64,000 bases of DNA from a virus. The stretch is taken from the IMG/VR virus record IMGVR_UViG_3300042397_000787; one strand, given 5' to 3'. Below the pieces are notes generated by a model. That model made no database searches. It was not told the DNA's origin and was given only the letters and a program-made list of their open reading frames with translations. Position numbers and translations under genes: made by a program. This document shows, one piece after another, positions 1 through 64,000 of the stretch (within the stretch, counting starts at the first letter, position 1; each line of letters opens with the position of its first letter).

Positions 1-43
1 ATCCATATTGTTTAACTAGTTCTGCTACAATTGATGGATCCAT
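1..43 (-). CDS. N-terminus of small membrane protein running off window start (MDPSIVAELVKQYG...)
   Basis: ATG at 41-43 overlaps stop of upstream gene; resembles neighbouring DVGFPI membrane protein. Confidence 0.5.
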   Translation of the reverse strand, partial: MDPSIVAELVKQYG

Positions 44-330
44 TAATCTTTCCGAGCATCGTTCTTCCCGTCTGCTCGTGCGATTCTGTCTAGATCTGGT
101 TTAAGACCCAAGGCGGAACTAACAACTGCATCAACGCGAATAATATCATGGTTCATTGTCTTGACTCGGTTGTCGAGTCCCATAATAATACCCTGCATTC
201 CCTTGAGTGCTTTAACAACGCTCTCGAGGATGTAGTTGATAACAAAATATACGAAGACACCACCGAGCAAGGCCGCTGCAATGGGGAATCCTACATCTCC
301 AATAAGTTTAAATATCGTATCGTATGACAT
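43..330 (-). CDS. Small membrane protein (one TM helix + coiled coil), late gene
   Basis: Start reassigned to MSYDTIF just downstream of late promoter; hydrophobic GFPIAAALLGGVFVYFVI. Confidence 0.7.
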   Translation of the reverse strand: MSYDTIFKLIGDVGFPIAAALLGGVFVYFVINYILESVVKALKGMQGIIMGLDNRVKTMNHDIIRVDAVVSSALGLKPDLDRIARADGKNDARKD

Positions 331-338
331 ATCAATTC

Positions 339-350
339 TATTTATAAATA
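339..350. promoter_or_regulatory. Bidirectional T4-type late promoter (TATTTATAAATA palindrome)
   Basis: TATAAATA on + (343-350) and on - (339-346) between two divergent genes. Confidence 0.8.
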
Positions 351-373
351 AACGTAAAGAAGGAAGACAAAAA

Positions 374-1108
374 ATGGCAGGTGCAGCGGCAGAAAGACAA
401 GAAAATACTTTTGTTAAGTCAATTAATGATGCGGTCAAGAAAAATCCGGCTGGAATTAAGATAAAAGCCGGTTCTCAGACTATTTCTGGAGTAATTAAAG
501 CGGAAAAATTCACCGGAAGACAAGTTTCTGGCTCTGAACCCTATATTGATGTCAATTTACATCTGGCTGACGGTAAAACTACAGTAGGCATCTCTATGAA
601 AGGTGAGACTGCGCCCTCATTAGCGGGTGGCGGACTGAAAGGCATCAATTTAGCCGTCCCAGGACTTGCGAATAAGTTTATGAAAGCAGTTTTAGCGCAT
701 CTAAAGAAAAAAATTAAGCCCGGAGACAAAGTTCCGGACTGTTATGGTAAGATTAGTGACCAACATAAAGTAACAATTGTGGTTGGTAACAAAGATATGG
801 GTGGCCCAATTGACTACATGTATATTGGCAACATGACTCCCGTATCTAACTACAACAAAAGCACCAACACACTTTCGTTTAACAATGGAAACTTCTATGA
901 AGCAACCAAATATGCTAAGTCACATGACCTATATTTCAGACTTCGTGCTAGAAGAGAAGACCAAGTGTTTGATCCAACTGCAAAAGACAGTATGAACGTG
1001 CCTAAAATCTATTCTAAGTCACCAAGTAAAGGGGACTCCGCCGGTAGAATAGTTGTTACCGACAAAGTCCCCAATAATGCATTACAAAATGTAGTTAATA
1101 TTGTTTAA
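374..1108 (+). CDS. Putative PD-(D/E)XK-like nuclease; only convincing plus-strand gene
   Basis: Start MAGAAAERQE after AGGAAG; motif YIDV...GISMK; late promoter upstream. Confidence 0.55.
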   Translation: MAGAAAERQENTFVKSINDAVKKNPAGIKIKAGSQTISGVIKAEKFTGRQVSGSEPYIDVNLHLADGKTTVGISMKGETAPSLAGGGLKGINLAVPGLANKFMKAVLAHLKKKIKPGDKVPDCYGKISDQHKVTIVVGNKDMGGPIDYMYIGNMTPVSNYNKSTNTLSFNNGNFYEATKYAKSHDLYFRLRARREDQVFDPTAKDSMNVPKIYSKSPSKGDSAGRIVVTDKVPNNALQNVVNIV

Positions 1109-2043
1109 ACGAAAACGTCTACGTCTAAATCCTTAGAATACTTTGTATCGGGCGGCAGAGTAATCAGCTTCATACCATAATTGTTGACGCCTTCGGGAAG
1201 AACAACACCCTCTTTAAGAGTTAGTGTGTTCTTCTTGAAGGGTGTATAGTCAACATAATGATGCCAACGACCATAACGCCATACAACACGCGCAACATCT
1301 GGGTGCATATCAGCCAACATCTGTGACTTGTTGATGGTGCCCTTCTCGTGGTAACGCTTACCTTCTACTTCTTCACCCTCTTCCAAGAATTCTTTGTGAT
1401 AGAACTCTGCGGTATTACCACCCTTGACGGTTTGTGTAGCAACTTTACCCTGCAAGAACGCATTGAACTGCACCGTGCAGTCACCATCTTTGAGGACGCG
1501 AAGGCAAATATCAGTATCTTCATTGTAACGACCGCGCCAGCGATGCTTACAATCGTTACGGATTAGCAATGTCGAGTAGATACGAGTGTTGGCGACATAA
1601 GGAGGATACTTCTGGTTCGGTGCAATGAAGAACCGATACTGCGGACCAGCAATGTAGAGGTTCTCATAACGGTCAAAGAAGTCTTCCATCACTTTGAAGA
1701 ACACACCAGACTCCACGCGAATACGTTCGTTGCGATACAGACGATAGAAATCTGAAATGTTATCATCTAGAACCCAGTGGGCATCTGCACCGATACTGAT
1801 AGAGTGGTCCCATGCCCAGTTTCTAGCGCGACCGGGGCCATCACCGTGATTGGAGAACGGCGCAACCAGCAGAGTGACACCAGAAAGTCCGAAATTGGTT
1901 ATCGCATCTTTGTAGGGCTGCAAATCTTGAGGTTCGATAATGATATAATGCGGCACTCTCATACGAGAAAGTGACCGCGAAGTAATCATAGTATCGGCAC
2001 GACCCTTAGAAACAATGTAAACGGGGTATTTTGGGTTAGTCAT
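1105..2043 (-). CDS. TET-associated/GREB1-like glycosyltransferase (TAGT), putative DNA base glycosylase-transferase
   Basis: YPVYIVSKGR, GPGRARNWAWDHS, HWVLDDNI, RYNEDTD motifs. Confidence 0.8.
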   Translation of the reverse strand: MTNPKYPVYIVSKGRADTMITSRSLSRMRVPHYIIIEPQDLQPYKDAITNFGLSGVTLLVAPFSNHGDGPGRARNWAWDHSISIGADAHWVLDDNISDFYRLYRNERIRVESGVFFKVMEDFFDRYENLYIAGPQYRFFIAPNQKYPPYVANTRIYSTLLIRNDCKHRWRGRYNEDTDICLRVLKDGDCTVQFNAFLQGKVATQTVKGGNTAEFYHKEFLEEGEEVEGKRYHEKGTINKSQMLADMHPDVARVVWRYGRWHHYVDYTPFKKNTLTLKEGVVLPEGVNNYGMKLITLPPDTKYSKDLDVDVFV

Positions 2044-3118
2044 AAAACAAATGATCCAATGATGTTGATTTCCATCTCGCCAAACTATCAGCGAACATAT
2101 TATTTAGGTTGAGAATCCAGTTCTCTTTACTGTGCTTGGCTTTAGTTCTATTAGATATATCACACCTTTGCTCAAAAGTCAAGCCTTTCAGTGTATTAAT
2201 AACATCTTCTAGTTCTTCTTGCTTGACATTCGTAGGAACCATGATATAGTCAGTATCACTATCAGCAACAGCTTGGCTACCATGTGTACCACTACTATCT
2301 GTAACAAGCACCAGAGGTAGTCCTCTTGTCAAGGCTTCTAATGCAGTAATGCCCCATGACTCCACAGGACAAGTAGAAACGTAAACAGAACCAGTTGCCA
2401 TTACTGCCATGGTATCATGGTGCTTCAAACCGCGAATTGTATCTCTTGGTGTTTCCCAATGAGCATTCTTCTCTGCATATTCTTTCTGTGTATCACTATC
2501 AAATAGAGGAATACTTGTTAGAACACAAGACTTTAGCGCAGACACTTTAAGTTTGTTGTGAAGAAAGAATGGATTCTTAGTAGGGTCCGTGCGACCAACT
2601 GTCACCGCATCAAAGTGTTTGTTTTCAGATACTTGTTCATCGCCGTTAGCAAAGGCTGAGTTGATATAACCATAAGCATTCAAAACATCATGGCCTACGA
2701 TACGCTTAGAGATTGCATTCATCTTACTGTGTTGGTCTTTAGAGACGAAGTAAATGGAACCACCATTAGCAGCGAACTCTTCTTTGGCTTTGATGGATTC
2801 CACGTTGTAGATAGACCGAATACCAGGCGAGTGATTAAGCCACACCACCGGTAAATCAAACTGTTGAAATGCTACTGTATACGCATGACTGAAATGATTA
2901 GTGAAGATAATGTCTGGCTTATGCTCATTCACAGCCCGTTGCATGATATCACCTGTTCTACGTTCCATTCTGTCTTCGAATGTAATGTAAACGGGTATCA
3001 CGCCTTCGATGTTCTCATACACCAGCTTCTGGAATAACTCCACACCACCAAGCACAACATCCGACTCAAGTCGGACATTCTTATCTTTGTGCTGGATGAC
3101 GGGCATTAGTATTCTCAT
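2036..3118 (-). CDS. GT-B glycosyltransferase with C-terminal clamp-binding-like motif
   Basis: GGVE, VGRTDPTKN, ESWGITALEAL; ends SLDHLFYD. Confidence 0.75.
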   Translation of the reverse strand: MRILMPVIQHKDKNVRLESDVVLGGVELFQKLVYENIEGVIPVYITFEDRMERRTGDIMQRAVNEHKPDIIFTNHFSHAYTVAFQQFDLPVVWLNHSPGIRSIYNVESIKAKEEFAANGGSIYFVSKDQHSKMNAISKRIVGHDVLNAYGYINSAFANGDEQVSENKHFDAVTVGRTDPTKNPFFLHNKLKVSALKSCVLTSIPLFDSDTQKEYAEKNAHWETPRDTIRGLKHHDTMAVMATGSVYVSTCPVESWGITALEALTRGLPLVLVTDSSGTHGSQAVADSDTDYIMVPTNVKQEELEDVINTLKGLTFEQRCDISNRTKAKHSKENWILNLNNMFADSLARWKSTSLDHLFYD

Positions 3119-3726
3119 TCGGCTTCAATCCAGCGCAGAAGATAATTCGGTGTCCGTTCTAGCTTGGGGTGCCAGATTGCTTTAGACTTATCCGTCAGCA
3201 CCTGGTCAATGCGCCGCGAGAACTCTTCATAGTCCTCAAGCCGACGAAACTTCACAATAACCGAACGAATTGGTCCGTTATCTTCTAGATACTCAAACTC
3301 TGGCATCCCCACCCAATGCTCTTTCCAAGCACTCTCTTCGGTATCATTCACTTCCACTTCAAGCGAAGCTAGATTCTTATCCGTTCGCGGAGCGCATAGG
3401 CGCCTATCCACATCCACCAATGGTGCTTGGCCATCATCAAACAGCGCAGCACGAGGGTCTGCCAAAGGGTACCAGAAGTCTTTAAGATTACTCGCTACGA
3501 TATACCCGATACGCTTAGAGAGGTCTACGATATCTTCTACGGTGCGGAAGTGGACGTAGATAGCCTTCCACAGGTCTTGGTCTACCTTCTTCTTACCAGA
3601 ATTATCCGCAAGCGGAGTATCTATCACCCCTACCAGATGCTCAAGGGACATGCGATACTCGTCTTGCATCCGCGCATTCTGGTCGAGATAGTTTTCATAA
3701 TCACCAGATTCTTTTACTTCACTCAT
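3115..3726 (-). CDS. TAGT-associated protein with internally duplicated domain
   Basis: IYVHFRTVEDIVDLSKRIG..WYP and VIVKFRRLEDYEEFSRRID..WHP; WVGMPEF; coupled to GT gene. Confidence 0.65.
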   Translation of the reverse strand: MSEVKESGDYENYLDQNARMQDEYRMSLEHLVGVIDTPLADNSGKKKVDQDLWKAIYVHFRTVEDIVDLSKRIGYIVASNLKDFWYPLADPRAALFDDGQAPLVDVDRRLCAPRTDKNLASLEVEVNDTEESAWKEHWVGMPEFEYLEDNGPIRSVIVKFRRLEDYEEFSRRIDQVLTDKSKAIWHPKLERTPNYLLRWIEAE

Positions 3727-3743
3727 AACATCTCCTTATTCCA

Positions 3744-3774
3744 CCAATATAACACTATTAGCTATACAAGTCAA
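3744..3774 (-). promoter_or_regulatory. sigma70-like promoter for glycosyltransferase operon
   Basis: TTGACT-N17-TATATT. Confidence 0.55.
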
Positions 3775-4603
3775 GCATTTTCCTAATACCTTCTCTTAAT
3801 TTCGTAGAAGGACCAAACCCAAGGTCTTTGCGCAATTTACTACCATCCATACGCTGGTAAGGTATCTCAGAAAAATCCTTCTTATTATATAGGATAGGTA
3901 ATTTGGTACCCATCTCCTCTTGGATTATATCAATAACCTCTCTCGTAGAGTAATTCTCCTCACTCGTCACGTTATAAGCGCCAGCTAGATTCTCCCTCCT
4001 CGCAAACGCCATAATAACCTCACACAGGTCGCCAATCCACAGATAGTCACGGCGCATCTCCTCAGACCCCGCCCATATCATAGGCGCCTCACCGCACCGC
4101 AGCCGCGCCACCGTACCAGGTATCAGCCGCGTAAGGTTATTATCGTGCGGCCCGTAAGTATTCGTAAGCCGCAAAGAGATTACGTCCATACCATAATAGT
4201 CACGGTAGAAATCACACAGTTCCGCAGCCAACACCTTGGACTTCTCATAAGGAGAAAAGCCATTCAATGGTGCAGTCTCCGTCAATGGTTTCAGACTTTG
4301 CGCACCATATACCTTATCAGACTCCAGCACAATCACTGGAACACCAAGACCTCGAGCGGATTCCAATACACTAGCAGTAGCAAGAGTATTACTGAGGAAC
4401 GCACCCATGGGATTAGTCGCACACACCGATACAATAGAATTGCCAGCGCAGTGGACAATCGCCTCGATATTACTCATATTATCAACGGCTACGCGAAACT
4501 CCGTGGTCGCAACATCTAGATCGGTTACAACCCATTCCACAGTGGGTTGATGGTATCTCAGAGACTTACCAATGAAGCCTTCATGCCCAGTCAATAATAT
4601 CAC
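3758..4603 (-). CDS. NAD-dependent nucleotide-sugar epimerase/dehydratase
   Basis: TGHEGFIG, SDKVYG, YEKSK, NTYGP; GTG start overlapping upstream TGA. Confidence 0.85.
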   Translation of the reverse strand: MILLTGHEGFIGKSLRYHQPTVEWVVTDLDVATTEFRVAVDNMSNIEAIVHCAGNSIVSVCATNPMGAFLSNTLATASVLESARGLGVPVIVLESDKVYGAQSLKPLTETAPLNGFSPYEKSKVLAAELCDFYRDYYGMDVISLRLTNTYGPHDNNLTRLIPGTVARLRCGEAPMIWAGSEEMRRDYLWIGDLCEVIMAFARRENLAGAYNVTSEENYSTREVIDIIQEEMGTKLPILYNKKDFSEIPYQRMDGSKLRKDLGFGPSTKLREGIRKMLDLYS

Positions 4604-5106
4604 GGCGTCAACTCTTTCCACTCTTCCGGGCTAATGACGTTACAATTTTTTCTAAAGTATCGATACTGTATCAACTCTTCTCTTAGACCCGATGAACCTT
4701 TAGCATCATGTCTATTAACATTGTTACTGTTAGATACCAGAGTACCCTCATCCATGGGTAAGTAATCACTCAAGTTTTCGAAAGGAATTATCTCAAAGTC
4801 AACATAGCGTGGAATATTGATAAGATATGGCTGTCTGTGAACCCATATCCAAAAGTCTTTATCCATACCGTTGTGAGGTTCATGATGGATAAACCAACCC
4901 GTTGTCTCGAACACCTCAGCAGACTTCCATCTGTCTATAGGGTTTCGTAGCACAAGAACTCTTCTCGTAGTAGAATTTATCCACTCGTTCCATCGGTCAT
5001 GCATACCCCTTGGCACCTCTTCGAAGCCAAAGTATTTGCGCATCGATGTATGTCCACATCTAGTGTTAGACAATACATGGACATTACCGTTGTCGTGTAT
5101 GAACAT
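4600..5106 (-). CDS. Sulfotransferase-like protein
   Basis: RCGHTS (5'PSB-like) and LRNPIDRWKS (3'PB-like). Confidence 0.55.
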   Translation of the reverse strand: MFIHDNGNVHVLSNTRCGHTSMRKYFGFEEVPRGMHDRWNEWINSTTRRVLVLRNPIDRWKSAEVFETTGWFIHHEPHNGMDKDFWIWVHRQPYLINIPRYVDFEIIPFENLSDYLPMDEGTLVSNSNNVNRHDAKGSSGLREELIQYRYFRKNCNVISPEEWKELTP

Positions 5107-5289
5107 TCAGGTAGCTGCCTCGGTGCTCCGCTGTAGTATAGTAGCATTAACTAGCTTCCACACAATCTGTTCAATGATATTGGCTTCTTCGTCCATATCC
5201 ATATCATAGAGAGCCATCTGTAGGTCACCTACGCGGCCATCTACGAGGTCATCGAAATACGGGGCATCTTGTTCTAGTAGTATATTCAT
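5107..5289 (-). CDS. Hypothetical protein
   Basis: 60 aa ORF with GAGGAG RBS. Confidence 0.6.
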   Translation of the reverse strand: MNILLEQDAPYFDDLVDGRVGDLQMALYDMDMDEEANIIEQIVWKLVNATILQRSTEAAT

Positions 5290-5336
5290 TTACTTACTCT
5301 CCTCGACTTTATTTAGGGGTTTTTGGTGGCGCGAAA

Positions 5337-5438
5337 AATTCTGGTGGAGGCCATCAGCTTTTTCCTTGGTGCCAGGTGAACGACCTTAAAGCAAGCCGCG
5401 TCTAAAGTCTTGGCACCTAGCCCGGGCCCACCAGATTT
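5337..5438. other. GC-rich nested inverted repeat (structured RNA or DNA element)
   Basis: CTGGTGG/CCACCAG outer and GGTGCCA/TGGCACC inner stems in noncoding gap. Confidence 0.5.
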
Positions 5439-5470
5439 CACTATGGCTTACCTGGCTCTAAGTCTGTGCA

Positions 5471-5502
5471 ACCGCACCTTACTACAACCGTATCTTACTA
5501 CA
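5471..5502. repeat. 16-bp tandem direct repeat x2
   Basis: accgcaccttactaca / accgtatcttactaca. Confidence 0.75.
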
Positions 5503-5521
5503 GGTTACCGGGTTCGCCCGC

Positions 5522-5746
5522 TCACTTCATGGCCCGACGGAGCCTTGCCATATCTTTATCCATAAAGTCACCATCGGCTGACCACTGCCTAAACGCTACA
5601 CATTCGAGCATCTTAGCACCACAGTCTTCCATCATCGGACATCCATCACAGGGTACATCCCGTGCGCTCTCTGGTGTTCCAGTATCAAGCATCGATACCC
5701 GGCTGGGTTCGTGCTGATAATACATATCGAAGCCAATCATATCCAT
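5522..5746 (-). CDS. Small Cys-rich protein
   Basis: CDGC..C......C pattern. Confidence 0.6.
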   Translation of the reverse strand: MDMIGFDMYYQHEPSRVSMLDTGTPESARDVPCDGCPMMEDCGAKMLECVAFRQWSADGDFMDKDMARLRRAMK

Positions 5747-5764
5747 AATATATTTCCTTTTTTA

Positions 5765-6097
5765 TTAGAGGTAGTATGGTCCAGTCCACTGGATCTTATA
5801 ACCACCGTCTAGGATGTTACCACGTGCTTTGTTCTTAGTAGGTGCATTCCAACCAGCAGCTTTGAGGATATCACCCTTACGGAACCCCTTAGCGCAGTCT
5901 TCTTTCTGAATGAAGCCCCACACGCTGTTCTGTGTCACGATGCGGATATACTTGCGGCCTTCTTCGACGCGGATACCCTCTACAAACTCTTCATACATGC
6001 GGTCATTAATCTCGCTGCGGGCCTTACCACTGCATGTCTGCCATGCGAAGTAGTCGGCGTTGATATCTTGGATTAGCTGTTCAATCTGGTTCTGCAT
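5765..6097 (-). CDS. Conserved phage early protein
   Basis: GRKYIRI..WGFI..KGDILKAAGWNAP motif; own early promoter. Confidence 0.75.
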   Translation of the reverse strand: MQNQIEQLIQDINADYFAWQTCSGKARSEINDRMYEEFVEGIRVEEGRKYIRIVTQNSVWGFIQKEDCAKGFRKGDILKAAGWNAPTKNKARGNILDGGYKIQWTGPYYL

Positions 6098-6156
6098 GAT
6101 GATTCTCTTTCTTTTCTCTTACTATACCAATATACACGATTCGCAGGGAATGTCAA
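6098..6156 (-). promoter_or_regulatory. Early promoter/leader cassette copy 1
   Basis: TTGACA-TTCCCTGCGAATCGTG-TATATT; leader AGAAAGAGAATC-ATC-ATG. Confidence 0.8.
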
Positions 6157-6359
6157 GCGGTATTTTGAAGAATTCTATTGCGCTTTGTGAGGCTATAACC
6201 ATCTTCGTACCATGGTGCATCGTCTGGTGTGATGAGTTCGGTATAACGAATGCCCGCTTGGACACGCATGTAATTCCAGAACTTACGAGCATCTTCGAAG
6301 TTATCGAACAGCTTGTCCTTAAGGGAATAGTTGTAATAGCGATATTGGACCTTATACAT
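6153..6359 (-). CDS. Hypothetical early protein
   Basis: 68 aa; stop lies inside next TTGACA. Confidence 0.65.
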   Translation of the reverse strand: MYKVQYRYYNYSLKDKLFDNFEDARKFWNYMRVQAGIRYTELITPDDAPWYEDGYSLTKRNRILQNTA

Positions 6360-6418
6360 AACGAATCACTTTCTCTCTGACTTCTATTTCACTATAGCAG
6401 AACCAGTAGTAATGTCAA
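6360..6418 (-). promoter_or_regulatory. Early promoter/leader cassette copy 2
   Basis: TTGACA..GC-TATAGT; leader AGTCAGAGAGAAAGTGATTCGTT-ATG. Confidence 0.85.
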
Positions 6419-6480
6419 CCATTCATTTCAGCTAACCAAGTGATTGATTCATTAGAGTTATTCTTTAGTCGCTACACTCC

Positions 6481-6509
6481 TTTATAACACATGGCAAGTG
6501 ATTCGTCAA
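6481..6509 (-). promoter_or_regulatory. Early promoter copy 3 (GANTC overlapping -35)
   Basis: TTGACG-AATCACTTGCCATGTGT-TATAAA. Confidence 0.65.
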
Positions 6510-6520
6510 GAGAAAAACAT

Positions 6521-6552
6521 AAAAAAGGTCCCCGAGTCGAAACCCGAGGACC
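6521..6552 (-). terminator. Rho-independent terminator
   Basis: GGTCCTCGGGT-TTCG-ACTCGGGGACC-TTTTTT. Confidence 0.85.
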
Positions 6553-6581
6553 AGTGTGTGACCTAGAGAAAGGAAGTAAAA

Positions 6582-6746
6582 CTAGGTCATGATGAAACGC
6601 TGTGGCATACGCTTGTTGATAAAGCTAGTGGCATATTGCTCAACCGCATGCTTGGAACCCTTTCGGTCCGCTACCCAGGAACCGTTAACGTATAGGTCCA
6701 GCAGGTAGGTACCAGGCTTTATCTTCGTAATGGTATAGTCTCGCAT
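6582..6746 (-). CDS. Hypothetical early protein (54 aa)
   Basis: Start MRDYTIT after AGGAGA. Confidence 0.6.
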   Translation of the reverse strand: MRDYTITKIKPGTYLLDLYVNGSWVADRKGSKHAVEQYATSFINKRMPQRFIMT

Positions 6747-6780
6747 GGTGGTTCTCCTAGTGAGGGTTACCGAACCGTTA

Positions 6781-6826
6781 TGATTCGTATTATCTATAAT
6801 ATAACACAAAGGCACCATGGTGTCAA
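6781..6826 (-). promoter_or_regulatory. Early promoter copy 4
   Basis: TTGACA..TGT-TATATT; CGAATCA just downstream. Confidence 0.65.
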
Positions 6827-6972
6827 GTAAAAAATGCGCGGCGGTGCCGAGGAGGAGGGAATTGGCCGAGGATTAAGACCAGGTTATATGGTCGCTAATA
6901 TGCTCTGGTGGCGTGGTCTAGTTCATGGACACTGGAATCTGAATATTATACTAATAGTTAGTGGGATTTACT

Positions 6973-7013
6973 AACCCCAGTTCAACCCAGTGTAACCCAG
7001 TGTCAACCCCAGT
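6973..7013. repeat. Four imperfect 10-11 bp tandem repeats (AACCC(C)AGT)
   Basis: aaccccagttc aacccagtgt aacccagtgtc aaccccagtc. Confidence 0.75.
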
Positions 7014-7158
7014 CTAGTTGTTCTCTCACCACTGGTACAATGACTGTCTTGTCATCTTCTCTTATAGCTTTATGGGTTGCTTCTCTCTCTGTGATATACT
7101 TACCATACTGGTGATTGGTATATCCTAGTTCATTCTCTATAAGATAATTGTTACTCAT
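7003..7158 (-). CDS. Hypothetical protein (51 aa)
   Basis: Start MSNNYLIE. Confidence 0.45.
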   Translation of the reverse strand: MSNNYLIENELGYTNHQYGKYITEREATHKAIREDDKTVIVPVVREQLDWG

Positions 7159-7249
7159 TACACAAGGATGACCAATATAACGATGATTGCTACTACTAAT
7201 GACCATTCTACTGGTCCATAGTCTTTGATGATTTCTTTAATAAATTTAA

Positions 7250-7384
7250 TCAAAATTGATACTCCACCCAATAGTGTGCTGTTTTACCACTGGACCATGT
7301 TACCTTACTACCTCTATATCTCTTATATGGAATAAGAGGTGTTTCGGTTGGTAGTGGTAGTTTCTTCCATTCTTTCTCTGTCAT
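7250..7384 (-). CDS. Hypothetical protein (44 aa, below ORF-track cutoff)
   Basis: Manual translation MTEKEWKKLPLP...WVEYQF. Confidence 0.45.
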   Translation of the reverse strand: MTEKEWKKLPLPTETPLIPYKRYRGSKVTWSSGKTAHYWVEYQF

Positions 7385-7441
7385 ACTGTTATCTCTCTAT
7401 ACAAAAATAATGAAAAATTGTTCATTTCGGCCGTGTGGTGA

Positions 7442-7591
7442 TCATATAATTGGTACACTAATAGAGGTCTTTTGCCATTGCTCTTCACCATTATCCTCTG
7501 ACAATAGCCTGTTCTCCTGTATCTTCTTTACCACTTTACCGGTTTGTTCGTCATACCAGTATTCTATGATTTCTTCACGGATTTTCTTCAT
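7442..7591 (-). CDS. Hypothetical protein (49 aa)
   Basis: Manual translation MKKIREEIIEYWYDEQTG...; GAGGA RBS. Confidence 0.5.
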   Translation of the reverse strand: MKKIREEIIEYWYDEQTGKVVKKIQENRLLSEDNGEEQWQKTSISVPII

Positions 7592-7721
7592 TGTCCTCGG
7601 CCTTCTTCAATGCTTTTGCTGCAATATTGGCACAGGTATATCCGTGTCCATGGCCGTGTGAATGACCGAACTTCTCGATTTCTTTGAGGGCTTGTTCATA
7701 TACCTTCAGCAGTTCGGTCAT
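7575..7721 (-). CDS. Hypothetical protein (48 aa, HSHGHGHG)
   Basis: ATGA overlap with upstream HD gene. Confidence 0.5.
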   Translation of the reverse strand: MTELLKVYEQALKEIEKFGHSHGHGHGYTCANIAAKALKKAEDNEENP

Positions 7722-8167
7722 TTGTTGGGTACCTGGGCTAGTAGTTCAAGATAGAATTGATTATACTTGGCCAGACGGGCGATATCCTTTTCGGTAACAC
7801 CCTTGAGGCGACGGATATCGGTGTTGTGGCGAAGGTCTGACATCTTCACTCTCATGGCATCTTCGTTGGCCATTACCTCTTGCTTGTATTGGTCATAGGA
7901 TTGACCTGGCATCTTGGTGAGTGCGGAGACTGCGGCTAGAACACGTTCGGTGCAACCAATGGCGCGTAGGTCGTCCCAGGTGGTATCGGTATCTTCGATA
8001 ACGTCATGAAGCAATGCGATGCACTGGAGTTCTTCGTCTGTTGTCTTGAGGTAATGCATCACCTTCATTGGGTGAAGGATGTATGGGTTACCACCGCGGT
8101 CAAACTGACCTGCATGGGCATTCGTGGCTAGGACGAGGACTTTACCGAGTAGTTCACCTTTTTTCAT
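7718..8167 (-). CDS. HD-domain small alarmone hydrolase-like (RelA/SpoT hydrolase, Mesh1-like)
   Basis: HAGQFDRGGNPYILHP, ALLHDVIEDT, VKMSDLRHN. Confidence 0.8.
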   Translation of the reverse strand: MKKGELLGKVLVLATNAHAGQFDRGGNPYILHPMKVMHYLKTTDEELQCIALLHDVIEDTDTTWDDLRAIGCTERVLAAVSALTKMPGQSYDQYKQEVMANEDAMRVKMSDLRHNTDIRRLKGVTEKDIARLAKYNQFYLELLAQVPNK

Positions 8168-8222
8168 AATCAAATCTCTTTCTCTATATTATTATAGTAG
8201 ACGATTCGAGACCAAATGTCAA
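8168..8222 (-). promoter_or_regulatory. Early promoter cassette copy 5
   Basis: TTGACA-TTTGGTCTCGAATCGTC-TACTAT; AGAGAAAGAGA leader. Confidence 0.8.
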
Positions 8223-8259
8223 GTAAAAAGGTGAGAAACTTTAGTTCGATAGGAGAAAA

Positions 8260-9252
8260 TTATTTTCCATGCATAGTCCCTGAACCTTTAACACCGGAAA
8301 GGGGATCCGATTGGCTGTTATATTTCATTCTGTGTTGTGCGAACTTTTTACCTTTATAATAAAAGGAAATTGCTGCGCCAGAACGTTCTGTTTTTAAATT
8401 GATATGTTTAGGATCTGCTAGAATGTGTTCATGGTGTGCAGCAGGATCGATGGCATGTGTGGAGTGATTGCCATATGTGGTATGACGTATATGGTTGTGT
8501 CCTGCTTGCTGAAGTGGGGTGGCATGTGCATGAAGAACATGATTTCGAATATGAGTTACCAAGTCTTCATGAGTACCTGAAGTTAAGTGTTTATGCATAT
8601 GTTCTGCAATGCTGTGCAATACATGGGCATTTTGTCGCTTGATTTCCGCATGTGCTTCCGGATTAGCCTTTGCCCACTCTTTACGACTGGCCGCATTTGT
8701 TAGGTTCTTTAGTTCTGGATGTTGTTTTTTGATATTCTCACGGTGTGCAGCCAAAATCTTTTCGCCGCCATGAGTTGATTCCATACCTGGATTAGATACA
8801 GGAACGTGACCGGTGTTACTGTCCGTCACTTTTAGACTTATACCGTGATGTTTTCCATGTTTGTCTGATACCATGACATCAGAGGCGTCTTGCTTTTGAG
8901 TAGAATGAATACCAGTTGATCTATGAATGTCGCCCGGCTTCGAGGTCCAATGAACATGCTTTATTGGATGACCAATTCGCTTTTTAATATCATCAGCCGC
9001 AGCCTTTGCTCTATCATTAATTTTTTTATAGTTCTCGTGGGACATTGTAGACTTTAACTGGTCATGAGCTTCTTTAGGTGAATGTCCGTTTACATCATGG
9101 TGTTTTTCCATGTGGTTGCCGCCATTTAGATGATAGCCAGTTAATAGTTCATGCATAACACCTTTAGTGTTTGCACTAACAGTATTATGGGTCTCTGTGG
9201 CTTCTGATAGATAAAACCAATGTAAATCATTCCACTGGGCAAACGATATCAT
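8260..9252 (-). CDS. His-rich late protein, PD-(D/E)XK-like nuclease with putative capsid-targeting N-terminus
   Basis: MISFAQW...LSEA; ASDVMV...GISLK; AATAAATA upstream. Confidence 0.55.
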   Translation of the reverse strand: MISFAQWNDLHWFYLSEATETHNTVSANTKGVMHELLTGYHLNGGNHMEKHHDVNGHSPKEAHDQLKSTMSHENYKKINDRAKAAADDIKKRIGHPIKHVHWTSKPGDIHRSTGIHSTQKQDASDVMVSDKHGKHHGISLKVTDSNTGHVPVSNPGMESTHGGEKILAAHRENIKKQHPELKNLTNAASRKEWAKANPEAHAEIKRQNAHVLHSIAEHMHKHLTSGTHEDLVTHIRNHVLHAHATPLQQAGHNHIRHTTYGNHSTHAIDPAAHHEHILADPKHINLKTERSGAAISFYYKGKKFAQHRMKYNSQSDPLSGVKGSGTMHGK

Positions 9253-9379
9253 ATTATTCTCCTTGAATACTTATATTTATTCAAGCGAAATTCTTACGCC
9301 GAACCACCATAAATCTACACGAAAGAACCAGCGCCCGTTGTGCTTACCGAAGCCTATACGGAGCATACGGTTGTCGGCG

Positions 9380-9544
9380 TCAAGAGACAGGCGTGAAAAG
9401 GTCATCTAATGCTATCTTCTTGAGGTTGTTGCTTTTCATATCACGAAGAATACTCGCCGCTGGTCCAGCACCGGGCCCGGGCCACTCTCGTTCAAGCCTC
9501 TGCGCACACTCCTCAATAACGGCATCCCTGGCTTCCTTATCCAT
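9380..9544 (-). CDS. Hypothetical protein (54 aa) ending ALDDLFTPVS
   Basis: Manual translation; TAATG coupling to upstream gene. Confidence 0.5.
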   Translation of the reverse strand: MDKEARDAVIEECAQRLEREWPGPGAGPAASILRDMKSNNLKKIALDDLFTPVS

Positions 9545-9960
9545 TAGATTCCTGAGAATGTTACCAGTTGTTTATACCCACGCCACGAAGGGTGCACACC
9601 ATCTGGCTGCACGAATTTGGTACCGATGATGGTATCACCATAACTCTTAGCAATCTCCGTGACGGTCTTGTTCACACCGGGCTTGCAGAATTTGGCATTG
9701 CAAGGAGGCATAATCCAGACGACCTTCAGAGACTTGATACGGTACCGCACCTTGGACAGTTCTTTATAGGTGTTCACACCCTTGTGGTCATTGGTACCGA
9801 GACTGATCACTACGGTCTTAGCCGCTAGTGGTGTGGTACCCCACCGCTTGTTCCATTGCCAGGTGTTGAAGCCACCCTTGGCATAGGACACGCACTCGGT
9901 AGGTGCGAACATCTTGGTACCTACAGCGATGGAGTCACCTATAATCAAACATTCAAGCAT
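9544..9960 (-). CDS. SGNH/GDSL hydrolase
   Basis: IIGDSIAVG, SLGTND, DGVHP. Confidence 0.8.
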   Translation of the reverse strand: MLECLIIGDSIAVGTKMFAPTECVSYAKGGFNTWQWNKRWGTTPLAAKTVVISLGTNDHKGVNTYKELSKVRYRIKSLKVVWIMPPCNAKFCKPGVNKTVTEIAKSYGDTIIGTKFVQPDGVHPSWRGYKQLVTFSGI

Positions 9961-10135
9961 TTTGTAGCCTTTCTAGTTCCATAATTGTTCTTTGTAATGA
10001 CTGCAATTCAGCACCCATATCCATTACACCATGTGCGTCACGGTTCTGTAGGAATACCTCAGCCATGTCCCAGCACTTCTCCTCACGCCAGCGAAGATTG
10101 GCAATCGCTTCTTGTTCTTTGGTTCTCATTGTCAT
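9953..10135 (-). CDS. Hypothetical protein
   Basis: Overlapping neighbours. Confidence 0.55.
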   Translation of the reverse strand: MTMRTKEQEAIANLRWREEKCWDMAEVFLQNRDAHGVMDMGAELQSLQRTIMELERLQNA

Positions 10136-11103
10136 TGTCCTAATGTTACATATGAATTAGTGGCATCAAGATATGTATAGACAACGGAAAAATCATTTAC
10201 CAGCATGGAGCCGTTACCTGCTTGCACTTCCACACCCAATTCTACACCCTTCACGTACCATTCAGGCCTAATGTCAAGATCATCATCCAATACGTCAAAT
10301 ACCTTAACCCAGTCAATTGTTCCCATGGTGATTTTTGTCTTGTTGTCCTCAGGTGTGATGATTACCATCTTCTGTCCTTCTGGATTGGTAGAGACTAGAA
10401 TATCATACAGCACACCGTTCATGGTAATCTGGTGATTATGCGACCCTGGTTGTGTACCGAAATAGTTCACGGGATCTGACCAGTATAGAATATGGTCACT
10501 AGGATGGATATTGAACGTGATTTCCGCTGCAATCTTACCAGTATCATCGAACAAAAACAGGTCCGACATGAGGTTCATATATTTCAGGTCACCCGATAGC
10601 ATAACATCAAAGGTTTCTGAAAATTTGGTAATATTCTTGACCTGTGATAGGGCATTTTCGGTATTATATCCCGTGAGACCTAGGGTGGTCTTACCAAAGG
10701 CTACCGATGGGTAGCCGTATACCACAGCACCGTTACCATATGGTTGGTCAGGATAGTCCCAAGTAAATAGAGTACCGTCTGGCATCGTTAGCTTGTTATA
10801 GGTAACAGTCTGGGTATAGTCCTTACCATATACCATACCGAACTTGTCTGCACCCCAATTGTTATTCACTGCGATATACATGCCACTCTGGTAATAATCT
10901 ACCCCATTCTGGCGCACCGATAGATTGGTGACCAGTTTCCCGGTGTTGTCAACGACGGCAGGTGTTGCAACCGCAGCGGGTGATATGGGTGCAAATGCTG
11001 GAACTTGTATGATGGCTGGCGCTTGACTATCGCTGCCTCCACCACACGCTGCCAGTCCTAAGACCATAGCACCCAGTGCAATCCCATTCAAAGCGTTACG
11101 CAT
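10132..11103 (-). CDS. Lipoprotein with GH12-like (endoglucanase) domain
   Basis: Lipobox LAAC; NNNWG, YGYPSV, GVELGVE motifs. Confidence 0.6.
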   Translation of the reverse strand: MRNALNGIALGAMVLGLAACGGGSDSQAPAIIQVPAFAPISPAAVATPAVVDNTGKLVTNLSVRQNGVDYYQSGMYIAVNNNWGADKFGMVYGKDYTQTVTYNKLTMPDGTLFTWDYPDQPYGNGAVVYGYPSVAFGKTTLGLTGYNTENALSQVKNITKFSETFDVMLSGDLKYMNLMSDLFLFDDTGKIAAEITFNIHPSDHILYWSDPVNYFGTQPGSHNHQITMNGVLYDILVSTNPEGQKMVIITPEDNKTKITMGTIDWVKVFDVLDDDLDIRPEWYVKGVELGVEVQAGNGSMLVNDFSVVYTYLDATNSYVTLGQ

Positions 11104-11105
11104 GG

Positions 11106-11546
11106 TCAGGCCTCGTCCCAATCCTCATACATCTCGGTAATACCCCATTGCTCGTTCAAATCATCTGGGATATTGGACAGGTCATCGGGGTCGATATCAA
11201 ACGACACCTCTTCGCCGTTGACATATTGACCAACGAAGGATGACTCGAAGTATTGGCCGTTGACGGTGAATCCCTGTTCCATGAGTTCATCATAGAAGGC
11301 ACAAGGTGGTGACCATGCGGTCTCAAATCCTACACAAACTGCCTCTGGCATCAAACGGTCGATGACCTCACCATTGGAGATATCCCACTTGGTACCCCAA
11401 GATTCGACGGCATCATCCCAGCTCCATTCAGCCAGAGGCACAAACGTCTGAAACAGATTGCCATCACGGACAGCCTGCTCAAACTTGTCAATCATTGCGG
11501 GATCCGCATGTTCTACGGTAACAGTATTTGAACACCAATTAGGCAT
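11106..11546 (-). CDS. YubB/DUF1281-like ferredoxin-fold protein
   Basis: MPNWCSN, WGTKWD, FETAWSPP. Confidence 0.75.
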   Translation of the reverse strand: MPNWCSNTVTVEHADPAMIDKFEQAVRDGNLFQTFVPLAEWSWDDAVESWGTKWDISNGEVIDRLMPEAVCVGFETAWSPPCAFYDELMEQGFTVNGQYFESSFVGQYVNGEEVSFDIDPDDLSNIPDDLNEQWGITEMYEDWDEA

Positions 11547-11815
11547 TATATATCTCCATCTAAATCAATTTTTACACGTTCAACAGGTTCCCATATTGTG
11601 TTATCAGCAATCTGTCCATACTCATCATAGGTCCACATACGATATTGGAGTTCCACCTTGACAATGCGCTCAATCCCGCTGTTATCTGTTTTGGTATACT
11701 CTACCACACGTATCTCCATCTTCTCAGGAAGAGGAATATTCATTGACGGTAGAGATACCGGAGGAGAGGGCGCAATCGTCCTTACCCGTGGTGTTCTTAG
11801 CATGTTACCATTCAT
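11546..11815 (-). CDS. Hypothetical protein
   Basis: Coupled ORF. Confidence 0.55.
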   Translation of the reverse strand: MNGNMLRTPRVRTIAPSPPVSLPSMNIPLPEKMEIRVVEYTKTDNSGIERIVKVELQYRMWTYDEYGQIADNTIWEPVERVKIDLDGDI

Positions 11816-12012
11816 GCTGCTTTGTTCCAGTTGGCCATGCGGGCGCGCTCACCAATCTCTTTCCGCACTTCTGGGAAACGTGCCATCATGGACAGAAGGG
11901 TGGATTCATAGTATCCTGCTTTATAGGACATAAAAGACTCGGCGGACACATTGGCACCCTCGATAAGAGCCGAGAGTAATTCGGCATCGGTCATTTCAGT
12001 AACATCATTCAT
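11812..12012 (-). CDS. Hypothetical protein
   Basis: Start MNDVTEM after GAGGAG. Confidence 0.6.
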   Translation of the reverse strand: MNDVTEMTDAELLSALIEGANVSAESFMSYKAGYYESTLLSMMARFPEVRKEIGERARMANWNKAA

Positions 12013-12023
12013 AATAAAACTCC

Positions 12024-12194
12024 TCAATCAAAAAAATTACCAAGAGCCCAACGGTAGTTGAGTATCGAACCATTTGCCATCCAGGCACCCTGTGGCAGGC
12101 TACCGAACGTCTTGTTGGCTTTTTCCATTGCTTCACCCATACGGGCGGCTTCAACGACAATCTTCTTACCGTTTGCTTCAAATTGATATTTCAT
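12024..12194 (-). CDS. Hypothetical early protein (56 aa, not in ORF track)
   Basis: MKYQFEANGKKIVVEAA...; directly follows cassette leader. Confidence 0.7.
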   Translation of the reverse strand: MKYQFEANGKKIVVEAARMGEAMEKANKTFGSLPQGAWMANGSILNYRWALGNFFD

Positions 12195-12256
12195 AACGAA
12201 TCACTTTCTTTTCACTGACTACTATCTAACAATAGCAGGATTTACCAGAATGTCAA
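12195..12256 (-). promoter_or_regulatory. Early promoter/leader cassette copy 6
   Basis: TTGACA..GC-TATTGT; AGTCAGTGAAAAGAAAGTGATTCGTT-ATG. Confidence 0.85.
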
Positions 12257-12264
12257 CCCCTAAA

Positions 12265-12501
12265 TTAATAGAGGTTGCGAATATCTTCTATGTTGAAGAG
12301 GGCCTGACGAACGGCAATCTTAGCAATCGAAAACTGGTGCGTAGGAGCATCACTCGCTTTTGGGTAATATTCCATCAGAACGTTGTTTACGCAAGCGTTG
12401 ATGTCACTGGAACCAATCTCTTCGGCGTCATCAAACATCCACAGGACATGCTCGGCTACAACACGGTCAAACTTCTCAACGTTTTCTAAAATATCAATCA
12501 T
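12265..12501 (-). CDS. Hypothetical early protein
   Basis: Follows cassette leader. Confidence 0.7.
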   Translation of the reverse strand: MIDILENVEKFDRVVAEHVLWMFDDAEEIGSSDINACVNNVLMEYYPKASDAPTHQFSIAKIAVRQALFNIEDIRNLY

Positions 12502-12563
12502 AACGAATCACTTTCTCTCTTCTGACTACTATCTAACTATAGCAGATTCTGCGGTAATGTCAA
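12502..12563 (-). promoter_or_regulatory. Early promoter/leader cassette copy 7
   Basis: TTGACA-TTACCGCAGAATCTGC-TATAGT; AGTCAGAAGAGAGAAAGTGATTCGTT-ATG. Confidence 0.85.
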
Positions 12564-12570
12564 GCAATCA

Positions 12571-12777
12571 TTACACCACAGCAGGAAAGGCTTTCGCAGC
12601 AAGGGCAGCATCAGCCACTGGCATCGCCAGCACGGCTTCGTTGGCATAGAGCCGCATCAAACCATCGGGCTTCAAGAGCCATACTGCTTTCTGAGGCTCT
12701 GGGTTGTTGTACCAGACCCGAACAGGGACATCATCAAGAACGACAACTAGGTTAAGGGCAGGCTGGGCAACTATCAT
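12571..12777 (-). CDS. Hypothetical early protein
   Basis: Follows cassette leader. Confidence 0.65.
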   Translation of the reverse strand: MIVAQPALNLVVVLDDVPVRVWYNNPEPQKAVWLLKPDGLMRLYANEAVLAMPVADAALAAKAFPAVV

Positions 12778-12839
12778 TTCGAATCACTTTCTCTCACTGA
12801 CTACATTATTAAATATAGCAGATTCGCAAGGAAAGTCAA
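12778..12839 (-). promoter_or_regulatory. Early promoter/leader cassette copy 8
   Basis: TTGACT-TTCCTTGCGAATCTGC-TATATT; AGTCAGTGAGAGAAAGTGATTCGAA-ATG. Confidence 0.85.
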
Positions 12840-12847
12840 GCGGTATT

Positions 12848-13591
12848 TTACCTCTGAGGTATTTCCGCTAAGATTTCTTCATACATACCATTTACATCGG
12901 CCTCAGGTAGAAGCTCCAGTGACGCTTCGATTTGGCGAATGACAAATGCGTCCACTTCCTTCTGGGTCATGCCATCATAGATATCACCTGCAATGGCAGT
13001 AATCTTCATTTCTTGTGTAATCTCTGACATAAAAATATTCCTGTATTGTTCTACCACATCACTCCATGTGATAGGGTTATTCGAATCATATGATGAGTCC
13101 ACTGGGCGTAAAGACATTACCCACCGCTCGGTGTCACCCACCTTTATACCGTGATATGTGGTGGTGTCCATGAGTAGCGGCCTATCGCTTGGGCATACTA
13201 CGCAATCAACCTCTACCACCTCGCGGTCTGGGTATTGGGTGACCGCTGGTGTGCCATCCGCGTTCTCATACCACATAAGCCGCGAGGACTCGCAGCCTTG
13301 TAACGTATAGTTGATTGCATAGATATACCCACGGTCTGGTGGGAAGTAGTCCTTATGCACAGGAGGCATCAATTCCTGGCTACGTGGCTCTCGCACAAAC
13401 ACAAACGAGGTGCTTGTCATAGGCACAGGAAACTTGGCTAGCCACTCCTCATTGAATACATCCGCATTATTGATAATGAATAGTCTGTAGCCATTGGTGT
13501 CCACAAATGGTTGTAGGGACTGGCAATGCGCAATAGGATCTACCTTGTATGCACCGTCCAGTGGTATATCAAGAACGTGGCTATGCTTCAT
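12848..13591 (-). CDS. Cupin/2OG-Fe(II)-like oxygenase-fold protein
   Basis: PVHKD...AINY...YHGI...RWVMSLR. Confidence 0.5.
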   Translation of the reverse strand: MKHSHVLDIPLDGAYKVDPIAHCQSLQPFVDTNGYRLFIINNADVFNEEWLAKFPVPMTSTSFVFVREPRSQELMPPVHKDYFPPDRGYIYAINYTLQGCESSRLMWYENADGTPAVTQYPDREVVEVDCVVCPSDRPLLMDTTTYHGIKVGDTERWVMSLRPVDSSYDSNNPITWSDVVEQYRNIFMSEITQEMKITAIAGDIYDGMTQKEVDAFVIRQIEASLELLPEADVNGMYEEILAEIPQR

Positions 13592-13956
13592 CGCTTGTTC
13601 TTTCTCTGTTGTTCAATAAAATCTTTGTTGCCTACCCAGGTGTAGGCCTTATATCGAATCTTATTTTCTGCCATCATGTCTTGCTTCGTGAACACAATAT
13701 GTCCATCGGTAATCATCTTTTCAGCCAGCTTGACTGCCATTTCCTTCTTGAACCTGCCTTCCATTTCGTCCGGCGTACCACGTTGCATGAGCCAGTCTTT
13801 ATCATGTTCAAGGGTGTAATCAACCAAGCTACCTGGCATGCTGTAATCATACTTGATCGGAGCAGCACTGATGGTACCGTTAGAGAAGCTATCGACTGGT
13901 ATTGAAATGCTATCCCAGTCCAATGGTTTAAACGCGCCTGTGTTACCGATTGCCAT
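13588..13956 (-). CDS. Hypothetical protein
   Basis: Coupled to ligase. Confidence 0.6.
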   Translation of the reverse strand: MAIGNTGAFKPLDWDSISIPVDSFSNGTISAAPIKYDYSMPGSLVDYTLEHDKDWLMQRGTPDEMEGRFKKEMAVKLAEKMITDGHIVFTKQDMMAENKIRYKAYTWVGNKDFIEQQRKNKR

Positions 13957-15257
13957 TACTTATCATCTCTCCAACGAACGAACCGTGGGAACCTCAGTGA
14001 ATAGGTGCCGTCTTGGTTCTGGGTTATTACATCGCACAAGATTTCGGCTGTCTTACCAACCACATCGCTCTTCTGATTCCAGAATAGGTCACGCTCGGTG
14101 TCACTAAAGCCACTGCCGACGTTGACTGTGATATCTTTACCGTGGTCATTACCGCTGCACACCAGAGCGCCTAGGCGACCCTTGTTGCGACCAGTGCCCT
14201 CTTCTAGTGCAATAACAGGAAGGTCAACGGTGATAACGGGCTTCCACTTCATCCAGAAGGTGTTGCGCTTACACTCATACGGTGCTTCCATGTCCTTAAT
14301 CATGATGCCTTCAAACCCAGCCGTTACCATCTCTGTTGCATACTCATGGAGCTTGGTGCGGCCTTCTTCGGTATTTAGGTCTACCACAATCTGGCTATCT
14401 ACCCGCGTAACGTTGGGCATAGCATCAAATACGCGCTGCATGTCAGTCAGGATTGCAAGCCGCTTGCGCAACTGGGCATTCCAGAAGCCACGCTTGAAGT
14501 CCTCAAGAGGTAGAATATCAAACACATTGAACACCGTGTCCTGTGTCTGGACGTTCTCCTTGCGCTGGGCCTGACGCATCAGGTCTTGAAAGGACTTGCC
14601 CATAATCTCGCCGTCAAGCACAAAGCCACCCTTTGTTTTAAGGTAAGCACGGATAGCATAGACATTGCTCAGGACCTGTTGTTCCACGTGTGGGAAGTTA
14701 TCGAACACCTTGCCATTGCGGCTGTAGCATGTGGCGGTATTATCTTCTGAAACAACCAACAACACACGGGCGCCATCCAGCTTAGGCTCAAGCCACTTGG
14801 TACCTACCATCTCTGGTCGACCTTCGCTGTTAGCAGCCAACTGGCAACCAAAGGTGGGAATCACATACTCGGTACCCTTGCATACCTTATTGATAGTTCT
14901 TTCACTAAAGCCTGCCCGCATGTCACGGCGCAAGATAGGAGCAAGGAACAGGTTCCACTCATCACTATCAAACTTTAGGGACATACCAAGAATGGCATCA
15001 CGGGCTGCGTGGCCAGTCAACTGTCGAGCGGACAGGCTGGTGAGTAGTTCATCAAACTCCTCATACGGATTAGGTGCGCCAGTGATACCCTCGGTAGCTG
15101 GAATCTGCTTGACACCAAAGGTAATGTATGGGTTGTAGCAGTTACGAATACCATTCAGGAACACATGGTCACCTGCGTCCAGCGCCCGCTTAAGGACATC
15201 TTCCTTATGCAGGCGACTATCGGACTCGGTAAGCTGTTTAATCCACTTATGCTTCAT
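13956..15257 (-). CDS. lig: ATP-dependent DNA ligase
   Basis: EPKLDGAR, LDGEI, EGIMIK, WMKWK, VGSGF, LRFPRFVRWRDDK. Confidence 0.95.
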   Translation of the reverse strand: MKHKWIKQLTESDSRLHKEDVLKRALDAGDHVFLNGIRNCYNPYITFGVKQIPATEGITGAPNPYEEFDELLTSLSARQLTGHAARDAILGMSLKFDSDEWNLFLAPILRRDMRAGFSERTINKVCKGTEYVIPTFGCQLAANSEGRPEMVGTKWLEPKLDGARVLLVVSEDNTATCYSRNGKVFDNFPHVEQQVLSNVYAIRAYLKTKGGFVLDGEIMGKSFQDLMRQAQRKENVQTQDTVFNVFDILPLEDFKRGFWNAQLRKRLAILTDMQRVFDAMPNVTRVDSQIVVDLNTEEGRTKLHEYATEMVTAGFEGIMIKDMEAPYECKRNTFWMKWKPVITVDLPVIALEEGTGRNKGRLGALVCSGNDHGKDITVNVGSGFSDTERDLFWNQKSDVVGKTAEILCDVITQNQDGTYSLRFPRFVRWRDDK

Positions 15258-15504
15258 TAGGAAATACCAATCCAAATTGTTCAATCATCACATCACGGAC
15301 ACCCTCACGGTCAACCGAATCCAGTGCAAGGTTCTCATAGCCAACGCGGTTGGCGTAAATGTCGAAGGCGTCAAGGATTTGACGCGAGGTCGCACCCATA
15401 TCATACACACCACCTTCGGCGTAAAAGTCACCGACATAGACTAGGAAGTTACAAATCTCACGCACAACGCCTTGAATATTCATACCAACAGGTTCGACTC
15501 GCAT
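15247..15504 (-). CDS. Hypothetical early protein
   Basis: Start MRVEPVG after AAGGAG. Confidence 0.65.
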   Translation of the reverse strand: MRVEPVGMNIQGVVREICNFLVYVGDFYAEGGVYDMGATSRQILDAFDIYANRVGYENLALDSVDREGVRDVMIEQFGLVFPNEA

Positions 15505-15561
15505 AACAATCTCCTTTTTCACTCTATATTCTCATAATAGCAGATTCGCTAGGAATGTCAA
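15505..15561 (-). promoter_or_regulatory. Early promoter cassette copy 9
   Basis: TTGACA-TTCCTAGCGAATCTGC-TATTAT. Confidence 0.8.
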
Positions 15562-15570
15562 GCATTATTT

Positions 15571-15849
15571 TTAGTCGGTAGGATAAGGCAGGCGATGAGG
15601 CTGATTGACAAAATCGCGGGCAAAATCAAGGGCGCTTTCTGGCATATAGAATGACCGAGTATCTACCCACTCATCTTTCTCCCAATAGCGGACCAGATAT
15701 GCGGTGCGCCAAGGAGCAGTGGTCGTTTTATTCTCCACTTCCTCTGACCACACGATTGCTGTGCGGTCTACTACGGACCACTCATCAATGAAATCACCCC
15801 AATCACCGAGGCTCTGAATATATTCCAATGTTTCTTTAATGGTATACAT
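15571..15849 (-). CDS. Hypothetical early protein
   Basis: Follows promoter copy 10. Confidence 0.65.
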   Translation of the reverse strand: MYTIKETLEYIQSLGDWGDFIDEWSVVDRTAIVWSEEVENKTTTAPWRTAYLVRYWEKDEWVDTRSFYMPESALDFARDFVNQPHRLPYPTD

Positions 15850-15900
15850 AACTTCTCACTTTCTATAATCACTTATAGACGATTCGCAGGCAAATGTCAA
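15850..15900 (-). promoter_or_regulatory. Early promoter cassette copy 10
   Basis: TTGACA-TTTGCCTGCGAATCGTC-TATAAG. Confidence 0.8.
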
Positions 15901-16937
15901 GAAAATAAATGGTCCAATGTGACAGGTACAGCCTTCTCTGGCTTTTTTGAAAATACCATAATGCTCTCATCGGTATTGATATCTACCTTCGCACTGGGTC
16001 TGGTTATATTCTTTAGCGTAATGGACTCCACATAATAGAAGCCGAGACTTTCTGCAATGGCTCTAGTATCAGCGCATAACTTATAATTCAGGAAGTCCTT
16101 GATGTTGATTAGCATCTTGCCATCATCAATCAGATATTTTTTGATGTTTTCCAGAGTGGGTCTTAGATATGTATCTAGCCATTCCTGATATGTAGTACCA
16201 GGCTTAAATGACTGGTCACCAATTTTATAATCTTCTAGACTGAAATACGGCGGACTGCTAAATGCTACACCGATGGTGTTCTCCCACTCTGGAACAAATG
16301 TTTGAGAACCATGACACCGAATGTCATACTTTGCAGAGGTGCCATTCACTGTATTGTAGTCAGTGGCCATTTGGTTGAGGCGTTCTACTAGCAGATTGTT
16401 GGGGTCAGTGCCGTAATATTCCACTCGGTTTCTTAGGGACGAAAGCATCCTAACGCCCCAACCACACGAGAAGTCATAGTATTTACCATTGATATTATAC
16501 CTGAATAGGATATCGTCAACCGACTTAATTGGATAATTAGACGGCTTCATTGCAACACCACCGCCACTAAGCCGTAATGCGGCCTCAAAGTTCTCTATAT
16601 CAGAGTTGGTCTTTGGATATACCTTGTCACTAGAAAGCACCCTACTCCAGAAGTATCGAATCAAATCCATAGATTCGAATACTTCTTCTATTGACCAACG
16701 TGGAGACTCCAGCTTCACCTTGGCCATAAGGTCTTTTACATAGTAACTAGTAATGGTGCTTATGATAGTGCTACCATCATATACTGCTTTTAGGTTTTTG
16801 TTAACCAGTTCAAAATCAGGCTTTTCGTAATATGCGGCCTTCAATTCTAAGCACTTATCTTCTGGCAAATCATACCAGTGGTCGGTATTAAGTGTCTTGC
16901 CTAAATGGGTAATTTGGTATTTTTTACTTTTTCCCAT
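15897..16937 (-). CDS. Amino (N4C/N6A) DNA methyltransferase with C-terminal clamp-like motif
   Basis: YDFSCGWG (motif I), SSPPYF (motif IV); ends TLDHLFS. Confidence 0.8.
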   Translation of the reverse strand: MGKSKKYQITHLGKTLNTDHWYDLPEDKCLELKAAYYEKPDFELVNKNLKAVYDGSTIISTITSYYVKDLMAKVKLESPRWSIEEVFESMDLIRYFWSRVLSSDKVYPKTNSDIENFEAALRLSGGGVAMKPSNYPIKSVDDILFRYNINGKYYDFSCGWGVRMLSSLRNRVEYYGTDPNNLLVERLNQMATDYNTVNGTSAKYDIRCHGSQTFVPEWENTIGVAFSSPPYFSLEDYKIGDQSFKPGTTYQEWLDTYLRPTLENIKKYLIDDGKMLINIKDFLNYKLCADTRAIAESLGFYYVESITLKNITRPSAKVDINTDESIMVFSKKPEKAVPVTLDHLFS

Positions 16938-16952
16938 ACTAATGTCAATCCT

Positions 16953-17309
16953 TTAGGCAGCCTTCTGGTACGGTTTGTTCCACTGTCCAGCATTCACGTT
17001 AACGTACCAACCGACACAAAAGTAGTCGATTTGGGCGTTGCTGGTGTCGTGATTGCCATCATTCATGGCAGTCTTGATTTCTTCGAGGAAAGCCAGTTCC
17101 TTACCTTGATAGCTATCAGCCAACCAATACAGATTGACCTGGCTGTAGCCACGGTCATTGTTGGCAAGGTCTAGAGGACCTGACTTGAGGTTGAGAACAA
17201 GGGTGCTGTAGTTGCGAACCGCAAGACTACCCTTCATATTATATTTCTTGAGGACTGCTTTTACCTTAGGGGCAAGACGAGCCTTCTCACTTTGGTTCAT
17301 ATAAGCCAT
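16953..17309 (-). CDS. Conserved phage early protein
   Basis: Follows cassette leader; IDYFCVGWYVNVN motif. Confidence 0.7.
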   Translation of the reverse strand: MAYMNQSEKARLAPKVKAVLKKYNMKGSLAVRNYSTLVLNLKSGPLDLANNDRGYSQVNLYWLADSYQGKELAFLEEIKTAMNDGNHDTSNAQIDYFCVGWYVNVNAGQWNKPYQKAA

Positions 17310-17371
17310 AACGAATCATTCCTTTCTCACTGACTACTTATTAAATATAGCAGATTCGTGAGGAAAGTCAA
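17310..17371 (-). promoter_or_regulatory. Early promoter/leader cassette copy 11
   Basis: TTGACT-TTCCTCACGAATCTGC-TATATT; AGTCAGTGAGAAAGGAATGATTCGTT-ATG. Confidence 0.85.
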
Positions 17372-17374
17372 GCA

Positions 17375-18052
17375 TTATTTTTTGTAGGCAGCATCTTCCT
17401 TCTTGCCGATAGGATTACGGACTTCGGCAGATGCTATCTTACGGATGTGCTTGTGAACCTGAGTGAGGCCATGCTCGTCGGTGTGGTCATTGTCCACAAT
17501 GTGCATATGTTCTGCGCCGAAATGCTTCTGGAAGTGGCCGATGTTGCCCTGCACTTGCTTGTGCATTCTCTCGACTTCATGGTGCGGCAGACTACGTTCG
17601 CGCTGGTCGTTGCGCTTCTTGGCTGTCTCTAGTGAGGTGTTTACGAATACCATGTGAGTATCGTAGCCTGCTTTACGTAGGCGTTCGGAGTGCTTTCTAA
17701 TCTTCTCCGGGTCTTTACCTGTGCCATCAATCACTAGACCAAGGCGACCTTTAACGTAATGGTGTTCACGCTTATGGGTTAGTTCCTTAGCATGGTCACG
17801 AATCTCTTGACCCTTCTTGGAGTAGACATTTTCAGGAGTGGCTTTCAGGCCATGCTTCTTCATACCCTTCTCGAATAGGTCATCCGAGTTGACTTGCTTG
17901 AAGCCAAGACCATGTGTGGTCTTCTTAGATACATAAGACTTACCTGAGCCGGGACCACCTGCTAGGAAGATAGCCTTACGTCTAGCTGGGTCATGGATAC
18001 CCTCATCTAGGACTTCTTCTACGAGGTTGATAAAATCGGCAAATGATAGCAT
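17375..18052 (-). CDS. Zeta-toxin/AAA_33-like P-loop kinase, late, putative capsid-internal
   Basis: GGPGSGKS, LVIDGTG, RNDQRER; N-term MLSFADF..LDE; TATAAATA upstream. Confidence 0.75.
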   Translation of the reverse strand: MLSFADFINLVEEVLDEGIHDPARRKAIFLAGGPGSGKSYVSKKTTHGLGFKQVNSDDLFEKGMKKHGLKATPENVYSKKGQEIRDHAKELTHKREHHYVKGRLGLVIDGTGKDPEKIRKHSERLRKAGYDTHMVFVNTSLETAKKRNDQRERSLPHHEVERMHKQVQGNIGHFQKHFGAEHMHIVDNDHTDEHGLTQVHKHIRKIASAEVRNPIGKKEDAAYKK

Positions 18053-18072
18053 AATAGACTCCTTATTGCGTC

Positions 18073-18080
18073 TATTTATA
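18073..18080 (-). promoter_or_regulatory. T4-type late promoter
   Basis: TATAAATA. Confidence 0.75.
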
Positions 18081-18082
18081 TC

Positions 18083-18649
18083 TTACTTACCCTTTACCAT
18101 ATCGTAAATGTCAGCCCAGGTCTTGGCCCGGAAGCTGTCCAGAACACCCATGTTGTGTTCGTGATCGATTAGAATACCACGCAGACCAACCTTTAGACCG
18201 GCTTCAACGTTTTCTGGCTTGTCTTCAATCCAGAACAGTCCGCTGTCCTTATATGGTGCAAGGGCATCATCCTTGTCGGCACCACAGTCAAGGCAAATTA
18301 CACTCTCAATGGCATCACCAAAGAACTGCTTAAGGTTTGCTTCACGTGCCTTGACAGCCCATGGGTCCTTGCTCAGGCTGGTGATGACACGGAACTGATA
18401 TCCCTGCTCCTCATACATACGCCGAACATAGTAGACGGCATCACGGAAGGGCTTTAGGAAGCCGATGGCTGCGCTCTCGTTGAATTGCCGCACTAGTTCC
18501 TTGCTCTTCTTCTTGTCGATACCGTACCGTTCGTTGATATGGTAGACATCGGTGCGAATTTCTTTGTAGCCTTTGAGTGCCATCCACTCGGTAAACGTGG
18601 TACTCCAGTCTAATAGAACACCGTCACAATCTGTAAGAATCAATTTCAT
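18083..18649 (-). CDS. HAD-family 5'(3')-deoxyribonucleotidase-like phosphatase
   Basis: LTDCDGVLLDW, ITSL, WIEDKPEN. Confidence 0.8.
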   Translation of the reverse strand: MKLILTDCDGVLLDWSTTFTEWMALKGYKEIRTDVYHINERYGIDKKKSKELVRQFNESAAIGFLKPFRDAVYYVRRMYEEQGYQFRVITSLSKDPWAVKAREANLKQFFGDAIESVICLDCGADKDDALAPYKDSGLFWIEDKPENVEAGLKVGLRGILIDHEHNMGVLDSFRAKTWADIYDMVKGK

Positions 18650-18663
18650 TTTTTTATTTTCTC

Positions 18664-19137
18664 TCAATTAGGTATCTTCTGCGTTGCACACCACTTGTGG
18701 TTCAACCCCACTTCGCGACCGTATGCTTCAATCTCCCAAGGAGCATCGAAATATGCATCTTCCTTACCCTTAGGCTTCCATATCTGGCCCATCCACTTGC
18801 TGTAGATTTTGAGACCACCACGAGCAGCCACCGCATGACCAGTCTGAAGTTCGTTCTTGGCATGTTGCTTGACATGGACCATTTCGTGACCGAGAACCTT
18901 GATCATCTCATCGATGTCTTGGTTCTTGAGACCAATGGTGAACCACCGTGGGTTCTTGGTGCCGTCCTCGTCAACGCACTCGCCCTCTAGGTCAAAGTTT
19001 TTCCAAACTTCGATATCAAGGGTGAGATTGCGGACCATGCGTGGGTCCATTAGTTGAGCGGCGAAGAATTCTGCTGCCTCGATCAACTTCTGCTTATCAG
19101 CGCGACGACCAATCAAACCTGTAACTGAAATATCCAT
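18664..19137 (-). CDS. Zincin-like metalloprotease
   Basis: HEMVH...PWEIEA. Confidence 0.7.
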   Translation of the reverse strand: MDISVTGLIGRRADKQKLIEAAEFFAAQLMDPRMVRNLTLDIEVWKNFDLEGECVDEDGTKNPRWFTIGLKNQDIDEMIKVLGHEMVHVKQHAKNELQTGHAVAARGGLKIYSKWMGQIWKPKGKEDAYFDAPWEIEAYGREVGLNHKWCATQKIPN

Positions 19138-19191
19138 AATAACCTCTTTCGCTTATAGACTCACTATAAGCGATTCGTGACCAAATGTCAA
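19138..19191 (-). promoter_or_regulatory. Early promoter cassette copy 12
   Basis: TTGACA-TTTGGTCACGAATCGCT-TATAGT. Confidence 0.8.
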
Positions 19192-19367
19192 GCGTTTTCT
19201 TCAAGCCATTCTATCTGGTGATTAGCTACCGTAATGGAAACTATGTTGCCGCCATCGTCCTCAAGGGTCAGGTCCACCCCAGTGGAGTTTTCTCTTGTCT
19301 TGGCCTCGTGGACGAAATAAATCTTACCAGCATGTTCCCAGCTGTCGTTGTCTATTCTACAGTGCAT
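19188..19367 (-). CDS. Hypothetical protein (59 aa, not in ORF track)
   Basis: MHCRIDNDSWEHAGKIYFV...; stop inside TTGACA. Confidence 0.55.
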   Translation of the reverse strand: MHCRIDNDSWEHAGKIYFVHEAKTRENSTGVDLTLEDDGGNIVSITVANHQIEWLEENA

Positions 19368-20718
19368 AGTGATGCTCCAAATACGCTCTTAGTTGTTCCA
19401 TACTGACTTTGGTATCTACCATAAAGTCTTCTTTATTTAGGTATACAAATGTAAACGCCTTTTCAAGATAAGTCTTACCATTTTCTATATCATATCTTTC
19501 TTGCTTGTTCCAAAGGACAATAAAATGCTTTCCATTATTAGGAACTACAAAACTATGATCGCCAAATTGTTCTTGCATCATCTGTTTAAGTTCGCCCGTG
19601 TATAACGGGTGGTCGTCATTTCTACCACCATAATAAAAACGGTCGCCTTCAACTAATAAAGCGTCTGCTACTGGTCTTGGTGCTGGCCAGAGGTCAGAGT
19701 GAACCATATCACCGTCGATCTTGTATAGGTCATCTACCAATTTACCTATATATCCTGGTTGGTATACGGAATCTGGTGTTATTCTATTTACCAGCAAAGG
19801 TACACCAGTATCGACAGAGCCGTAATGGGACATGAAATCTATTGGATATTCTTTGGTCATATCGTATATCTCTGGCCCAGCTGGAAACCCAGACATATTG
19901 ATTGTAATTCTATGACTAGGACGCCGATCGGCCTCAGGAAAACCGAGTTTCAGTGCGTCTAGCACAAAACTATTAGAGCATATCAGAGTGTCTACTTTTC
20001 TATCGGTCAAACATTCTTCGACAAATTCTTTTGGGCGCCATATTTTCTTTTGGTGATGAGGAACCCAAGCAACGCTTCCAGAATAATGAACGTCACACAC
20101 CATTAGAGTTGGAAGAAGATATGATAACATAGCAGAAGCATGGTGCATATTTACCGTCTGTTGCACCACGTTCCGCTTAGTATAACCAAAAGCAGATATA
20201 TTTCTTTGCGAAATCTTATACACCTCATCGTGGGTAAAGAAGTATGGCTTAGATACGCCTGTGGTACCACTAGTTGAAGCGAATATCAGAGCATCACTAG
20301 GAGAAACGGGTATATCTACATCTGTGTCGTTTGTTATCTCATCGATTTCATCTTCGTAACAAACCTGCTTGCTATATCGCTCAAACATTTCAGTCTGTAG
20401 GTCATTTTCATCCAACATTCTCTGAGAGATAGTTATATCAACAGGACCAAATATTGCCATCTTTGTAACATGAAGTGTTTCTTTGGCAATTGGCTTGGCA
20501 ATGATGAAAATTTTCAATCCTAATTCTGCGGCTGCAAATAGACAGGCAATATGATTTAAGTTTACATCAAAAATACCAAGGGCCATTACATCACCGCTGC
20601 GAAGTTCCTTGTATATCAGAAGTCTCTTCCAACGGTTGATGAGGCGAAATAGATCATCTCTATTCGCCCCATCGTAGTTTATGTCAGGATTGATTATATG
20701 CCTGTTAATCACGGGCAT
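19357..20718 (-). CDS. AMP-binding (ANL superfamily) adenylate-forming enzyme, paralog 1
   Basis: STSGTTGVSKP P-loop, HYGSVDTG, YGGR. Confidence 0.75.
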   Translation of the reverse strand: MPVINRHIINPDINYDGANRDDLFRLINRWKRLLIYKELRSGDVMALGIFDVNLNHIACLFAAAELGLKIFIIAKPIAKETLHVTKMAIFGPVDITISQRMLDENDLQTEMFERYSKQVCYEDEIDEITNDTDVDIPVSPSDALIFASTSGTTGVSKPYFFTHDEVYKISQRNISAFGYTKRNVVQQTVNMHHASAMLSYLLPTLMVCDVHYSGSVAWVPHHQKKIWRPKEFVEECLTDRKVDTLICSNSFVLDALKLGFPEADRRPSHRITINMSGFPAGPEIYDMTKEYPIDFMSHYGSVDTGVPLLVNRITPDSVYQPGYIGKLVDDLYKIDGDMVHSDLWPAPRPVADALLVEGDRFYYGGRNDDHPLYTGELKQMMQEQFGDHSFVVPNNGKHFIVLWNKQERYDIENGKTYLEKAFTFVYLNKEDFMVDTKVSMEQLRAYLEHHYAL

Positions 20719-20893
20719 AGAGCGCGGCCCTAATATCCTTGTATGCTTGGTCTAGAATGGCCTTGATACGAGCCTTCTCTGATGGCATGGCACCCTTAGC
20801 CTCAACGTAAATGTTACAATTGAGAGTGCTTTCACCAGCTTCTGTTTCCATATCGCTGGTCATGTCGTTGTAAAAGAGTTGTGTATTAATCAT
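20705..20893 (-). CDS. Hypothetical protein
   Basis: Coupled ORF. Confidence 0.5.
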   Translation of the reverse strand: MINTQLFYNDMTSDMETEAGESTLNCNIYVEAKGAMPSEKARIKAILDQAYKDIRAALYARD

Positions 20894-21110
20894 TTTTATT
20901 CATTGCCTCCATAATTATATTTACGCGGTGCATCGCTTCTAGAATGCGAGTTATTGTAATTAGTAGCACACAACCTATCCACCATCCAAAAAACATGGCC
21001 TCTCCGATATGTGTTCCGCTAACGAAAAATTTAGTGGCTGCAATAAATGCGGCCAAGACAAAGCCCTTGAAACAATTATCAATAAACCAATTAGCTAAGG
21101 TTATGTTCAC
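20886..21110 (-). CDS. Small two-TM membrane protein
   Basis: Two hydrophobic segments. Confidence 0.6.
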   Translation of the reverse strand: MNITLANWFIDNCFKGFVLAAFIAATKFFVSGTHIGEAMFFGWWIGCVLLITITRILEAMHRVNIIMEAMNKND

Positions 21111-21279
21111 TCTTTAGTCTTTCAATTTCGGTTTTGATTTTTAGTTTGCGGCGCTTAATGGTATTTACCAGCCAGTCTTGAGGCTTCGGGCGCTGCATTA
21201 GAATTTCAAGACCTTCGTCTTGTTCTCGGTGTTTTTGTTCCAAGGCTCTGATATGGTTCAATACACTTTGTTTATCCAT
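21091..21279 (-). CDS. DUF465/YdcH-like coiled-coil protein
   Basis: LEQKHREQD...IKRRKLKIKTEI. Confidence 0.7.
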   Translation of the reverse strand: MDKQSVLNHIRALEQKHREQDEGLEILMQRPKPQDWLVNTIKRRKLKIKTEIERLKSEHNLS

Positions 21280-21290
21280 AATATACTCCA

Positions 21291-21590
21291 TTACAAATGT
21301 TTACGGATCATCTCCAAGGTAGAAGCGGCGTCTTGCTGCTTTTCTACATCCCGTAAAAACTTACCTATTATATGCCGCCAGTCACCCTTATCCATGACAG
21401 TGGTTAGAATATTCTTAGACAAGACTTGAAGGAGTGAGCCGAGGGCTATAAGGTCTTCCTCGTCGTCACAATACATGACAATTTCTTTGATATAATCATC
21501 AACGTCTTCTAGTAGAGAAACGCGCTTTTCTTGACGCTCTCTTGAGGTAAGCCTGCGCTGAGGATCATATGGATGTTCAATCATATTCAT
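21291..21590 (-). CDS. Hypothetical protein
   Basis: 99 aa ORF. Confidence 0.6.
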   Translation of the reverse strand: MNMIEHPYDPQRRLTSRERQEKRVSLLEDVDDYIKEIVMYCDDEEDLIALGSLLQVLSKNILTTVMDKGDWRHIIGKFLRDVEKQQDAASTLEMIRKHL

Positions 21591-21592
21591 AT

Positions 21593-22321
21593 TTATTCAA
21601 AATATTCCTTGAACCAATTGGCCACATGAACGTGGGCTTCTTCGCTTGGATGGTCGTCCCATGGGCAGAGTAGATTCTTACCCATAGACTCAAATGTCTT
21701 GCTCTTGTCAAACAGGAAAATATTTTCATCGGTTTCCAGATAATCAATGTATTCATCCATAGTCTTACGAGAGGCAATGCGTCGAGTTTGCAGGCCGCGC
21801 TTCAATGCGGTGTCAATACATGCATCACGGAACCACATCTGCACACAGGTAATATCCATAGAGTCGCATAGATTTTTAATTGTGGCAACATGGTACAATG
21901 TCTTCAACATGTCGGAATGATACGAAGACAACTGTTCGTAGTATGTGGCCAGAGCCTTCTTTGTGGCTTTGGGTATATTATCAAAGTCAACCGATGAGCC
22001 GCGTAGTTGTAGGGCATCCACATCAAAAGGATATGGTTCATCCCTGTAGTCGGTGAATTCAAAACGAGATGGGTCCGACCACACGATAATAACACGCTCT
22101 GGTTTGTGTTGTAGAATATCTATGAAGGCACGGCGGGCAATCCGAGAGTTAGAAGAGCCTGGCGTTGCCATGTTCATTTCTTCCATATCCCAGGCATCAG
22201 CCAGTAGTTTAGAGAAACGCTTGGCTTCACACTTGGCATAGACTTCTTTCATGTTACCAGGTGCATAACGCTCAATACCGATACCATATGCAAAACTACA
22301 ACCGTTTACGTATAACTTCAT
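21593..22321 (-). CDS. SGNH-like hydrolase/acyltransferase, paralog 1
   Basis: YVNGCSFAYG, GSSN, DDHPSEEAH. Confidence 0.7.
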   Translation of the reverse strand: MKLYVNGCSFAYGIGIERYAPGNMKEVYAKCEAKRFSKLLADAWDMEEMNMATPGSSNSRIARRAFIDILQHKPERVIIVWSDPSRFEFTDYRDEPYPFDVDALQLRGSSVDFDNIPKATKKALATYYEQLSSYHSDMLKTLYHVATIKNLCDSMDITCVQMWFRDACIDTALKRGLQTRRIASRKTMDEYIDYLETDENIFLFDKSKTFESMGKNLLCPWDDHPSEEAHVHVANWFKEYFE

Positions 22322-22509
22322 GTTCTTCTCCAGAAGGGGACATATGTTTCGCCCACCCATTTTGATTTTGGACACTTAGTATATAGTAGTTTCACTTTAG
22401 CTGGCATATGACACCCACATATACCACAGGTTTTACCGTTTAAGTGGACACATTCTAAACAAATATTCCAACGTCTCTCTTGTTCTTCTTCACTTGCTAT
22501 CATAATCAA
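22318..22509 (-). CDS. Small Cys-rich protein (DUF6171-like)
   Basis: CLEC..TCGICGC..CPKSKW. Confidence 0.65.
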   Translation of the reverse strand: MIMIASEEEQERRWNICLECVHLNGKTCGICGCHMPAKVKLLYTKCPKSKWVGETYVPFWRRT

Positions 22510-22765
22510 TTGCGTTTACAAATGAAAATTTCTGTCCTTCGGTCCAGTCTTTTAGATACTCATTGTCTTCGTCAAACTGGCGAAGATACTCCACATCATC
22601 AATCTCACGAGCGGTGGTAATCACTTCATCAACATGGTGTTGAGAAAACTCCGCAAGTTCTCCCACATTCATGGTAACTTCATCCTTGGCATCGGCCGGG
22701 CTATTTGCTTCGATGACATACCGCATACGGAACATGGAGATTGTTTCTACAAGATACTTAGCCAT
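22490..22765 (-). CDS. Hypothetical protein
   Basis: 91 aa ORF. Confidence 0.6.
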   Translation of the reverse strand: MAKYLVETISMFRMRYVIEANSPADAKDEVTMNVGELAEFSQHHVDEVITTAREIDDVEYLRQFDEDNEYLKDWTEGQKFSFVNAIDYDSK

Positions 22766-23480
22766 TTAAAAATCCTTTCTTAAAGTCAACTTCTAGCATA
22801 CTTCTATAGTCTCCGTCAAGACATTTTAAAACATAATCACAAAAAATCTTGTGATTGTCTTCTGATATATGATTAGGTCTAGCATCAAAAATTCTATTTC
22901 TAGAGTATTCACCCTCTGTTGCAAATTCTTGATGGCTAATCTGTCTCATATAGCCGTCTAAGTGAAAATCATATGACAGAGTAAAATCGGAATAACGGGC
23001 CTCATCAAAGGCATTAATCAACAGTTTTTTGTTGCTTAATCCGTTAAGGGCTTCTCGTATCAAATTTACTTGCGCCCGATGTAACTCAGGATTATAGAAA
23101 TGAAACCAAGTTTCATAAAAACTTTTATGCTCATTATAATGTTGTTTCAATGATGGTGGAAACTTAACATTCTCAAATGAGAAGCCTTGCGTCGAAAACA
23201 GTTGTAATATGGCCGAAGATTCTGCATCAAAATCTGGATGTACCAAAGGAGAGCGTCCACTAGAAGTCACGACAAAAATAATAATATCGTCAGGAGAATA
23301 TGACTTATTCAGGTATTCATAATATTTTACGGTAGCATAGTTTAATGAACTGCCTCGGCGGGCATAGTTGTTAATACCTAACCCTAACGTCTTAGCAGTC
23401 TCTTTCCACCAAATATATTTACCATCTGTATCCGTATATTCGGCACAAAAACTATCACCGAACAATACTAAGTTAGCCAT
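22758..23480 (-). CDS. SGNH-like hydrolase, paralog 2
   Basis: LFGDSF, GSS, DARPNHISEDNH. Confidence 0.7.
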   Translation of the reverse strand: MANLVLFGDSFCAEYTDTDGKYIWWKETAKTLGLGINNYARRGSSLNYATVKYYEYLNKSYSPDDIIIFVVTSSGRSPLVHPDFDAESSAILQLFSTQGFSFENVKFPPSLKQHYNEHKSFYETWFHFYNPELHRAQVNLIREALNGLSNKKLLINAFDEARYSDFTLSYDFHLDGYMRQISHQEFATEGEYSRNRIFDARPNHISEDNHKIFCDYVLKCLDGDYRSMLEVDFKKGFLNG

Positions 23481-23658
23481 CGATGCGCCCAAGACGATGC
23501 AGCAAGTTTGAGATAACCGCTACATCTGGATGAGGTTCTCGTTCGCTATATCCCTCTACTCTCATAATGTCGAGTAGATACGAATGCAATGCCCGCTTGA
23601 TGACGGGAATATCGGTGGGGGCAAACGCGCCGCCCTTAGCTTCTTTTACCATTGTCAA
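23473..23658 (-). CDS. Hypothetical protein
   Basis: Coupled ORF. Confidence 0.55.
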   Translation of the reverse strand: MTMVKEAKGGAFAPTDIPVIKRALHSYLLDIMRVEGYSEREPHPDVAVISNLLHRLGRIDG

Positions 23659-24401
23659 TCTTCCTTAAAAAGGTCAGTCTTAAATTTTACGGAACTTAAC
23701 GGTGAATAATTATACTGCAAACACTCATACATGTAATCCGCTAGAATATAGTGGTTATCTTCGTGGAGATGGTTAGGTCTAGCATCCCAGCTACCAAGTT
23801 TACCTGTTCTGGTTTTTATCTTACCTCTGAAATGCTCACCGCTCTTTCCGCTTATATGCTCATTCTCACTAGCAACCATTAGATTGCCGCATGGATGACA
23901 TTCGGGTCGATTATTATCATTTGTTGGGTCAGAATCCTCGAATGCAGATAATACCAATTTCTTATTAGGCAAAGAGTTTATTGCTTTTGTAATAAAGTAA
24001 CACTGTGACTTATGAATAGCCGGATTAAAGAATTTTAGCCAGGTCTTGTAGTATTCTTCATGTTCTTTGAAGTGTTCGGTAACATATGGATTATCTAGTT
24101 TTTCCAATAGTTTATCATCACCCACGATGAATTTATATAGTGTCGACCAGGATGGATAATATGCATCGTGGACTATAGGTGCCCGGTAGCAAGATGTCAG
24201 GACAACAACTATGATATCCGTTTCTTGGTAATCATTCTCTAGATAGTCGAACAGCTTAATAGAGGTATATTCCAGATTGGTGGCAGCCAGTGAATAGTAT
24301 TTCACTGGTACATCAAATTTGGAAGACAGGAGTTTGGGCCAAGTTATTTCTTGTACCCTCTCATCTGCAAAACTATCGCCAAAAACTACTAATCTAGACA
24401 T
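23655..24401 (-). CDS. SGNH-like hydrolase, paralog 3
   Basis: VFGDSFA, DARPNHLHEDNH; colinear with paralog 2. Confidence 0.7.
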   Translation of the reverse strand: MSRLVVFGDSFADERVQEITWPKLLSSKFDVPVKYYSLAATNLEYTSIKLFDYLENDYQETDIIVVVLTSCYRAPIVHDAYYPSWSTLYKFIVGDDKLLEKLDNPYVTEHFKEHEEYYKTWLKFFNPAIHKSQCYFITKAINSLPNKKLVLSAFEDSDPTNDNNRPECHPCGNLMVASENEHISGKSGEHFRGKIKTRTGKLGSWDARPNHLHEDNHYILADYMYECLQYNYSPLSSVKFKTDLFKED

Positions 24402-24952
24402 TAATCCCATAGTCCTCTATAGTAGACACCAAACAGACGGGTGCCATTGTCAATACGCTTGTTATGTGCCTTCCATCCCTCAACATCGAGGATACCATTT
24501 TTGAAGTAAATATCATCGTTGCCATCTTCCACCATCTGTTCGAATGCCCAGATCATTTCATCCATGACCCAGTCCCAACGCTTGTGCCAGTTGCTGTCAG
24601 TTTCAAACTCATGTCCTGGATCTTCGGAGGCAGCAAAGCGAAGTTCTTCTGGAACATCTTCATCTGCCACGGCAGGTGAACCATGCTTGGTTGCCTTGAG
24701 TTGCTTTAACATAGGAAGAATAATCAGAGCAAGAGTGTCGTCCATACTCCATGTGTCATATGGGTCGATACGAATCTCGACCTTCCTCTTACTGAAAAAA
24801 TATGCGGATATTTCGGTAATTGGTGTGTGTTTATCTAACCATTCCCCTAATGCGAAAACCGCATCATCGTCTTTGTCTTTCCAGAACAGAATCTTTTCTG
24901 CAATCTGGTATGGACCAAACCAACGTGGATATGGACCTATGTTAATCTTCAC
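24401..24952 (-). CDS. Conserved phage hypothetical protein
   Basis: IDPYDTWSMDDTLA..KHGSP..GLWD. Confidence 0.7.
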   Translation of the reverse strand: MKINIGPYPRWFGPYQIAEKILFWKDKDDDAVFALGEWLDKHTPITEISAYFFSKRKVEIRIDPYDTWSMDDTLALIILPMLKQLKATKHGSPAVADEDVPEELRFAASEDPGHEFETDSNWHKRWDWVMDEMIWAFEQMVEDGNDDIYFKNGILDVEGWKAHNKRIDNGTRLFGVYYRGLWD

Positions 24953-25133
24953 GAGAATCTTCCGAAAGTCCAGTCAAATATTCATCATTACCAAAATCCA
25001 ACGGAAAAATATCAATTTCCTTTGCTGCTTGTGCGAGTTTAGTTACACCATAAACTGCTAGTGCCGCTACTCCGAACACTGCTAGATATGGAATGGCTTC
25101 GATTGCCTTTTCTTTTAGGTCATCCTTAGTCAT
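24942..25133 (-). CDS. Small membrane protein
   Basis: One TM helix. Confidence 0.55.
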   Translation of the reverse strand: MTKDDLKEKAIEAIPYLAVFGVAALAVYGVTKLAQAAKEIDIFPLDFGNDEYLTGLSEDSRED

Positions 25134-25371
25134 CTGTAATTCCCATTTCTGCTAGTTGGTCTTTGGTAGAAAACCATTTGAGTAGAAGTTCAGCCGCATC
25201 GATATGCTTCTGAATCTCAATATCATCTGCTTCCTGGTCACCCCAAACAAATACCCATGCTTGATTACCTTTGTCGTTTTTTAGAGTTTCCCATGTGCTA
25301 CGTAATTGTTCTACAACGACACGGTCAACGGTTTCCCAATCAAGTTCTACTGTAACCTTACTCATCATCAT
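25126..25371 (-). CDS. Hypothetical protein
   Basis: Coupled ORF. Confidence 0.55.
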   Translation of the reverse strand: MMMSKVTVELDWETVDRVVVEQLRSTWETLKNDKGNQAWVFVWGDQEADDIEIQKHIDAAELLLKWFSTKDQLAEMGITDD

Positions 25372-25759
25372 TTACCTTCTTATAACGATTATAATTACCA
25401 TCTGCCTCGATGACCATAACTTCATCAAGATCCTTACTCTTCGCCATCACACGTTGTTCGCCTTCCGCGACAATATGTCCGCGCTCACGCAAAACCCGCA
25501 TCACAGCATTGGCAATACCAAACTTATTGCGCCCAGTGTCGGCAGCATTTTGCGCTGCCTCTGCACATTCTTTGTAAACATCATCAGGAAGCGACCAAGA
25601 CAAATCCATTGCATTAGTAAAGTCACCCACGCGACGGAGGTATTCTTGACCACCATCCACCCAGATTGCACCGCAAGTGCAATTTACAAAGTCATGTCGA
25701 TGCCGGGAGAAAATTTTGTCTCCACAACTCAGACATACTGCGGTATTCTCAATAATCAT
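25358..25759 (-). CDS. Zn-ribbon hypothetical protein
   Basis: CLSC..HRHDFVNCTCGAIWVDGG. Confidence 0.7.
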   Translation of the reverse strand: MIIENTAVCLSCGDKIFSRHRHDFVNCTCGAIWVDGGQEYLRRVGDFTNAMDLSWSLPDDVYKECAEAAQNAADTGRNKFGIANAVMRVLRERGHIVAEGEQRVMAKSKDLDEVMVIEADGNYNRYKKVNDDE

Positions 25760-25989
25760 TCTGCTATCACCTTTTCATGTACCGCAACAATGTGTTTACA
25801 CTTGTTGTGGAAGTTATAACCCATGCAATTACAAACCCAACCACTAGGGGTCAACGTTGTATCATACTGCTTACCCTTAGAATTGACATAGGGCCATGTG
25901 AAGCCATTTAGAAAATGTCTCTCACCATAATTCATACCAGGCAATTGCACGGGTTTACGAAAAGCACTCACACCAGCAGGAAGAATCAT
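25756..25989 (-). CDS. SWIM zinc-finger protein
   Basis: CNC......CKHI. Confidence 0.7.
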   Translation of the reverse strand: MILPAGVSAFRKPVQLPGMNYGERHFLNGFTWPYVNSKGKQYDTTLTPSGWVCNCMGYNFHNKCKHIVAVHEKVIAE

Positions 25990-26159
25990 TAATTCAACTT
26001 TCCATCATAAGTTCGCAGCCAAGGCTGACCAAAGACATACTTGGCTTCTAGGTCATCAGCAACACCGTGCCAATACGCTTGAAACCATTCACTCTTAGCT
26101 TTATACGCTATTTCACGGCATTTGTCAATAGATTTAAATATCTTTGCATAATTAGTCAT
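25989..26159 (-). CDS. Hypothetical protein
   Basis: Start MTNYAKI. Confidence 0.5.
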   Translation of the reverse strand: MTNYAKIFKSIDKCREIAYKAKSEWFQAYWHGVADDLEAKYVFGQPWLRTYDGKLN

Positions 26160-26583
26160 TTTCTTTTGTTGCCTTATACAGCATGACATTCGCTTCTCTA
26201 AACATCAATTCGGTAATGTCCCAGTTAAACGTATCTTCTCGGTCAGATTTATAACAAATGACCTTCTTGATGCCGCGCTGGATGATGCTCTTGGCGCACT
26301 CGTTGCACGGCATCAAAGGTACATACATTGTGCAACCCTCAACCGACATGGGAGAGTTGTCTAGTGCATTGCGCTCGGCATGAGCCACAAACAGGTGCTT
26401 GGTGGGTCGGTCTTCGTAGCGTTTTGCCAGGTCCTTGACGCCACGCGGAAACCCATTGTAGCCTATTGAGATAATACGATTGCGGTCATCCACAATAACT
26501 GCACCAACTTTGGTGCGAGGATCATACGACCATTCGCCAATATGGTCGGCTAGGTCAAGAAACCTCTGACACCATTTAGACAT
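26152..26583 (-). CDS. cd: dCMP deaminase
   Basis: HAERNA, PCNEC, GYNGFPRG. Confidence 0.92.
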   Translation of the reverse strand: MSKWCQRFLDLADHIGEWSYDPRTKVGAVIVDDRNRIISIGYNGFPRGVKDLAKRYEDRPTKHLFVAHAERNALDNSPMSVEGCTMYVPLMPCNECAKSIIQRGIKKVICYKSDREDTFNWDITELMFREANVMLYKATKEND

Positions 26584-26686
26584 TCAACTGAAACTCCAAA
26601 TCACAGTTATCATGGCAATCAAAATCAGAATACCGAAACATCCTGATGCAGTCAACCCATCCCACATTGCTCGTTGTCGAGGATGA

Positions 26687-26899
26687 TTAGTCATAATCAA
26701 CACCTTCATCTTGCTTGCGACCCATATAGTGGTCGTCGCTTACGCAATGAAACTGTGCCTGGAGTTTGCTATTGATAATGGTGCGAGTGACATCACCCGC
26801 GAACTTTTCACATTGCTCCTTAGATGCAGTCTCGTAGACATCCTTGGCCACAAATTCGCCCTCTTGCGTGAACAAAAATACTATAAGCCAATAACTCAT
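26687..26899 (-). CDS. Hypothetical protein
   Basis: 70 aa ORF. Confidence 0.55.
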   Translation of the reverse strand: MSYWLIVFLFTQEGEFVAKDVYETASKEQCEKFAGDVTRTIINSKLQAQFHCVSDDHYMGRKQDEGVDYD

Positions 26900-27102
26900 T
26901 TCACAACTCCATACAGAAGGATGGCGGTAATGAAACCATTAACTACCATCAGAGGTTTATCTTGCATCTTATATGCTGCGTAGCCCCAAGCGGCGGCACC
27001 GATGACCGATAGGATCAGGTCTACCTGGTGAAACTCAAATGCCCGACAAGTGGCAGCAAGGATGACACACGCGGTACCGAACCATTTAATAATCTCAAGC
27101 AT
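26896..27102 (-). CDS. Small multi-TM membrane protein
   Basis: Hydrophobic; start MLEIIKW. Confidence 0.6.
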   Translation of the reverse strand: MLEIIKWFGTACVILAATCRAFEFHQVDLILSVIGAAAWGYAAYKMQDKPLMVVNGFITAILLYGVVK

Positions 27103-27244
27103 ATTTTTCTTCTTCCAACATAAGTGCAATACCAGCGATGAACATCATCATACCAAAAGCGGCTTGCAAGGCAAAACGAAGAAAACTAGCATCTTCAGGA
27201 ACACACATCACAAACAGACCGGCAAACAACAAAACATATTTCAT
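27095..27244 (-). CDS. Small two-TM early protein (49 aa, not in ORF track)
   Basis: MKYVLFAGLFVMCVPED...; follows cassette leader. Confidence 0.65.
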   Translation of the reverse strand: MKYVLLFAGLFVMCVPEDASFLRFALQAAFGMMMFIAGIALMLEEEKYA

Positions 27245-27305
27245 AACGAATCACTTTCTTTTCTCAGCTTATAATCTACTATAGCATATTCTGAGAAAAT
27301 GTCAA
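27245..27305 (-). promoter_or_regulatory. Early promoter/leader cassette copy 13
   Basis: TTGACA..GC-TATAGT; GAGAAAAGAAAGTGATTCGTT-ATG. Confidence 0.85.
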
Positions 27306-27625
27306 GCGGTAATTTCATCAAAACCAAACGTAGCACAACGGAACAGTTTTCCGTCTACCTCGAGGATGTCGCCTACTGACATCGAGGAGCAGGGACCGAG
27401 TTTCTCAACCGTAGCACCTTCCCAAAGATTCATGGCAGCGAATGCTTCTTCCATATCATTGGTATCAACGTTAGCAACGTGGGCGTAATACTGGAAGTTC
27501 TCAGTCTTGAAGGGCGACATCGGCCACGAACGGTCAAAATACGCTTTGATGCGGTCACTGGTTTCGCCGTTATTTACAGCCGCGATTTCAGCATCGGTCA
27601 GTTGAATTTGGTACACCTTAATCAT
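27302..27625 (-). CDS. YodL-like domain protein
   Basis: KVYQI...SMSVGDILEVDG..FGF. Confidence 0.65.
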   Translation of the reverse strand: MIKVYQIQLTDAEIAAVNNGETSDRIKAYFDRSWPMSPFKTENFQYYAHVANVDTNDMEEAFAAMNLWEGATVEKLGPCSSMSVGDILEVDGKLFRCATFGFDEITA

Positions 27626-27687
27626 AACGAATCACTTTCTCTTTTCTGTCTACTATTACATCCTAGCAGATTCGCAGGGAAAGTCAA
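27626..27687 (-). promoter_or_regulatory. Early promoter/leader cassette copy 14
   Basis: TTGACT-TTCCCTGCGAATCTGC-TAGGAT; AGAGAAAGTGATTCGTT-ATG. Confidence 0.85.
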
Positions 27688-27695
27688 GTGCTAAT

Positions 27696-27845
27696 TTACC
27701 AATGATGAATGACATTTGCCACAAGAAAAATGTTTGCGATAATGGCCTGACAAATCAGAAAGGTCCGAATCCATGCTATCTTGTCGGATTCGCTATTACA
27801 CGGAGAGGCTTTTTCACCTAAGGCTTTTGACCATATTCGCCACAT
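27696..27845 (-). CDS. Small membrane protein typical of T4-like phages (49 aa)
   Basis: MWRIWSKALGEKA...VANVIHHW. Confidence 0.65.
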   Translation of the reverse strand: MWRIWSKALGEKASPCNSESDKIAWIRTFLICQAIIANIFLVANVIHHW

Positions 27846-28162
27846 TATCCTATTAACGAGCCCCCGGCTTTCTTTCTGGCCTTATCAATGGCTTCCCTGG
27901 TCTTAACGTCTCTAATAGACTTTGAGCCATATTTTTCCGCGACCGGTGTGTTGGGGTTCTGTTCTGCAACTCGGCTCATAACTTCTTTGAAGTGGTCTGG
28001 CACCTTGCCGCCGCCATCTGAACCAGAAGCATGAGCAAAATTCATTTGAAAAATTTGATGTAATTGAGGATTATCAGCAACGAATTGCTTCATTTCCTCG
28101 TATGACATCTTGGTTTCCCATTGCTCTTCCGTTTCAGGATTATAAAACTCATATATTGGCAT
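27845..28162 (-). CDS. FmdB-like conserved T4-like protein
   Basis: Start MPIYEFYNPET; longer ORF start lies inside a tRNA. Confidence 0.65.
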   Translation of the reverse strand: MPIYEFYNPETEEQWETKMSYEEMKQFVADNPQLHQIFQMNFAHASGSDGGGKVPDHFKEVMSRVAEQNPNTPVAEKYGSKSIRDVKTREAIDKARKKAGGSLIG

Positions 28163-28177
28163 ATTAACCTCGTTTAA

Positions 28178-28260
28178 TGGTAGGCACGGCGGGACTCGAA
28201 CCCGCAAGGTTTCCCGACGAATTTTAAGTCCGTTGCGTTTACCAATTTCGCCACGCGCCC
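28178..28260 (-). tRNA. tRNA-Leu(TAA)
   Basis: Cloverleaf with long V arm, CCA. Confidence 0.93.
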
Positions 28261-29147
28261 AAATTCTGACCCCATGTGGTGTCAGTCATTTCGTAGTAGA
28301 CATAGTTATCAACTAACGTCTTATTTAGACCCAGAGAAACAAGCCAGTCTGAGTAAGTTGATTTACTATCACCCATCATTTTTCTGACTTGCCGGTGTAT
28401 ACCATGTGTAGGACTGTTTATACTCAAACAAAATTGTATTTGTTCATTTACGTATTCATCTACATTACCATCTATGCTCAAATGATCCAATACACTACAT
28501 ACAGCATACTCTGGCGAATCCAGAAGGTCATCGTCTACAAAAAAGTAATAATAATGCCATTCTGCCATTGGAATGATGCCATCATCCTGCATAAAAAGAT
28601 ATTCAAACAACGGATGCTCTATCGCAGTCTTTACATAAGACGTTGTAGCAGCAAACGGAGCCTCAAGCACCCCGGGATGTCTTCTAGGTGCAACCATACC
28701 AGTTTTAGCGGCAATAAAATTTGTCCACTTTCTTGGTAGATACATTTCACTTCGTTCTTCTGGGTAAATGTATCTGCCATTACCATGTTTAAATGGCCAC
28801 TCATCCAGATTAGTAGGACGGACAAAAATGTTTTTGCAGTCAAGCACAAGTACCGTATCATCCAGAGATTGTGCGGCTGTAGTCAACTTCAACATCTGTT
28901 GTCTGCGCCACCCAAAAGTAAACGGTTGATCAAAATGTAAATAATTCTCACGTTTAGAAAACGCTAGATTAAGTTTGTGTCGGGTATAATACGGAGCCAA
29001 AATGTTATGCCATTCTTCTGGTGTTAAGGATTCATCCTCAACTGTAATCCAATGGCGACATGGCTTCTCAATAAACTTATCAATTGAGTGGGCCTGAAGT
29101 AGAAGGTCTTGAATATCCCTCTCACAGGCAATAGTAACTATATCCAT
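28239..29147 (-). CDS. DUF6492-like (GT-A-like) protein, paralog 1
   Basis: GWRRQQMLKL, LVLDCKN; stop inside tRNA-Leu. Confidence 0.65.
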   Translation of the reverse strand: MDIVTIACERDIQDLLLQAHSIDKFIEKPCRHWITVEDESLTPEEWHNILAPYYTRHKLNLAFSKRENYLHFDQPFTFGWRRQQMLKLTTAAQSLDDTVLVLDCKNIFVRPTNLDEWPFKHGNGRYIYPEERSEMYLPRKWTNFIAAKTGMVAPRRHPGVLEAPFAATTSYVKTAIEHPLFEYLFMQDDGIIPMAEWHYYYFFVDDDLLDSPEYAVCSVLDHLSIDGNVDEYVNEQIQFCLSINSPTHGIHRQVRKMMGDSKSTYSDWLVSLGLNKTLVDNYVYYEMTDTTWGQNLGAWRNW

Positions 29148-30031
29148 TAGCAGTCCATATATTGTTTAACTAATTCATCATTCAGCCCAAGTGATAGAAG
29201 CCATTCTGTATAGAACATACCAGTTTTACTCGGAAGGTTTTCTCTCACGGTTTTATGTAAGCCATGAGTTGGGCTGTTAATATTCAGGCATCTTTCAACA
29301 TCGTTTCTGATACTCTGATCATACCGTCCCTCTATCATATCAAAGGGACTGATTGCATTACATATAATATCTTTTTCTTCTGGTAGTTCATCAGGATCAA
29401 CATAGAACATATACGTATGAAACTCCGAGTTTGGAGTAACATCTTGATTTAGAAAGAGTGCTTCCAAATCAAAGTCTTCTGCCATTTGCTGAACTATTTT
29501 CTTCTCAAAGACAAATGGTGTTTCTAACAAACGACCAAACTTATCTGGTATTTGTTTACCAGAAATCTCACTGAAATATAATAGCCATCCTTGTATGATA
29601 TCATGGTTAGTACCAGTGAAAATTGTATCTCTAGTCAGATATGCACCATTACCATGCTTTACTGGCCAAGAATATAGGTCAGTGGGTCTAACAAATAAAT
29701 TTTTAGAATCTAGAACTAATGCATGGTCGCTTATAACATGATCACTGGTGGTAAGAAGTTTTAAGTATTGTTGCCTTCTCCAGCCATGCCCAAATCTACC
29801 CCAATCCGCAAAGACAGCATCCAAGGTGGGGTCTCTACGATAAGTATTTAATCTAAGGGTATGCTTTGTATAATACGGCGACAAGATATCTTGCCATTGA
29901 TCAAGCGAAAGATGTGTATCTTCTACCGTGACGAAATGTGTTATAGGCTTCTCAATAAACTTATCAATTGAATGTGCTTGTAGAAGAAGGTCTTGAATGT
30001 CTCTTTTACAAGCAATAGTAACTAAATCCAC
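29147..30031 (-). CDS. DUF6492-like (GT-A-like) protein, paralog 2
   Basis: GWRRQQYLKL, LVLDSKN; tandem duplicate. Confidence 0.65.
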   Translation of the reverse strand: MDLVTIACKRDIQDLLLQAHSIDKFIEKPITHFVTVEDTHLSLDQWQDILSPYYTKHTLRLNTYRRDPTLDAVFADWGRFGHGWRRQQYLKLLTTSDHVISDHALVLDSKNLFVRPTDLYSWPVKHGNGAYLTRDTIFTGTNHDIIQGWLLYFSEISGKQIPDKFGRLLETPFVFEKKIVQQMAEDFDLEALFLNQDVTPNSEFHTYMFYVDPDELPEEKDIICNAISPFDMIEGRYDQSIRNDVERCLNINSPTHGLHKTVRENLPSKTGMFYTEWLLSLGLNDELVKQYMDC

Positions 30032-30044
30032 AATTATCTCCTAA

Positions 30045-30122
30045 TGGGGTGAATGACGGGACTCGAACCCGCGACATTCGGCATCACAAGCCGACACTCT
30101 AACCAACTGAGCTACATCCACC
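30045..30122 (-). tRNA. tRNA-His(GTG) with G-1:C73
   Basis: Cloverleaf, CCA. Confidence 0.95.
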
Positions 30123-30143
30123 ATACTCAGGAATACTTATAAC

Positions 30144-30232
30144 TGGCGGAACATCAGGGAGTCGAACCCTGTATACCCTTTAGAGGTATTACGCATTAGC
30201 AGTGCGTTGCATTACCGTCCTGCCCATGTTCC
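30144..30232 (-). tRNA. tRNA-Ser(GCT)
   Basis: Long V arm, G73, CCA. Confidence 0.92.
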
Positions 30233-30238
30233 TAAAAT

Positions 30239-30313
30239 TGGTAGCCCGAACGGGTTTCGATCCCGCTTCTCCGCCTTGAAAGGGCGGTGTCCTAGCCACT
30301 AGACGACCGGGCC
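30239..30313 (-). tRNA. tRNA-Glu(TTC)
   Basis: Cloverleaf; T-loop ATCGAAA. Confidence 0.9.
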
Positions 30314-30316
30314 ATT

Positions 30317-30391
30317 TGGAGCGGAAGAGCGGATTCGAACCGCCGACCATCTCGTTGGCAACGAGAAGCTCTACCACTGAGCTACTTCCGC
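30317..30391 (-). tRNA. tRNA-Gly(GCC)
   Basis: Canonical. Confidence 0.95.
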
Positions 30392-30395
30392 ATTA

Positions 30396-30473
30396 TGGAG
30401 CGCCGAGCCGGATTCGAACCGGCGGTTTTACGGATTTGCAATCCGTTGCGATGGACCACTCCGCCATCGGCGC
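30396..30473 (-). tRNA. tRNA-Cys(GCA)
   Basis: U73, CCA. Confidence 0.92.
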
Positions 30474-30474
30474 T

Positions 30475-30546
30475 TGGTACCAGCAGGTGGTAATGATCCA
30501 CCCAAACTAACCTTATGAGAGTCAGTCGAACACCTGTTCTACTGGT
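30475..30546 (-). tRNA. Aberrant tRNA(CAT), possibly elongator Met
   Basis: ACCAGTA/TGCTGGT-A-CCA; mini D arm GAAC-AGGT-GTTC; loop CTCATAA; T arm GGTGG-ATCATTA-CCACC. Confidence 0.65.
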
Positions 30547-30547
30547 G

Positions 30548-30623
30548 TGGTGCGAATAACAGGAATTGAACCTGTGACCTTTCCCTTATCAGGGGAATGC
30601 TCTACCATCTGAGCTATATTCGC
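30548..30623 (-). tRNA. tRNA-Ile(GAT)
   Basis: Canonical. Confidence 0.95.
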
Positions 30624-30629
30624 ATCTTA

Positions 30630-31073
30630 TCAATTAAATAACTTTTCTAAGTCCTTGAGAGGAATTATGCAGTTACTATATTGATTTGTTAAATCTGGTC
30701 CTTTTTTAAATATCAATCTTATTTTTGGAAATGATAGAATATCACATATAATATAATTCATAGTGGAGGAATGTTCTATAGCTTTTTCTTCATTAAAAAC
30801 TCTTCCGCCGCCAAAATTTATAGATTGCATAAATCTACATCCAGACTTTGTAAAACATTTCTGTTCATATTTCTGGCCGTCGGTCAAACTAACATGATCA
30901 TGACCTCTGGCATTTACATATTGCAAATCTGGAAACCATTTCTCAATCATTATTTCCAGAAATTTTGAGGCTATTCTTCCATCTTTAAACATTCTATTCA
31001 ATTCAGACTCTTGTAGTATATCAAATGATATATTTTCAAGTTCAAAATAATATGTTTTGTCAAATACTATCAT
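30630..31073 (-). CDS. AT-rich PD-(D/E)XK-like endonuclease inserted in tRNA array
   Basis: GHDHV...YEQK motif; start MIVFDKT after GAGG. Confidence 0.5.
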   Translation of the reverse strand: MIVFDKTYYFELENISFDILQESELNRMFKDGRIASKFLEIMIEKWFPDLQYVNARGHDHVSLTDGQKYEQKCFTKSGCRFMQSINFGGGRVFNEEKAIEHSSTMNYIICDILSFPKIRLIFKKGPDLTNQYSNCIIPLKDLEKLFN

Positions 31074-31087
31074 TATAACCTCAATAT

Positions 31088-31163
31088 TGGTGGACACTTT
31101 GGGGTTCGAACCCAAGACCTACAGGTTAAAAGCCCGTTGCTCTACCTACTGAGCTAAGTGTCC
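31088..31163 (-). tRNA. tRNA-Lys(TTT)
   Basis: Canonical. Confidence 0.95.
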
Positions 31164-31169
31164 GTGAAA

Positions 31170-31245
31170 TGGTAGACGATGTAGGATTCGAACCTACGAC
31201 CTAAGGATTAAGAGTCCCGCGCTCTACCGACTGAGCTAATCGTCC
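31170..31245 (-). tRNA. tRNA-Lys(CTT)
   Basis: Canonical. Confidence 0.93.
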
Positions 31246-31253
31246 ATTAAATT

Positions 31254-31328
31254 TGGTAGACGAGGAGGGACTCGAACCCCCAACCTAACCGTTATGAGCG
31301 GTCGGCTCTACCATTGAGCTACTCGTCT
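31254..31328 (-). tRNA. tRNA(CAT), probably Ile2
   Basis: ACCGCTCATAACGGT arm typical of Ile2, A73. Confidence 0.85.
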
Positions 31329-31524
31329 ATATGTAGACCCGAACACGATCGGAATCTACAGGAGCACCGACCACTCGACGCTCTATGTAGTAATAATCTA
31401 TGAAATGATCGCCGTCACGGGTATACACACCGTGGGCAGCCCGCGCTTCATCTTCAGATGCATACACACCCAACAGCAACGAACCTTCGTAATCCCATTC
31501 ACCTAACAATGCAAAAACTTCCAT
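31327..31524 (-). CDS. Hypothetical early protein
   Basis: Follows cassette leader; LLGVYASEDEA. Confidence 0.7.
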   Translation of the reverse strand: MEVFALLGEWDYEGSLLLGVYASEDEARAAHGVYTRDGDHFIDYYYIERRVVGAPVDSDRVRVYI

Positions 31525-31584
31525 GACGAATCACTTTCTCTCTGACTATATTCTCATAATAGCTGATTCGCCGGTAAATGTCAA
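31525..31584 (-). promoter_or_regulatory. Early promoter/leader cassette copy 15
   Basis: TTGACA-TTTACCGGCGAATCAGC-TATTAT; AGTCAGAGAGAAAGTGATTCGTC-ATG. Confidence 0.85.
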
Positions 31585-32861
31585 GTGCTAAATTTTTCTA
31601 GATATCCCAAAAGTTGATAAACATTGACCTTGGTTTCGGTAGTCCATTGTTCTTTACTGAGGTAATGAACGGTCATACCAGGCACTTCAACGCCCTCACT
31701 ATCATTCCAGATGATTAGGTTGTTTCCGTAAACAGATAGGTCTTTCTTTAGCAGACGCTTACATGCCTTTTCAACGGGATCTACCTCAACACGGCCGTTA
31801 TGATACCACTTACCATTCTTCTCGGTCAACTTATCTTCTAGAACTCTACGTCCTACCCAAGGACCTTCTACTAGAATTTCATCACCCGTAATGATCTTGT
31901 AGTAATCATCAGGCTCTACGCCTAGCCAATTTTCTTGCCATTTGGAATGCTTTGTCACATGATTCAACAAAAGGGGAATGCCCGTATCTACAGAACCGAA
32001 GTGCGATAGAAACTCTACGTTGAAGAACTCGCAATACTCCACATATTCAGCCGGGATAGTATAGCCACTGAGATTAATCAGCAGAGTTGCATCAAACTGG
32101 TCTGAGAAATATTTTACCAAATCACGGACGACAAATGCACTACCAAAGAAAACTCTATCTACCTTCTTTTCTTTGATGAACGTAAAGAAGTTCGGCATAT
32201 CATCATAGATATTATAGTAATAGTGCTTATCTGCTACCATAAGAGCAGGTAGCAAGAAGGTCATCATACAACTAACGTGATGCATGTTTCGGGTATGACA
32301 AACTACGGATTGTGGTTCGAACTTGAAAACGCCTGTGTTTCTCTTTGAGAGGTCGAAGCAATCTTTCTGCGTGAAGTATACCGGTTTAGGTCTGCTGGTT
32401 GTTCCACTTGATGAACCACAAAGAAAGATTTCATCGGGCGAACTATAATCTTCCAACATTTTTTCTGTGACGCTATCAATTTCTGTCTCGAAAATGTTCA
32501 TTTTACAGTAGCGATTTACCATTTCCATATATGGTTCGCTTTTTGCAAGATATTCATCTACGACATGGAAGTCAATAGGATTAAATACCGAGGCTTTTGT
32601 TCGGTCAATCGTTTCAACGGCCGCTGGCTTATCAAGTAATACCAGTCTCATTGCCAATTCACCCGCTGCAAAAATAAGGGCTAGATGATTTGGGCTTACC
32701 ATGACAAGAGAAATGCCAAGGGAGTCTCCTCTCATGGCACCTCTTTTGACTAAGAGAAATTTCCATCGATCAATTAAGCTACACATTTCTTCGCGGGAAA
32801 CTACATTTCCTTTTTCATCTTCATATGAAAAATTGTCAGTCAAAATGTTCTTGTTGATCAT
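31581..32861 (-). CDS. AMP-binding (ANL) enzyme, paralog 2
   Basis: SSSGTTSRPKP, HFGSVDTG, HNGR. Confidence 0.75.
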   Translation of the reverse strand: MINKNILTDNFSYEDEKGNVVSREEMCSLIDRWKFLLVKRGAMRGDSLGISLVMVSPNHLALIFAAGELAMRLVLLDKPAAVETIDRTKASVFNPIDFHVVDEYLAKSEPYMEMVNRYCKMNIFETEIDSVTEKMLEDYSSPDEIFLCGSSSGTTSRPKPVYFTQKDCFDLSKRNTGVFKFEPQSVVCHTRNMHHVSCMMTFLLPALMVADKHYYYNIYDDMPNFFTFIKEKKVDRVFFGSAFVVRDLVKYFSDQFDATLLINLSGYTIPAEYVEYCEFFNVEFLSHFGSVDTGIPLLLNHVTKHSKWQENWLGVEPDDYYKIITGDEILVEGPWVGRRVLEDKLTEKNGKWYHNGRVEVDPVEKACKRLLKKDLSVYGNNLIIWNDSEGVEVPGMTVHYLSKEQWTTETKVNVYQLLGYLEKFST

Positions 32862-32875
32862 AGGTTATCTCAAAC

Positions 32876-32963
32876 TGGAGGAAGCGGTGGGATTCGAACC
32901 CACGGTACCTTGCGGTACGACAGTTTTCAAGACTGTAGGTTTCAACCGCTCACCCACGCTTCC
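32876..32963 (-). tRNA. tRNA-Ser(TGA)
   Basis: Long V arm; U73. Confidence 0.92.
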
Positions 32964-32967
32964 AATA

Positions 32968-33204
32968 TTATACGCCCACGGCGCTACGATATGTATCTAG
33001 GATCATATCTTCTTCCTGTCTCACATGTGCTTCCAGCTTACGGAGACGCACAATCTTACGAACGGCCTTGGTATCAAACCCTTCACCCTTCAATTCAGAA
33101 TAGACTTCCTTACGGTCAATCTTCTTCACATCAATCTCGGCTTCGATGTTTTCAATACGCTCAATGAACAGGCGAAGTTGGTCTACTGCAATAATATCAC
33201 TCAT
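32968..33204 (-). CDS. gapR: GapR/DUF2312 nucleoid-associated protein
   Basis: DQLRLFIERIE..KEVYSELKGEGFDTKAVRKIVRLRK..EEDMILDTY. Confidence 0.9.
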   Translation of the reverse strand: MSDIIAVDQLRLFIERIENIEAEIDVKKIDRKEVYSELKGEGFDTKAVRKIVRLRKLEAHVRQEEDMILDTYRSAVGV

Positions 33205-33225
33205 TATATATGTCCTTAAAAAAGA

Positions 33226-33301
33226 TGGATGCCCCTCCAGGGCTCGAACCTGGACTCTTCGGAATCAAAATCCAACGTGTTGCCAATTACACCAAGGGGC
33301 A
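33226..33301 (-). tRNA. tRNA-Gln(TTG)
   Basis: U1-A72, CCA. Confidence 0.93.
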
Positions 33302-33302
33302 A

Positions 33303-33378
33303 TGGTACGGGATGACGGGCTCGAACCGCCGACATTCTGCGTGTAAAGCAGACGCTCTACCAACTGAGCTAATCCCGC
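33303..33378 (-). tRNA. tRNA-Val(TAC)
   Basis: Canonical. Confidence 0.95.
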
Positions 33379-34046
33379 GTAATTATGACCAGATCTTGTC
33401 TCCAGTCATTTGATATTATAGTCGTTTTATTGTATTTGTCAAGCATTTTTGAAAAATAATCAACGTTATAATATGTCCACAAGAAACGAACATTTTCTTG
33501 AGGAAACTCTTGTGTTATTTTAGACTTTGTTTTACCATCTACGTCACATTGATAGACGTAACAATAGTCCATATTTTCATGCTCTGGGAAAAATCTAAGA
33601 AGTCCTATTTCACCATAAACGGTTTCAGTATCTTTTCCGTATGCTGTCCAAGAAATTAACATTTTTCCGTTTTCGGCCAAGTGACTATAAAGCCACTCTA
33701 TTAGGGTCAACATCTCTTCTTTTGAAGTATGTGTGAAGACACTATGCGCTATGATTAAATCATACTTTTCTTCTATTACTGGAAGTTGTTCTTTTCCTCC
33801 AGGATTATATTCTGGATTAAATCCGTCATAATGGATGAAGTTTGCACCAGGAAACATACGTCTTCCTGTTTCAATTGCATCCTCACAGATATCAATGCCA
33901 GTATAATTTTCTTGAGGAAAAGATCCGTTAGAAGTTTCTAGAAATATACCATAGTTGCAACCAAAATCTAATACCTTTCGTTCATCGACATCTGGTATCA
34001 TATCTTTTATCACAGTATGAATGGGCAAATAATAGTGTATTAGCAT
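33369..34046 (-). CDS. Class I SAM-dependent methyltransferase
   Basis: VLDFGCNYG, YTGID, HSVFTH; stop inside tRNA-Val. Confidence 0.85.
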   Translation of the reverse strand: MLIHYYLPIHTVIKDMIPDVDERKVLDFGCNYGIFLETSNGSFPQENYTGIDICEDAIETGRRMFPGANFIHYDGFNPEYNPGGKEQLPVIEEKYDLIIAHSVFTHTSKEEMLTLIEWLYSHLAENGKMLISWTAYGKDTETVYGEIGLLRFFPEHENMDYCYVYQCDVDGKTKSKITQEFPQENVRFLWTYYNVDYFSKMLDKYNKTTIISNDWRQDLVIITRD

Positions 34047-34487
34047 TTAGTGCCTCACTACATGGTCGGCAGCATGTGTTGCCGCAAACGAATCGGGTTT
34101 GATTTTAGCATCAATCCCTGTTGTTCCCTTAACATACCCCAATGCTTCTTTAACAGCAATGTTAGATTTATGCTTGGGATCTGGATTGATATCAAGGTGG
34201 ATTTCTAGATGCCGATTGCCAATTACATCAACAATTTCAGTTGCTGCTTCGATGGCAAATCCTGCTTCGGTAATCAGACGTTGACGTAAGTTACCAAAGT
34301 CACGCATTTCTACGTTTCTAGAAAATATTTTACCGCCATGCTTAGAATCCATGTGAAGAATAATGACGGTGGAATACTTGGCGTACCACTCACCGCTACG
34401 CTTTTTGAATCTAATAGAATCAGCACCTATATAAACAGATGACGTTTCACTGGAGTTTAGAATTGCTTCTCTTGCCTCATCATACAT
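34047..34487 (-). CDS. RNase H-like YkuK family protein
   Basis: VYIGADS, IHLDIN, AATHAAD. Confidence 0.75.
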   Translation of the reverse strand: MYDEAREAILNSSETSSVYIGADSIRFKKRSGEWYAKYSTVIILHMDSKHGGKIFSRNVEMRDFGNLRQRLITEAGFAIEAATEIVDVIGNRHLEIHLDINPDPKHKSNIAVKEALGYVKGTTGIDAKIKPDSFAATHAADHVVRH

Positions 34488-34505
34488 GCGTCACCTGTTT
34501 ATAAA

Positions 34506-34579
34506 TGGCGAAGGTGCCGGGATTCGAACCCGGAACGACGGTTTTGGAGACCGTAATGATACCATTTCACTACACCAAC
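34506..34579 (-). tRNA. tRNA-Trp(CCA), two U-U mismatches in acceptor stem
   Basis: GTTGGTG/CACCTTC-G-CCA. Confidence 0.85.
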
Positions 34580-34586
34580 AAAAAAA

Positions 34587-34663
34587 TGGTCTGGAATGTA
34601 GGATTCGAACCTACGACCCCCTGCTCCCAAAGCAGGTGCGCTACCAGGCTGCGCTAATCCCAG
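34587..34663 (-). tRNA. tRNA-Pro(TGG)
   Basis: Canonical. Confidence 0.95.
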
Positions 34664-34672
34664 AAACTTTAG

Positions 34673-34861
34673 TTACTTTGAATCTGCTTGTGGAGTTGCT
34701 TCCGACGCAACAACTTCTACAGTTTCTGTTGCATTTGCTGTAGCAAGTGCAGCATCAGCCGCTGGGCCAGCAGCTTCCGATACAGATGGTGTTTCCGCGG
34801 TAGGAGCGCAAGCGGCAGTAAGAGCGGCAACTGCGAGAACCATAAAAGTCTTGATATTCAT
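34673..34861 (-). CDS. Small Ala-rich lipoprotein
   Basis: Signal peptide with LTAAC lipobox. Confidence 0.7.
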   Translation of the reverse strand: MNIKTFMVLAVAALTAACAPTAETPSVSEAAGPAADAALATANATETVEVVASEATPQADSK

Positions 34862-34918
34862 AATTAATTCCTTGGTTGTTATATGAAATTATCGCGCATC
34901 TAACATTCGTGATAATTC

Positions 34919-35000
34919 TGGAGCCCAAGATAGGATTCGAACCTACATCTTACTTCCAGTTACCTTTGGCTCCGTTCGTAGCGGAGAGGGATACTTGGGC
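34919..35000 (-). tRNA. Rearranged tRNA-Arg(ACG)-like RNA lacking a conventionally placed D arm
   Basis: GCCCAAG/CTTGGGC-T-CCA; TATCCCT; CTCCG-CTACGAA-CGGAG; 23-nt insert; GTAGG-TTCGAAT-CCTAT. Confidence 0.7.
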
Positions 35001-35005
35001 AAACT

Positions 35006-35078
35006 TGGAGCGACCGATGGGATTCGAACCCACTCCGTCAGCTTGGAAGGCTGAGTCCTCACCCAGGAGAACAGTCGC
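35006..35078 (-). tRNA. tRNA-Gly(TCC) with shortened D arm
   Basis: CTC-CTGGGT-GAG D arm; U73. Confidence 0.85.
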
Positions 35079-35084
35079 ATTTAT

Positions 35085-35393
35085 CTAAATGCTGGCTCTA
35101 ATAGCTATGACAGTTTGCACATCATAGAAATCATCTTGGTCTAGACCTTCTGATTCAAGAGTTACAACTTCTGCTTCATCGATGAATGTTATTCTGGAAT
35201 CTGCAAGCTCTCTTGCAACACAAGCCTGTGCCGCTGCCTGCGTAGAATACAAAGTGCAGAGAGGATTTCCAGGCTTTACACCTAGAAAATCAGTATCATC
35301 AATTAGACTATCGAACTTTTCAGCCAGATCGTTACCTGCTAGAGAGTTGTAATGGTTAGCATTATTAACAAAAAATTTAGCGATATATGCCAT
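35085..35393 (-). CDS. Hypothetical late protein
   Basis: 102 aa downstream of late promoter. Confidence 0.6.
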   Translation of the reverse strand: MAYIAKFFVNNANHYNSLAGNDLAEKFDSLIDDTDFLGVKPGNPLCTLYSTQAAAQACVARELADSRITFIDEAEVVTLESEGLDQDDFYDVQTVIAIRASI

Positions 35394-35418
35394 TGCTTTT
35401 TTCCTGCTCTTTTATGTA

Positions 35419-35706
35419 TTAATTGTCGGGAACATAGAAATCGCTGACCGCTAAGCCATCAGCATCTTCTAGAGGCATTACGGTGGTAGTCGGTTGACCA
35501 CCGATTACAAGAGGATCTGCCCGATGACTTTCTGCAAAAGCATAGGCATTTTCTGCCGTGTCGAATAGAAAATATGTGGTCATGCCGCCTTTTAGGCCGA
35601 TGAAGCCAGTTCTGCTTTTCCAATCATCATTTCGACTCTTTTTTGCCTCGGGTGAATGGTCAATGTGATTAACTTGAACCAAGGTACATTTTACAACATA
35701 AGACAT
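35419..35706 (-). CDS. Hypothetical late protein (distant paralog of neighbour?)
   Basis: GGAG RBS; shared GFxGxKxG..LY/F.T...A pattern. Confidence 0.6.
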   Translation of the reverse strand: MSYVVKCTLVQVNHIDHSPEAKKSRNDDWKSRTGFIGLKGGMTTYFLFDTAENAYAFAESHRADPLVIGGQPTTTVMPLEDADGLAVSDFYVPDN

Positions 35707-35738
35707 AAATTTTCTCCAACAATGGGTATCTCTATCGC

Positions 35739-35746
35739 TATTTATA
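35739..35746 (-). promoter_or_regulatory. T4-type late promoter
   Basis: TATAAATA. Confidence 0.75.
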
Positions 35747-35750
35747 ACAT

Positions 35751-35827
35751 TGGCGACTCGGACGGGACTTGAACCCGCAACTTCCAGCGTGACAGGCTGG
35801 TGCTCTAACCAATTGAACTACCGAGCC
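35751..35827 (-). tRNA. tRNA-Asp(GTC)
   Basis: Canonical. Confidence 0.95.
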
Positions 35828-35833
35828 TTATAT

Positions 35834-35918
35834 TGGTGGGCCAGTGAGGTATCGATCCTCCCCCGAAGACGGACGAGATTTACAGTCTCGCTGCTAGAGC
35901 CACTAGCTTTACCGACCC
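35834..35918 (-). tRNA. tRNA-Tyr(GTA), possible 8/4 fold
   Basis: GGGTCGGT/ACTGGCCC-A-CCA; GAGG-ATCGATA-CCTC; 5-bp D stem. Confidence 0.8.
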
Positions 35919-35923
35919 AAAAA

Positions 35924-35999
35924 TGGTGCTCCCGAACGGATTCGAACCGCTGACACGTGGTTCTTCAAACCACTGCTCTACCAACTGAGCTACAGGAGC
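35924..35999 (-). tRNA. tRNA-Phe(GAA)
   Basis: Canonical. Confidence 0.95.
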
Positions 36000-36006
36000 G
36001 TAATAG

Positions 36007-36089
36007 TGGTACGCCTAGAGGGACTCGAACCCCCACGCTTTCGCACTGGTACCTAAAACCAGCGTGTCTACCAATTCCACCATAGGCGC
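36007..36089 (-). tRNA. tRNA-Leu(TAG)
   Basis: Canonical long V arm. Confidence 0.95.
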
Positions 36090-36098
36090 AAAAAGAGC

Positions 36099-36211
36099 GA
36101 CCACCTGCAGTGTGCCTTGATCGAATTACGTCCGGGCGCTTCGATCTTCCCAGATAAAGAATACTGTTGCAACAGTATCTCTACCCCTTCGCGGGTTCAG
36201 CAGAGGTGGTC
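36099..36211 (-). ncRNA. Unassigned multibranch structured RNA A
   Basis: GACCACCT/AGGTGGTC closing stem and three internal hairpins, between two tRNAs. Confidence 0.6.
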
Positions 36212-36216
36212 TAACT

Positions 36217-36292
36217 TGGTGGAGAATAACGGGTTCGAACCGTTGACATCCAGCTTGCAAAGCTGGCGCTCTACCAACTGAGCTAATTCCCC
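36217..36292 (-). tRNA. tRNA-Ala(TGC)
   Basis: G3:U70, canonical. Confidence 0.95.
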
Positions 36293-36300
36293 AAAACTTA

Positions 36301-36534
36301 TTATTTTTTATAAGAGTTAATATATTTTTGGTATTCTTTGTTTGGATGATTTACCAATCGTTTATGGTACAGATCAATTATAGTTTTTGCGGCCGTACCA
36401 GGCAACAGATTAGGAAAAAATCCATGTATGAAACTTGCTAATGCTGCCCAAAGTAATCTCAGTCCAGCCGAATTTGCAAAAACAAAATGGCTTAAATAAG
36501 TTTCTTTGCTTTTTTCTAAGTGTTCTCTAAACAT
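36301..36534 (-). CDS. DUF6356-like protein
   Basis: FREHL...ETYLSHF..A..IHG..P. Confidence 0.65.
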   Translation of the reverse strand: MFREHLEKSKETYLSHFVFANSAGLRLLWAALASFIHGFFPNLLPGTAAKTIIDLYHKRLVNHPNKEYQKYINSYKK

Positions 36535-37982
36535 CTAAAAAATTCCCTCATTAATTCTTTATCTAACTTGACTCCAAAATAGTAATCTTTGAAATCCAGA
36601 ATTGCAAACTTATCTATACGAACTAGATTGGTTCCGTGATGAAAGAGAATTGCAGCATCTATTTCCATAACTAATTCGTTTATATCTTTATCATAAGACG
36701 AGTTGATTGCTAGATAGATTTGGTTTTCGATAATATCTATAACAACAGAAACGTTGTTATCATATTTAGCAGAAATATTTTCAAGGAATGGCAAGTCTAC
36801 TGTAGTATCATTGATACGAATGACATCGGTGCGCCCGGTATGTTTATACTCATGCCAGTGGGCTTTTACCTTCACGAACTTATCATTCGTAGCTACCGTC
36901 TTATCATAAACGGGCATGTGAACTAAGAGACCGCCTTCTTCATCGAAAGAAACGCCATAGAAAGCATCTGGTTTAAAAAACTCGGTGTTATCAAAAGTAT
37001 CGGCATTAACCGCGGTTAATCTGGACAACAGAAGTGGTCCAGCAGTTTCATTGCAACCAAAAACACTTTCTATGCTTTCAACATAACCTTCTTTCACATA
37101 TTTCGTATAATCATATGGAATGTAAGACAGAAGATCCAAACGCATATTTGGATATTTTACGCCGTGATTTTCCAACGAAGTAAAAAACTTATCGGAAAGA
37201 TCCCTATATGATAAAGTGGCATGATTGATATCTTGGTCCTTCAAAGTCAGGACTAAGTTATCAAGAATTTCCGCGCGGTGTGACATAAGATAGTGGTTCT
37301 TTACCGCATCGCTATGCAACGAAGGTAAGAAAAACACACTCAAACTACTACCGTGATTAAGGTTTCTGCTATGCAGAACGTTACCCGAAAATCTCGACGA
37401 ATTTCTCTTACACAATTCATAGAAAAATCTATGTGTATGTGTAAGTAGCTTCGGAGTATTTGTGGTACCGCTGCTGGTGCATATCATTAAAGTATCGTCT
37501 GGGTGCGGCCGAATTACAGAGATTTCATCAAATCTTTTTTGATTGTCAACTGTAATAAGACGCAAATCCTCAATGCTAAATGATTTATTGCAATAGTCTA
37601 TGAACCACGCGGATTTAGAATATGAATAACCGGCAGCATCATGAATATAGATGTTGATAGGCGACAGTAACTTAACTTTAGGATTTACCTTATCACTAGC
37701 CAGATATGCTGGCAGTTGATCCGCAATAGTAACTACCAAGGACAACTCGAAACTGGCAAAACAAAGGGCAAGATAGTCACTATCTACCACTAGTAGTCCG
37801 ATAAGAATCCTATCGCCTTTTTTGGCGCCGCATGTTTCAGTTAAAACATACTTCCAATGGTCAATCTTCTTGACCAATTCATCTTTATTAATCGAATCTG
37901 GTGTGGGGTATTCTGTTGCAAGAGGACTAATGTCTACGCTTTGATAATTGTCCGAGATAAAATCTCTCGTTAAAGTCTGCAT
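36516..37982 (-). CDS. AMP-binding (ANL) enzyme, paralog 3
   Basis: TSSGTTNTPK, VFGCNETAG, HTGRTD; start MQTLTRD after GGAGA. Confidence 0.8.
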   Translation of the reverse strand: MQTLTRDFISDNYQSVDISPLATEYPTPDSINKDELVKKIDHWKYVLTETCGAKKGDRILIGLLVVDSDYLALCFASFELSLVVTIADQLPAYLASDKVNPKVKLLSPINIYIHDAAGYSYSKSAWFIDYCNKSFSIEDLRLITVDNQKRFDEISVIRPHPDDTLMICTSSGTTNTPKLLTHTHRFFYELCKRNSSRFSGNVLHSRNLNHGSSLSVFFLPSLHSDAVKNHYLMSHRAEILDNLVLTLKDQDINHATLSYRDLSDKFFTSLENHGVKYPNMRLDLLSYIPYDYTKYVKEGYVESIESVFGCNETAGPLLLSRLTAVNADTFDNTEFFKPDAFYGVSFDEEGGLLVHMPVYDKTVATNDKFVKVKAHWHEYKHTGRTDVIRINDTTVDLPFLENISAKYDNNVSVVIDIIENQIYLAINSSYDKDINELVMEIDAAILFHHGTNLVRIDKFAILDFKDYYFGVKLDKELMREFFRCLENT

Positions 37983-38010
37983 AACATCTCCATTGTTTAA
38001 AACATAAAGC

Positions 38011-38159
38011 GAAGTGGGTGGATTCGGATATACCACCAAGCAACTAGCCAAATACCTATGTATCTATTTCGTCGCCACGACTCGTTAGCTGGTTAAGCAG
38101 GAGACCAATCCCCGAGTCTACCTTATCCCCTCTGGCAGGAGAGTATTCAGTCACACTTC
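38011..38159 (-). ncRNA. Unassigned structured RNA B
   Basis: GAAGTG/CACTTC closing stem, GACTCG/CGAGTC and GGTGG/CCACC stems. Confidence 0.55.
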
Positions 38160-38185
38160 TTACAGCCTCCGTCGAGGCTGATATC

Positions 38186-38260
38186 TGGTTGCAGGAGTCG
38201 GACTTGAACCGACGACCTTCTGGTTATGAGCCAGACGAGCTACCACTGCTCCACCCTGCG
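38186..38260 (-). tRNA. tRNA-fMet(CAT)
   Basis: C1.A72 mismatch; anticodon stem TCTGG/CCAGA. Confidence 0.9.
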
Positions 38261-38266
38261 TCAAAC

Positions 38267-38341
38267 TGGCTCCCTAAGATGGATTCGAACCACCGACCAA
38301 TTGATTAACAGTCAACTGCGCTACCGCTGCGCCATTAGGGA
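38267..38341 (-). tRNA. tRNA-Asn(GTT)
   Basis: Canonical. Confidence 0.95.
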
Positions 38342-38348
38342 ATAAAAA

Positions 38349-38424
<76 letters not shown>

Positions 38425-38428
38425 AAAA

Positions 38429-38517
38429 ACTTATTAGAAGAATGCACTGGACCAGCGCATGCCATTTGCAACTAACATCATCGGAATCGAACCGAGCAAT
38501 GCACTCATCTAATAAGT
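38429..38517 (-). ncRNA. Circularly permuted tRNA-mimic (Y-RNA-like architecture)
   Basis: ~20-bp terminal stem enclosing T arm TCGG-TTCGATT-CCGA then D-like arm TGCA-AATGGCA-TGCG. Confidence 0.55.
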
Positions 38518-38563
38518 CATGTGGGAGAGCCGAAGCCCTCCCGACACAAACTTTATCTAACAA

Positions 38564-38575
38564 TGTCAAAGAACC
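38564..38575 (-). promoter_or_regulatory. boxA-like antitermination signal in tRNA operon leader
   Basis: GGTTCTTTGACA resembles rrn boxA TGCTCTTTAACA. Confidence 0.6.
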
Positions 38576-38582
38576 GAAACTC

Positions 38583-38620
38583 TATTTATACACTTTACTA
38601 CACTTTTTAGTGTAAGTCAA
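38583..38620 (-). promoter_or_regulatory. Tandem sigma70-like and late promoters driving tRNA array
   Basis: TTGACT-N17-TAAAGT, then TATAAATA (38583-38590). Confidence 0.7.
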
Positions 38621-38640
38621 GTTCTTTTTAAAATTTATTT

Positions 38641-39147
38641 TCAAAAATCTTCTGGTCGATATGGGTCGTAAAATCTTCCCCACATCCAACCAGATGGTAG
38701 TATGAAAGTCAGTGGGTCTACCAAATGCGTTTTACCACTAGGGTCGACACACCACTTTCGTCTTCTATGTCTCGCCTTCATCGCTATGAGATTGCGAGTT
38801 TCCCATGATTGGCGTCTACCATACATAGGATTGTTTTCGTTGCGCCTTGTTCCTCGCATCTTGCGACGAATTTTGGCCTTTGTTTCTTCTTTCAAGCCAC
38901 CCCAGTTGGGGTTGTTGCTACCGCTTAACGCTAGAGCAATCTTTCGTTTATGCTCTGTTGTTAGATTTGGTATCTTCTTTCTAGCAACTTTATCCTTGAA
39001 TGTCAACCCTTTTTTTAAACTGTCTGCTTTTTCTCTGATATATTCGATATTAGAGTTTTGTAGCAACAGTTCTCTGGGTTTTGGTACCTGTTCCGGGTCC
39101 TTGACTAACCAGATTTCGCTTTTGTGTTTAAAGAGGAAGTATCTCAC
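38641..39147 (-). CDS. NUMOD3 DNA-binding (homing-endonuclease-derived) protein
   Basis: TEHKRKI..GSNNPNWG, EETKAKI..NNPMYGR repeats. Confidence 0.7.
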   Translation of the reverse strand: MRYFLFKHKSEIWLVKDPEQVPKPRELLLQNSNIEYIREKADSLKKGLTFKDKVARKKIPNLTTEHKRKIALALSGSNNPNWGGLKEETKAKIRRKMRGTRRNENNPMYGRRQSWETRNLIAMKARHRRRKWCVDPSGKTHLVDPLTFILPSGWMWGRFYDPYRPEDF

Positions 39148-39535
39148 TTATAACACCTTTATCCAGTAATGTCAAGTCATGTTCGCGGTCAATATATTTA
39201 AATTCAACATTTACCGGCATAAAATCACTTAGAGCCAGAAATACATCATCAACATTCAGCTTTGAGCAAGTATAGACATCCAGTTGCATCAAAGCAGGAT
39301 TCACTTCATCCCATACATGCATGGCGATGTGGCTTGTTTCGATAATAGTTACCGCTGTCAAACCTTGATTGCCCACCATATCAGAATACACGGCATACGG
39401 ACCCATAAGAATCTTCATATCAATCTTATCAACCAAAAGTTTCATCCAGTCTTGAATGGCTTCTGCGCACTTAGGCGGATTTTTAAGTTCGGCACGGATG
39501 ATTAGGTGCTTATGTTCCAGTATTTGACCCATCAA
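39128..39535 (-). CDS. speD: S-adenosylmethionine decarboxylase proenzyme
   Basis: GLTAVTIIETSHIAMHVW, DVYTC. Confidence 0.8.
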   Translation of the reverse strand: MMGQILEHKHLIIRAELKNPPKCAEAIQDWMKLLVDKIDMKILMGPYAVYSDMVGNQGLTAVTIIETSHIAMHVWDEVNPALMQLDVYTCSKLNVDDVFLALSDFMPVNVEFKYIDREHDLTLLDKGVISEILPL

Positions 39536-39564
39536 AGTATTTCCCTAGATAGTGGAGAGAACTT

Positions 39565-40362
39565 CTATTTATTAGGTCTCCACCAGATACTTTTGATGAA
39601 GTCATTACCGAAATTTTCTACCGCATATTCATAATTTTGCTTACAGTGAGGAATATTATCGTATATGATTTGTTTCTCTTCGTCTGTAAACTCGTTTATA
39701 TCTAATAATTTGTTTGCTATTTTGGAAAAATTAAAATCAGTATAAGGAATTTGCAAATACTCACATAATTCCATCATACTATTTTCTGTAAACAGCGTCT
39801 CATAAAATCCAATAAAAATATTTTCAAAGACTTGACGATAATTGTCTATCGTTTTTTCCCAGTTTAACAATCGGTATTCAAATGGAACAGGAATGTTCAA
39901 TACATCATCTAACGTAACAGGAACATCGCTTGAAGTATTTTGTCGATATCTTCTAAATGTATCAGACATATTTTCGTTGGAGTCCAGAGACAACTTAGCG
40001 ATTACATCTAATTTTGTTTCTGAAATTTTCTGACTTATTGGATCTCGAAGAATAATTACGGGGCGAACATTGAATCCATACAAGGTTGCCTTCAGTGCAA
40101 ACTCTTTAAGTTGTTCTATTGTTGCAAAACCATTGGAAGGCGACATTTCACCCAGAAGTTTAACTTCGGGATTTTCTGCCAGTTTTTGATAATGATCAAA
40201 GAAATTGGATTTATCAAAATCAGGATTCAGAGTGAACCCATCCATAAAAAGAAAATATTCTTTTATGCTAGATAGGTCACAGTCCCCACGGCCGTTTAAC
40301 TCCCCATACAACCACGTGCTTCCCGCTCTTGCGCAACCCGCGTATAAAAGCAAATTTATCAC
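39565..40362 (-). CDS. Sulfotransferase family protein (AT-rich)
   Basis: GCARAGSTWL, IKE..F, ILRDP. Confidence 0.75.
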   Translation of the reverse strand: MINLLLYAGCARAGSTWLYGELNGRGDCDLSSIKEYFLFMDGFTLNPDFDKSNFFDHYQKLAENPEVKLLGEMSPSNGFATIEQLKEFALKATLYGFNVRPVIILRDPISQKISETKLDVIAKLSLDSNENMSDTFRRYRQNTSSDVPVTLDDVLNIPVPFEYRLLNWEKTIDNYRQVFENIFIGFYETLFTENSMMELCEYLQIPYTDFNFSKIANKLLDINEFTDEEKQIIYDNIPHCKQNYEYAVENFGNDFIKSIWWRPNK

Positions 40363-40365
40363 GAA

Positions 40366-40875
40366 TTATTCCGAGAGCGGTTCTGACTTTTTTGATACCT
40401 TCTTCTTCTTAACCTCGGGCTTTTTCCAACCAGTCAGAAAACTATCTAGCACATCGGCAAGAGCAGGATAAATATCAAGAATTGTTTTATCTTTTGCCGC
40501 ATCCAAAAGAACTTGTTCGTCAGGATGAACACCTTGACAAATCTGCATCCAGATTTCTTCGCGGCGCCACTGAGCGACATTTGCTGCGCTGCCGTTAGGA
40601 AGAAGCGTTAGGATCCGTCTAAATTCCATGGTGATAGTGGTGTCAGACATACCAGATGGTAGTCCTTCATTCTTAATGGGTGTCTTACCATCAGGTAGAT
40701 TGTATGGCCCCTGTTCATATCCTACGCCCCAAGCTAGAAAACGCATAAAAATAGAGTTGCCAAGAGAGACTGCCCGAACTCGTTCGCGCAATTCGTCTAC
40801 GTCCTTTACCTCTGTTACCCAATCCAGGGCTTCATTGATATACTTAAACTTCTTCGGCTGTAATCTTGTTGCCAT
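40366..40875 (-). CDS. Conserved T4-like protein (DUF6433-like)
   Basis: LPDG.TP...RREEIW.Q..GVHPDE..KDK. Confidence 0.7.
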   Translation of the reverse strand: MATRLQPKKFKYINEALDWVTEVKDVDELRERVRAVSLGNSIFMRFLAWGVGYEQGPYNLPDGKTPIKNEGLPSGMSDTTITMEFRRILTLLPNGSAANVAQWRREEIWMQICQGVHPDEQVLLDAAKDKTILDIYPALADVLDSFLTGWKKPEVKKKKVSKKSEPLSE

Positions 40876-41284
40876 TGCTAATTCTCTTTCTCAATTCAGT
40901 AGTGCTAAAGCTGTGCCTGCGACTATTGTAATAAACTTCCATATCTAGTTCGTCACCAGTAAACCGCTTACCGTAATAATCTTGGCCGATGATGCGAACA
41001 TCCCAGTCATAACATTGTAGTATATTTAGCAAGTCTTCTTCCGTCGTATATGGAATGATATCGTCCACATACCTACAGGCTTGCACCTGAATATACCGTT
41101 CTACCAGAGATTGAACGGGCTTGTTCTTCTCTGGGCGGTCAATCGTTGGGTCAGTCTGTAACGCCACAACTAATCGGTCACACTGTTCTTTAGCTTCCTG
41201 TAGCATAAGAACGTGACCCGCGTGAAACAGGTCAAAGCAACTGGCTGTGATGCCTACTCGCTCATCGGAACTATTAAAATTCAT
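40844..41284 (-). CDS. TagD-like cytidylyltransferase
   Basis: SCFDLFHAGH, R.HSFSTT. Confidence 0.85.
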   Translation of the reverse strand: MNFNSSDERVGITASCFDLFHAGHVLMLQEAKEQCDRLVVALQTDPTIDRPEKNKPVQSLVERYIQVQACRYVDDIIPYTTEEDLLNILQCYDWDVRIIGQDYYGKRFTGDELDMEVYYNSRRHSFSTTELRKRISNGNKITAEEV

Positions 41285-42155
41285 CGATCAAATCAATCAT
41301 CTGCTTCATACGATTTGCAATAAAGTAGTTTAGAAGACCACTGCGGTCGCCACCTTTCTGCTTCTCGTAACTATCTATAACATCATTTTTGATGTCTTCA
41401 GGAATACGCGACAGGTCGACCAGTTCGCGGTTGCGCTGAAAGTTGCGCCACATCTCATCGCTAGTGATGAAGTCTTCTGGCTTCTGGTGCTTCCACTGAG
41501 CAACCTTATCTTTCTTCATGGGACGCTGGCGTGAACCAGTGACAAAAGTATCATCGTCTGATAGGATGTTAGGAACACCGTCACCCTTATCGCCCATGAT
41601 AATGTGTTCCATAAGAACAGCGGCAGGCGTCTCTGTTATCTTAACAAACTTCTTTTGAACCGGAGCATACTGCTTGACGTTGGACCATTTCTGTAACTGA
41701 TTGAAGTCATGGTCACCAGAAAGAACGAGAAACGGCTCTGCACTGGGCAGAAGGCCATCGACATTCGAAGTCTGACTATATTCAGCCAAAACACCTATTA
41801 CATCATCTGCTTCTGCGCCGTCAACATCGATGACAGGATACGGAAAGTGTTCTGACAATTCAGCACGAACCTGGTGCAATGCTTCGAAGATGGAATTCCA
41901 ATCAAAGCCACTATCGGCGCGGTTCTTCTTACGATTAGCCTTGTAGTTAGGGAAGAACTGACGGCGCCAGTAGTGGCGATTATCACATGCAATAACAATC
42001 TCGCCAAACTCTGGTCCGAACTTACGCTTATAAGAACGGATTGAATTGATAATCATGTGGCGTATCAGAGGTAGATTGACCTCTACATCACGGCGACCAC
42101 CAAGTTCTGCCATCATATTGCTAATTGCAACTTGATTAAAATCTACTACAATCAT
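41274..42155 (-). CDS. rnh: T4-type RNase H (5'-3' exonuclease)
   Basis: YWRR..YKANR, EADDVI, SGDHDF, GDKGDGVPN. Confidence 0.95.
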   Translation of the reverse strand: MIVVDFNQVAISNMMAELGGRRDVEVNLPLIRHMIINSIRSYKRKFGPEFGEIVIACDNRHYWRRQFFPNYKANRKKNRADSGFDWNSIFEALHQVRAELSEHFPYPVIDVDGAEADDVIGVLAEYSQTSNVDGLLPSAEPFLVLSGDHDFNQLQKWSNVKQYAPVQKKFVKITETPAAVLMEHIIMGDKGDGVPNILSDDDTFVTGSRQRPMKKDKVAQWKHQKPEDFITSDEMWRNFQRNRELVDLSRIPEDIKNDVIDSYEKQKGGDRSGLLNYFIANRMKQMIDLIDEF

Positions 42156-42487
42156 TCGCTTTCACCCTTGCTTTTAGTTAAGACTTCGCGAATGTCATCC
42201 AGAAGATTTATTTCTGGACAGTGGACGCCAGCTTGACGCATATACATGCCTTGAATCATAACAGCAATAACGGCACAATCGCCGTTAAAGTTGTCATTCA
42301 ACTTACCCAACTTCTTGTCTACGGCCCTCAAAATGCCATTCAGACAAGCATGGGCAAAAGCCTCAGCGTCCTGATATGCAGAATATTCGGTAGCACCTTC
42401 AAGAAAGTAATTGTAGGATTCCAAATCTTCTTTCGTGGGCGGCGCCGAACGAGGTCGAAGATATGTAATGTTATCATTATCTGACAT
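42152..42487 (-). CDS. Hypothetical protein
   Basis: Coupled to rnh. Confidence 0.6.
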   Translation of the reverse strand: MSDNDNITYLRPRSAPPTKEDLESYNYFLEGATEYSAYQDAEAFAHACLNGILRAVDKKLGKLNDNFNGDCAVIAVMIQGMYMRQAGVHCPEINLLDDIREVLTKSKGESE

Positions 42488-43605
42488 TAAAAGACTTTCA
42501 AAATTAAAGTTGTTGCCGTGAGTCGAGGGCGCACATTCGCATTCTTACTTTTAACAGAAGAATACCATTTTGTCAAGTCTTTTTTAGCGGTCGCAGAAAA
42601 TGCAGGAATCTGTTCTTCTGGCTTTCGAAGCAATTTGCAACTGGACATGGCCTCATCATAACCCACGAGAGATGCACCCTTTACAGTGATGCCACCACCG
42701 ACTGGACTATAATACTTGGAAATCTTGCGGGTCTTTGTATCGAACGCCCAGACTTCACTACAGTTAAGAAGGTTGATGGGGTCAACGCTCTTGCCGAACT
42801 TAGGGTCTTCTACCAAGAACTTGACTGCCCGTACCAGTTTAGTTTTATCTTTGGGCTTCTTACTGCGAACCTTGGCAACTTGCTTACTAACATAAGCCTT
42901 CTTGAGGTCATTGACATAACCTTCGATAAGCTGGACAATCTTCTTGATGAGTGTGATACCAGGGAACGGGAAAGAATCCATGAACTCAATCTGTTCTTCG
43001 GTCAAAGTCTTTCTATCTGTCCGACGAAGTTCCAGAACTTCTGAATATTCTGCCAGAAGAGGCTGGAGCTTATCAGCACAAGCCGCATACTGCTTATCAT
43101 TCATCTTATATGGCATTAGAATTTGAGCCATGTTCTTATTGTCTTCGCCAGTGATAAGATTTTCGATTTCATCATTTACAAGAGACAAGATGTAGGTAGA
43201 AGCCAGTTTAACGGGCTTGACTACCTTGATCACAGGAGAGGCAACAGGCTCATCATCGTCATCTGACTTGATGCGCTTGTTTGCCACTTCCTGAATCTTT
43301 TCCCAGATGCGGTTCTGGTGAACCTCGCTTACTGGGAAACCACGCATGGCAATTCGAGCCGTGTTGGCATAGGTTCTAGGTAGAAACTTATCTGGTACCT
43401 GACTGACAGCCTTTAGCTTCTCTTTATCGGCTTTGAACCAATCAGTAAGAAAAGCGCGGCAGTCTTTGGCATCTACAATATAGTTATACCAGTTAAGAGC
43501 ATTGCTAAATTCGCTTTGATAGTTTACAGGTTCGTAACTATCGGCCCAGATAGGCTCGACACCGACGAACTTCGACTCAGCAACAGGTACCTTAAGTTTA
43601 TACAT
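42487..43605 (-). CDS. Conserved T4-like hypothetical protein
   Basis: ALNWYNY..., SVDP..LRKPEE; promoter TTGACA-N17-TATAAT upstream. Confidence 0.7.
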   Translation of the reverse strand: MYKLKVPVAESKFVGVEPIWADSYEPVNYQSEFSNALNWYNYIVDAKDCRAFLTDWFKADKEKLKAVSQVPDKFLPRTYANTARIAMRGFPVSEVHQNRIWEKIQEVANKRIKSDDDDEPVASPVIKVVKPVKLASTYILSLVNDEIENLITGEDNKNMAQILMPYKMNDKQYAACADKLQPLLAEYSEVLELRRTDRKTLTEEQIEFMDSFPFPGITLIKKIVQLIEGYVNDLKKAYVSKQVAKVRSKKPKDKTKLVRAVKFLVEDPKFGKSVDPINLLNCSEVWAFDTKTRKISKYYSPVGGGITVKGASLVGYDEAMSSCKLLRKPEEQIPAFSATAKKDLTKWYSSVKSKNANVRPRLTATTLILKVF

Positions 43606-43654
43606 AATCACTCCTTGTCAATATATCTCATTATACGATATATCAAGGTATTTG

Positions 43655-43921
43655 TCAACCCTCAAATTTTACTGAAATTACAGTATCATAGCGAAAAGAA
43701 CGCCATGCATTCTTATCGAGGTCCCATACGGCCAGCGAATCAGTAGGACCCTTTTTCTGAATTGATTCTTCGAGATCGGTTTGCTTTGGTAATACCGATT
43801 CTTGTAGGGTGCAACGCATTACCCGCTCATCACCATTCTGCTTCGTAAAAGTAACTGTGCCTACCTTAGCACGAAGATTGTTTGTAAGGTCTTCGCGCAT
43901 TGCTTCAACGTCGGTCATCAT
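43655..43921 (-). CDS. SH3/WYL-like beta-barrel protein
   Basis: VTFTKQNGDERVMRCT..WDLDKNAWRSFR. Confidence 0.75.
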   Translation of the reverse strand: MMTDVEAMREDLTNNLRAKVGTVTFTKQNGDERVMRCTLQESVLPKQTDLEESIQKKGPTDSLAVWDLDKNAWRSFRYDTVISVKFEG

Positions 43922-43922
43922 T

Positions 43923-44894
43923 TCACATTCTCCTAATATTTTTTTCATCGACTATAATTTGACCTCTTGCATTTTTGCGAGGAGGGTCTGGCATAGAAAC
44001 ATCATGAGTAGAACCATGCTTCTCAAACTGAAAGAAGTCTGGAACTTCTGGTATGAGGGCTTTTGGTTTCTGCTTACGTGTTTTCTTAGCTTTTGGCGTC
44101 TCGGTTGGAGCTTTCGGTTCATCCACTTCAACTGAGACAATATTCACTATATCTGATTCTTCTCGTTTTGTCAACCCTAAAAATGTCATATTTGCTGCAA
44201 TTATCAAAAGAATTGCCAGCGGGTCAAAAACAAAGATAAGAATGATAATCATCATACGGACGGCCTTGTCGATGGTGGCATTATCACCACTACCATAGAA
44301 TAGTTCCGCTACATATTTGATTGGTCCTACTTCCGCTTCGAGTATGAGGTTCTCTGTTTTGAGCGGTATGAGATTAGTCTCAATAGTCTCAATGTTTGTA
44401 GTTGCACCCTCAATTTCTTTATTGAGCGCCGCACGTTCCCTCTTTTGTCGATTTCTAATGAAGTTAGCATCGAGGATATTTTCGCCAGTAGTGAGTCTGT
44501 CCAGAGTATCCAAAGATGTTTGCGCATTCTTTAGTCTCCTTTCAGCCGAAGTCTTCTGACTTTCTAGTTGTGCAATCTGTAATTGTGCTGAACCGCCAAC
44601 TGTGGTGTGTTCAATATGCGCTTTACTTAGATAGCCGAACACACCCATGCTGGTGATGAACGACAAGACTACCACTGCTATCGTAAAGTATGTCTTCAAT
44701 AGTCTGTTAGCAATCTTCCAGTTACGATACACCCAACTTGCTGTCACAAGTTTAGCTAGTTCTAGGACAATACCCATAGCAGCGATTGCAATAGGTGAAG
44801 CAGGAAAGATGGCCATCAAGCCTAATATAGAAAAATAACCAGCTACACTAGTAATCGCTAGTGCTACCAGCATCAAGAGGGCTGCGAAAAACAT
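43923..44894 (-). CDS. Multi-TM coiled-coil membrane protein
   Basis: ITSMGVFGYLSKAH, EVGPIKYVAE, FVFDPLA. Confidence 0.7.
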   Translation of the reverse strand: MFFAALLMLVALAITSVAGYFSILGLMAIFPASPIAIAAMGIVLELAKLVTASWVYRNWKIANRLLKTYFTIAVVVLSFITSMGVFGYLSKAHIEHTTVGGSAQLQIAQLESQKTSAERRLKNAQTSLDTLDRLTTGENILDANFIRNRQKRERAALNKEIEGATTNIETIETNLIPLKTENLILEAEVGPIKYVAELFYGSGDNATIDKAVRMMIIILIFVFDPLAILLIIAANMTFLGLTKREESDIVNIVSVEVDEPKAPTETPKAKKTRKQKPKALIPEVPDFFQFEKHGSTHDVSMPDPPRKNARGQIIVDEKNIRRM

Positions 44895-45226
44895 CCAGGT
44901 CTCCAGTCAGGTAACTTTAATTCTTTCAAGTGCGATAGTCGTAATCTAACATTCCACATGTCATTGATACACCGATCATCAAATCGATACTCCCATTGTA
45001 GAATATGCTCGACTGCTTTTGCGTGAGATTTGCCGGCATATTCTGCAACAACTTCTTTACGCATTTCGCCTTCATAGTTAGTAACATATGTAGAACTACC
45101 AAAATATTTTTCAAATAGTTTATCAGTCTTACATGAATAACCAATATAGTATTTGCCGTCGTCAAAGTAGGTGCAATAAACTCTATGCACTTTCTTTGGC
45201 AACGGCTTCTTCTTTTTAATAACCAT
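44873..45226 (-). CDS. Small GIY-YIG-like nuclease
   Basis: VYCTY...YYIG...YFGSS. Confidence 0.6.
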   Translation of the reverse strand: MVIKKKKPLPKKVHRVYCTYFDDGKYYIGYSCKTDKLFEKYFGSSTYVTNYEGEMRKEVVAEYAGKSHAKAVEHILQWEYRFDDRCINDMWNVRLRLSHLKELKLPDWRPGCFSQPS

Positions 45227-45250
45227 TAGTTCACTCCGAGTGTGAACTAT

Positions 45251-45403
45251 TTATTCGTCCTCGTCCCAGTCATCAAACTCGAGGTCTTCTTCGGCTATCT
45301 TGGTTCCACAAAACGGACAGTATTTAGTTTTGTAGTATTCTTCATCCAATTCATGCTCCACCAAAAACACGGCATCACATGAAAAGCATTCCTGTTCTTC
45401 CAT
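45251..45403 (-). CDS. Acidic Zn-ribbon protein (50 aa, not in ORF track)
   Basis: CFSC...CPFCG; coupled to nrdB stop. Confidence 0.7.
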   Translation of the reverse strand: MEEQECFSCDAVFLVEHELDEEYYKTKYCPFCGTKIAEEDLEFDDWDEDE

Positions 45404-46389
45404 TATGCAGCTCCCCAAACACTTTCCCATGTACCAGATAGAGCGCCCTTGGCATAATCGGTAGCACGATTTTCAAAGAAGTTGGTATGAGTAGGCGCAT
45501 TGATCATTTCTTCAACCCATGGTAGAGGATTCTTCTTTACTTTAAAGATACCTTTAAGACCAAGACTAATCAATCTACGGTCGCAAATGTAACGAATATA
45601 CTTTTTAACATCATCTTCCGTCAAATCTTCCATAGCTCCCATGGAGAATGAAAGTTCAATAAACTTGTCTTCCAGGTCTACCATTTTCTCGGCAATAGTA
45701 TATATGCTAGACTTTAGTTCGTCGTTCCATATATCTCTATTCTCTTCAACATATGCACGGAACAACTTAATCATCGACTCGGCATGCATTGTTTCATCAA
45801 CGATTGACCAAGTAACGATCTGTCCCATTCCCTTCATTTTCCCGTGACGAGGGAAGTTGAGGAGCATGATGAAGGACGAGAACAACTGCATACCTTCAGT
45901 GAACGCCGAAAATGCAGCAATGTTAGTGGCGACAGATTCCTTTGTGCCATTTGAATTCGACAAATCTGTAAAGTAGTCGTGTTTTGCCCGCATTGAGTCG
46001 TATTCAAGGAATTCTTGATACGTTGTTTCAGGCATACCCAACGTCTCAATAAGGTGTGAGTAAGCGGCGACATGAAGAGCCTCCCTTGCTGCAAATCCCA
46101 TCAACATCATACGGATTTCAGGTTGAGGGAAATATGGTAGATAGTTCTTTACATAACCACCCGCGACATCGATATCACCTTGTGTAAAGAAACGAAAAAT
46201 GTTAGTGAGAAAATGCTTTTCGCCGTCAGTAAGACGTTTCTTCCAATCGTTTACATCTTCAATCATAGGAACTTCTGTATGAAGCCAGTGGGATTGTTCA
46301 TGCTTCAACCAGGCATCATATGCCCACGGGTAATTAAATGGCTTAAAATAAGAACGTTCATCCATAAGAGTAATCGAAGGTTTGGTCAT
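45403..46389 (-). CDS. nrdB: Ribonucleotide reductase class I beta subunit
   Basis: REALH, EGMQLFSSF, DETMH, NFFE. Confidence 0.95.
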   Translation of the reverse strand: MTKPSITLMDERSYFKPFNYPWAYDAWLKHEQSHWLHTEVPMIEDVNDWKKRLTDGEKHFLTNIFRFFTQGDIDVAGGYVKNYLPYFPQPEIRMMLMGFAAREALHVAAYSHLIETLGMPETTYQEFLEYDSMRAKHDYFTDLSNSNGTKESVATNIAAFSAFTEGMQLFSSFIMLLNFPRHGKMKGMGQIVTWSIVDETMHAESMIKLFRAYVEENRDIWNDELKSSIYTIAEKMVDLEDKFIELSFSMGAMEDLTEDDVKKYIRYICDRRLISLGLKGIFKVKKNPLPWVEEMINAPTHTNFFENRATDYAKGALSGTWESVWGAA

Positions 46390-47108
46390 TTGTTGGCTTT
46401 CGTAAATAACATGTAAGTCTGGTCGTAGGTGGAATCGAAAAGTTTTTCTACTTGCCAAGTAGTCTCGTCGGCAATAGCATATACTATATCTTCACTATAT
46501 CTATATGGCTCGGCAATTTCAACCTTTTTATATTCTAAATCCGGTGTTTCTGAAAATAAAAAAGTAATTATAAGTTTAGCATCATCATTGAATAGGTTGT
46601 GAGAACGAGACAAAAATAATTTTAGTTTATCGTAATGTAAATGAGTAAATACAGAATGGGCAAATCCAAAATCAAACTTTACATTAAAATCTTCAAATGA
46701 AAAATCGTCAGTAATTATAAAATTTTCGGATGTTATCTTATTCTGTAAATTATATTTCGGAACTTCGTAATTAAGACCAGCTTCAACTAATCCTAGATTA
46801 ACATCTATACCATAATAATTATTAGGGTCAAGATATTCGATTAATTTGCAACCAACTCTCATACTACCACAACCAACATCTAGTATTTTCATGTTGGATT
46901 GTAGTCCATGAGACTTTAATATATCAAGATGATGAGTTCCTATTTCATCCCAATGTTCTATTGGTCCACCTACTAATTTTCTATGGTCATTATCTTGTTT
47001 TCTGTAATCACTGAGTATTTCAAATGGAGAATAATAACCATTGTCTAAATCAATAGGAGTCTCTGCTAATATCTCACATTTATTCAAAATCAATTTTCGG
47101 CGGCCCAC
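46386..47108 (-). CDS. Class I SAM methyltransferase inserted in nrd operon (AT-rich)
   Basis: ILDVGCGSMR, HSVFTH. Confidence 0.8.
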   Translation of the reverse strand: MGRRKLILNKCEILAETPIDLDNGYYSPFEILSDYRKQDNDHRKLVGGPIEHWDEIGTHHLDILKSHGLQSNMKILDVGCGSMRVGCKLIEYLDPNNYYGIDVNLGLVEAGLNYEVPKYNLQNKITSENFIITDDFSFEDFNVKFDFGFAHSVFTHLHYDKLKLFLSRSHNLFNDDAKLIITFLFSETPDLEYKKVEIAEPYRYSEDIVYAIADETTWQVEKLFDSTYDQTYMLFTKANK

Positions 47109-47326
47109 TTAACAAGATCGTCATAACCACCAACATGTTCACCATTGATCCAAATCTGTGGAACAGTGGTCACATTAGGAAGTTGTGCAGTAATGTCTTC
47201 CCAAAGGCAGTCTTTTCCGACTACCATTTCGGTATATTGAATGTCCATACCCTGCATAAACTCTTTTGCTTTTACGCAATAAGGGCAATCTGGTTTTGAA
47301 ACTATTTGTGCAAACAATTGTGTCAT
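47090..47326 (-). CDS. nrdC: Glutaredoxin
   Basis: CPYC, TVPQI, GGYDDL. Confidence 0.92.
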   Translation of the reverse strand: MTQLFAQIVSKPDCPYCVKAKEFMQGMDIQYTEMVVGKDCLWEDITAQLPNVTTVPQIWINGEHVGGYDDLVKWAAEN

Positions 47327-47330
47327 TTAC

Positions 47331-49130
47331 TTATCCTTCGCAAGCTATGCAAGCATCGCCATCGATCATTGCTTTAAAGTCAATTTCCTTAATTGCATCT
47401 CGTTCGATGCGCTTGGAAATCTTATCTGCCTTACCGAGTTTTTCTGAACGGCAATAATATAAAGTCTTTAACCCCTGCTTCCATGCTAGGAAGTGGACAG
47501 CATGAAGATATTTGATATTTGCATCGGGACGGAAGAATAGATTGAGAGACTGTGCCTGATCAATAAACTTCTGTCTGTCTGCCGCATGTTCAATGACCCA
47601 CCGTTGGTCAATTTCCATGGAGGTCTTATAGACTTCCTTGGTTGTTGTATCCATCCAAGTAAGGTGTTGAACCGAACCATCATTGGCGATAATAGAAGAC
47701 CAAACTTCGTCATACCAACCATCTTTCTGGTTTACTGATTCAAACTTAATGATTCCGTCAAGGTATTTATTCTTATTCAGAAATGAACCCGATAATGTAT
47801 CTTGACGATATGCGTTGGCTCTCCACGGTTCAATCGATGGACTTGTATTACCCATGATGATAGATGAAGATGCATTAGGCGCAATAGCTTGCATGTGGCT
47901 GAAACGACGACCCGTACCAGCAGCATCAGGTGCTTCACCGCGTTCTGTGCCTAGTTCTAGGTTAGCAACATCTAAGCGTGTCTTAATGTGCTTGAAGATA
48001 CGCATATTGGTACCCTTAGCAACTGCCGACTCCCATGCAACACCCTTACGCTGGAGATAAGCATGAAAGCCTAGAGCGCCAATACCGATAGAACGTTCGC
48101 GCTTGGCCGAGTAAATTGCTCTGGAAACTTGCTTTGGTGCATTATCAATGAAATACTGAAGAACATTGTCAAGCATCTCTGCCATATCTTTCAAGAACAG
48201 AGGGTCCTTGGACCACGCATCATAATATTCTAGATTGACTGAGGACAAGCAACAAACAGCCGTGCGTTTTCTATCGGTAGGAAGAATAATTTCAGAGCAA
48301 AGATTGGACTGGTGTATCTTTAGACCCAAGGCCTTTTGAAAATCTGGCAACGCACGGTTCGAGGCATCGATAAAGTGAATGTAAGGCTCACCTGTCATCA
48401 TTCGAAGTTCGAGTATCTTCTGCCAAAGTTCCTTAGCAGAAACAGTATCACGAATTTCACCCGACTTTGGATCAGTCAGATTCCAGCTATCATCTGTATC
48501 GTCATCTGCCATACAACGTTCGATGATTTGCATGAAGTCGTCGGTGATATTGATTCCGTGGTGCAAATTGAGCGCCCGCATATTGGGGTCGCCAGTTGGC
48601 TTGCGCATTTCTAGAAATAGCCCAACATCAGGGTGAGAAATATCCAGATAAGCAGCATAAGAACCACGGCGAGTGCGACCTTGACGGTAAGCCATAGAAG
48701 AAGCATCATAAGTGCGAAGATGAGGCATAACACCAGTAGACTTATCATCTGCGGCGCGAATACCAAAACCAATACCAACGCCGCCACCAAGCATAGACAA
48801 CCAGTTAGTTTCTGAAAGATTTTCAACTAGACCCTCCGCAGTATCATCAATGAAGTTTAGGAAACAACTGATTGGCATACCACGCTTCGACCGACCAAAC
48901 GAGAGGATCGGAGTTGCATATGACAACCAGTGCTTTGACGCATATTCGTATAGACGCTGCGCATGTGCAGGATTAGAACCGAACGTCTTTGAAACAAAAG
49001 CGAACCGATGTTGCGGAGACGTTTCGTCGTCCTTCATGTATGATTCTTGAAGTCGCTGAATACCTAGTTTGTCAAACAGGGAGTCCCGTGATAGGTCAAT
49101 CTCAATATCCAGATAATTCTCTCTTGCCAT
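47331..49130 (-). CDS. nrdA: Ribonucleotide reductase class I alpha subunit (short, no ATP cone)
   Basis: SNLCSEI, APNASSS, KTLYY, C-terminal CIAC. Confidence 0.95.
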   Translation of the reverse strand: MARENYLDIEIDLSRDSLFDKLGIQRLQESYMKDDETSPQHRFAFVSKTFGSNPAHAQRLYEYASKHWLSYATPILSFGRSKRGMPISCFLNFIDDTAEGLVENLSETNWLSMLGGGVGIGFGIRAADDKSTGVMPHLRTYDASSMAYRQGRTRRGSYAAYLDISHPDVGLFLEMRKPTGDPNMRALNLHHGINITDDFMQIIERCMADDDTDDSWNLTDPKSGEIRDTVSAKELWQKILELRMMTGEPYIHFIDASNRALPDFQKALGLKIHQSNLCSEIILPTDRKRTAVCCLSSVNLEYYDAWSKDPLFLKDMAEMLDNVLQYFIDNAPKQVSRAIYSAKRERSIGIGALGFHAYLQRKGVAWESAVAKGTNMRIFKHIKTRLDVANLELGTERGEAPDAAGTGRRFSHMQAIAPNASSSIIMGNTSPSIEPWRANAYRQDTLSGSFLNKNKYLDGIIKFESVNQKDGWYDEVWSSIIANDGSVQHLTWMDTTTKEVYKTSMEIDQRWVIEHAADRQKFIDQAQSLNLFFRPDANIKYLHAVHFLAWKQGLKTLYYCRSEKLGKADKISKRIERDAIKEIDFKAMIDGDACIACEG

Positions 49131-49673
49131 TTATAGTCCCTGTTCCTTCAAAACTTTTTCGATGTCTGGTTTAAAGTAAGTATCTGGTTTCAGAATCTTA
49201 CCATCTGCCCGTTTCTTAATCTTTCCACTCTCGGAAACCTTGCTCATATTTGATGCTCGAACTTCTTCCCATACCGCATCAAAATTAATACCCAGAGTTG
49301 CGAAAAGTCCTTTTACGACCCAGACTAAATCTGCGCCACCATCTGCAACGTCACCGATGTGCCGACGAAGAAATCCGTCACACAGTTCGCGGAATTCTTC
49401 ATCAATTAGATCAATATATAGCTTGGCTTGAGCCTCATTATTTTCATTTAGATGTGGAGTTGCACCGATATACTGGTCGGCCGCTGCCATAAACTGTTCA
49501 ACATCATTCTGATAATTATTATTCTTCTTACTCAATGTATAACTCCCATCTTCATTTTCTATCCAAATTATTGTATCACCGGGCTTCCACCCAGTTTCTT
49601 CCTCAAGGCCATCCCAGGCAATATAATGTTCATCTGAAACTGCATCATACTGCACTGTAACTGTATCCACCAT
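49131..49673 (-). CDS. MazG-like/PRA-PH NTP pyrophosphatase with AbrB-like N-terminus
   Basis: LIDEEFREL..ADG.AD..EVRASNMSK..DGKILKP. Confidence 0.8.
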   Translation of the reverse strand: MVDTVTVQYDAVSDEHYIAWDGLEEETGWKPGDTIIWIENEDGSYTLSKKNNNYQNDVEQFMAAADQYIGATPHLNENNEAQAKLYIDLIDEEFRELCDGFLRRHIGDVADGGADLVWVVKGLFATLGINFDAVWEEVRASNMSKVSESGKIKKRADGKILKPDTYFKPDIEKVLKEQGL

Positions 49674-49674
49674 T

Positions 49675-50520
49675 TTAATACTCCAAAGCTGATTTACAAA
49701 TATCTTCTAAAGATTTAGTTTCAGTGAAAAACTTGCTTACTTCTGGTAGAACAGAAACTACAACTTCTCCAGGTCTTCTATCACAATACACTTTTTTGAT
49801 GGGTTTGTCAATGACATTTTCCATGGCAGACACAACTTCTAGCACAGAACTTCCTGTTGTGCTTCCCAGACATTCTACATTATTTGTTGCACCATTTTCT
49901 ACTATTCTATAAAGAGAATCCACAATATCTGTAATATGCGTATAATTTCGAATAGTAGTTCCGTCTCTAGTATCATAATCAGTACCAAAGATACCAACTT
50001 CTGGATACAAACCATTAGCAACTGCGGCCAATTTACGAATTAAGTGATAGTGACTGTCATCGAACTTGTCGAATCCGTCGTTACCACTGACATTATAAAA
50101 TCTAGCAATACTATAAGACGGAAGTAATGTAACTAAGTCTTCGCCTGCTCGTTTACTTCCGGCGTATGGACTACTTCCAGGATTAAATGCGGAGCCTGTG
50201 CTACAGTAAACAAAATTATCTGTTCTAGTTGAATCTAGAACGTTTTGAGTGCCTAAAAGATTTGTCTTATAATAAGGAATAGGCATTGTAACCGATTTTG
50301 ATACCATCGTCAATGCCGCTAGATGAACAACAGCATCATAATCCCCAGCAAAAGTGGCAATTCTGATATCCCAAGGAATTACCTTACCCTCAATATACTT
50401 GGAAATTTCATTCTGTTGCAAATTGAAATCTGTTGCGTAAACTTGATGTCCACCCTCTGCCAACTTTTTGACAAGATGACTACCAATATAGCCAGTTGCA
50501 CCGGTAACTAGGACTTTCAT
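49675..50520 (-). CDS. galE: UDP-glucose 4-epimerase-like
   Basis: TGATGYIGSH, YAGSK, RFYNV, DGTTIRNYTH. Confidence 0.85.
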   Translation of the reverse strand: MKVLVTGATGYIGSHLVKKLAEGGHQVYATDFNLQQNEISKYIEGKVIPWDIRIATFAGDYDAVVHLAALTMVSKSVTMPIPYYKTNLLGTQNVLDSTRTDNFVYCSTGSAFNPGSSPYAGSKRAGEDLVTLLPSYSIARFYNVSGNDGFDKFDDSHYHLIRKLAAVANGLYPEVGIFGTDYDTRDGTTIRNYTHITDIVDSLYRIVENGATNNVECLGSTTGSSVLEVVSAMENVIDKPIKKVYCDRRPGEVVVSVLPEVSKFFTETKSLEDICKSALEY

Positions 50521-50603
50521 CTATCTTCCCGACTTTTTTGAGTTAAAAATTTGGCGAGAAAAAAATGTCACTTGCCGTTTTTCAAAGGTTCCTGGCTTTT
50601 TGG

Positions 50604-51314
50604 TCAAGGTAGTTTTCTTTCGAACTCTGCCCATGCCGCCATGTCATCTAGTGCCTTGATTACATCGGGAAAGTGTTGACCAATAATCTCCCAGCACTGT
50701 TCTGCTACGATGCGGTGTTCTTTCTGTGTGGCTTTGTCCATACGAAGTTGGCAGTAGTGAACCCACGAACGTAGCGAACCTGCCATGATAATGATGGACT
50801 CTGTATTACCTTCAGGTAGAACGGCGCGGGCCTGTTCTTTGGCAATACCATTCTCAATTGCCCACTCATAAGCATCTAAAGCGGCATCAGTGGCGTTTAC
50901 CTGTCTCATTGCCCATTGTTCGGCCAATTCATTGTTTCCGGATCCCAATTCCACCGAGTTTTGTCGGTTATTGGCGTCCTGTAGTCTTGCCTCTCTAGTG
51001 ACAAATTCAAGGCTTTTAGTCGGGTCTGCATATCTCTGCGAAAATTCTTGGAACGAAAAGGATCGATGGCGAAGAATTTGCCGAGCGATGTCACGAGTTG
51101 TTTTAATTTCCATTGATACATGTACCATCTCCAATGGTGACCAGTGTTGGTTCTTGATAAGATATTGAACCAACTTAGGTGCTGTTGCTGTATTGTTTTG
51201 ATTCGAGGGATTCGATACTCTTGCTGCCCATGCAACAAGTTCATTGGCAGTATTACATTCTGTGTAGGCACTTGGCTTTGTAATACCAATTAAATTTACT
51301 TCACTCAACTTCAA
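50604..51314 (-). CDS. thyX: FAD-dependent thymidylate synthase
   Basis: RHRSFSFQEFSQRY. Confidence 0.95.
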   Translation of the reverse strand: MKLSEVNLIGITKPSAYTECNTANELVAWAARVSNPSNQNNTATAPKLVQYLIKNQHWSPLEMVHVSMEIKTTRDIARQILRHRSFSFQEFSQRYADPTKSLEFVTREARLQDANNRQNSVELGSGNNELAEQWAMRQVNATDAALDAYEWAIENGIAKEQARAVLPEGNTESIIIMAGSLRSWVHYCQLRMDKATQKEHRIVAEQCWEIIGQHFPDVIKALDDMAAWAEFERKLP

Positions 51315-51567
51315 ATTCCTTCACTGCTTGGAACTGTGCCTTACTTACGAAACCAACACCCAATAGATGGTCTACACGGTCAGTTGCGTCGGCATAATCT
51401 GCATATCTACCATCATCGAACCACCACCAGCGGTCGAGACCAAGGAACCAGCGAGGTTCGCGTCGGTATTCGACCAGCCACATATCGTCGGTTCGATGGA
51501 TACGCAACTTTGTAATCTTAATACGGTGTATCTCTACACCATATTCATTAGCGACCAATTCGCTCAT
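51301..51567 (-). CDS. Hypothetical protein
   Basis: Coupled to primase. Confidence 0.6.
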   Translation of the reverse strand: MSELVANEYGVEIHRIKITKLRIHRTDDMWLVEYRREPRWFLGLDRWWWFDDGRYADYADATDRVDHLLGVGFVSKAQFQAVKEFEVE

Positions 51568-52604
51568 ATCTTTCTCCACATGGCATATCTTGCCTTTGCT
51601 GCTAACCCTTGAAACGTATTATCATTTATAATAGCATGAATTTCATCGGGTGTCAATCCATTTTCAATCATCTCATTGATATCTTTACCGGGAACACTGT
51701 CTGGCCAGATTACCATCTTATAACTCATATCTATATACTTATTCATCAACTTACCGACTTCTCGGTTTTTAGGTTGATTGTCAAAAATAATTGTTATTTT
51801 TTCTTTTTGTATCGGGAGTTGGTCGATTTTTCCGAATGACGTTCCAGCACAAGCGATAGAATTATCCAGAAAAAGGGAGTCAAGGGGCCCTTCGACAACG
51901 AGTATTTCTTTTGTAGGATCGACCTTATCCAGACCGAAAATGGATGGCGCATCTTCATCTACCTTAACATTAATATAACGTAACGACTCGCCTCGGATTC
52001 CGCGAAGGCTAACAACCAAGAGTTTACCAGAGCCATCAAAAAAAGGAATCGCAAGCCTCGGCTCGGTTGTGATGATGGACTCTTTGTATTTGGCATTAAG
52101 TTGTATGATGTCTTTAACATTAGGTATGAAATACAGCCGACTAAAAGCATCGCGAGGGATTTTGCGGTCAGTAACATATTGAATTACCTCGTGGTCATCT
52201 GGTAGTGTATCAAGTCGATCCATAATTTGGTCGATTGGTTTAGGGTCTGGTTTCTTAGTGAATACAGGCGGTGAAAAATCTAGAACGTCTTGAATATTCT
52301 TGTGAGACTTAGCAGGTCCAACTTTGGCAGTATCTGCATAGCGTTGTATGACATACTGCCTATATTGATTGTCATCAAACTGCTTTAGAAAGTTGCCGAA
52401 GCCCATAGATACGCCACAGTTGTGACACTTATAGTTTAGGTCATTCTTTCCTAAGAAGAAATAGCCGCGAGATTTTCTTTTGTTACGCGAGGAGTCACCG
52501 CAGATGGGACACCTGCAGTTCCAAAGATCGTTAGATTTTTTCTTGAAGTTCTCCAGACGATACGAAATGGCATGGAGAAACTGAATATCAATATATGCAC
52601 TCAT
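51564..52604 (-). CDS. 61: DNA primase (gp61)
   Basis: CPICGDS..CHNC, VEGPLDSLF, FDNQP, KDINE. Confidence 0.95.
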   Translation of the reverse strand: MSAYIDIQFLHAISYRLENFKKKSNDLWNCRCPICGDSSRNKRKSRGYFFLGKNDLNYKCHNCGVSMGFGNFLKQFDDNQYRQYVIQRYADTAKVGPAKSHKNIQDVLDFSPPVFTKKPDPKPIDQIMDRLDTLPDDHEVIQYVTDRKIPRDAFSRLYFIPNVKDIIQLNAKYKESIITTEPRLAIPFFDGSGKLLVVSLRGIRGESLRYINVKVDEDAPSIFGLDKVDPTKEILVVEGPLDSLFLDNSIACAGTSFGKIDQLPIQKEKITIIFDNQPKNREVGKLMNKYIDMSYKMVIWPDSVPGKDINEMIENGLTPDEIHAIINDNTFQGLAAKARYAMWRKI

Positions 52605-52610
52605 AGATTC

Positions 52611-52639
52611 ACTATACACCTTTAGACGGTGTAAGTCAA
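52611..52639 (-). promoter_or_regulatory. sigma70-like promoter with inverted repeat in spacer
   Basis: TTGACT-TACACCGTCTAAAGGTG-TATAGT. Confidence 0.65.
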
Positions 52640-52644
52640 CCCTT

Positions 52645-53109
52645 TTAGAAGAACTTCATCACCATCGGTAATATTTTTGTGATGATGGCACCGAGAACAA
52701 TGCCACCACCTATCATAATATACTTGGTTCTTTCCAATTTGTCAATACGATTTTTATGTTTTTCTTCTTCTTTATCAACTGAACCCTTGAGGTCTTTGAT
52801 AGCAGCAAGCATCTTGTCTTCGGTAGACTGAATTTTTGCTTCAAGTTCACGAGTGGTTGTTGTGATACGCGAATGTAACTCGGCGTTACTTGCCTTGGTT
52901 TCTTGTCTATGCACCTCTAAACTCTGGTAGATATCTTCGTTGACATTTTCTTGTGCTTCGAGTTTAGTATCATGAACAGCAAGCATCTTATTGATGCAGT
53001 TGGAAACATCACCAATCTTTTCGATTGCGAGGTCAAGGCGACCGAACACCACCTGAATTTGCTTCAGGTCATGTTCGATTACCGCGACTTTGGTTTCCAA
53101 AGATTCCAA
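52645..53109 (-). CDS. Coiled-coil protein with C-terminal TM (lysis-associated?)
   Basis: Heptads plus C-terminal hydrophobic helix. Confidence 0.65.
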   Translation of the reverse strand: MESLETKVAVIEHDLKQIQVVFGRLDLAIEKIGDVSNCINKMLAVHDTKLEAQENVNEDIYQSLEVHRQETKASNAELHSRITTTTRELEAKIQSTEDKMLAAIKDLKGSVDKEEEKHKNRIDKLERTKYIMIGGGIVLGAIITKILPMVMKFF

Positions 53110-53280
53110 TTACTTTGCCTTTGGTTTACGTGCTTTTTTGACAACTGCTTTAACTTGTTCAACCTTTGCTTCTGCCTTATCAACTGCGGCAGTAACCTCA
53201 GCGAGGTCAATCTTACCGTCCTTGTTAGCGTCTACAAAACCAAAAAGTTTTTTCAGTGCATCTTTGATTTGATTAAGCAT
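53110..53280 (-). CDS. Small basic protein with EF-hand-like loop
   Basis: DANKDGKIDLAE. Confidence 0.55.
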   Translation of the reverse strand: MLNQIKDALKKLFGFVDANKDGKIDLAEVTAAVDKAEAKVEQVKAVVKKARKPKAK

Positions 53281-53284
53281 ATTC

Positions 53285-54460
53285 TTATCCCCAGTTTGCG
53301 TATTGTTTAGTTTTCTTAATACGGTCATCAAGACCATGCGTACCACCGTTTACTCGGCGAGTAATCTGGCCGATGACTGCATCTGTTACACCCTTATCTG
53401 CAATAGCGAATAGACCATTCTTATTGAAGAACCAAAGAGCGGATTCGAAAGCAAGTTCTGTTGCTACGATGTCTGGGTTTGTCAGGACATCAGGGCGCTT
53501 GATTGATTGTGAGAATGCAGTGTAGTTATCCTTACCAGTTAACTGGATTGGACCACGGCCACGGAACTTATATCCGTCACCCGATGACTCTGGTCCATTA
53601 CCCATACGATTAGCATACACTTTGTTTGCAATCTTTTCTGGCTTACGAGCATATCCGGCAGTCGATGCGATGGTCGGAAAATACTTCTTGAAGATGCCGT
53701 TGAGGCCCTTGTCAGAGTAGTTTAGATTTTCTGAGAACACCTTGAAGCCACCGGACTCATGAGCGCATTGTCCAAAGAAGTGCGCAGCCTGTGCAGTAGA
53801 AAGTTTGTAGTAATCCTTAGCACCCTTGAATGTTCCTGGGCCCCACTTACCATCGGCTGGAATACCACACTTCGCTTGAAGTGCCGCCATTGGTCCAAGA
53901 CCAGCAGTTGATGTTGCTTGAACGGCGGCCTTAGCAACTTGCGCTACTGCTTGAACAACAGGCGCACCCGCTTCTCTAGTAGTCGATGGGTCAAAGTCAG
54001 CAACAGGTGTATACTTTGTACCACCAGCCTTAGACTTAGTGGCAATCAAACGTTGTTTACGATTGCCGCCTTCTTTCTTAATTGATGCGTGAACCCAACC
54101 AGAATTCTTATCGCCCGCTGCATAGAACTCAAGGATAACCTGATCGAACTCAAGGTTATCGGCAACCCAGTCAGCAACCTTCTTGTTGTCTACACCCTTA
54201 ACTTCGAAGTCAATTGCTTGACCGTTAACGTGTTGAGAAGTCTTCGAACCACCTACTGCCTTGTTGACAAGTGGTGCGCGATAAGACGAGTTGATTGTAA
54301 CTGGCCCAAACTTGGCTCTTACTGGCTCAAGAATCTTCTCGCAACAGTAGCGCATATTTTCGATATGCTCTGCGGTTGGAGTGTTAGGGATGCCTAGTCG
54401 CTTGGCGGTAGGCGATACTGTCATTTCTTCCAGTGCAAAATGTTCTGTTAGCTTTGTCAT
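53285..54460 (-). CDS. Endolysin: peptidase M15 + GH19 domains
   Basis: SSYR..SQHVNGQAID..WVHAS; HESGGF..FRGRGPIQLTGKDNY..VNGGTHGL.DR. Confidence 0.9.
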   Translation of the reverse strand: MTKLTEHFALEEMTVSPTAKRLGIPNTPTAEHIENMRYCCEKILEPVRAKFGPVTINSSYRAPLVNKAVGGSKTSQHVNGQAIDFEVKGVDNKKVADWVADNLEFDQVILEFYAAGDKNSGWVHASIKKEGGNRKQRLIATKSKAGGTKYTPVADFDPSTTREAGAPVVQAVAQVAKAAVQATSTAGLGPMAALQAKCGIPADGKWGPGTFKGAKDYYKLSTAQAAHFFGQCAHESGGFKVFSENLNYSDKGLNGIFKKYFPTIASTAGYARKPEKIANKVYANRMGNGPESSGDGYKFRGRGPIQLTGKDNYTAFSQSIKRPDVLTNPDIVATELAFESALWFFNKNGLFAIADKGVTDAVIGQITRRVNGGTHGLDDRIKKTKQYANWG

Positions 54461-54912
54461 TAGAATGGTCCGTGGTCTTCGTCTGAATCTTTATACTTAT
54501 CAATTGCTGCCATCAGTTTAATTTCTGTGTCAGCTTCAATTGATTCCGCTTGGGCATTGGTAACATGCGCTTCTGCTAGTGCCTTATGGTCAGTCTTACC
54601 TAGCTCTTGAACTTTGACATTAGGGTCAAGTTCTGAAACTTTCATACCCATCATCGTCGCAAACGCACCGACGAAAGCACCAACGATGGTAGAGAATGCT
54701 GGACCAATAATCTTAAAGATTTCGTTGTTATCGATTGTCTCATTAGGAACAAAAAGGCCAATCATCATGGTCACAACAACAGACATCATAATGATGCCAA
54801 GAATAGCCGCGGCCATCTTCATGATGGTAAGTTGAATCTTACCCTTCTCAATTTCTAGTTCTTGGAGGGTATCAATTTGTTTACCCACCGAGAAAAAATT
54901 TGACAAACTCAT
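54460..54912 (-). CDS. Two-TM membrane protein (holin candidate)
   Basis: Two TM helices directly upstream of endolysin. Confidence 0.55.
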   Translation of the reverse strand: MSLSNFFSVGKQIDTLQELEIEKGKIQLTIMKMAAAILGIIMMSVVVTMMIGLFVPNETIDNNEIFKIIGPAFSTIVGAFVGAFATMMGMKVSELDPNVKVQELGKTDHKALAEAHVTNAQAESIEADTEIKLMAAIDKYKDSDEDHGPF

Positions 54913-55448
54913 TGTGCATTCCTTCTTATAATTTTTTTCTTCTTTTTATAATTTGCTTGTGCCTTCTTAGAGACACCAGGTTCTGCTTGGTTGGCTTTAG
55001 TTGGATTTGGAATACCAATCCCAGCTATTCCACCACCACCGACACCCATCTCTTCAACAAACTGTCTGAATGATAGTGTTCTGTTCTCTAGGTCTTCTGC
55101 TAAAGCAATAGCGTCTGGTTCTTGGTGTGCCATGTAGAATAGTTCCTCTAAAACATCGTCATCATATTCTACCCCTTCTTTTACCAATGCAACCGCAGCG
55201 GCAAAAGAAAGAAAGTTCTTACTTTCTACTGGCACCATATGAATAATTCTTTTCAATCTAAAAACTAAACGATGGAGATAAGTATATGCTTCTCTCTCAA
55301 CATCTGTATTTAGTTTTGAAATTGGTGTGATTTCTTTACCCTTCTTGTCGATAATGCCCAAGCGGTATGCGTCCGTTCTTTCAAACGGAGTAGTGAGCAT
55401 CCATAGGACGCGCAGTGCAATAGCATTATCGATCAACTTAGCCATCAA
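54909..55448 (-). CDS. Conserved T4-like virion-associated protein
   Basis: TPFERTDAYRLGIID..G; LVFRLKR. Confidence 0.65.
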   Translation of the reverse strand: MMAKLIDNAIALRVLWMLTTPFERTDAYRLGIIDKKGKEITPISKLNTDVEREAYTYLHRLVFRLKRIIHMVPVESKNFLSFAAAVALVKEGVEYDDDVLEELFYMAHQEPDAIALAEDLENRTLSFRQFVEEMGVGGGGIAGIGIPNPTKANQAEPGVSKKAQANYKKKKKIIRRNAQ

Positions 55449-55800
55449 TATTCCTTAAAGTTCTCGCTATGTTTAAATCTAAAGGTATTTCTGGTATATC
55501 ATCTACAGTCATTCTATTTAGATAAACTAGAAATGTTTTCAGGTATGACCAATACTTATTTTCTAATTTATATAAAAGCATCAAAGTGGTTTCATTACCA
55601 AATACGTTATACAAAACTATTAAGTGATTGAGTATCAATCTTTCACTTAATATATCTGTTGTTACATATCTACGAAATAATCGTTTGATATACTTAAATC
55701 GTTTTAAATCTTCTTCAAGGTCAGACATACCAAGGCAACCTCGATTGTCATAACTCTTAATAGCAAAGATCAAAAAATTATCATCATTTAATTCAAACAT
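55438..55800 (-). CDS. Conserved T4-like protein
   Basis: EDLKRFKYIKRLF..ERLILNH..YNVFG. Confidence 0.7.
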   Translation of the reverse strand: MFELNDDNFLIFAIKSYDNRGCLGMSDLEEDLKRFKYIKRLFRRYVTTDILSERLILNHLIVLYNVFGNETTLMLLYKLENKYWSYLKTFLVYLNRMTVDDIPEIPLDLNIARTLRNIDG

Positions 55801-55801
55801 A

Positions 55802-56254
55802 TTATGTTACTGTCGCCGTTCCTCCAATGAAATACCACAATGTTCCTTGGAACATAAGTGTCGCGGTATCTCCTGCCCCATTAAAAACAATACTAGAATG
55901 ACCAATATTGGACGTAATACTTAGTGTATGATTTGCGGAATTTGATTGCATGATGATAGTTTTAATTTGGCCATCAACACCATCAACGATGGTTAATGTA
56001 CCACTAGCATCAGGTGACGTAATCCTTGTTACCAAAGATGTAATTGAAATGGCACCCGCAGCCGATAAAGTCTGCGGAGTGCCACCCAATACTAATTTGT
56101 CTTCTAAAACTACCGGGACAGGAATGCCGCCGAACAGATTAGCAACAGTAATCTTATGATCATATGGACTTGTATTTGGTTTCACTAGATAAATCACATC
56201 AGCCGAATTCGCTTCGGTTGCTGGATTCATCGCTGTTACTTTGCTATCTGCCAT
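55802..56254 (-). CDS. Virion structural protein (beta-rich)
   Basis: MADSKVTAM; GQIKTI; GDTATL. Confidence 0.6.
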   Translation of the reverse strand: MADSKVTAMNPATEANSADVIYLVKPNTSPYDHKITVANLFGGIPVPVVLEDKLVLGGTPQTLSAAGAISITSLVTRITSPDASGTLTIVDGVDGQIKTIIMQSNSANHTLSITSNIGHSSIVFNGAGDTATLMFQGTLWYFIGGTATVT

Positions 56255-56260
56255 TAGTTA

Positions 56261-57832
56261 TTAATCCTCTGGGAATTCGATATCGTCAGCGGCATCACCG
56301 GTGATGCCGTTCTTCGAAAGGGCGCACAGAACTTCATACTGGATACGACCAGCATGAGCACCAGTTAGAACCTTACGCTTTACCCAACCAGTGTGAGCAA
56401 CAGCACCACTAAGTCCTTCTTCATCACCTTGGTTTACACCAAGTGCTGCATTAGCAGTAGCAGTTGTTGCAGTCATCAGATCGAAATACTGATCATTATT
56501 ACCAGTACCAGAAATCAGAACGAGTGTAAATGGCGTATATGTTAGACCAGTTGGCGTACCTACTGTTGTAGTAAGTGCAGAACCATCTTCACCCGTCAGA
56601 GTAAATCCAGTTACGGATGGCGATGTACCTGTAACAGCAGAAACAGTATAGATGCTGCCCGTCGCATATCCAGAAATAGTACCAGTTCCACCTAGTGTAC
56701 CAGTAATACGAATACGATCACCAGCTGCTAGAGTAGTTGCGGTGCAAGTAAACTGACCGCCAGTTCCAGAGATAGCAACACCAGCAAGTGCGGTACGACC
56801 AGCAGCAGCAGAGGCAGAAGCAGCCAAACGGAACAGACCAGTTGTAAACCCTAGAGCAGAAACAAAGTATGAAGTTCCGTTTACTAAACCAGTAACAGCA
56901 GTACCACCATTATGATAATACTTAATTTCTTCACCAGAAACTAAACCGTGAGTAGCATAAGTAAACTTCTCTTCAGCAATAGTAACAGCAGATGTAGGCA
57001 CAGTTCTGCGTGGAACTGAAAGATTTACAGTAGGAGCAGTTTCATATGAAGAACCATTGTCTGTTACAGTGATTGCAGTAACTACGCCACCAGAGATGGT
57101 CGCTGTTGCCTCAGCATCAGCACCACCACCACCTGAGAAACCAACAGCAGGGGTTTCAAGGTAACGTGTACCACCTTGGATTAGAGCAACCGCTGAAATG
57201 TAACCACCCGATTGGTCGCCATGAATTTCGCTGCTTCTTACACCAAAAACTTGTGTCGATTCAAAGTCAGTTGATCCAACAGAGGCAACGAAAGTTGGTT
57301 TTTCGTGGGCTCTATATGTTTGACCAGAGAATGTAGTCAGAGTTGTTCCTGGATTTGCATTGATAACAGTCGCCACTGTTTCACTAGCAACGGCGATTAC
57401 AATCATTTCCTGAGTACCAACACGAACGATATCATTAACAAGAAGAAGATCCGTCACGAACAAGGTGTCTGTACCTGTTAGAGTTCCGCGACCGTAATCT
57501 AGACTTAGTGTGAAAGTGTGTGAAGCACCTGAACCATCTGTCGAGGCGATTACTGTTGGATTATTATGTAGTGCCTGTGCTTCAGTAGCAGCAACCATGA
57601 AAGTATCTGTAGTAACATTAGTTACGTAGTATGTGCTGCCAGATGTCAGACCTACAACAGAAGTTCCTCCACCGTTTGCATATGCAACAGGATCGCCTAG
57701 TTGAAATGGATGGCCTGACGAATTATAAACGCCGGCAGCATGACCTGTGGCGCCATTGAATGTGATAGCAGGTGCAGTAAGAGTTACTGTACCCGACACT
57801 GATTTACTATCTGCTTTACCCCATGCGGACAT
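56261..57832 (-). CDS. Virion fibre/decoration protein
   Basis: Thr/Gly/Ala-rich; repeated Y..GGT.V.GL..G..Y; GG.Y.TAPTV modules. Confidence 0.7.
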   Translation of the reverse strand: MSAWGKADSKSVSGTVTLTAPAITFNGATGHAAGVYNSSGHPFQLGDPVAYANGGGTSVVGLTSGSTYYVTNVTTDTFMVAATEAQALHNNPTVIASTDGSGASHTFTLSLDYGRGTLTGTDTLFVTDLLLVNDIVRVGTQEMIVIAVASETVATVINANPGTTLTTFSGQTYRAHEKPTFVASVGSTDFESTQVFGVRSSEIHGDQSGGYISAVALIQGGTRYLETPAVGFSGGGGADAEATATISGGVVTAITVTDNGSSYETAPTVNLSVPRRTVPTSAVTIAEEKFTYATHGLVSGEEIKYYHNGGTAVTGLVNGTSYFVSALGFTTGLFRLAASASAAAGRTALAGVAISGTGGQFTCTATTLAAGDRIRITGTLGGTGTISGYATGSIYTVSAVTGTSPSVTGFTLTGEDGSALTTTVGTPTGLTYTPFTLVLISGTGNNDQYFDLMTATTATANAALGVNQGDEEGLSGAVAHTGWVKRKVLTGAHAGRIQYEVLCALSKNGITGDAADDIEFPED

Positions 57833-59160
57833 TAGTTGTCTCCCTTTTTATATTCTTGATCTACAAAGTTAAAAAATTGTTTGCGTTTTTCTTCATCAAG
57901 TTCCGAGGGAGACTTGATACCATACTGTGTAAGTGCTGCGTCAAATGTGGTCTTATAAGATTCATTCATCTGTGTGAAGGCAGCGATATCAGCCAGTGCT
58001 TCGCCGCGGCGAGATTCCTTTGCAAGAATTTTACGGCCAGCACGGATACGACTATTTAAACGGTTTCCATACTTTCTCATACTATCCAGGTCATTAACAT
58101 TTGCAACGACTTCACCCGGTTTAGTCTTTGCCTTATCCATATAAGATTGAAGTTTACCCTTTGAAAGTTCATCGATTGTTTCGACTTCTTCTTTCACACC
58201 AGCATTCATTTTTTTAGCATGAGCATGTGCAGCCTTGTGCTGGTCAGGAGATGTTTGCTTTGATTGGGTGTCTCCATAAGGAAACGACTTGACCACCTTT
58301 GATGTCATCAATGCCTGACCCATCGCATCTTTTTTCCCAGTAGGAATTTTTTTGTTCACATGATGTGCGTTATTGGCTGTGTGAACGAAATATGTTGCTT
58401 CTTCCAGATCGACTTCCTCAGTGCGAGAGTTTTTCAAATCGGCGGCGCTAGGTGCACCTTCTGAACCAGGCTTGCGCATACGTTCACCAGATCCTGATTT
58501 AATGCGCTTACGCTTTGCATGAATGTTATCCCAGAGGCCGCGCTTCTCTTCGACTGGCTCGGCTTCTTCATTCTTCTGGGTATTCATTGCCTTCTTAGCA
58601 AGATGTTTGGCAACGTTCTTTACCTTATTGCCGTATTCGTCTTTGCGCTCTCCGGCTTTTTTATATGGACCTTCAAACGGCATTTTTTCTTCATTCATTT
58701 CGCTTTGGAGATAGTTCGCTGCGGTTGAGATATAGTCTTCTGCTAGGGTAATCTTTGATTGAACCCACTCAGGAAGATTTGTATCTTCGCTCATCGAATC
58801 ATGCATACGTTGCGAGTTAGCAATGATTGACTTTAGTTGGGACATAGCCATGTCACCTTCATAGTCATACTCTTGCTTCTCTTTAGCTTCGGTTGCATAC
58901 GATTTAGCACCAACTCTGGCCTTATTAAAGATAGAATCATCACCCAGAACGATGAACATCATGGAATTTAAGAAGTTTGCCATGATGTCGCGCTCGGCGC
59001 CTTGAAGTGGATAACCACCTTGTATCTTAGTAATAGCTTTGCGCAATAGAGGAATAGTATTCGATGGCATTAGTCCAGCACGGACTAGTTGCTGCAAACG
59101 CATATCCAAATCTACTGACTCTGCCATTACAGTGTCTTTAATTGTTTGTTCGAGTGACAT
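57832..59160 (-). CDS. Putative capsid-internal/core multi-module protein
   Basis: Modules separated by hydrophobic-x-E sites (MNEE, VEE, LEE, IDELS). Confidence 0.6.
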   Translation of the reverse strand: MSLEQTIKDTVMAESVDLDMRLQQLVRAGLMPSNTIPLLRKAITKIQGGYPLQGAERDIMANFLNSMMFIVLGDDSIFNKARVGAKSYATEAKEKQEYDYEGDMAMSQLKSIIANSQRMHDSMSEDTNLPEWVQSKITLAEDYISTAANYLQSEMNEEKMPFEGPYKKAGERKDEYGNKVKNVAKHLAKKAMNTQKNEEAEPVEEKRGLWDNIHAKRKRIKSGSGERMRKPGSEGAPSAADLKNSRTEEVDLEEATYFVHTANNAHHVNKKIPTGKKDAMGQALMTSKVVKSFPYGDTQSKQTSPDQHKAAHAHAKKMNAGVKEEVETIDELSKGKLQSYMDKAKTKPGEVVANVNDLDSMRKYGNRLNSRIRAGRKILAKESRRGEALADIAAFTQMNESYKTTFDAALTQYGIKSPSELDEEKRKQFFNFVDQEYKKGDN

Positions 59161-59186
59161 TAGTATCTCCTTATCCTCTATATTTA

Positions 59187-59624
59187 TCACTTAGAGGATG
59201 CACGGATCATCCAACCGTGTTTTGCATGAACATCTAATCTCTCTTCGAGTAAGTTCAATAAGCCTCTATTATTTTCCGCGTCTGCCAATTTATGAGCCGA
59301 ATTAAGTGCTTCAATCACAGAGGCATTTGCGTCATTAAGGTCAGATAACATACCAGATACATCTACACCATAGATATTAGATTCTTTGATAGTAGTAATA
59401 GAAGCAAGTTCTGTCATATTATATGGCGCATATTCATCCAAAGCTCTAATTTGTTCCGCCACGGTGTCTATAGCCGCAAACAGTTCTTCGTAGATGTCAG
59501 AAAAGAAATCGTGCAGCTGGGAGAAGTCTTTACCTTCTACATTCCAGTGAAAGCCATGCGCCTTAAAATACATTGCATATGTATTTGCCAGAACAATTTT
59601 AAGGGAAGTATTCAACTCATCCAT
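59187..59624 (-). CDS. dps: Dps ferritin-like DNA protection protein
   Basis: HGFHWNVEG..F..LH.FF..Y..D..AE.IR..WM. Confidence 0.92.
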   Translation of the reverse strand: MDELNTSLKIVLANTYAMYFKAHGFHWNVEGKDFSQLHDFFSDIYEELFAAIDTVAEQIRALDEYAPYNMTELASITTIKESNIYGVDVSGMLSDLNDANASVIEALNSAHKLADAENNRGLLNLLEERLDVHAKHGWMIRASSK

Positions 59625-59625
59625 A

Positions 59626-61884
59626 TTATTTCTTCTTCGTTCTTGCGTTGGTCACGCGGCTCTGGTCACGCTTTCTTTCGCTTTGTTGTAGGCGGATTGA
59701 AAGTCTTGATACCATTGGTGCCATGCGCTTTACTTGTGCTTCGATACGTGCCTTTTCAGAGGCTGATACAGAAGATGGGTCGCGGTTACGAAGAATGCGC
59801 TTGTAAACCATTCTACGAGCGGCGCGAATTGAACGAGATTTAATTCTATCAGGTGTAGCAATACGCTTTAGCGCCATATTCTTTGCAAGATTGCGGCGAG
59901 TCTTGTTGCGCATTGCAGCAAATCTTTTCTTTAGACGACCCTGAGGAGTGATGGCTTCATCTAGTTCGCCTTCATTCTCATCTTCGTCTTCTACATCTTC
60001 GGCATCATAGTATTTACTTAGGTCTTGCCATGAAGAAGATTCAATTTCATTAGTGACATCAGCCTCAATTGCAGCCAAGTCACCCTCGGTCCATTGATTT
60101 ACCGTATCGTCGGCGCTCATATCATCTAAACCAGGTAGAGGTGATAGTTGATACGGCGAAGGATAATTTGCAGGTGAGATATTGTCAGTGCAAGGTCCCA
60201 TTGTCTGACCCATGGTCTCTTCTGAGATTGCTCTCATAAAATCAGCATGTGATTTGTGGGCGCGCTTGACTAGACTTTCTTTTTCGATTGAAGACTTCAA
60301 CGAGTGATAGCGGTCATTGAACTTCTCTACATGGTTAGGAGCTACGTGGTGTTCTGCACCATCATAGAACTTAACCTTGGAACCAATAGAAGTGGCTTTA
60401 CGAAGTTGCATAACAAGATGCTTAGGTTCTTCTGCTCTCTGGACTGCCTTTTTCTTTGCAATATCTTTCTTAGCCTTTGCGATTTTTTTCGGATCGGCAA
60501 GTGTCTTTCGTAGTTTGGCAGCAAATTCAGAACGCTTCTTGGCACCTAGGGCCGAGATTTCGTCGAGTTGTTGTTCTTGGATAGCATCACCAGAAAATGG
60601 ATTCATTGCTGGAATCTTATCAGCCGCTAGACCTTCTTGTCCTGGTGTCATAGCTGCCCACTTCTTGCGAAGTTCTGGGCTACCCCATTCGTCTTCTTTA
60701 CCTAGTTCTTCTTTGACAGTGCTGTTGTTTAGACGTTTTGCCATAGCACCACGAATTCGCGAGAGAGACCCGACACTGCTCTGTGGTGTTCTTGGTTTTT
60801 CAGCAGCAGGATGCATCGTAGGTTTAGCAATCGGCGGACGTTTTGGTGGCGTTTTCGGCGTATAACCATTACTAACGCTGTGTGCATTTTGGTCAATACC
60901 ATACTCGTTTATCTGCTCGATTTCTTCGTTACAATTCCAGCGGCGTAGTGACATAGCCTTACGGGTTGGACGACCCTTCTCATCCTTCATAGGACCTTTC
61001 ATGCCACCCATGCGGGCGCAGAATGACTTGCGACGACCAGCAGCTTCACCTTTTGGATCCAGCTTACTAGGAGGTGTAGTAACAGCCGTCTTGATACCCA
61101 TGGCCTTGGCACCCTTACGAGTTAGACCAGCGCCATCTTCTGTGGCACGGTAGTGACCCTTAGAGTCTTCGCCGCGCTCTTCTGGAAGAATTGAAGACTT
61201 AGTTACCTTTGATTTGAATACAGTGTGGTCAACACCGACTCTCTTTGCTGCAACCTTATGTGCATGAGCGGTGTTCTGAGCCTTAACATGGACCGAACCA
61301 GCAGCAACAGCTTTACCAGCATGTTGTTTAGGAAAGTCTACCTTCCACATGCCATATGCTTCTTCGACTTTGTTTGAGACTTCGATGGTCTGTGCATTCA
61401 ATGGCTTCTTGGCTTCATCGCCGTTTGCCGCCTTGTATGCTTTGTCCATATCTTCGTCGCTATCACTTTCTTGTGGCTTTAGACCAGCATTTGAATGGTA
61501 GCCATACTCACCTTCTTTAGGAAAGCCTTCTCTTGGATAATTATCAGCGGCTTCTTTGACATGACGACCCATGCCACTGGAATAGGTATTGAGTTCGTAT
61601 GGGTGTGTGCCGCCCTTGTTGAATACTTGAACATGTACCATGTGCTTCTTGCCACTAGTATGAGTGGCTGGCATACTTACAGAGGTGGTATTACCTTCGC
61701 TTGGCTTCTTTGAGCCAACACCAACGTGCTGGAATCTATCATCGTCACTTACACTAAGACCAGCCTTTTGGTGGTGTGATAGTGCGTGATTGATTGCATC
61801 GGTATATGATTTGTGATACAGTGTGTAATCAGAACCACGAGCCTCTTTCAGTCGCGCCTTTGCTTTCTCAATAATATTAGCCAT
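59626..61884 (-). CDS. Large basic modular protein, putative protease-processed capsid polyprotein
   Basis: Many LKEA/VEEA/LDEI/LDEA junctions; RRKSFCARM..LRRWNC module; late promoter. Confidence 0.6.
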   Translation of the reverse strand: MANIIEKAKARLKEARGSDYTLYHKSYTDAINHALSHHQKAGLSVSDDDRFQHVGVGSKKPSEGNTTSVSMPATHTSGKKHMVHVQVFNKGGTHPYELNTYSSGMGRHVKEAADNYPREGFPKEGEYGYHSNAGLKPQESDSDEDMDKAYKAANGDEAKKPLNAQTIEVSNKVEEAYGMWKVDFPKQHAGKAVAAGSVHVKAQNTAHAHKVAAKRVGVDHTVFKSKVTKSSILPEERGEDSKGHYRATEDGAGLTRKGAKAMGIKTAVTTPPSKLDPKGEAAGRRKSFCARMGGMKGPMKDEKGRPTRKAMSLRRWNCNEEIEQINEYGIDQNAHSVSNGYTPKTPPKRPPIAKPTMHPAAEKPRTPQSSVGSLSRIRGAMAKRLNNSTVKEELGKEDEWGSPELRKKWAAMTPGQEGLAADKIPAMNPFSGDAIQEQQLDEISALGAKKRSEFAAKLRKTLADPKKIAKAKKDIAKKKAVQRAEEPKHLVMQLRKATSIGSKVKFYDGAEHHVAPNHVEKFNDRYHSLKSSIEKESLVKRAHKSHADFMRAISEETMGQTMGPCTDNISPANYPSPYQLSPLPGLDDMSADDTVNQWTEGDLAAIEADVTNEIESSSWQDLSKYYDAEDVEDEDENEGELDEAITPQGRLKKRFAAMRNKTRRNLAKNMALKRIATPDRIKSRSIRAARRMVYKRILRNRDPSSVSASEKARIEAQVKRMAPMVSRLSIRLQQSERKRDQSRVTNARTKKK

Positions 61885-61916
61885 TAAAAGTATCTCCAGA
61901 AGCTAAACGTTTGCTA

Positions 61917-61924
61917 TATTTATA
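61917..61924 (-). promoter_or_regulatory. T4-type late promoter
   Basis: TATAAATA. Confidence 0.75.
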
Positions 61925-61928
61925 ACAA

Positions 61929-62444
61929 TTACTTCTTCGATTTCTCGGAGTTGATACGGTCAACCTCAGTTTTGTTATCTGCAATCCACTTCTGTAGAGC
62001 AATCAATTGCTGGGCGTTTTGCTGGCATCTGGAGTAGTTTGTGATGATTCCGACGAGGGCCGTAGTGTCTGTAATTCCTGAGGAGGACGCATCAGAAGCT
62101 CGGGTGGGGTCGGCATCACTGGCAGTGGCACTAGAGTCGTGCGTGAACACCCAGCCGTTAGACATAACAGACTGGCTAGGAACAATGTTTTTGGCGGTAT
62201 CAATGTAAACATATTCTTTCTCTCTAATTGTGTTTGTTCTATCAACATATTCAGTAACTACATTATTACTTATTTCAGCATTCTTTTTCTCAAGTTCGGC
62301 AACTTGTGTGCTTGCCTTAGCAGCAAATCTTTGTAGTTCTGCTTCGGCGTAGGCAGAGCCCTTCATATATCCATATAGGAATACACCAAGTATTAAAGCA
62401 GCGCCTGCTAGTAACTTATATGGGAGAGGGATCATACCAAACAT
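61929..62444 (-). CDS. Inner-membrane spanin (Rz-like)
   Basis: N-terminal TM + coiled coil; embedded lipoprotein gene. Confidence 0.75.
   Translation of the reverse strand: MFGMIPLPYKLLAGAALILGVFLYGYMKGSAYAEAELQRFAAKASTQVAELEKKNAEISNNVVTEYVDRTNTIREKEYVYIDTAKNIVPSQSVMSNGWVFTHDSSATASDADPTRASDASSSGITDTTALVGIITNYSRCQQNAQQLIALQKWIADNKTEVDRINSEKSKK
62003..62212 (-). CDS. Outer-membrane lipoprotein spanin (Rz1-like), embedded
   Basis: Alternate frame; lipobox LTAG-C; Pro-rich. Confidence 0.7.
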   Translation of the reverse strand: MFTLIPPKTLFLASLLCLTAGCSRTTLVPLPVMPTPPELLMRPPQELQTLRPSSESSQTTPDASKTPSN

Positions 62445-62454
62445 ATTTAATTCC

Positions 62455-62703
62455 TTATTCTTCTTCTGACTTCTTTGTTGGTTTCTTAGGCGCAAACTTT
62501 TCTACACCAGTAATACCAAGAGTGCCGATAACAATATACATTACACCGTTGAAGATAAACTCTTCAATGGTGAAGTCCCAGAATAGATTAGCAATGTAGC
62601 CAATGGCAATAAGTAGTGTAGCAACAACTGCTACCATACGTTTAGAAGATGGATTACCATTTTCTGACATCATATCTTTGATATATGTTAGAAATTTGCC
62701 CAT
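62455..62703 (-). CDS. Two-TM holin-like protein
   Basis: SSKR + two TM + basic C-terminus, adjacent to spanins. Confidence 0.6.
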   Translation of the reverse strand: MGKFLTYIKDMMSENGNPSSKRMVAVVATLLIAIGYIANLFWDFTIEEFIFNGVMYIVIGTLGITGVEKFAPKKPTKKSEEE

Positions 62704-62704
62704 G

Positions 62705-63313
62705 TTAGAGTCCTAGAAACGTTTTGAAGGACAAGGCTTCATGGAGGCCCATGCCACGGCGAACATCTTTATAGAGTTCGCTCTTATGCTTTGTGGACAT
62801 TGCACTAGGTGCCATCTTATGAAATTCTTTTTCGTTACCAGCGGCTGCATGTTGGCGCATCTTGGTACCAGAAGCGCCTGCTACACCTGTGTCAGCATCC
62901 GAACGTTCTTTACCAACGGTATGAATGGTAATCTTCTTAAAGTTGTAGTGGCCGTGACGACCTTCTTTGCCATTATACTTATGCGCGAGAGCATGGAATT
63001 CATGTGCGCGGTCTGAACCAACGTGTAAGTGTAAGTGTGTAACACCTTCACTATGAAGTCTTGACATTTGGTGTAGGAGAGTGGGATGTTCTTTATCTAG
63101 AAGACGAACATTGGCACCTGGAAATGCTCTCTTAGCATGTTTCAACTTCTGTTCAGGCGTCAAAGGATTCTTTTTAGAATCGTGTGTGCCAGTAAGAACG
63201 ATGGTATGTCCGTGGGTACCAGCCGTGTTACGAACTTGGTTTACAACAGCTTCATGACCCACGGTGATTGGGTTCATTCTACCTTGTGTGATATGATGAT
63301 GAACGTCAGCCAT
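62705..63313 (-). CDS. His-rich cytidylyltransferase/NMNAT-like nucleotidyltransferase
   Basis: GRMNPITVGH, KNPL, VGSDR, SGTKMR. Confidence 0.75.
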   Translation of the reverse strand: MADVHHHITQGRMNPITVGHEAVVNQVRNTAGTHGHTIVLTGTHDSKKNPLTPEQKLKHAKRAFPGANVRLLDKEHPTLLHQMSRLHSEGVTHLHLHVGSDRAHEFHALAHKYNGKEGRHGHYNFKKITIHTVGKERSDADTGVAGASGTKMRQHAAAGNEKEFHKMAPSAMSTKHKSELYKDVRRGMGLHEALSFKTFLGL

Positions 63314-64000
63314 TATTTGCCCTTGCTTGCTCTTAGAATTGCACTGCGCTCTCGGTTAGCTTTCGAGAAGCCTTCGCGGTCAACAACCTTCAGACCATGG
63401 GCGACATAACCTTCGCCGCCAGCGGCTGCACCATTAATATGCGTCGAGAACCCACCACCGGCGGCACGATCTAATCCTCTAGCAAGATGATTGGTCGCTT
63501 GTTGTAAATGGTGGTGAATTTGAAACGATCTTTGAAAGTGCTTTTTGCTGGCATCTACCTGCGATAGATGAGTATTCATAGTGGCAGTCTTGCGCTCTTT
63601 AGCAGCCGGAGTCTTGACGGCATCTATCAGTTTCTGGTGCGAAGTTTCTAAATGCTTCCTGTATCCTTCGACTGAAGGTTTTTCACCGCTTGTAACAGTT
63701 CTATTGATATAAGTTCTTAGATGTATTTCATGACCAGGCAGATGCTGATACGAGTGACTTTTCATCAACTTTTCTGCCGCACTCAGATGCTCTTCTGCTT
63801 GGGACTTAACTGTAGAATGAAGTTTGCGCTCTTTGTCTGATACAAGATGTTGTACCATGTGAACATCAGGATGTGATTGAAAGTGCGACATGTCCGTGAT
63901 AGGATGTGCGGTTCTTTCTGGACCCTTTAGCTCCGTATGTATAGTAACACTAACCTTGGATTTCTTTAGCTTCTTCGCTTCTTCGCTACCAGCATCCGCA
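63313..64000 (-). CDS. His-rich conserved T4-like protein (5' end outside window)
   Basis: Frame open to window edge; EGYVA..KVVDREGFSKAN. Confidence 0.65.
   Translation of the reverse strand, partial: ADAGSEEAKKLKKSKVSVTIHTELKGPERTAHPITDMSHFQSHPDVHMVQHLVSDKERKLHSTVKSQAEEHLSAAEKLMKSHSYQHLPGHEIHLRTYINRTVTSGEKPSVEGYRKHLETSHQKLIDAVKTPAAKERKTATMNTHLSQVDASKKHFQRSFQIHHHLQQATNHLARGLDRAAGGGFSTHINGAAAGGEGYVAHGLKVVDREGFSKANRERSAILRASKGK

Follow-up and report, generated by a model that had tools for sequence, protein, structure and literature searches.

The question raised by this locus is whether a short gap within a phage tRNA island holds one more tRNA gene and, if it does, which amino acid that tRNA would carry. 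The window (the whole stretch of 64,000 nucleotides that was analysed) belongs to an IMG/VR virus record of 103.6 kb, whose completeness is estimated at 59%. On its minus strand, from about 28.2 to 38.4 kb, lies a tRNA island in which 23 tRNAs are called by ARAGORN at default settings. Two of these, tRNA-Ile(GAU) upstream (30548–30623, minus strand) and tRNA-Cys(GCA) downstream (30396–30473, minus strand), leave a gap of 74 bases between them, and a candidate tRNA gene with a CAU anticodon (30475–30546, minus strand) occupies that gap with a single spacer base on either side. Most relatives share the order Ile, candidate, Cys. In textbook tRNAs of bacterial type, U8, a connector of two bases and the T54-A58 pair are all retained, and the exceptions known to us so far are tRNAPyl and organellar tRNAs. 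Judged by sequence comparison, the stretch at 30475–30546 is a real, conserved phage tRNA gene and, on balance, the RNA is probably a functional compact-core elongator tRNA-Met of the phage.

A compact cloverleaf in the gap between tRNA-Ile and tRNA-Cys

On the minus strand, the letters from 30546 down to 30475 divide into ACCAGTA, GAAC, AGGT, GTTC, G, ACTGACT, CTCATAA, GGTTAGT, TTG, GGTGG, ATCATTA, CCACC, TGCTGGT, A and CCA, and these 72 nucleotides, with the encoded CCA included, fold on the strand and at the positions that an earlier note on this DNA had claimed. The 5′ strand of the acceptor stem (ACCAGUA, positions 1–7; 30540–30546) pairs with UGCUGGU (30479–30485) and is abutted by the D hairpin GAAC-AGGU-GUUC (30528–30539), which has a four-nucleotide loop with GG; nucleotides 8 and 9 are absent. 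A lone junction nucleotide, the G equivalent to position 26 (30527), leads into the anticodon arm (30506–30526), made of the 7-bp stem ACUGACU/GGUUAGU and the loop CUCAUAA, with the CAU anticodon at 30515–30517, where the plus strand reads ATG. The variable loop UUG (3 nt, 30503–30505), the T arm GGUGG-AUCAUUA-CCACC (30486–30502) and discriminator A73 with the encoded CCA (30475–30478) complete the molecule. The same note had reported a D stem starting directly after the acceptor strand, an ATCATTA T-loop, full pairing of all stems and an encoded CCA, and each of these can be read from the letters. The gene scores 89.7 bits with covariance model R1.

Several features of the standard cloverleaf are retained, namely the 7-bp acceptor stem, the discriminator, the CCA, the 5-bp T stem with its 7-nt loop, and the anticodon loop of 7 nt, in which position 33 is U and position 37 a purine. 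Others are missing: the connector is 0 nt (versus U8 and N9), the D-loop 4 nt (versus 7–11 nt with A14 and A21) and the variable loop 3 nt (versus at least 4 nt). At the elbow, G18, G19, U55 and C56 are present in the window copy, and A54 and U58 replace T54 and A58. The predicted energy of the single sequence is −24.7 kcal/mol (z = −2.27), a value equalled in stability by 6 of 200 shuffles. Since this is only modestly above the shuffled sequences, the case for the candidate rests on comparison.

Response of tRNA finders

The earlier note had predicted that standard finders would overlook the gene, and this was borne out: the candidate is not called by ARAGORN at default settings, and the Rfam tRNA model RF00005 gives no match even at E ≤ 10. 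The gathering score of that model is 29 bits, and relatives that carry a TTCGATA T-loop reach 28.5–36.7 bits. The relaxed and mitochondrial modes of ARAGORN do call a tRNA-Met(cat) at this position, with the acceptor stem displaced by 2 nt into the CCA of the upstream tRNA and with two mismatches. That displaced stem was rejected on account of its mismatches, its overlap with the upstream CCA and the lack of any remaining CCA end; it is the 7-bp stem described above that covaries instead.

Homologues of the compact tRNA

Pattern scans recovered 52 related loci, representing 30 distinct sequences, from phage contigs, metagenomes and an Acidobacteriota chromosome, with most of the homologue-bearing records being genome fragments. 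The homologues were retrieved by sequence patterns, so that some columns were fixed in each scan. One scan held the D stem and loop fixed; others left free the anticodon arm and T arm, the acceptor stem, anticodon stem and T arm, the 5′ acceptor strand, D arm and 5′ anticodon strand, or the anticodon arm and acceptor stem. A metagenome scan left the acceptor stem, anticodon loop and T arm free, and species-representative bacterial genomes were also scanned. Eight loci (L023, L030, L039, L068, L070–L072 and L074) were discarded as chance pattern matches. When the 72-mer was searched by blastn in 50,697 records of cultured phages, only chance matches were returned, and the family is therefore unseen in cultured phages at that sensitivity. 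An exact search with a 17-mer from the T arm returned unrelated DNA only, and a search from the neighbouring AMP-binding protein returned no related loci.

Segment lengths are identical in all distinct sequences but two, and the connector is zero in 28 of the 30. The flanking spacers and neighbouring genes vary among relatives while the length of the compact tRNA stays constant. One subfamily has A73 followed by CCA, kept throughout; the other has U73 and mostly lacks an encoded CCA, although L043 does encode it. In the arrays of that second subfamily, CCA is missing from other tRNAs as well.

The family can be arranged as a graded series. At its first step stand members with a one-base connector and a canonical T-loop (L033 and L062:1922–1994); at the second the connector is absent and the T-loop is TTCGATA; at the third the 54:58 pair is swapped (ATCGTTA, or ATCATTA in the window); and at the fourth A18/G55 appear (AAGT with AGCGTTA). 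The RF00005 score declines along this series from 36.7 bits to no match. A literature search, of incomplete coverage, found no description of such a phage tRNA.

Two copies in the metagenome contig L027 were set aside as a probable duplicated or chimeric assembly. There, L027:1070–4574 matches the window exactly over some 2.2 kb, after which a Lys-Ile-compactCAU-Cys-Ser-His-Leu module of another lineage is repeated, which would fit a duplication or an assembly chimera.

Covariation and conserved contacts

The earlier note had proposed homologue covariation as a check, and the stems proved to be both conserved and covarying in relatives. Among 27 ungapped distinct homologues, 96.4% of the cells in the alignment are paired, versus 21–44% when the 3′ partners are slid. 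Double-sided changes occur at 16 pairs and all four helices covary in these 27 sequences, with double changes at five of the seven acceptor pairs, at six of the seven anticodon-stem pairs and covariation at two T-stem pairs. When the D stem was left unconstrained it was recovered as GUGC/GCAC, GAGC/GCUC and GGAU/GUCC. The covariation score was reached by none of 500 shuffles, and RNAalifold, with no structure supplied, returned the same 7/4/7/5 cloverleaf with 15 of its 23 pairs compensatory. Compensatory changes in every helix, together with the RNAalifold fold, rule out decay or chance.

The anticodon loop CUCAUAA is invariant and is retained by every true match in three scans that left the loop free. 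CAU is present in 30 of 30 distinct sequences, and a scan with the anticodon arm and acceptor stem free found no such scaffold with any other anticodon. G19 and C56 are likewise invariant, each also in scans that left that base free. The 54:58 pair is A:U in 21 and U:A in six of the 27 sequences, with pairing kept in every case. Each subfamily contains both states, so the switch must have occurred more than once. At 18:55, which joins the second base of the D-loop to the second of the T-loop, 14 distinct sequences have G:U and the other 16 have A:G, without exception, a correlation that may stem from few events. The 11:24 pair is A11:U24 in the window and purine:pyrimidine in 23 of the 27 sequences. 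The first pair, 1:72, is a weak A-U or G·U in the subfamily of the window.

Assignment of the CAU tRNAs in the window

The window carries two further tRNAs with a CAU anticodon, which the earlier note had taken for fMet and Ile2, and their sequences agree with both assignments. The tRNA at 38186–38260 (minus strand) is a canonical initiator tRNA-fMet with C1×A72 and A11:U24; a 1:72 mismatch and A11:U24 are marks of initiators (PMC9976931). The tRNA at 31254–31328 (minus strand) is of canonical elongator type and is best read as tRNA-Ile2, having A73, C4-G69, U12-A23 and C29-G41, the last three of which are stem determinants of bacterial tRNA-Ile (Table 1, PMC9976931). Attempts to classify this second tRNA by similarity failed: no E. 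coli match was present, the phage matches are annotated as Ile, Met or Asn, with the best of them bearing an 'isotype disagreement' note, and a nearest-neighbour comparison leans weakly to Ile(UAU) (0.80 versus 0.77).

The candidate lacks all three Ile determinants and has A4-U69, A12-U23 and A29-U41 in their place. It combines the CAU anticodon with A73 and the paired 1:72 (A1-U72, hence no initiator mismatch) of an elongator tRNA-Met, and its anticodon stem reads from the loop outward U·G, C-G, A-U, G·U and U-A, with no run of three G:C pairs. Of the acceptor pairs listed for E. coli MetRS only C3-G70 fits, along with A73, the candidate having C2-G71, A4-U69 and G5-C68 versus G2-C71, U4-A69 and A5-U68; these are minor determinants, and the determinant lists, drawn from E. 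coli, may not hold for the host of the phage. The CAU anticodon alone suffices for the E. coli enzyme (PMC9976931). Codon usage of the phage gives 25.5 AUG and 11.8 AUA per 1000 codons. Neither a MetRS gene nor a TilS-type PP-loop gene was found in the 103.6-kb record, so that host enzymes would act on these tRNAs.

The methionine slot in related tRNA arrays

Related arrays provide the further evidence on identity. In four arrays that contain both Ile(GAU) and Ile(UAU), the compact tRNA is the only non-initiator CAU tRNA. These are G001 (U73 subfamily; 23 canonical tRNAs for 19 amino acids), G010 (of the window's own A73-CCA type; 28 canonical tRNAs, among them a canonical C1×A72 initiator), G011 (23 canonical tRNAs, with a canonical CAU tRNA absent from the array region) and the Acidobacteriota chromosomal array (30 canonical tRNAs that cover 19 amino acids; its compact copy has C1×A72). 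A compact CAU tRNA standing alone beside Ile(GAU) and Ile(UAU) points to the Met slot, and the earlier claim that the candidate is the only elongator-Met candidate left is upheld by these Ile(UAU)-bearing arrays. Conversely, all arrays without Ile(UAU) (the window, L016, L020, L049 and L062) carry a second elongator-type CAU tRNA. The complementary pattern has exceptions, since in L012, L014 and L060 the compact CAU tRNA occurs alongside both Ile(UAU) and a canonical CAU tRNA; and because the records are mostly fragments, a canonical tRNA-Met could lie elsewhere in those genomes. The distribution of these genes is best read as a constant CAU partner that would serve Met and a variable one that would read AUA.

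The tRNA-Ile(UAU) of the related arrays, which is absent from the window and would read AUA directly, is 90–95 nt long. It has a long variable arm of about 20 nt with a conserved CAGAUUAG-like loop, a GGUCC acceptor stem and A73-CCA, the long variable arm being unusual for an Ile tRNA. It was located at L064:1953–2047, on the reverse strand of L077 at 11360–11451 (in the orientation used here), at L060:650–743 and at 13667–13756 on the complement strand of the joined stretch L075/L076, and also in L012, L014, L015, L037, L038, L041, L044 and L067.

A second compact CAU tRNA, 73 nt long, lies immediately upstream of the 72-nt one at L062:1922–1994 (identical to L042:508–580 and L043:605–677). 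It has a one-base connector, a D hairpin GGAU-UGGU-AUCC, a canonical T-loop and A73-CCA, and since the L062 array lacks Ile(UAU) it is possibly a compact tRNA-Ile2. The compact CAU tRNA of the Acidobacteriota metagenome-assembled genome (OY969418, about 598.5–605.1 kb; L069:3924–3995, minus strand, and L075/L076; also L067) has C1×A72 and a CGCGGG acceptor stem and is initiator-like; no canonical CAU tRNA is present among the 30 canonical tRNAs of that array.

Proposed maturation and use, and alternative readings

From the fold, the conservation, the covariation and the place in the tRNA set observed above, we infer processing, charging and decoding along the following lines. The candidate would be co-transcribed with its neighbours in the order Ile(GAU), candidate, Cys, Gly, Glu, Ser and His; promoter and terminator scans gave matches at consensus level only. 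Its 5′ end would be cut by RNase P, and the encoded CCA would be exposed once RNase P had cut the following tRNA and one base had then been trimmed. The acceptor and T stems would form a normal 12-bp stack, and the 7-bp anticodon stem with the 3-nt variable loop would offset the missing 8/9 connector and the 4-nt D-loop. The D tetraloop would contact the T-loop through G19:C56 and 18:55, with 54:58 retained in swapped form as A:U. Host MetRS would recognise the CAU anticodon and A73, and EF-Tu would deliver the charged tRNA to internal AUG codons because 1:72 is paired.

It is quite unlikely that the roles of the two elongator-type CAU tRNAs are exchanged, with the candidate as the AUA-reading tRNA-Ile2 (its C34 converted to lysidine by host TilS and the tRNA charged by IleRS) and the tRNA at 31254–31328 as the elongator tRNA-Met. 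The CAU anticodon, A37, A38 and A73 are common to Met and Ile2 tRNAs, and one CAU tRNA should indeed be Ile2 in a window that has no tRNA-Ile(UAU) and uses AUA at the frequency given above. However, C4-G69, U12-A23 and C29-G41 are all found in the canonical tRNA at 31254–31328 and not in the candidate, the record has no TilS-type PP-loop gene, and methionine would go uncovered in the arrays that already carry Ile(UAU) and Ile(GAU) and have no non-initiator CAU tRNA other than the compact one. We regard as similarly improbable an initiator-derived Met tRNA that still initiates, or that, like the single tRNA-Met of mitochondria, serves in elongation as well. This reading draws on the Acidobacteriota copies, in which C1×A72 or A1×A72 accompanies CGCGGG in the acceptor stem and the anticodon stem contains a GGG/CCC run; on G1×A72 in L033, the 1:72 mismatch being confined to L033, L067 and L069; on the R11:Y24 D stem of most members, the GAGC/GCUC of L046 being that of the window's own initiator; on the weak 1:72 pair of the window's subfamily; and on R1, which gives canonical initiators 32–37 bits and canonical elongator-type CAU tRNAs 17–28 bits. 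The mismatch and CGCGGG-type stem in some relatives, with R11:Y24 in most, suggest that the family may descend from an initiator and that some members may still initiate. The window copy, on the other hand, has a paired A1-U72, C2-G71 rather than G2-C71 and no G:C run beside the loop, and a canonical initiator is already present in this phage (38186–38260) and in G010.

A conserved but non-decoding tRNA-shaped RNA, acting as a processing spacer in the operon or as a decoy or sponge that occupies a tRNA-targeting nuclease or a modification enzyme of the host, is unlikely, albeit slightly less so than the Ile2 and initiator readings. The absence of U8, A14, A21, T54 and A58 and the lack of any RF00005 score would be in keeping with it, but a spacer needs no invariant 7-base loop with U33 and A37, no 12-bp stack, no discriminator with CCA and no elbow contacts, and the candidate fills the single empty amino-acid slot in four array types. 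Decay to a pseudogene, or a chance fold in a spacer, is highly improbable: the modest single-sequence fold (z = −2.27) and the rejection of the candidate by tRNA finders are set against lengths that are exact to the base in 28 of 30 distinct sequences and against compensatory changes in every helix, and this reading is judged to be refuted. The preferred reading remains that of an elongator tRNA-Met with a compact core.

Comparison with known tRNAs and implications

The candidate shares with a canonical bacterial elongator tRNA-Met the CUCAUAA loop, A73, C3-G70, the paired 1:72, the 7/5 stack of acceptor and T stems and the encoded CCA. It differs in lacking U8/N9, in the 4-nt D-loop, 7-bp anticodon stem, 3-nt variable loop and A54/U58, in the absence of G2-C71, U4-A69 and A5-U68, and in drawing a blank with RF00005. 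With an initiator tRNA-fMet it shares R11:Y24, and its Acidobacteriota relatives share the 1:72 mismatch and the CGCGGG stem, whereas the window copy is paired at 1:72, has no GGG/CCC run and coexists with a separate canonical initiator.

The earlier note had also spoken of a mitochondrial-style reduction. Bovine mitochondrial tRNASer(UGA), formerly UCN, has a one-nucleotide connector, a small D-loop and an extended anticodon stem. In architecture the candidate comes closest to the compact core that this tRNA and tRNAPyl share, and not to a tRNA that has lost an arm. The mitochondrial tRNA differs from the phage family in being organellar, in its anticodon and amino acid and in keeping one connector nucleotide versus none. 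It is the only tRNA named as similar to tRNAPyl in a study that cites Watanabe et al. 1994 (PMC11764691). In tRNAPyl the connector is one base (none in the deltaPylSn class), the D-loop 3–5 bases, the anticodon stem 6 bp and the variable loop 3 bases, with an altered T-loop, and despite this compact core the molecule is an L-shape that works on the ribosome (PMC11764691). The candidate falls within the same limits: a connector of 0–1 nt, 3–5 nt in the D-loop, an anticodon stem 6 bp or longer and a variable loop of 3 nt. Its T-loop likewise departs from the consensus, but it has CAU rather than CUA, a 7-bp anticodon stem and a retained G19:C56. It also lies in phage tRNA arrays, shows no sequence relationship to tRNAPyl and has no dedicated synthetase in sight, no MetRS being present in the record.

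What emerges is a conserved compact family, found in phages and in a tRNA array on a bacterial chromosome and apparently serving a standard amino acid. In this family the connector is dropped, the D-loop is down to four bases, and two elbow contacts have been rewired in a correlated manner. If its members are charged and decode, phage tRNA complements would be systematically under-counted, and annotation would leave some arrays apparently without a tRNA-Met; the natural variants would show which core contacts are dispensable, and a new small scaffold would be available for tRNA engineering. A more speculative reading, held to be rather unlikely, is that the compact tRNA-Met belongs to a set of phage tRNAs that has been remodelled on purpose, with cores and elbows altered to evade host nucleases or modification and surveillance while the tRNAs are still charged and used. 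The basis cited for such a set is the long-armed tRNA-Ile(UAU) and the A54/U58 T-loops of related arrays and, if it were real, phages would have arrived independently, for a standard amino acid, at the minimal solution of tRNAPyl and mitochondria.

Other features of the island and related arrays

T-loops of the A54 type are also found in otherwise canonical tRNAs, as ATCGTTA in an Ile(GAU) (L046:8764–8837, minus strand), AGCGTTG in a Gly(UCC) (L034:1293–1367, plus strand) and ATCGAAA in the Glu tRNA of the window (30239–30313, minus strand). Their presence in canonical cloverleaf tRNAs indicates that the elbow rewiring is not confined to the CAU tRNA.

Some of the ARAGORN calls in related arrays have uncommon anticodons: a tRNA with CUA, of amber suppressor type, in the G010 array (L077, 12923–13000 in the orientation used here), a tRNA with UCA in the G004 array (L065:590–659) and a Ser(ACU) tRNA in the G003 array (L062:2187–2276). 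These could be suppressors or miscalls.

Within the window, a tRNA-sized gene at 34922–35000 (minus strand) is missed by ARAGORN and scores 31.1 bits with RF00005, and another of 85 nt with a GUA anticodon at 35834–35918 (minus strand) is matched by neither ARAGORN nor RF00005. Three divergent AMP-binding (adenylate-forming) open reading frames are present at 19357–20718, 31581–32861 and 36516–38051, all on the minus strand, the last two within the tRNA island. Directly 5′ of the frame at 36516–38051 lies a manA RNA motif (RF01745; 38007–38179, minus strand), which scores 65.1 bits versus a gathering score of 55.2.

What the first reader, a model, noticed from the sequence alone, without database searches (positions are those of the whole stretch)
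34919..35000. Rearranged tRNA-Arg(ACG): anticodon arm placed where the D arm should be
Seen: perfect 7-bp acceptor with CCA, canonical T arm and perfect anticodon arm (CTCCG-CTACGAA-CGGAG). Only 7 nt separate acceptor and anticodon arm. A 23-nt segment with D-loop-like GG (CCA-AAGGTAAC-TGG, or TCC/GGA pairing around the anticodon arm) follows the anticodon arm. It is the only Arg candidate in an array covering the other 19 amino acids, which argues for function rather than decay. Inference: a novel tRNA topology, perhaps evading host anticodon nucleases, or a tRNA decoy.
Basis: partly seen in the sequence, partly recalled or inferred. Interest (0 to 1): 0.85.

Follow-up and report, generated by a model that had tools for sequence, protein, structure and literature searches.

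The report
Phage arginine tRNA with rewired core
This 82-base phage gene is very probably a working arginine tRNA whose D-arm parts sit in a swapped order around the anticodon arm, a non-cloverleaf layout shared by well over a hundred phage genes, missed by standard tRNA finders and not found in any paper searched.

Summary
On the minus strand at 35000..34919 lies a gene with a perfect 7-bp acceptor stem, an encoded CCA, a normal T arm and a perfect Arg(ACG) anticodon arm, but no D hairpin before that arm.

It is not decay. I collected 120 distinct relatives from IMG/VR contigs, cultured phages (Rhizobium, Microbacterium, Xanthomonas, Caulobacter, Pseudomonas, Pectobacterium, Serratia, Salmonella) and 10 bacterial genomes. 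The acceptor, anticodon and T stems pair in 99-100% of cells, with two-sided changes at 16 of 17 pairs.

Covariation instead supports a short D-stem between the CCC before the anticodon arm and the AGG after it. A normal D-loop follows (A14 A15 C U G18 G19 A20 ... A21), then U48. The 15-48 pair co-varies (A-U 112, G-C 6).

Compared with a cloverleaf, block 10-21 and block 22-47 have changed places.

119 of 120 anticodons are Arg, and the ArgRS identity bases A20 and C35 are near-invariant. Arrays carrying this gene almost never hold an ordinary Arg(ACG).

Two first-reader claims are wrong. An ordinary tRNA-Arg(UCU) lies just outside the window, and Tyr is also missing.

Expression and charging are untested. 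This scan has met the same family before on other DNA.

The parts
34994..35000 (-). Acceptor stem, 5' strand (GCCCAAG, tRNA positions 1-7).
   Evidence: Pairs perfectly with 34923-34929. All 7 pairs show two-sided changes in 83 relatives, and 99.8% of cells are paired.
34992..34993 (-). U8 and A9.
   Evidence: Invariant in 120 of 120 family members. U8 is the usual partner of A14.
34987..34991 (-). U C C C U. This is the strand that acts as the 3' strand of the D-stem (canonical 22-25) plus position 26. It is placed directly before the anticodon arm.
   Evidence: C11-G38 is C-G in 119 members and G-C in 1. C12-G37 is C-G 99, G-C 15, U-A 4, A-U 2. The third pair is C.A here, but G-C, A-U or C-G in the other sub-types.
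34970..34986 (-). Anticodon arm CTCCG-CTACGAA-CGGAG, with anticodon ACG at 34977-34979.
   Evidence: The stem is paired in 100% of cells and all 5 pairs show two-sided changes. U33, C35 and A37 are invariant in the 83-sequence alignment A1; across all 120 members U33 and A37 are invariant and C35 is present in 119.
34966..34969 (-). 4-nt linker CCAA joining the 3' end of the anticodon stem to the relocated D-stem strand. It takes the place of positions 44-47.
   Evidence: The segment from the anticodon stem to the D-loop is 7 nt long in 104 of 120 members, made up of a 4-nt linker and 3 stem bases. The last linker base is A in 109 of 120.
34962..34965 (-). A G G U. This is the strand that acts as the 5' strand of the D-stem (canonical 10-13).
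   Evidence: It co-varies with 34988-34990. In Microbacterium phage Big4 the minimum-energy fold itself forms this stem around the anticodon arm.
34948..34961 (-). D-loop equivalent: A14 A15 C16 U17 G18 G19 A20, then AGUAAG and A21.
   Evidence: A14 is present in 120 of 120, the base after GG is A in 118 of 120, and A21 is present in 117 of 120. Length varies only where ordinary D-loops vary: before G18, and after position 20, where some relatives carry a co-varying GNRA hairpin.
34947..34947 (-). U48 equivalent, the partner of A15 (Levitt pair).
   Evidence: The 15-48 pair is A-U in 112 members, G-C in 6, and something else in 2. It is 98.4% paired on alignment A3.
34930..34946 (-). T arm GTAGG-TTCGAAT-CCTAT.
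   Evidence: 99.8% of cells are paired and 4 of 5 pairs show two-sided changes. The loop is TTCGAAT in 65 of 120 members, with near variants in the rest.
34919..34929 (-). Acceptor stem 3' strand (CTTGGGC), discriminator U, and an encoded CCA.
   Evidence: CCA is encoded in 114 of 120 members. The discriminator is U in 64, G in 40, A in 15 and C in 1.
35006..35078 (-). Ordinary tRNA-Gly(TCC), 5 nt upstream on the same strand. It is the probable co-transcript.
   Evidence: Detected by ARAGORN and Rfam. The same Gly-then-Arg order is seen in 12 of the first 15 related contigs.

Best explanation
The gene encodes a functional arginine tRNA (anticodon ACG, presumably edited to ICG) with a rewired core.

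The outer half of the molecule is ordinary: acceptor stem, T arm and CCA. In the inner half, two neighbouring blocks of a normal tRNA have changed places. A cloverleaf runs 9-[D 5' strand + D loop, 10-21]-[D 3' strand, 26, anticodon arm, 44-47]-48. This RNA runs 9-[D 3' strand, 26, anticodon arm, short linker]-[D 5' strand + D loop]-48.

The D-stem still forms, but it now encloses the anticodon arm. The D-loop still offers A14 to U8, A15 to U48, G18 G19 to the T loop, and A20 to ArgRS.

The three new chain joints are 9 to 22, 44-47 to 10, and 21 to 48. In the classical L-shaped fold each of these joins residues that are already neighbours, so the same three-dimensional shape should be reachable. 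This step is inference from the known tRNA structure.

Inferred life cycle: the gene is transcribed with the upstream tRNA-Gly. RNase P and 3' trimming release it at the encoded CCA. TadA deaminates A34. ArgRS charges it through A20, C35 and G36. EF-Tu and the ribosome then use it for CGU, CGC and CGA, which make up 66% of this phage's Arg codons.

Shown here: the conservation, the covariation, the restriction to Arg anticodons, and the complementarity with ordinary tRNAs. Not shown: expression, the fold, charging and decoding. Why the rewiring is kept is unknown.
For: (1) Family size. With extra copies, cultured phages and bacterial genomes the total is 120 distinct sequences.

(2) Helices. 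On alignment A1 the acceptor, anticodon and T stems are 99.8, 100 and 99.8% paired, with 16 of 17 pairs changed on both sides. None of 500 shuffles reached the observed values, and sliding the partner columns drops pairing to 30-49%. Alignment A3 gives the same picture.

(3) The relocated D-stem co-varies. The middle pair is C-G 99, G-C 15, U-A 4, A-U 2, with no mismatch. The triplets seen are CCC/AGG, CGG/CCG, CGA/TCG, CTC/GAG, CAC/GTG, CAG/CTG, CCG/CGG and GCC/AGC. ViennaRNA predicts this stem unaided for phage Big4.

(4) Tertiary signature. U8, A9 and A14 are invariant. The 15-48 pair is A-U 112 and G-C 6. A21 is present in 117 of 120.

(5) Identity. With the anticodon left free in the search pattern, every hit had an Arg anticodon. 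Overall the count is ACG 91, UCU 19, UCG 5, CCU 2, GCG 2, and one GAU. A20 is present in 118 of 120 and C35 in 119 of 120. A20, C35 and G/U36 are the bacterial Arg determinants (PMC9976931). The single GAU (Ile) member is also the only one with U at position 20, and it has A73.

(6) Complementarity. In 135 IMG/VR loci the ordinary Arg tRNAs are tct 30, cct 12, tcg 7, ccg 7, but acg only 4. L221 has 27 tRNAs for 19 amino acids and lacks only Arg, which two rewired genes (ACG and UCU) supply. All 10 bacterial-genome arrays carry ordinary Arg tct, cct or ccg and never acg.

(7) This phage. Its Arg codons per thousand are CGT 15.3, CGC 11.0, AGA 10.8, CGA 3.9, CGG 2.7 and AGG 1.9. Its two Arg genes, this one and an ordinary UCU, match the most used codons.
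Against: There is no expression, end-mapping, charging or structure data.

In the ACG sub-type, which includes this window, the relocated D-stem has only two invariant G-C pairs flanked by C.A and U.U. Its pairing is therefore inferred from the other sub-types, and a one-base shift in register cannot be excluded. Nearest-neighbour energy does not favour it: -19.5 kcal/mol against -19.9 without it, and -22.5 for the non-conserved CCA/UGG hairpin.

Most family members were found with patterns that fixed CCC and AAGGTAA, which inflates the apparent invariance of those bases. Alignment A3 was fitted to the model.

Related sequences are not independent events.

Zooman and 4 IMG/VR loci carry an ordinary Arg(ACG) as well, so the gene is not always the sole ACG isoacceptor.
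Confidence: 0.72

Rival explanations
1. A tRNA-like decoy or sponge. The RNA is made but not used in translation. It presents an authentic tRNA-Arg anticodon arm, with or without an acceptor end, to titrate a host anticodon nuclease, toxin or modification enzyme.
For: Phage tRNAs are known to counter tRNA-targeting defences (PMC10264068 and PMC11464382, listed). The anticodon loop CUACGAA is kept almost unchanged in 91 members. The odd core might disable ribosome use. RtcB RNA-repair ligases sit beside two of the bacterial-genome arrays.
Against: A decoy for an anticodon nuclease would not need the D-loop base A20, the 15-48 pair, U8-A14, a co-varying 7-bp acceptor stem or an encoded CCA, yet all are conserved. 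The anticodons diversify only within the Arg box. They pair up as ACG plus UCU within one phage, as decoding sets do. The gene fills the ACG slot that the arrays otherwise lack.
Confidence: 0.13
2. A working tRNA-Arg, but without a D-stem. It would resemble a mitochondrial D-arm-less tRNA with a floppy extra loop, or the first reader's CCA/UGG hairpin. The apparent D-stem covariation would be coincidental.
For: In this window's sub-type only two G-C pairs could form, and the minimum-energy fold prefers the CCA/UGG hairpin.
Against: CCA/UGG exists only in this narrow clade. Most members have ACA, AGA or UGA there. The D-stem pair 12-37 takes four Watson-Crick forms with no mismatch in 120 sequences. 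The 15-48 pair switches from A-U to G-C. The loop length varies exactly where D-loops vary.
Confidence: 0.08
3. A permuted gene whose transcript is cut and rejoined into an ordinary cloverleaf tRNA, as happens with the permuted tRNA genes of the red alga Cyanidioschyzon merolae. A phage or host RNA ligase might do the rejoining.
For: RtcB-type ligases lie next to two related arrays. This phage encodes an ATP-dependent ligase.
Against: The acceptor strands are in normal order, and the gene is 78-82 nt long in the members with a short linker (those with the extra hairpin reach 96 nt), with no leader, spacer or bulge-helix-bulge motif at the joints. Restoring the normal order would need three cuts and three ligations. 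The held part of this record has no RtcB. The relocated D-stem already pairs in cis.
Confidence: 0.03
4. A decayed tRNA-Arg pseudogene, or a chance tRNA-like sequence.
For: ARAGORN at default settings does not call it. Energy z-score against shuffled sequences is only -0.97.
Against: There are 120 distinct relatives in unrelated phages with compensatory changes in every helix. The family model scores 98.7 bits.
Confidence: 0.01

Closest known systems
Canonical bacterial and phage tRNA-Arg(ACG) (Rfam RF00005 cloverleaf), for example the ordinary tRNA-Arg(acg) of Microbacterium phage Zooman at L127:1350-1422
   Same: A 7-bp acceptor stem, CCA, a 5-bp T stem with a TTCGAAT loop, an anticodon loop CUACGAA on a 5-bp stem, U8, a D-loop motif A-R-Y-U-G-G-A with A20, and a 15-48 pair.
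   Different: The order of parts in the core. The D 5' strand and D loop come after the anticodon arm, not before it. There is no separate variable loop, and position 21 runs straight into 48. The D-stem encloses the anticodon arm. The Rfam model aligns it only by deleting the D arm, at 31.1 bits, whereas this window's 23 ARAGORN-called tRNAs score 41-78 bits.
[quoted passage not shown]
   Same: No hairpin between the acceptor stem and the anticodon stem, only a short connector.
   Different: Those tRNAs have lost the D-loop elements and are flexible. Here every D-loop element (A14, R15, G18 G19, A20, A21) and a D-stem are retained in a new order, and the T loop is fully canonical.
Permuted tRNA genes of Cyanidioschyzon merolae (PMC3728597)
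   Same: The gene order of tRNA segments differs from the mature cloverleaf order.
   Different: In the alga the whole 3' half precedes the 5' half, and processing restores an ordinary tRNA. Here only two internal blocks are swapped, the ends are normal, and nothing suggests rejoining.
Non-canonical bacterial and phage tRNAs with 8/4 or 9/3 acceptor/T branches (PMC5389517), plus tRNA-Sec and tRNA-Pyl
   Same: They are natural departures from the standard tRNA found in bacteria and their phages.
   Different: Those keep the cloverleaf order and change only helix lengths. This one changes the connectivity.
T5/BF23 'RNAX' stable RNA of unknown function (AJ604530.1 13651-14434)
   Same: The stretch L125:281-352 has a 7-bp acceptor-like stem, a T arm, and ...GTAACTGG-TGGAAGAT before it. 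It is 91% identical to positions 38-70 of this element.
   Different: There is no anticodon loop (a 5-bp hairpin with a 4-nt loop instead), no D-stem partner and no CCA. The family model gives only 31.8 bits. It looks like a degenerate relative.

Membership tests
tRNA, canonical cloverleaf (Rfam RF00005) | 7-bp acceptor stem with a discriminator base and a 3' CCA (encoded or added). | tested here: met
   GCCCAAG/CTTGGGC, then U, then CCA. All 7 pairs co-vary.
tRNA, canonical cloverleaf (Rfam RF00005) | T arm: a 5-bp stem with a 7-nt T-psi-C loop. | tested here: met
   GTAGG-TTCGAAT-CCTAT. 99.8% of cells are paired across relatives.
tRNA, canonical cloverleaf (Rfam RF00005) | Anticodon arm: a 5-bp stem and a 7-nt loop with U33 and a purine at 37. 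| tested here: met
   CTCCG-CTACGAA-CGGAG. 100% paired, and U33 and A37 are present in 120 of 120.
tRNA, canonical cloverleaf (Rfam RF00005) | A D-arm hairpin lying between position 9 and the anticodon arm. | tested here: not met
   Only 7 nt (UAUCCCU) lie there. The Rfam alignment deletes 15 model positions.
tRNA, canonical cloverleaf (Rfam RF00005) | A score above the Rfam gathering threshold of 29 bits. | tested here: met
   31.1 bits when the short region or the genome is searched. The hit was lost to the filters in the 13-kb scan.
Bacterial tRNA-Arg identity set (PMC9976931) | A20 in the D loop. | tested here: inconclusive
   The base after G18 G19 is A here and in 118 of 120 relatives. 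That it occupies the structural place of A20 is inferred from the motif, not shown.
Bacterial tRNA-Arg identity set (PMC9976931) | C35 with G36 or U36. | tested here: met
   The anticodon is ACG. C35 is present in 119 of 120, and position 36 is G or U in every Arg member.
Bacterial tRNA-Arg identity set (PMC9976931) | Charging by ArgRS. | not testable with these tools
   Needs in vitro aminoacylation, or acid-gel or periodate assays from infected cells.
Rewired-core phage tRNA-Arg/Ile family (model R1, built here) | The order acceptor - UA - D 3' strand - anticodon arm - linker - D 5' strand - UA(R)..GG(A) loop - A U - T arm, scoring well above ordinary tRNAs. | tested here: met
   98.7 bits. 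Members score 41 bits or more and ordinary tRNAs 39 or less. Note that close relatives of this sequence were in the training set.
D-arm-lacking (mitochondrial-type) tRNAs | Loss of the D-stem and of the D-loop/T-loop contact elements. | tested here: not met
   A D-stem is supported by covariation. A14, R15, G18 G19, A21 and a canonical T loop are conserved.
Permuted tRNA genes (Cyanidioschyzon type) | The 3' half is encoded upstream of the 5' half, with processing motifs at the joints. | tested here: not met
   The acceptor 5' and 3' strands are in normal order and there is no spacer.

The most novel reading that the evidence does not exclude
The rewiring is adaptive. Moving the D 5' strand and D loop behind the anticodon arm keeps the surfaces that ArgRS, TadA, EF-Tu and the ribosome read. 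It removes the backbone path, across the D arm and variable loop, that some host tRNA-targeting defence nuclease or toxin needs, or that a nuclease the phage uses against host tRNA-Arg needs. On this reading the phage carries a defence-proof arginine (and, in some phages, isoleucine) tRNA. It would be a natural non-cloverleaf tRNA that works on bacterial ribosomes.
Probability: 0.2. Interest if true: 0.92.

Novelty: new variant of a known kind. Interest (0 to 1): 0.8.

Why it matters
tRNA architecture is treated as almost invariant outside mitochondria. [quoted passage not shown]

If charging and decoding are confirmed, this family would be a natural tRNA with altered chain connectivity that bacterial translation accepts.

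That has three consequences:
- It shows which features of the core are really required: tertiary contacts rather than strand order.
- It gives synthetic biology a ready-made alternative scaffold.
- It means tRNA counts, and codon-usage arguments built on them, for many cultured phages are short by one or more Arg genes. Examples are PAK_P2, CcrColossus, XacN1, POP12, Kamaji, Zooman and RHph_I1_18, where the gene is unannotated or mislabelled.

It also raises a testable question about phage counter-measures against tRNA-targeting immunity.

Tried and rejected
It exists only in the window's close clade, so I rejected it.

I rejected the pairing. GGA reads as G18 G19 A20.

(3) ARAGORN at a lowered threshold gives a 92-nt reading that borrows CTCCAAG from the end of the upstream tRNA-Gly as acceptor strand. 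I rejected it because GCCCAAG co-varies with the 3' strand in relatives that have different upstream genes.

(4) I considered tRNA-Tyr, because Tyr is missing here and a GTA lies in the 23-nt segment. I rejected it because eight of the first 15 related arrays carry both this gene and an ordinary tRNA-Tyr.

(5) The pattern was off by one base and returned only coding-sequence hits, wasting that scan.

No read evidence was obtained, and read laying was not used.

(7) Nine literature searches and three papers read by term search found no description of this layout. The library lacks most subscription journals, so this is absence of a find, not proof of novelty.

(8) No RtcB is present in the held part of this record, so there is no link between this gene and RNA rejoining here.

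Full report
THE OBSERVATION

Read on the minus strand, window 35000..34919 gives the following order:
- GCCCAAG, the acceptor 5' strand
- UAUCCCU
- CUCCG-CUACGAA-CGGAG, a perfect anticodon arm with anticodon ACG
- CCAAAGGUAACUGGAAGUAAGAU, 23 nt
- GUAGG-UUCGAAU-CCUAU, the T arm
- CUUGGGC, the acceptor 3' strand
- U, then CCA

ARAGORN at default settings tRNAs in the window but not this one. The Rfam tRNA model reaches 31.1 bits against a cut-off of 29, and only by deleting the D arm and inserting 20 nt in the variable region.

Two of its supporting statements are wrong. The window is part of a 103,629-bp IMG/VR viral record with an estimated completeness of 59%. Ribonucleotide reductase, DNA ligase and endolysin genes are present. 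That record carries an ordinary tRNA-Arg(TCT) at C1:64827-64903, just past the window end, and no tRNA-Tyr anywhere. So this is not the only Arg gene, and 18 rather than 19 other amino acids are covered.

IS IT CONSERVED?

An exact 24-mer from the middle of the element occurs in 15 other IMG/VR contigs. There the acceptor and T stems carry compensatory changes: GCCCTAG/CTAGGGC, GCCGCAG/CTGCGGT, and GTAGG/CCTAT against GCAGG/CCTGT. The upstream neighbour also differs between contigs.

I then ran two looser patterns. One fixed CCC, the loop CTACGAA and AAGGTAA. The other left the anticodon free.

BLAST against cultured phages found unannotated copies in the following:
- Rhizobium phage RHph_I1_18 (two copies)
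- Microbacterium phages Zooman (two copies), Pumpernickel, Big4 and Cece
- Mesorhizobium phage Cp1R7A-A1
- Xanthomonas phages BUDD, X1 and XacN1
- Caulobacter phages CcrColossus and CcrPW
- Pseudomonas phage PAK_P2
- Pectobacterium phage POP12 (T4-like)
- Serratia phage Kamaji (T5-like)
- Salmonella phage 7t3, where it is labelled 'tRNA-TERM'

A scan of one genome for each of 185,579 prokaryote species found only 10 matches. All 10 were true members and all sat inside dense tRNA arrays.

A covariance model built from the 83 sequences (R1) separates members from ordinary tRNAs. Members score 41 to 102 bits and ordinary tRNAs score 39 bits or less. The model also turned up second and third copies in many loci. 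The window's record has exactly one member.

HELICES

On the 83-sequence alignment A1, the acceptor, anticodon and T stems are paired in 99.8, 100 and 99.8% of cells. 16 of their 17 pairs have changed on both sides. No shuffle out of 500 reached the observed values, and sliding the partner columns by 1-3 positions drops pairing from 92% to 30-49%. This rules out a pseudogene or a chance resemblance.

THE MIDDLE OF THE MOLECULE

The CCA/UGG hairpin is the minimum-energy fold of this sequence. Most relatives, however, read ACA, AGA or UGA where this clade reads CCA. The TCC/GGA pairing fails because GGA stays fixed while the 5' strand changes.

What does co-vary is the triplet just before the anticodon arm with the triplet just before a conserved U-A-R...G-G-A motif after it. 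The combinations seen are CCC/AGG (94 sequences), CGG/CCG, CGA/TCG, CTC/GAG, CAC/GTG, CAG/CTG, CCG/CGG and GCC/AGC.

Pair by pair, the counts are as follows (with matching counts on A3):
- First pair: C-G 119, G-C 1.
- Middle pair: C-G 99, G-C 15, U-A 4, A-U 2, with no mismatch in 120.
- Third pair: C.A in the ACG sub-type, but G-C, A-U, C-G or U.G in 21 of the other 25.

For Microbacterium phage Big4, ViennaRNA predicts this stem around the anticodon arm without any constraint.

The sequence after this stem reads as an ordinary D-loop: A14 A15 Y16 U17 G18 G19 A20. A14 is invariant. One or two bases come and go exactly where positions 16-17a vary in ordinary tRNAs. After A20 there is either a short stretch or an inserted hairpin with GNRA-type loops and its own compensatory changes, which is where positions 20a/b vary.

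The segment always ends in A-U directly before the T stem. That last base co-varies with the second loop base: A with U in 112 sequences and G with C in 6, with two exceptions. This is the behaviour of the 15-48 Levitt pair.

INTERPRETATION OF THE TOPOLOGY

Compared with a cloverleaf, two adjacent blocks have changed places.
- Canonical order: 9 - [10-13, 14-21] - [22-25, 26, 27-43, 44-47] - 48.
- Order here: 9 - [22-25, 26, 27-43, 4-nt linker] - [10-13, 14-21] - 48.

In window coordinates:
- 34991-34988 acts as positions 22-25.
- 34987 acts as position 26.
- 34986-34970 is the anticodon arm.
- 34969-34966 is the linker.
- 34965-34962 acts as positions 10-13.
- 34961-34948 is the D-loop.
- 34947 is U48.

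From the classical tRNA structure, which is established knowledge and not computed here, the following contacts are known:
- U8-A14-A21 form one layer, and the 15-48 pair stacks on it.
- A9 docks on the 12-23 pair, next to 13-22.
- Position 45 docks on the 10-25 pair, next to 26-44.

The three new joints (9 to 22, 44-47 to 10, 21 to 48) therefore join residues that are already neighbours. The usual L shape should be reachable. That last step is inference.

A tandem duplication of the internal segment, followed by loss of the outer copies, would produce such a swap. That origin is speculation.

IDENTITY AND USE

When the anticodon was left unspecified in the search, every hit still had an Arg anticodon. 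Over all 120 sequences the count is ACG 91, UCU 19, UCG 5, CCU 2 and GCG 2, plus one GAU (Ile) in an uncultured jumbo phage.

A20 is present in 118 of 120 and C35 in 119 of 120. The bacterial Arg determinants are A20, C35 and G/U36, with A, G or U at position 73 (PMC9976931). The single Ile-anticodon member is also the only one with U at position 20, and it has A73. Both are listed Ile determinants.

CCA is encoded in 114 of 120.

Phages often hold two rewired genes with complementary anticodons, ACG plus UCU. Examples are Zooman, RHph_I1_18, L119, L116, L176, L221 and L228.

In 135 IMG/VR loci that carry the gene, the ordinary Arg tRNAs found by ARAGORN are tct 30, cct 12, tcg 7, ccg 7 and gcg 1, but acg only 4. 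Arrays that cover all 20 amino acids do so with ordinary tct, cct or tcg. L221 has 27 tRNAs for 19 amino acids and lacks only Arg. The 10 bacterial-genome arrays show the same pattern.

In this phage, CGT, CGC and CGA, the codons read by ICG, make up 66% of Arg codons in long ORFs. AGA, served by the ordinary UCU gene, is the next most used.

All of this fits a decoding tRNA-Arg far better than a decoy.

WHAT IS NOT SHOWN

In the ACG sub-type the relocated D-stem rests on two invariant G-C pairs. Its register is carried over from the other sub-types, and its computed energy is neutral.

The search patterns fixed CCC and AAGGTAA, so the invariance of those bases is partly built in. The BLAST-found and model-found members, which were free of that constraint, are the ones that show the covariation.

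Why the rewiring is maintained is unknown. Escape from a tRNA-targeting nuclease is attractive but untested. The only hint is that RtcB repair ligases flank two related arrays, and this record has none.

COMPARISON WITH WHAT IS KNOWN

The closest thing is an ordinary tRNA-Arg(ACG), from which this differs in connectivity only.

It is not a mitochondrial-type D-arm-less tRNA, because all D elements are kept. It is not a Cyanidioschyzon-type permuted gene, because the ends are in normal order and there are no processing motifs. It is not an 8/4 or 9/3 'allo-tRNA', because the helix lengths are standard.

The T5/BF23 'RNAX' stable RNA contains a degenerate relative without an anticodon loop.

Nine full-text searches and three papers found no description of the layout. 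A 2024 paper states that all known bacterial tRNAs are cloverleaves (PMC11551756).

EARLIER NOTES OF THIS SCAN

I consulted these only after my own model was built. They show that the same family has been met several times on other DNA: Felix O1-type, E. coli, Streptomyces and marine phages. The reading was the same each time, Ile members were also noted, and no paper was found. These are AI notes, not independent evidence, but they agree with what I tested here.

VERDICT

The best explanation is a functional, rewired tRNA-Arg(ACG), with confidence 0.72. It is a new variant of a known kind and of high interest pending wet-lab proof.

Noticed in passing
window 38007-38179 (-): A manA RNA motif (RF01745) scores 65.1 bits against a cut-off of 55.2. 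It sits inside the tRNA array, directly downstream of tRNA-Met(CAT) at 38186-38260.
   Followed up: no
window 31581-32861 (-) and 36516-38051 (-): Two AMP-binding (adenylate-forming) enzyme genes are embedded in the tRNA array (Pfam PF00501: 34.4 bits against a cut-off of 29.9, and 26.7 bits, which is below that cut-off). Another first-stage note (e1-5727910) flags three such paralogs. Their link to tRNA biology, if any, is unknown.
   Followed up: partly
L125:281-352 (Escherichia phage BF23 AJ604530.1, inside 'rnaX'): The T5/BF23 'RNAX' stable RNA of unknown function contains a tRNA-like unit related to the 3' half of this family. It has an acceptor-like stem, GTAACTGG-TGGAAGAT and a T arm. 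It lacks an anticodon loop and CCA.
   Followed up: partly
L257:30-111 (uncultured jumbo phage LR756502.1): A member with the same rewired layout but anticodon GAU (Ile), U instead of A20, discriminator A and no encoded CCA. It lies in tandem with a UCU member at L257:114-195.
   Followed up: partly
L243:5533-5617: A rewired member whose anticodon hairpin has either an 8-nt loop (UGUUCUAA on CCUGU/ACAGG) or a 6-bp stem with a 6-nt loop. The linker to the D strand is unusually long. This could be a frameshift-type tRNA or a decaying copy.
   Followed up: no
L222:2993-3122: A 130-nt match to the family model (57 bits). A normal 5' part up to the D-loop is followed by about 50 extra bases, including a second CCTACGAAG-like hairpin, before a T arm. 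This may be a fused or disrupted pair of genes.
   Followed up: no
L014:3574-3666 and L015:650-743; also 79-nt tRNA-Met genes in L001, L003-L006, L008, L009 and L013: Related arrays hold 93-94-nt 'tRNA-Ile(tat)' calls and 79-nt tRNA-Met(cat) genes with the anticodon at position 37. So other over-long or oddly built tRNAs accompany the rewired Arg.
   Followed up: no
L259:1093-2457 (+) and L262:6606-7943 (+): RtcB-type tRNA-splicing/repair ligase genes (phrog_1075, E 2e-84 and 5e-73) lie directly beside tRNA arrays that contain the rewired Arg. These arrays are in Hoeflea and Bradyrhizobium genome contigs of 1.0 and 0.36 Mb. L259 also has a nicotinamide phosphoribosyl transferase gene.
   Followed up: partly
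window 34673-34861 (-): A 62-aa ORF with a lipoprotein-type signal (MNIKTFMVLAVAALTAAC...) starts 57 nt downstream of the element. It is conserved in the same position in L001, L002, L005 and L015. A promoter-like TTATCA-16-GATAAT lies at 34915-34888.
   Followed up: no
whole record G000 (C1:1-103629): This record has no tRNA-Tyr, although eight of the first 15 related arrays have one between tRNA-Phe and tRNA-Asp. Here that interval (35828-35923) is only 96 nt.
   Followed up: no
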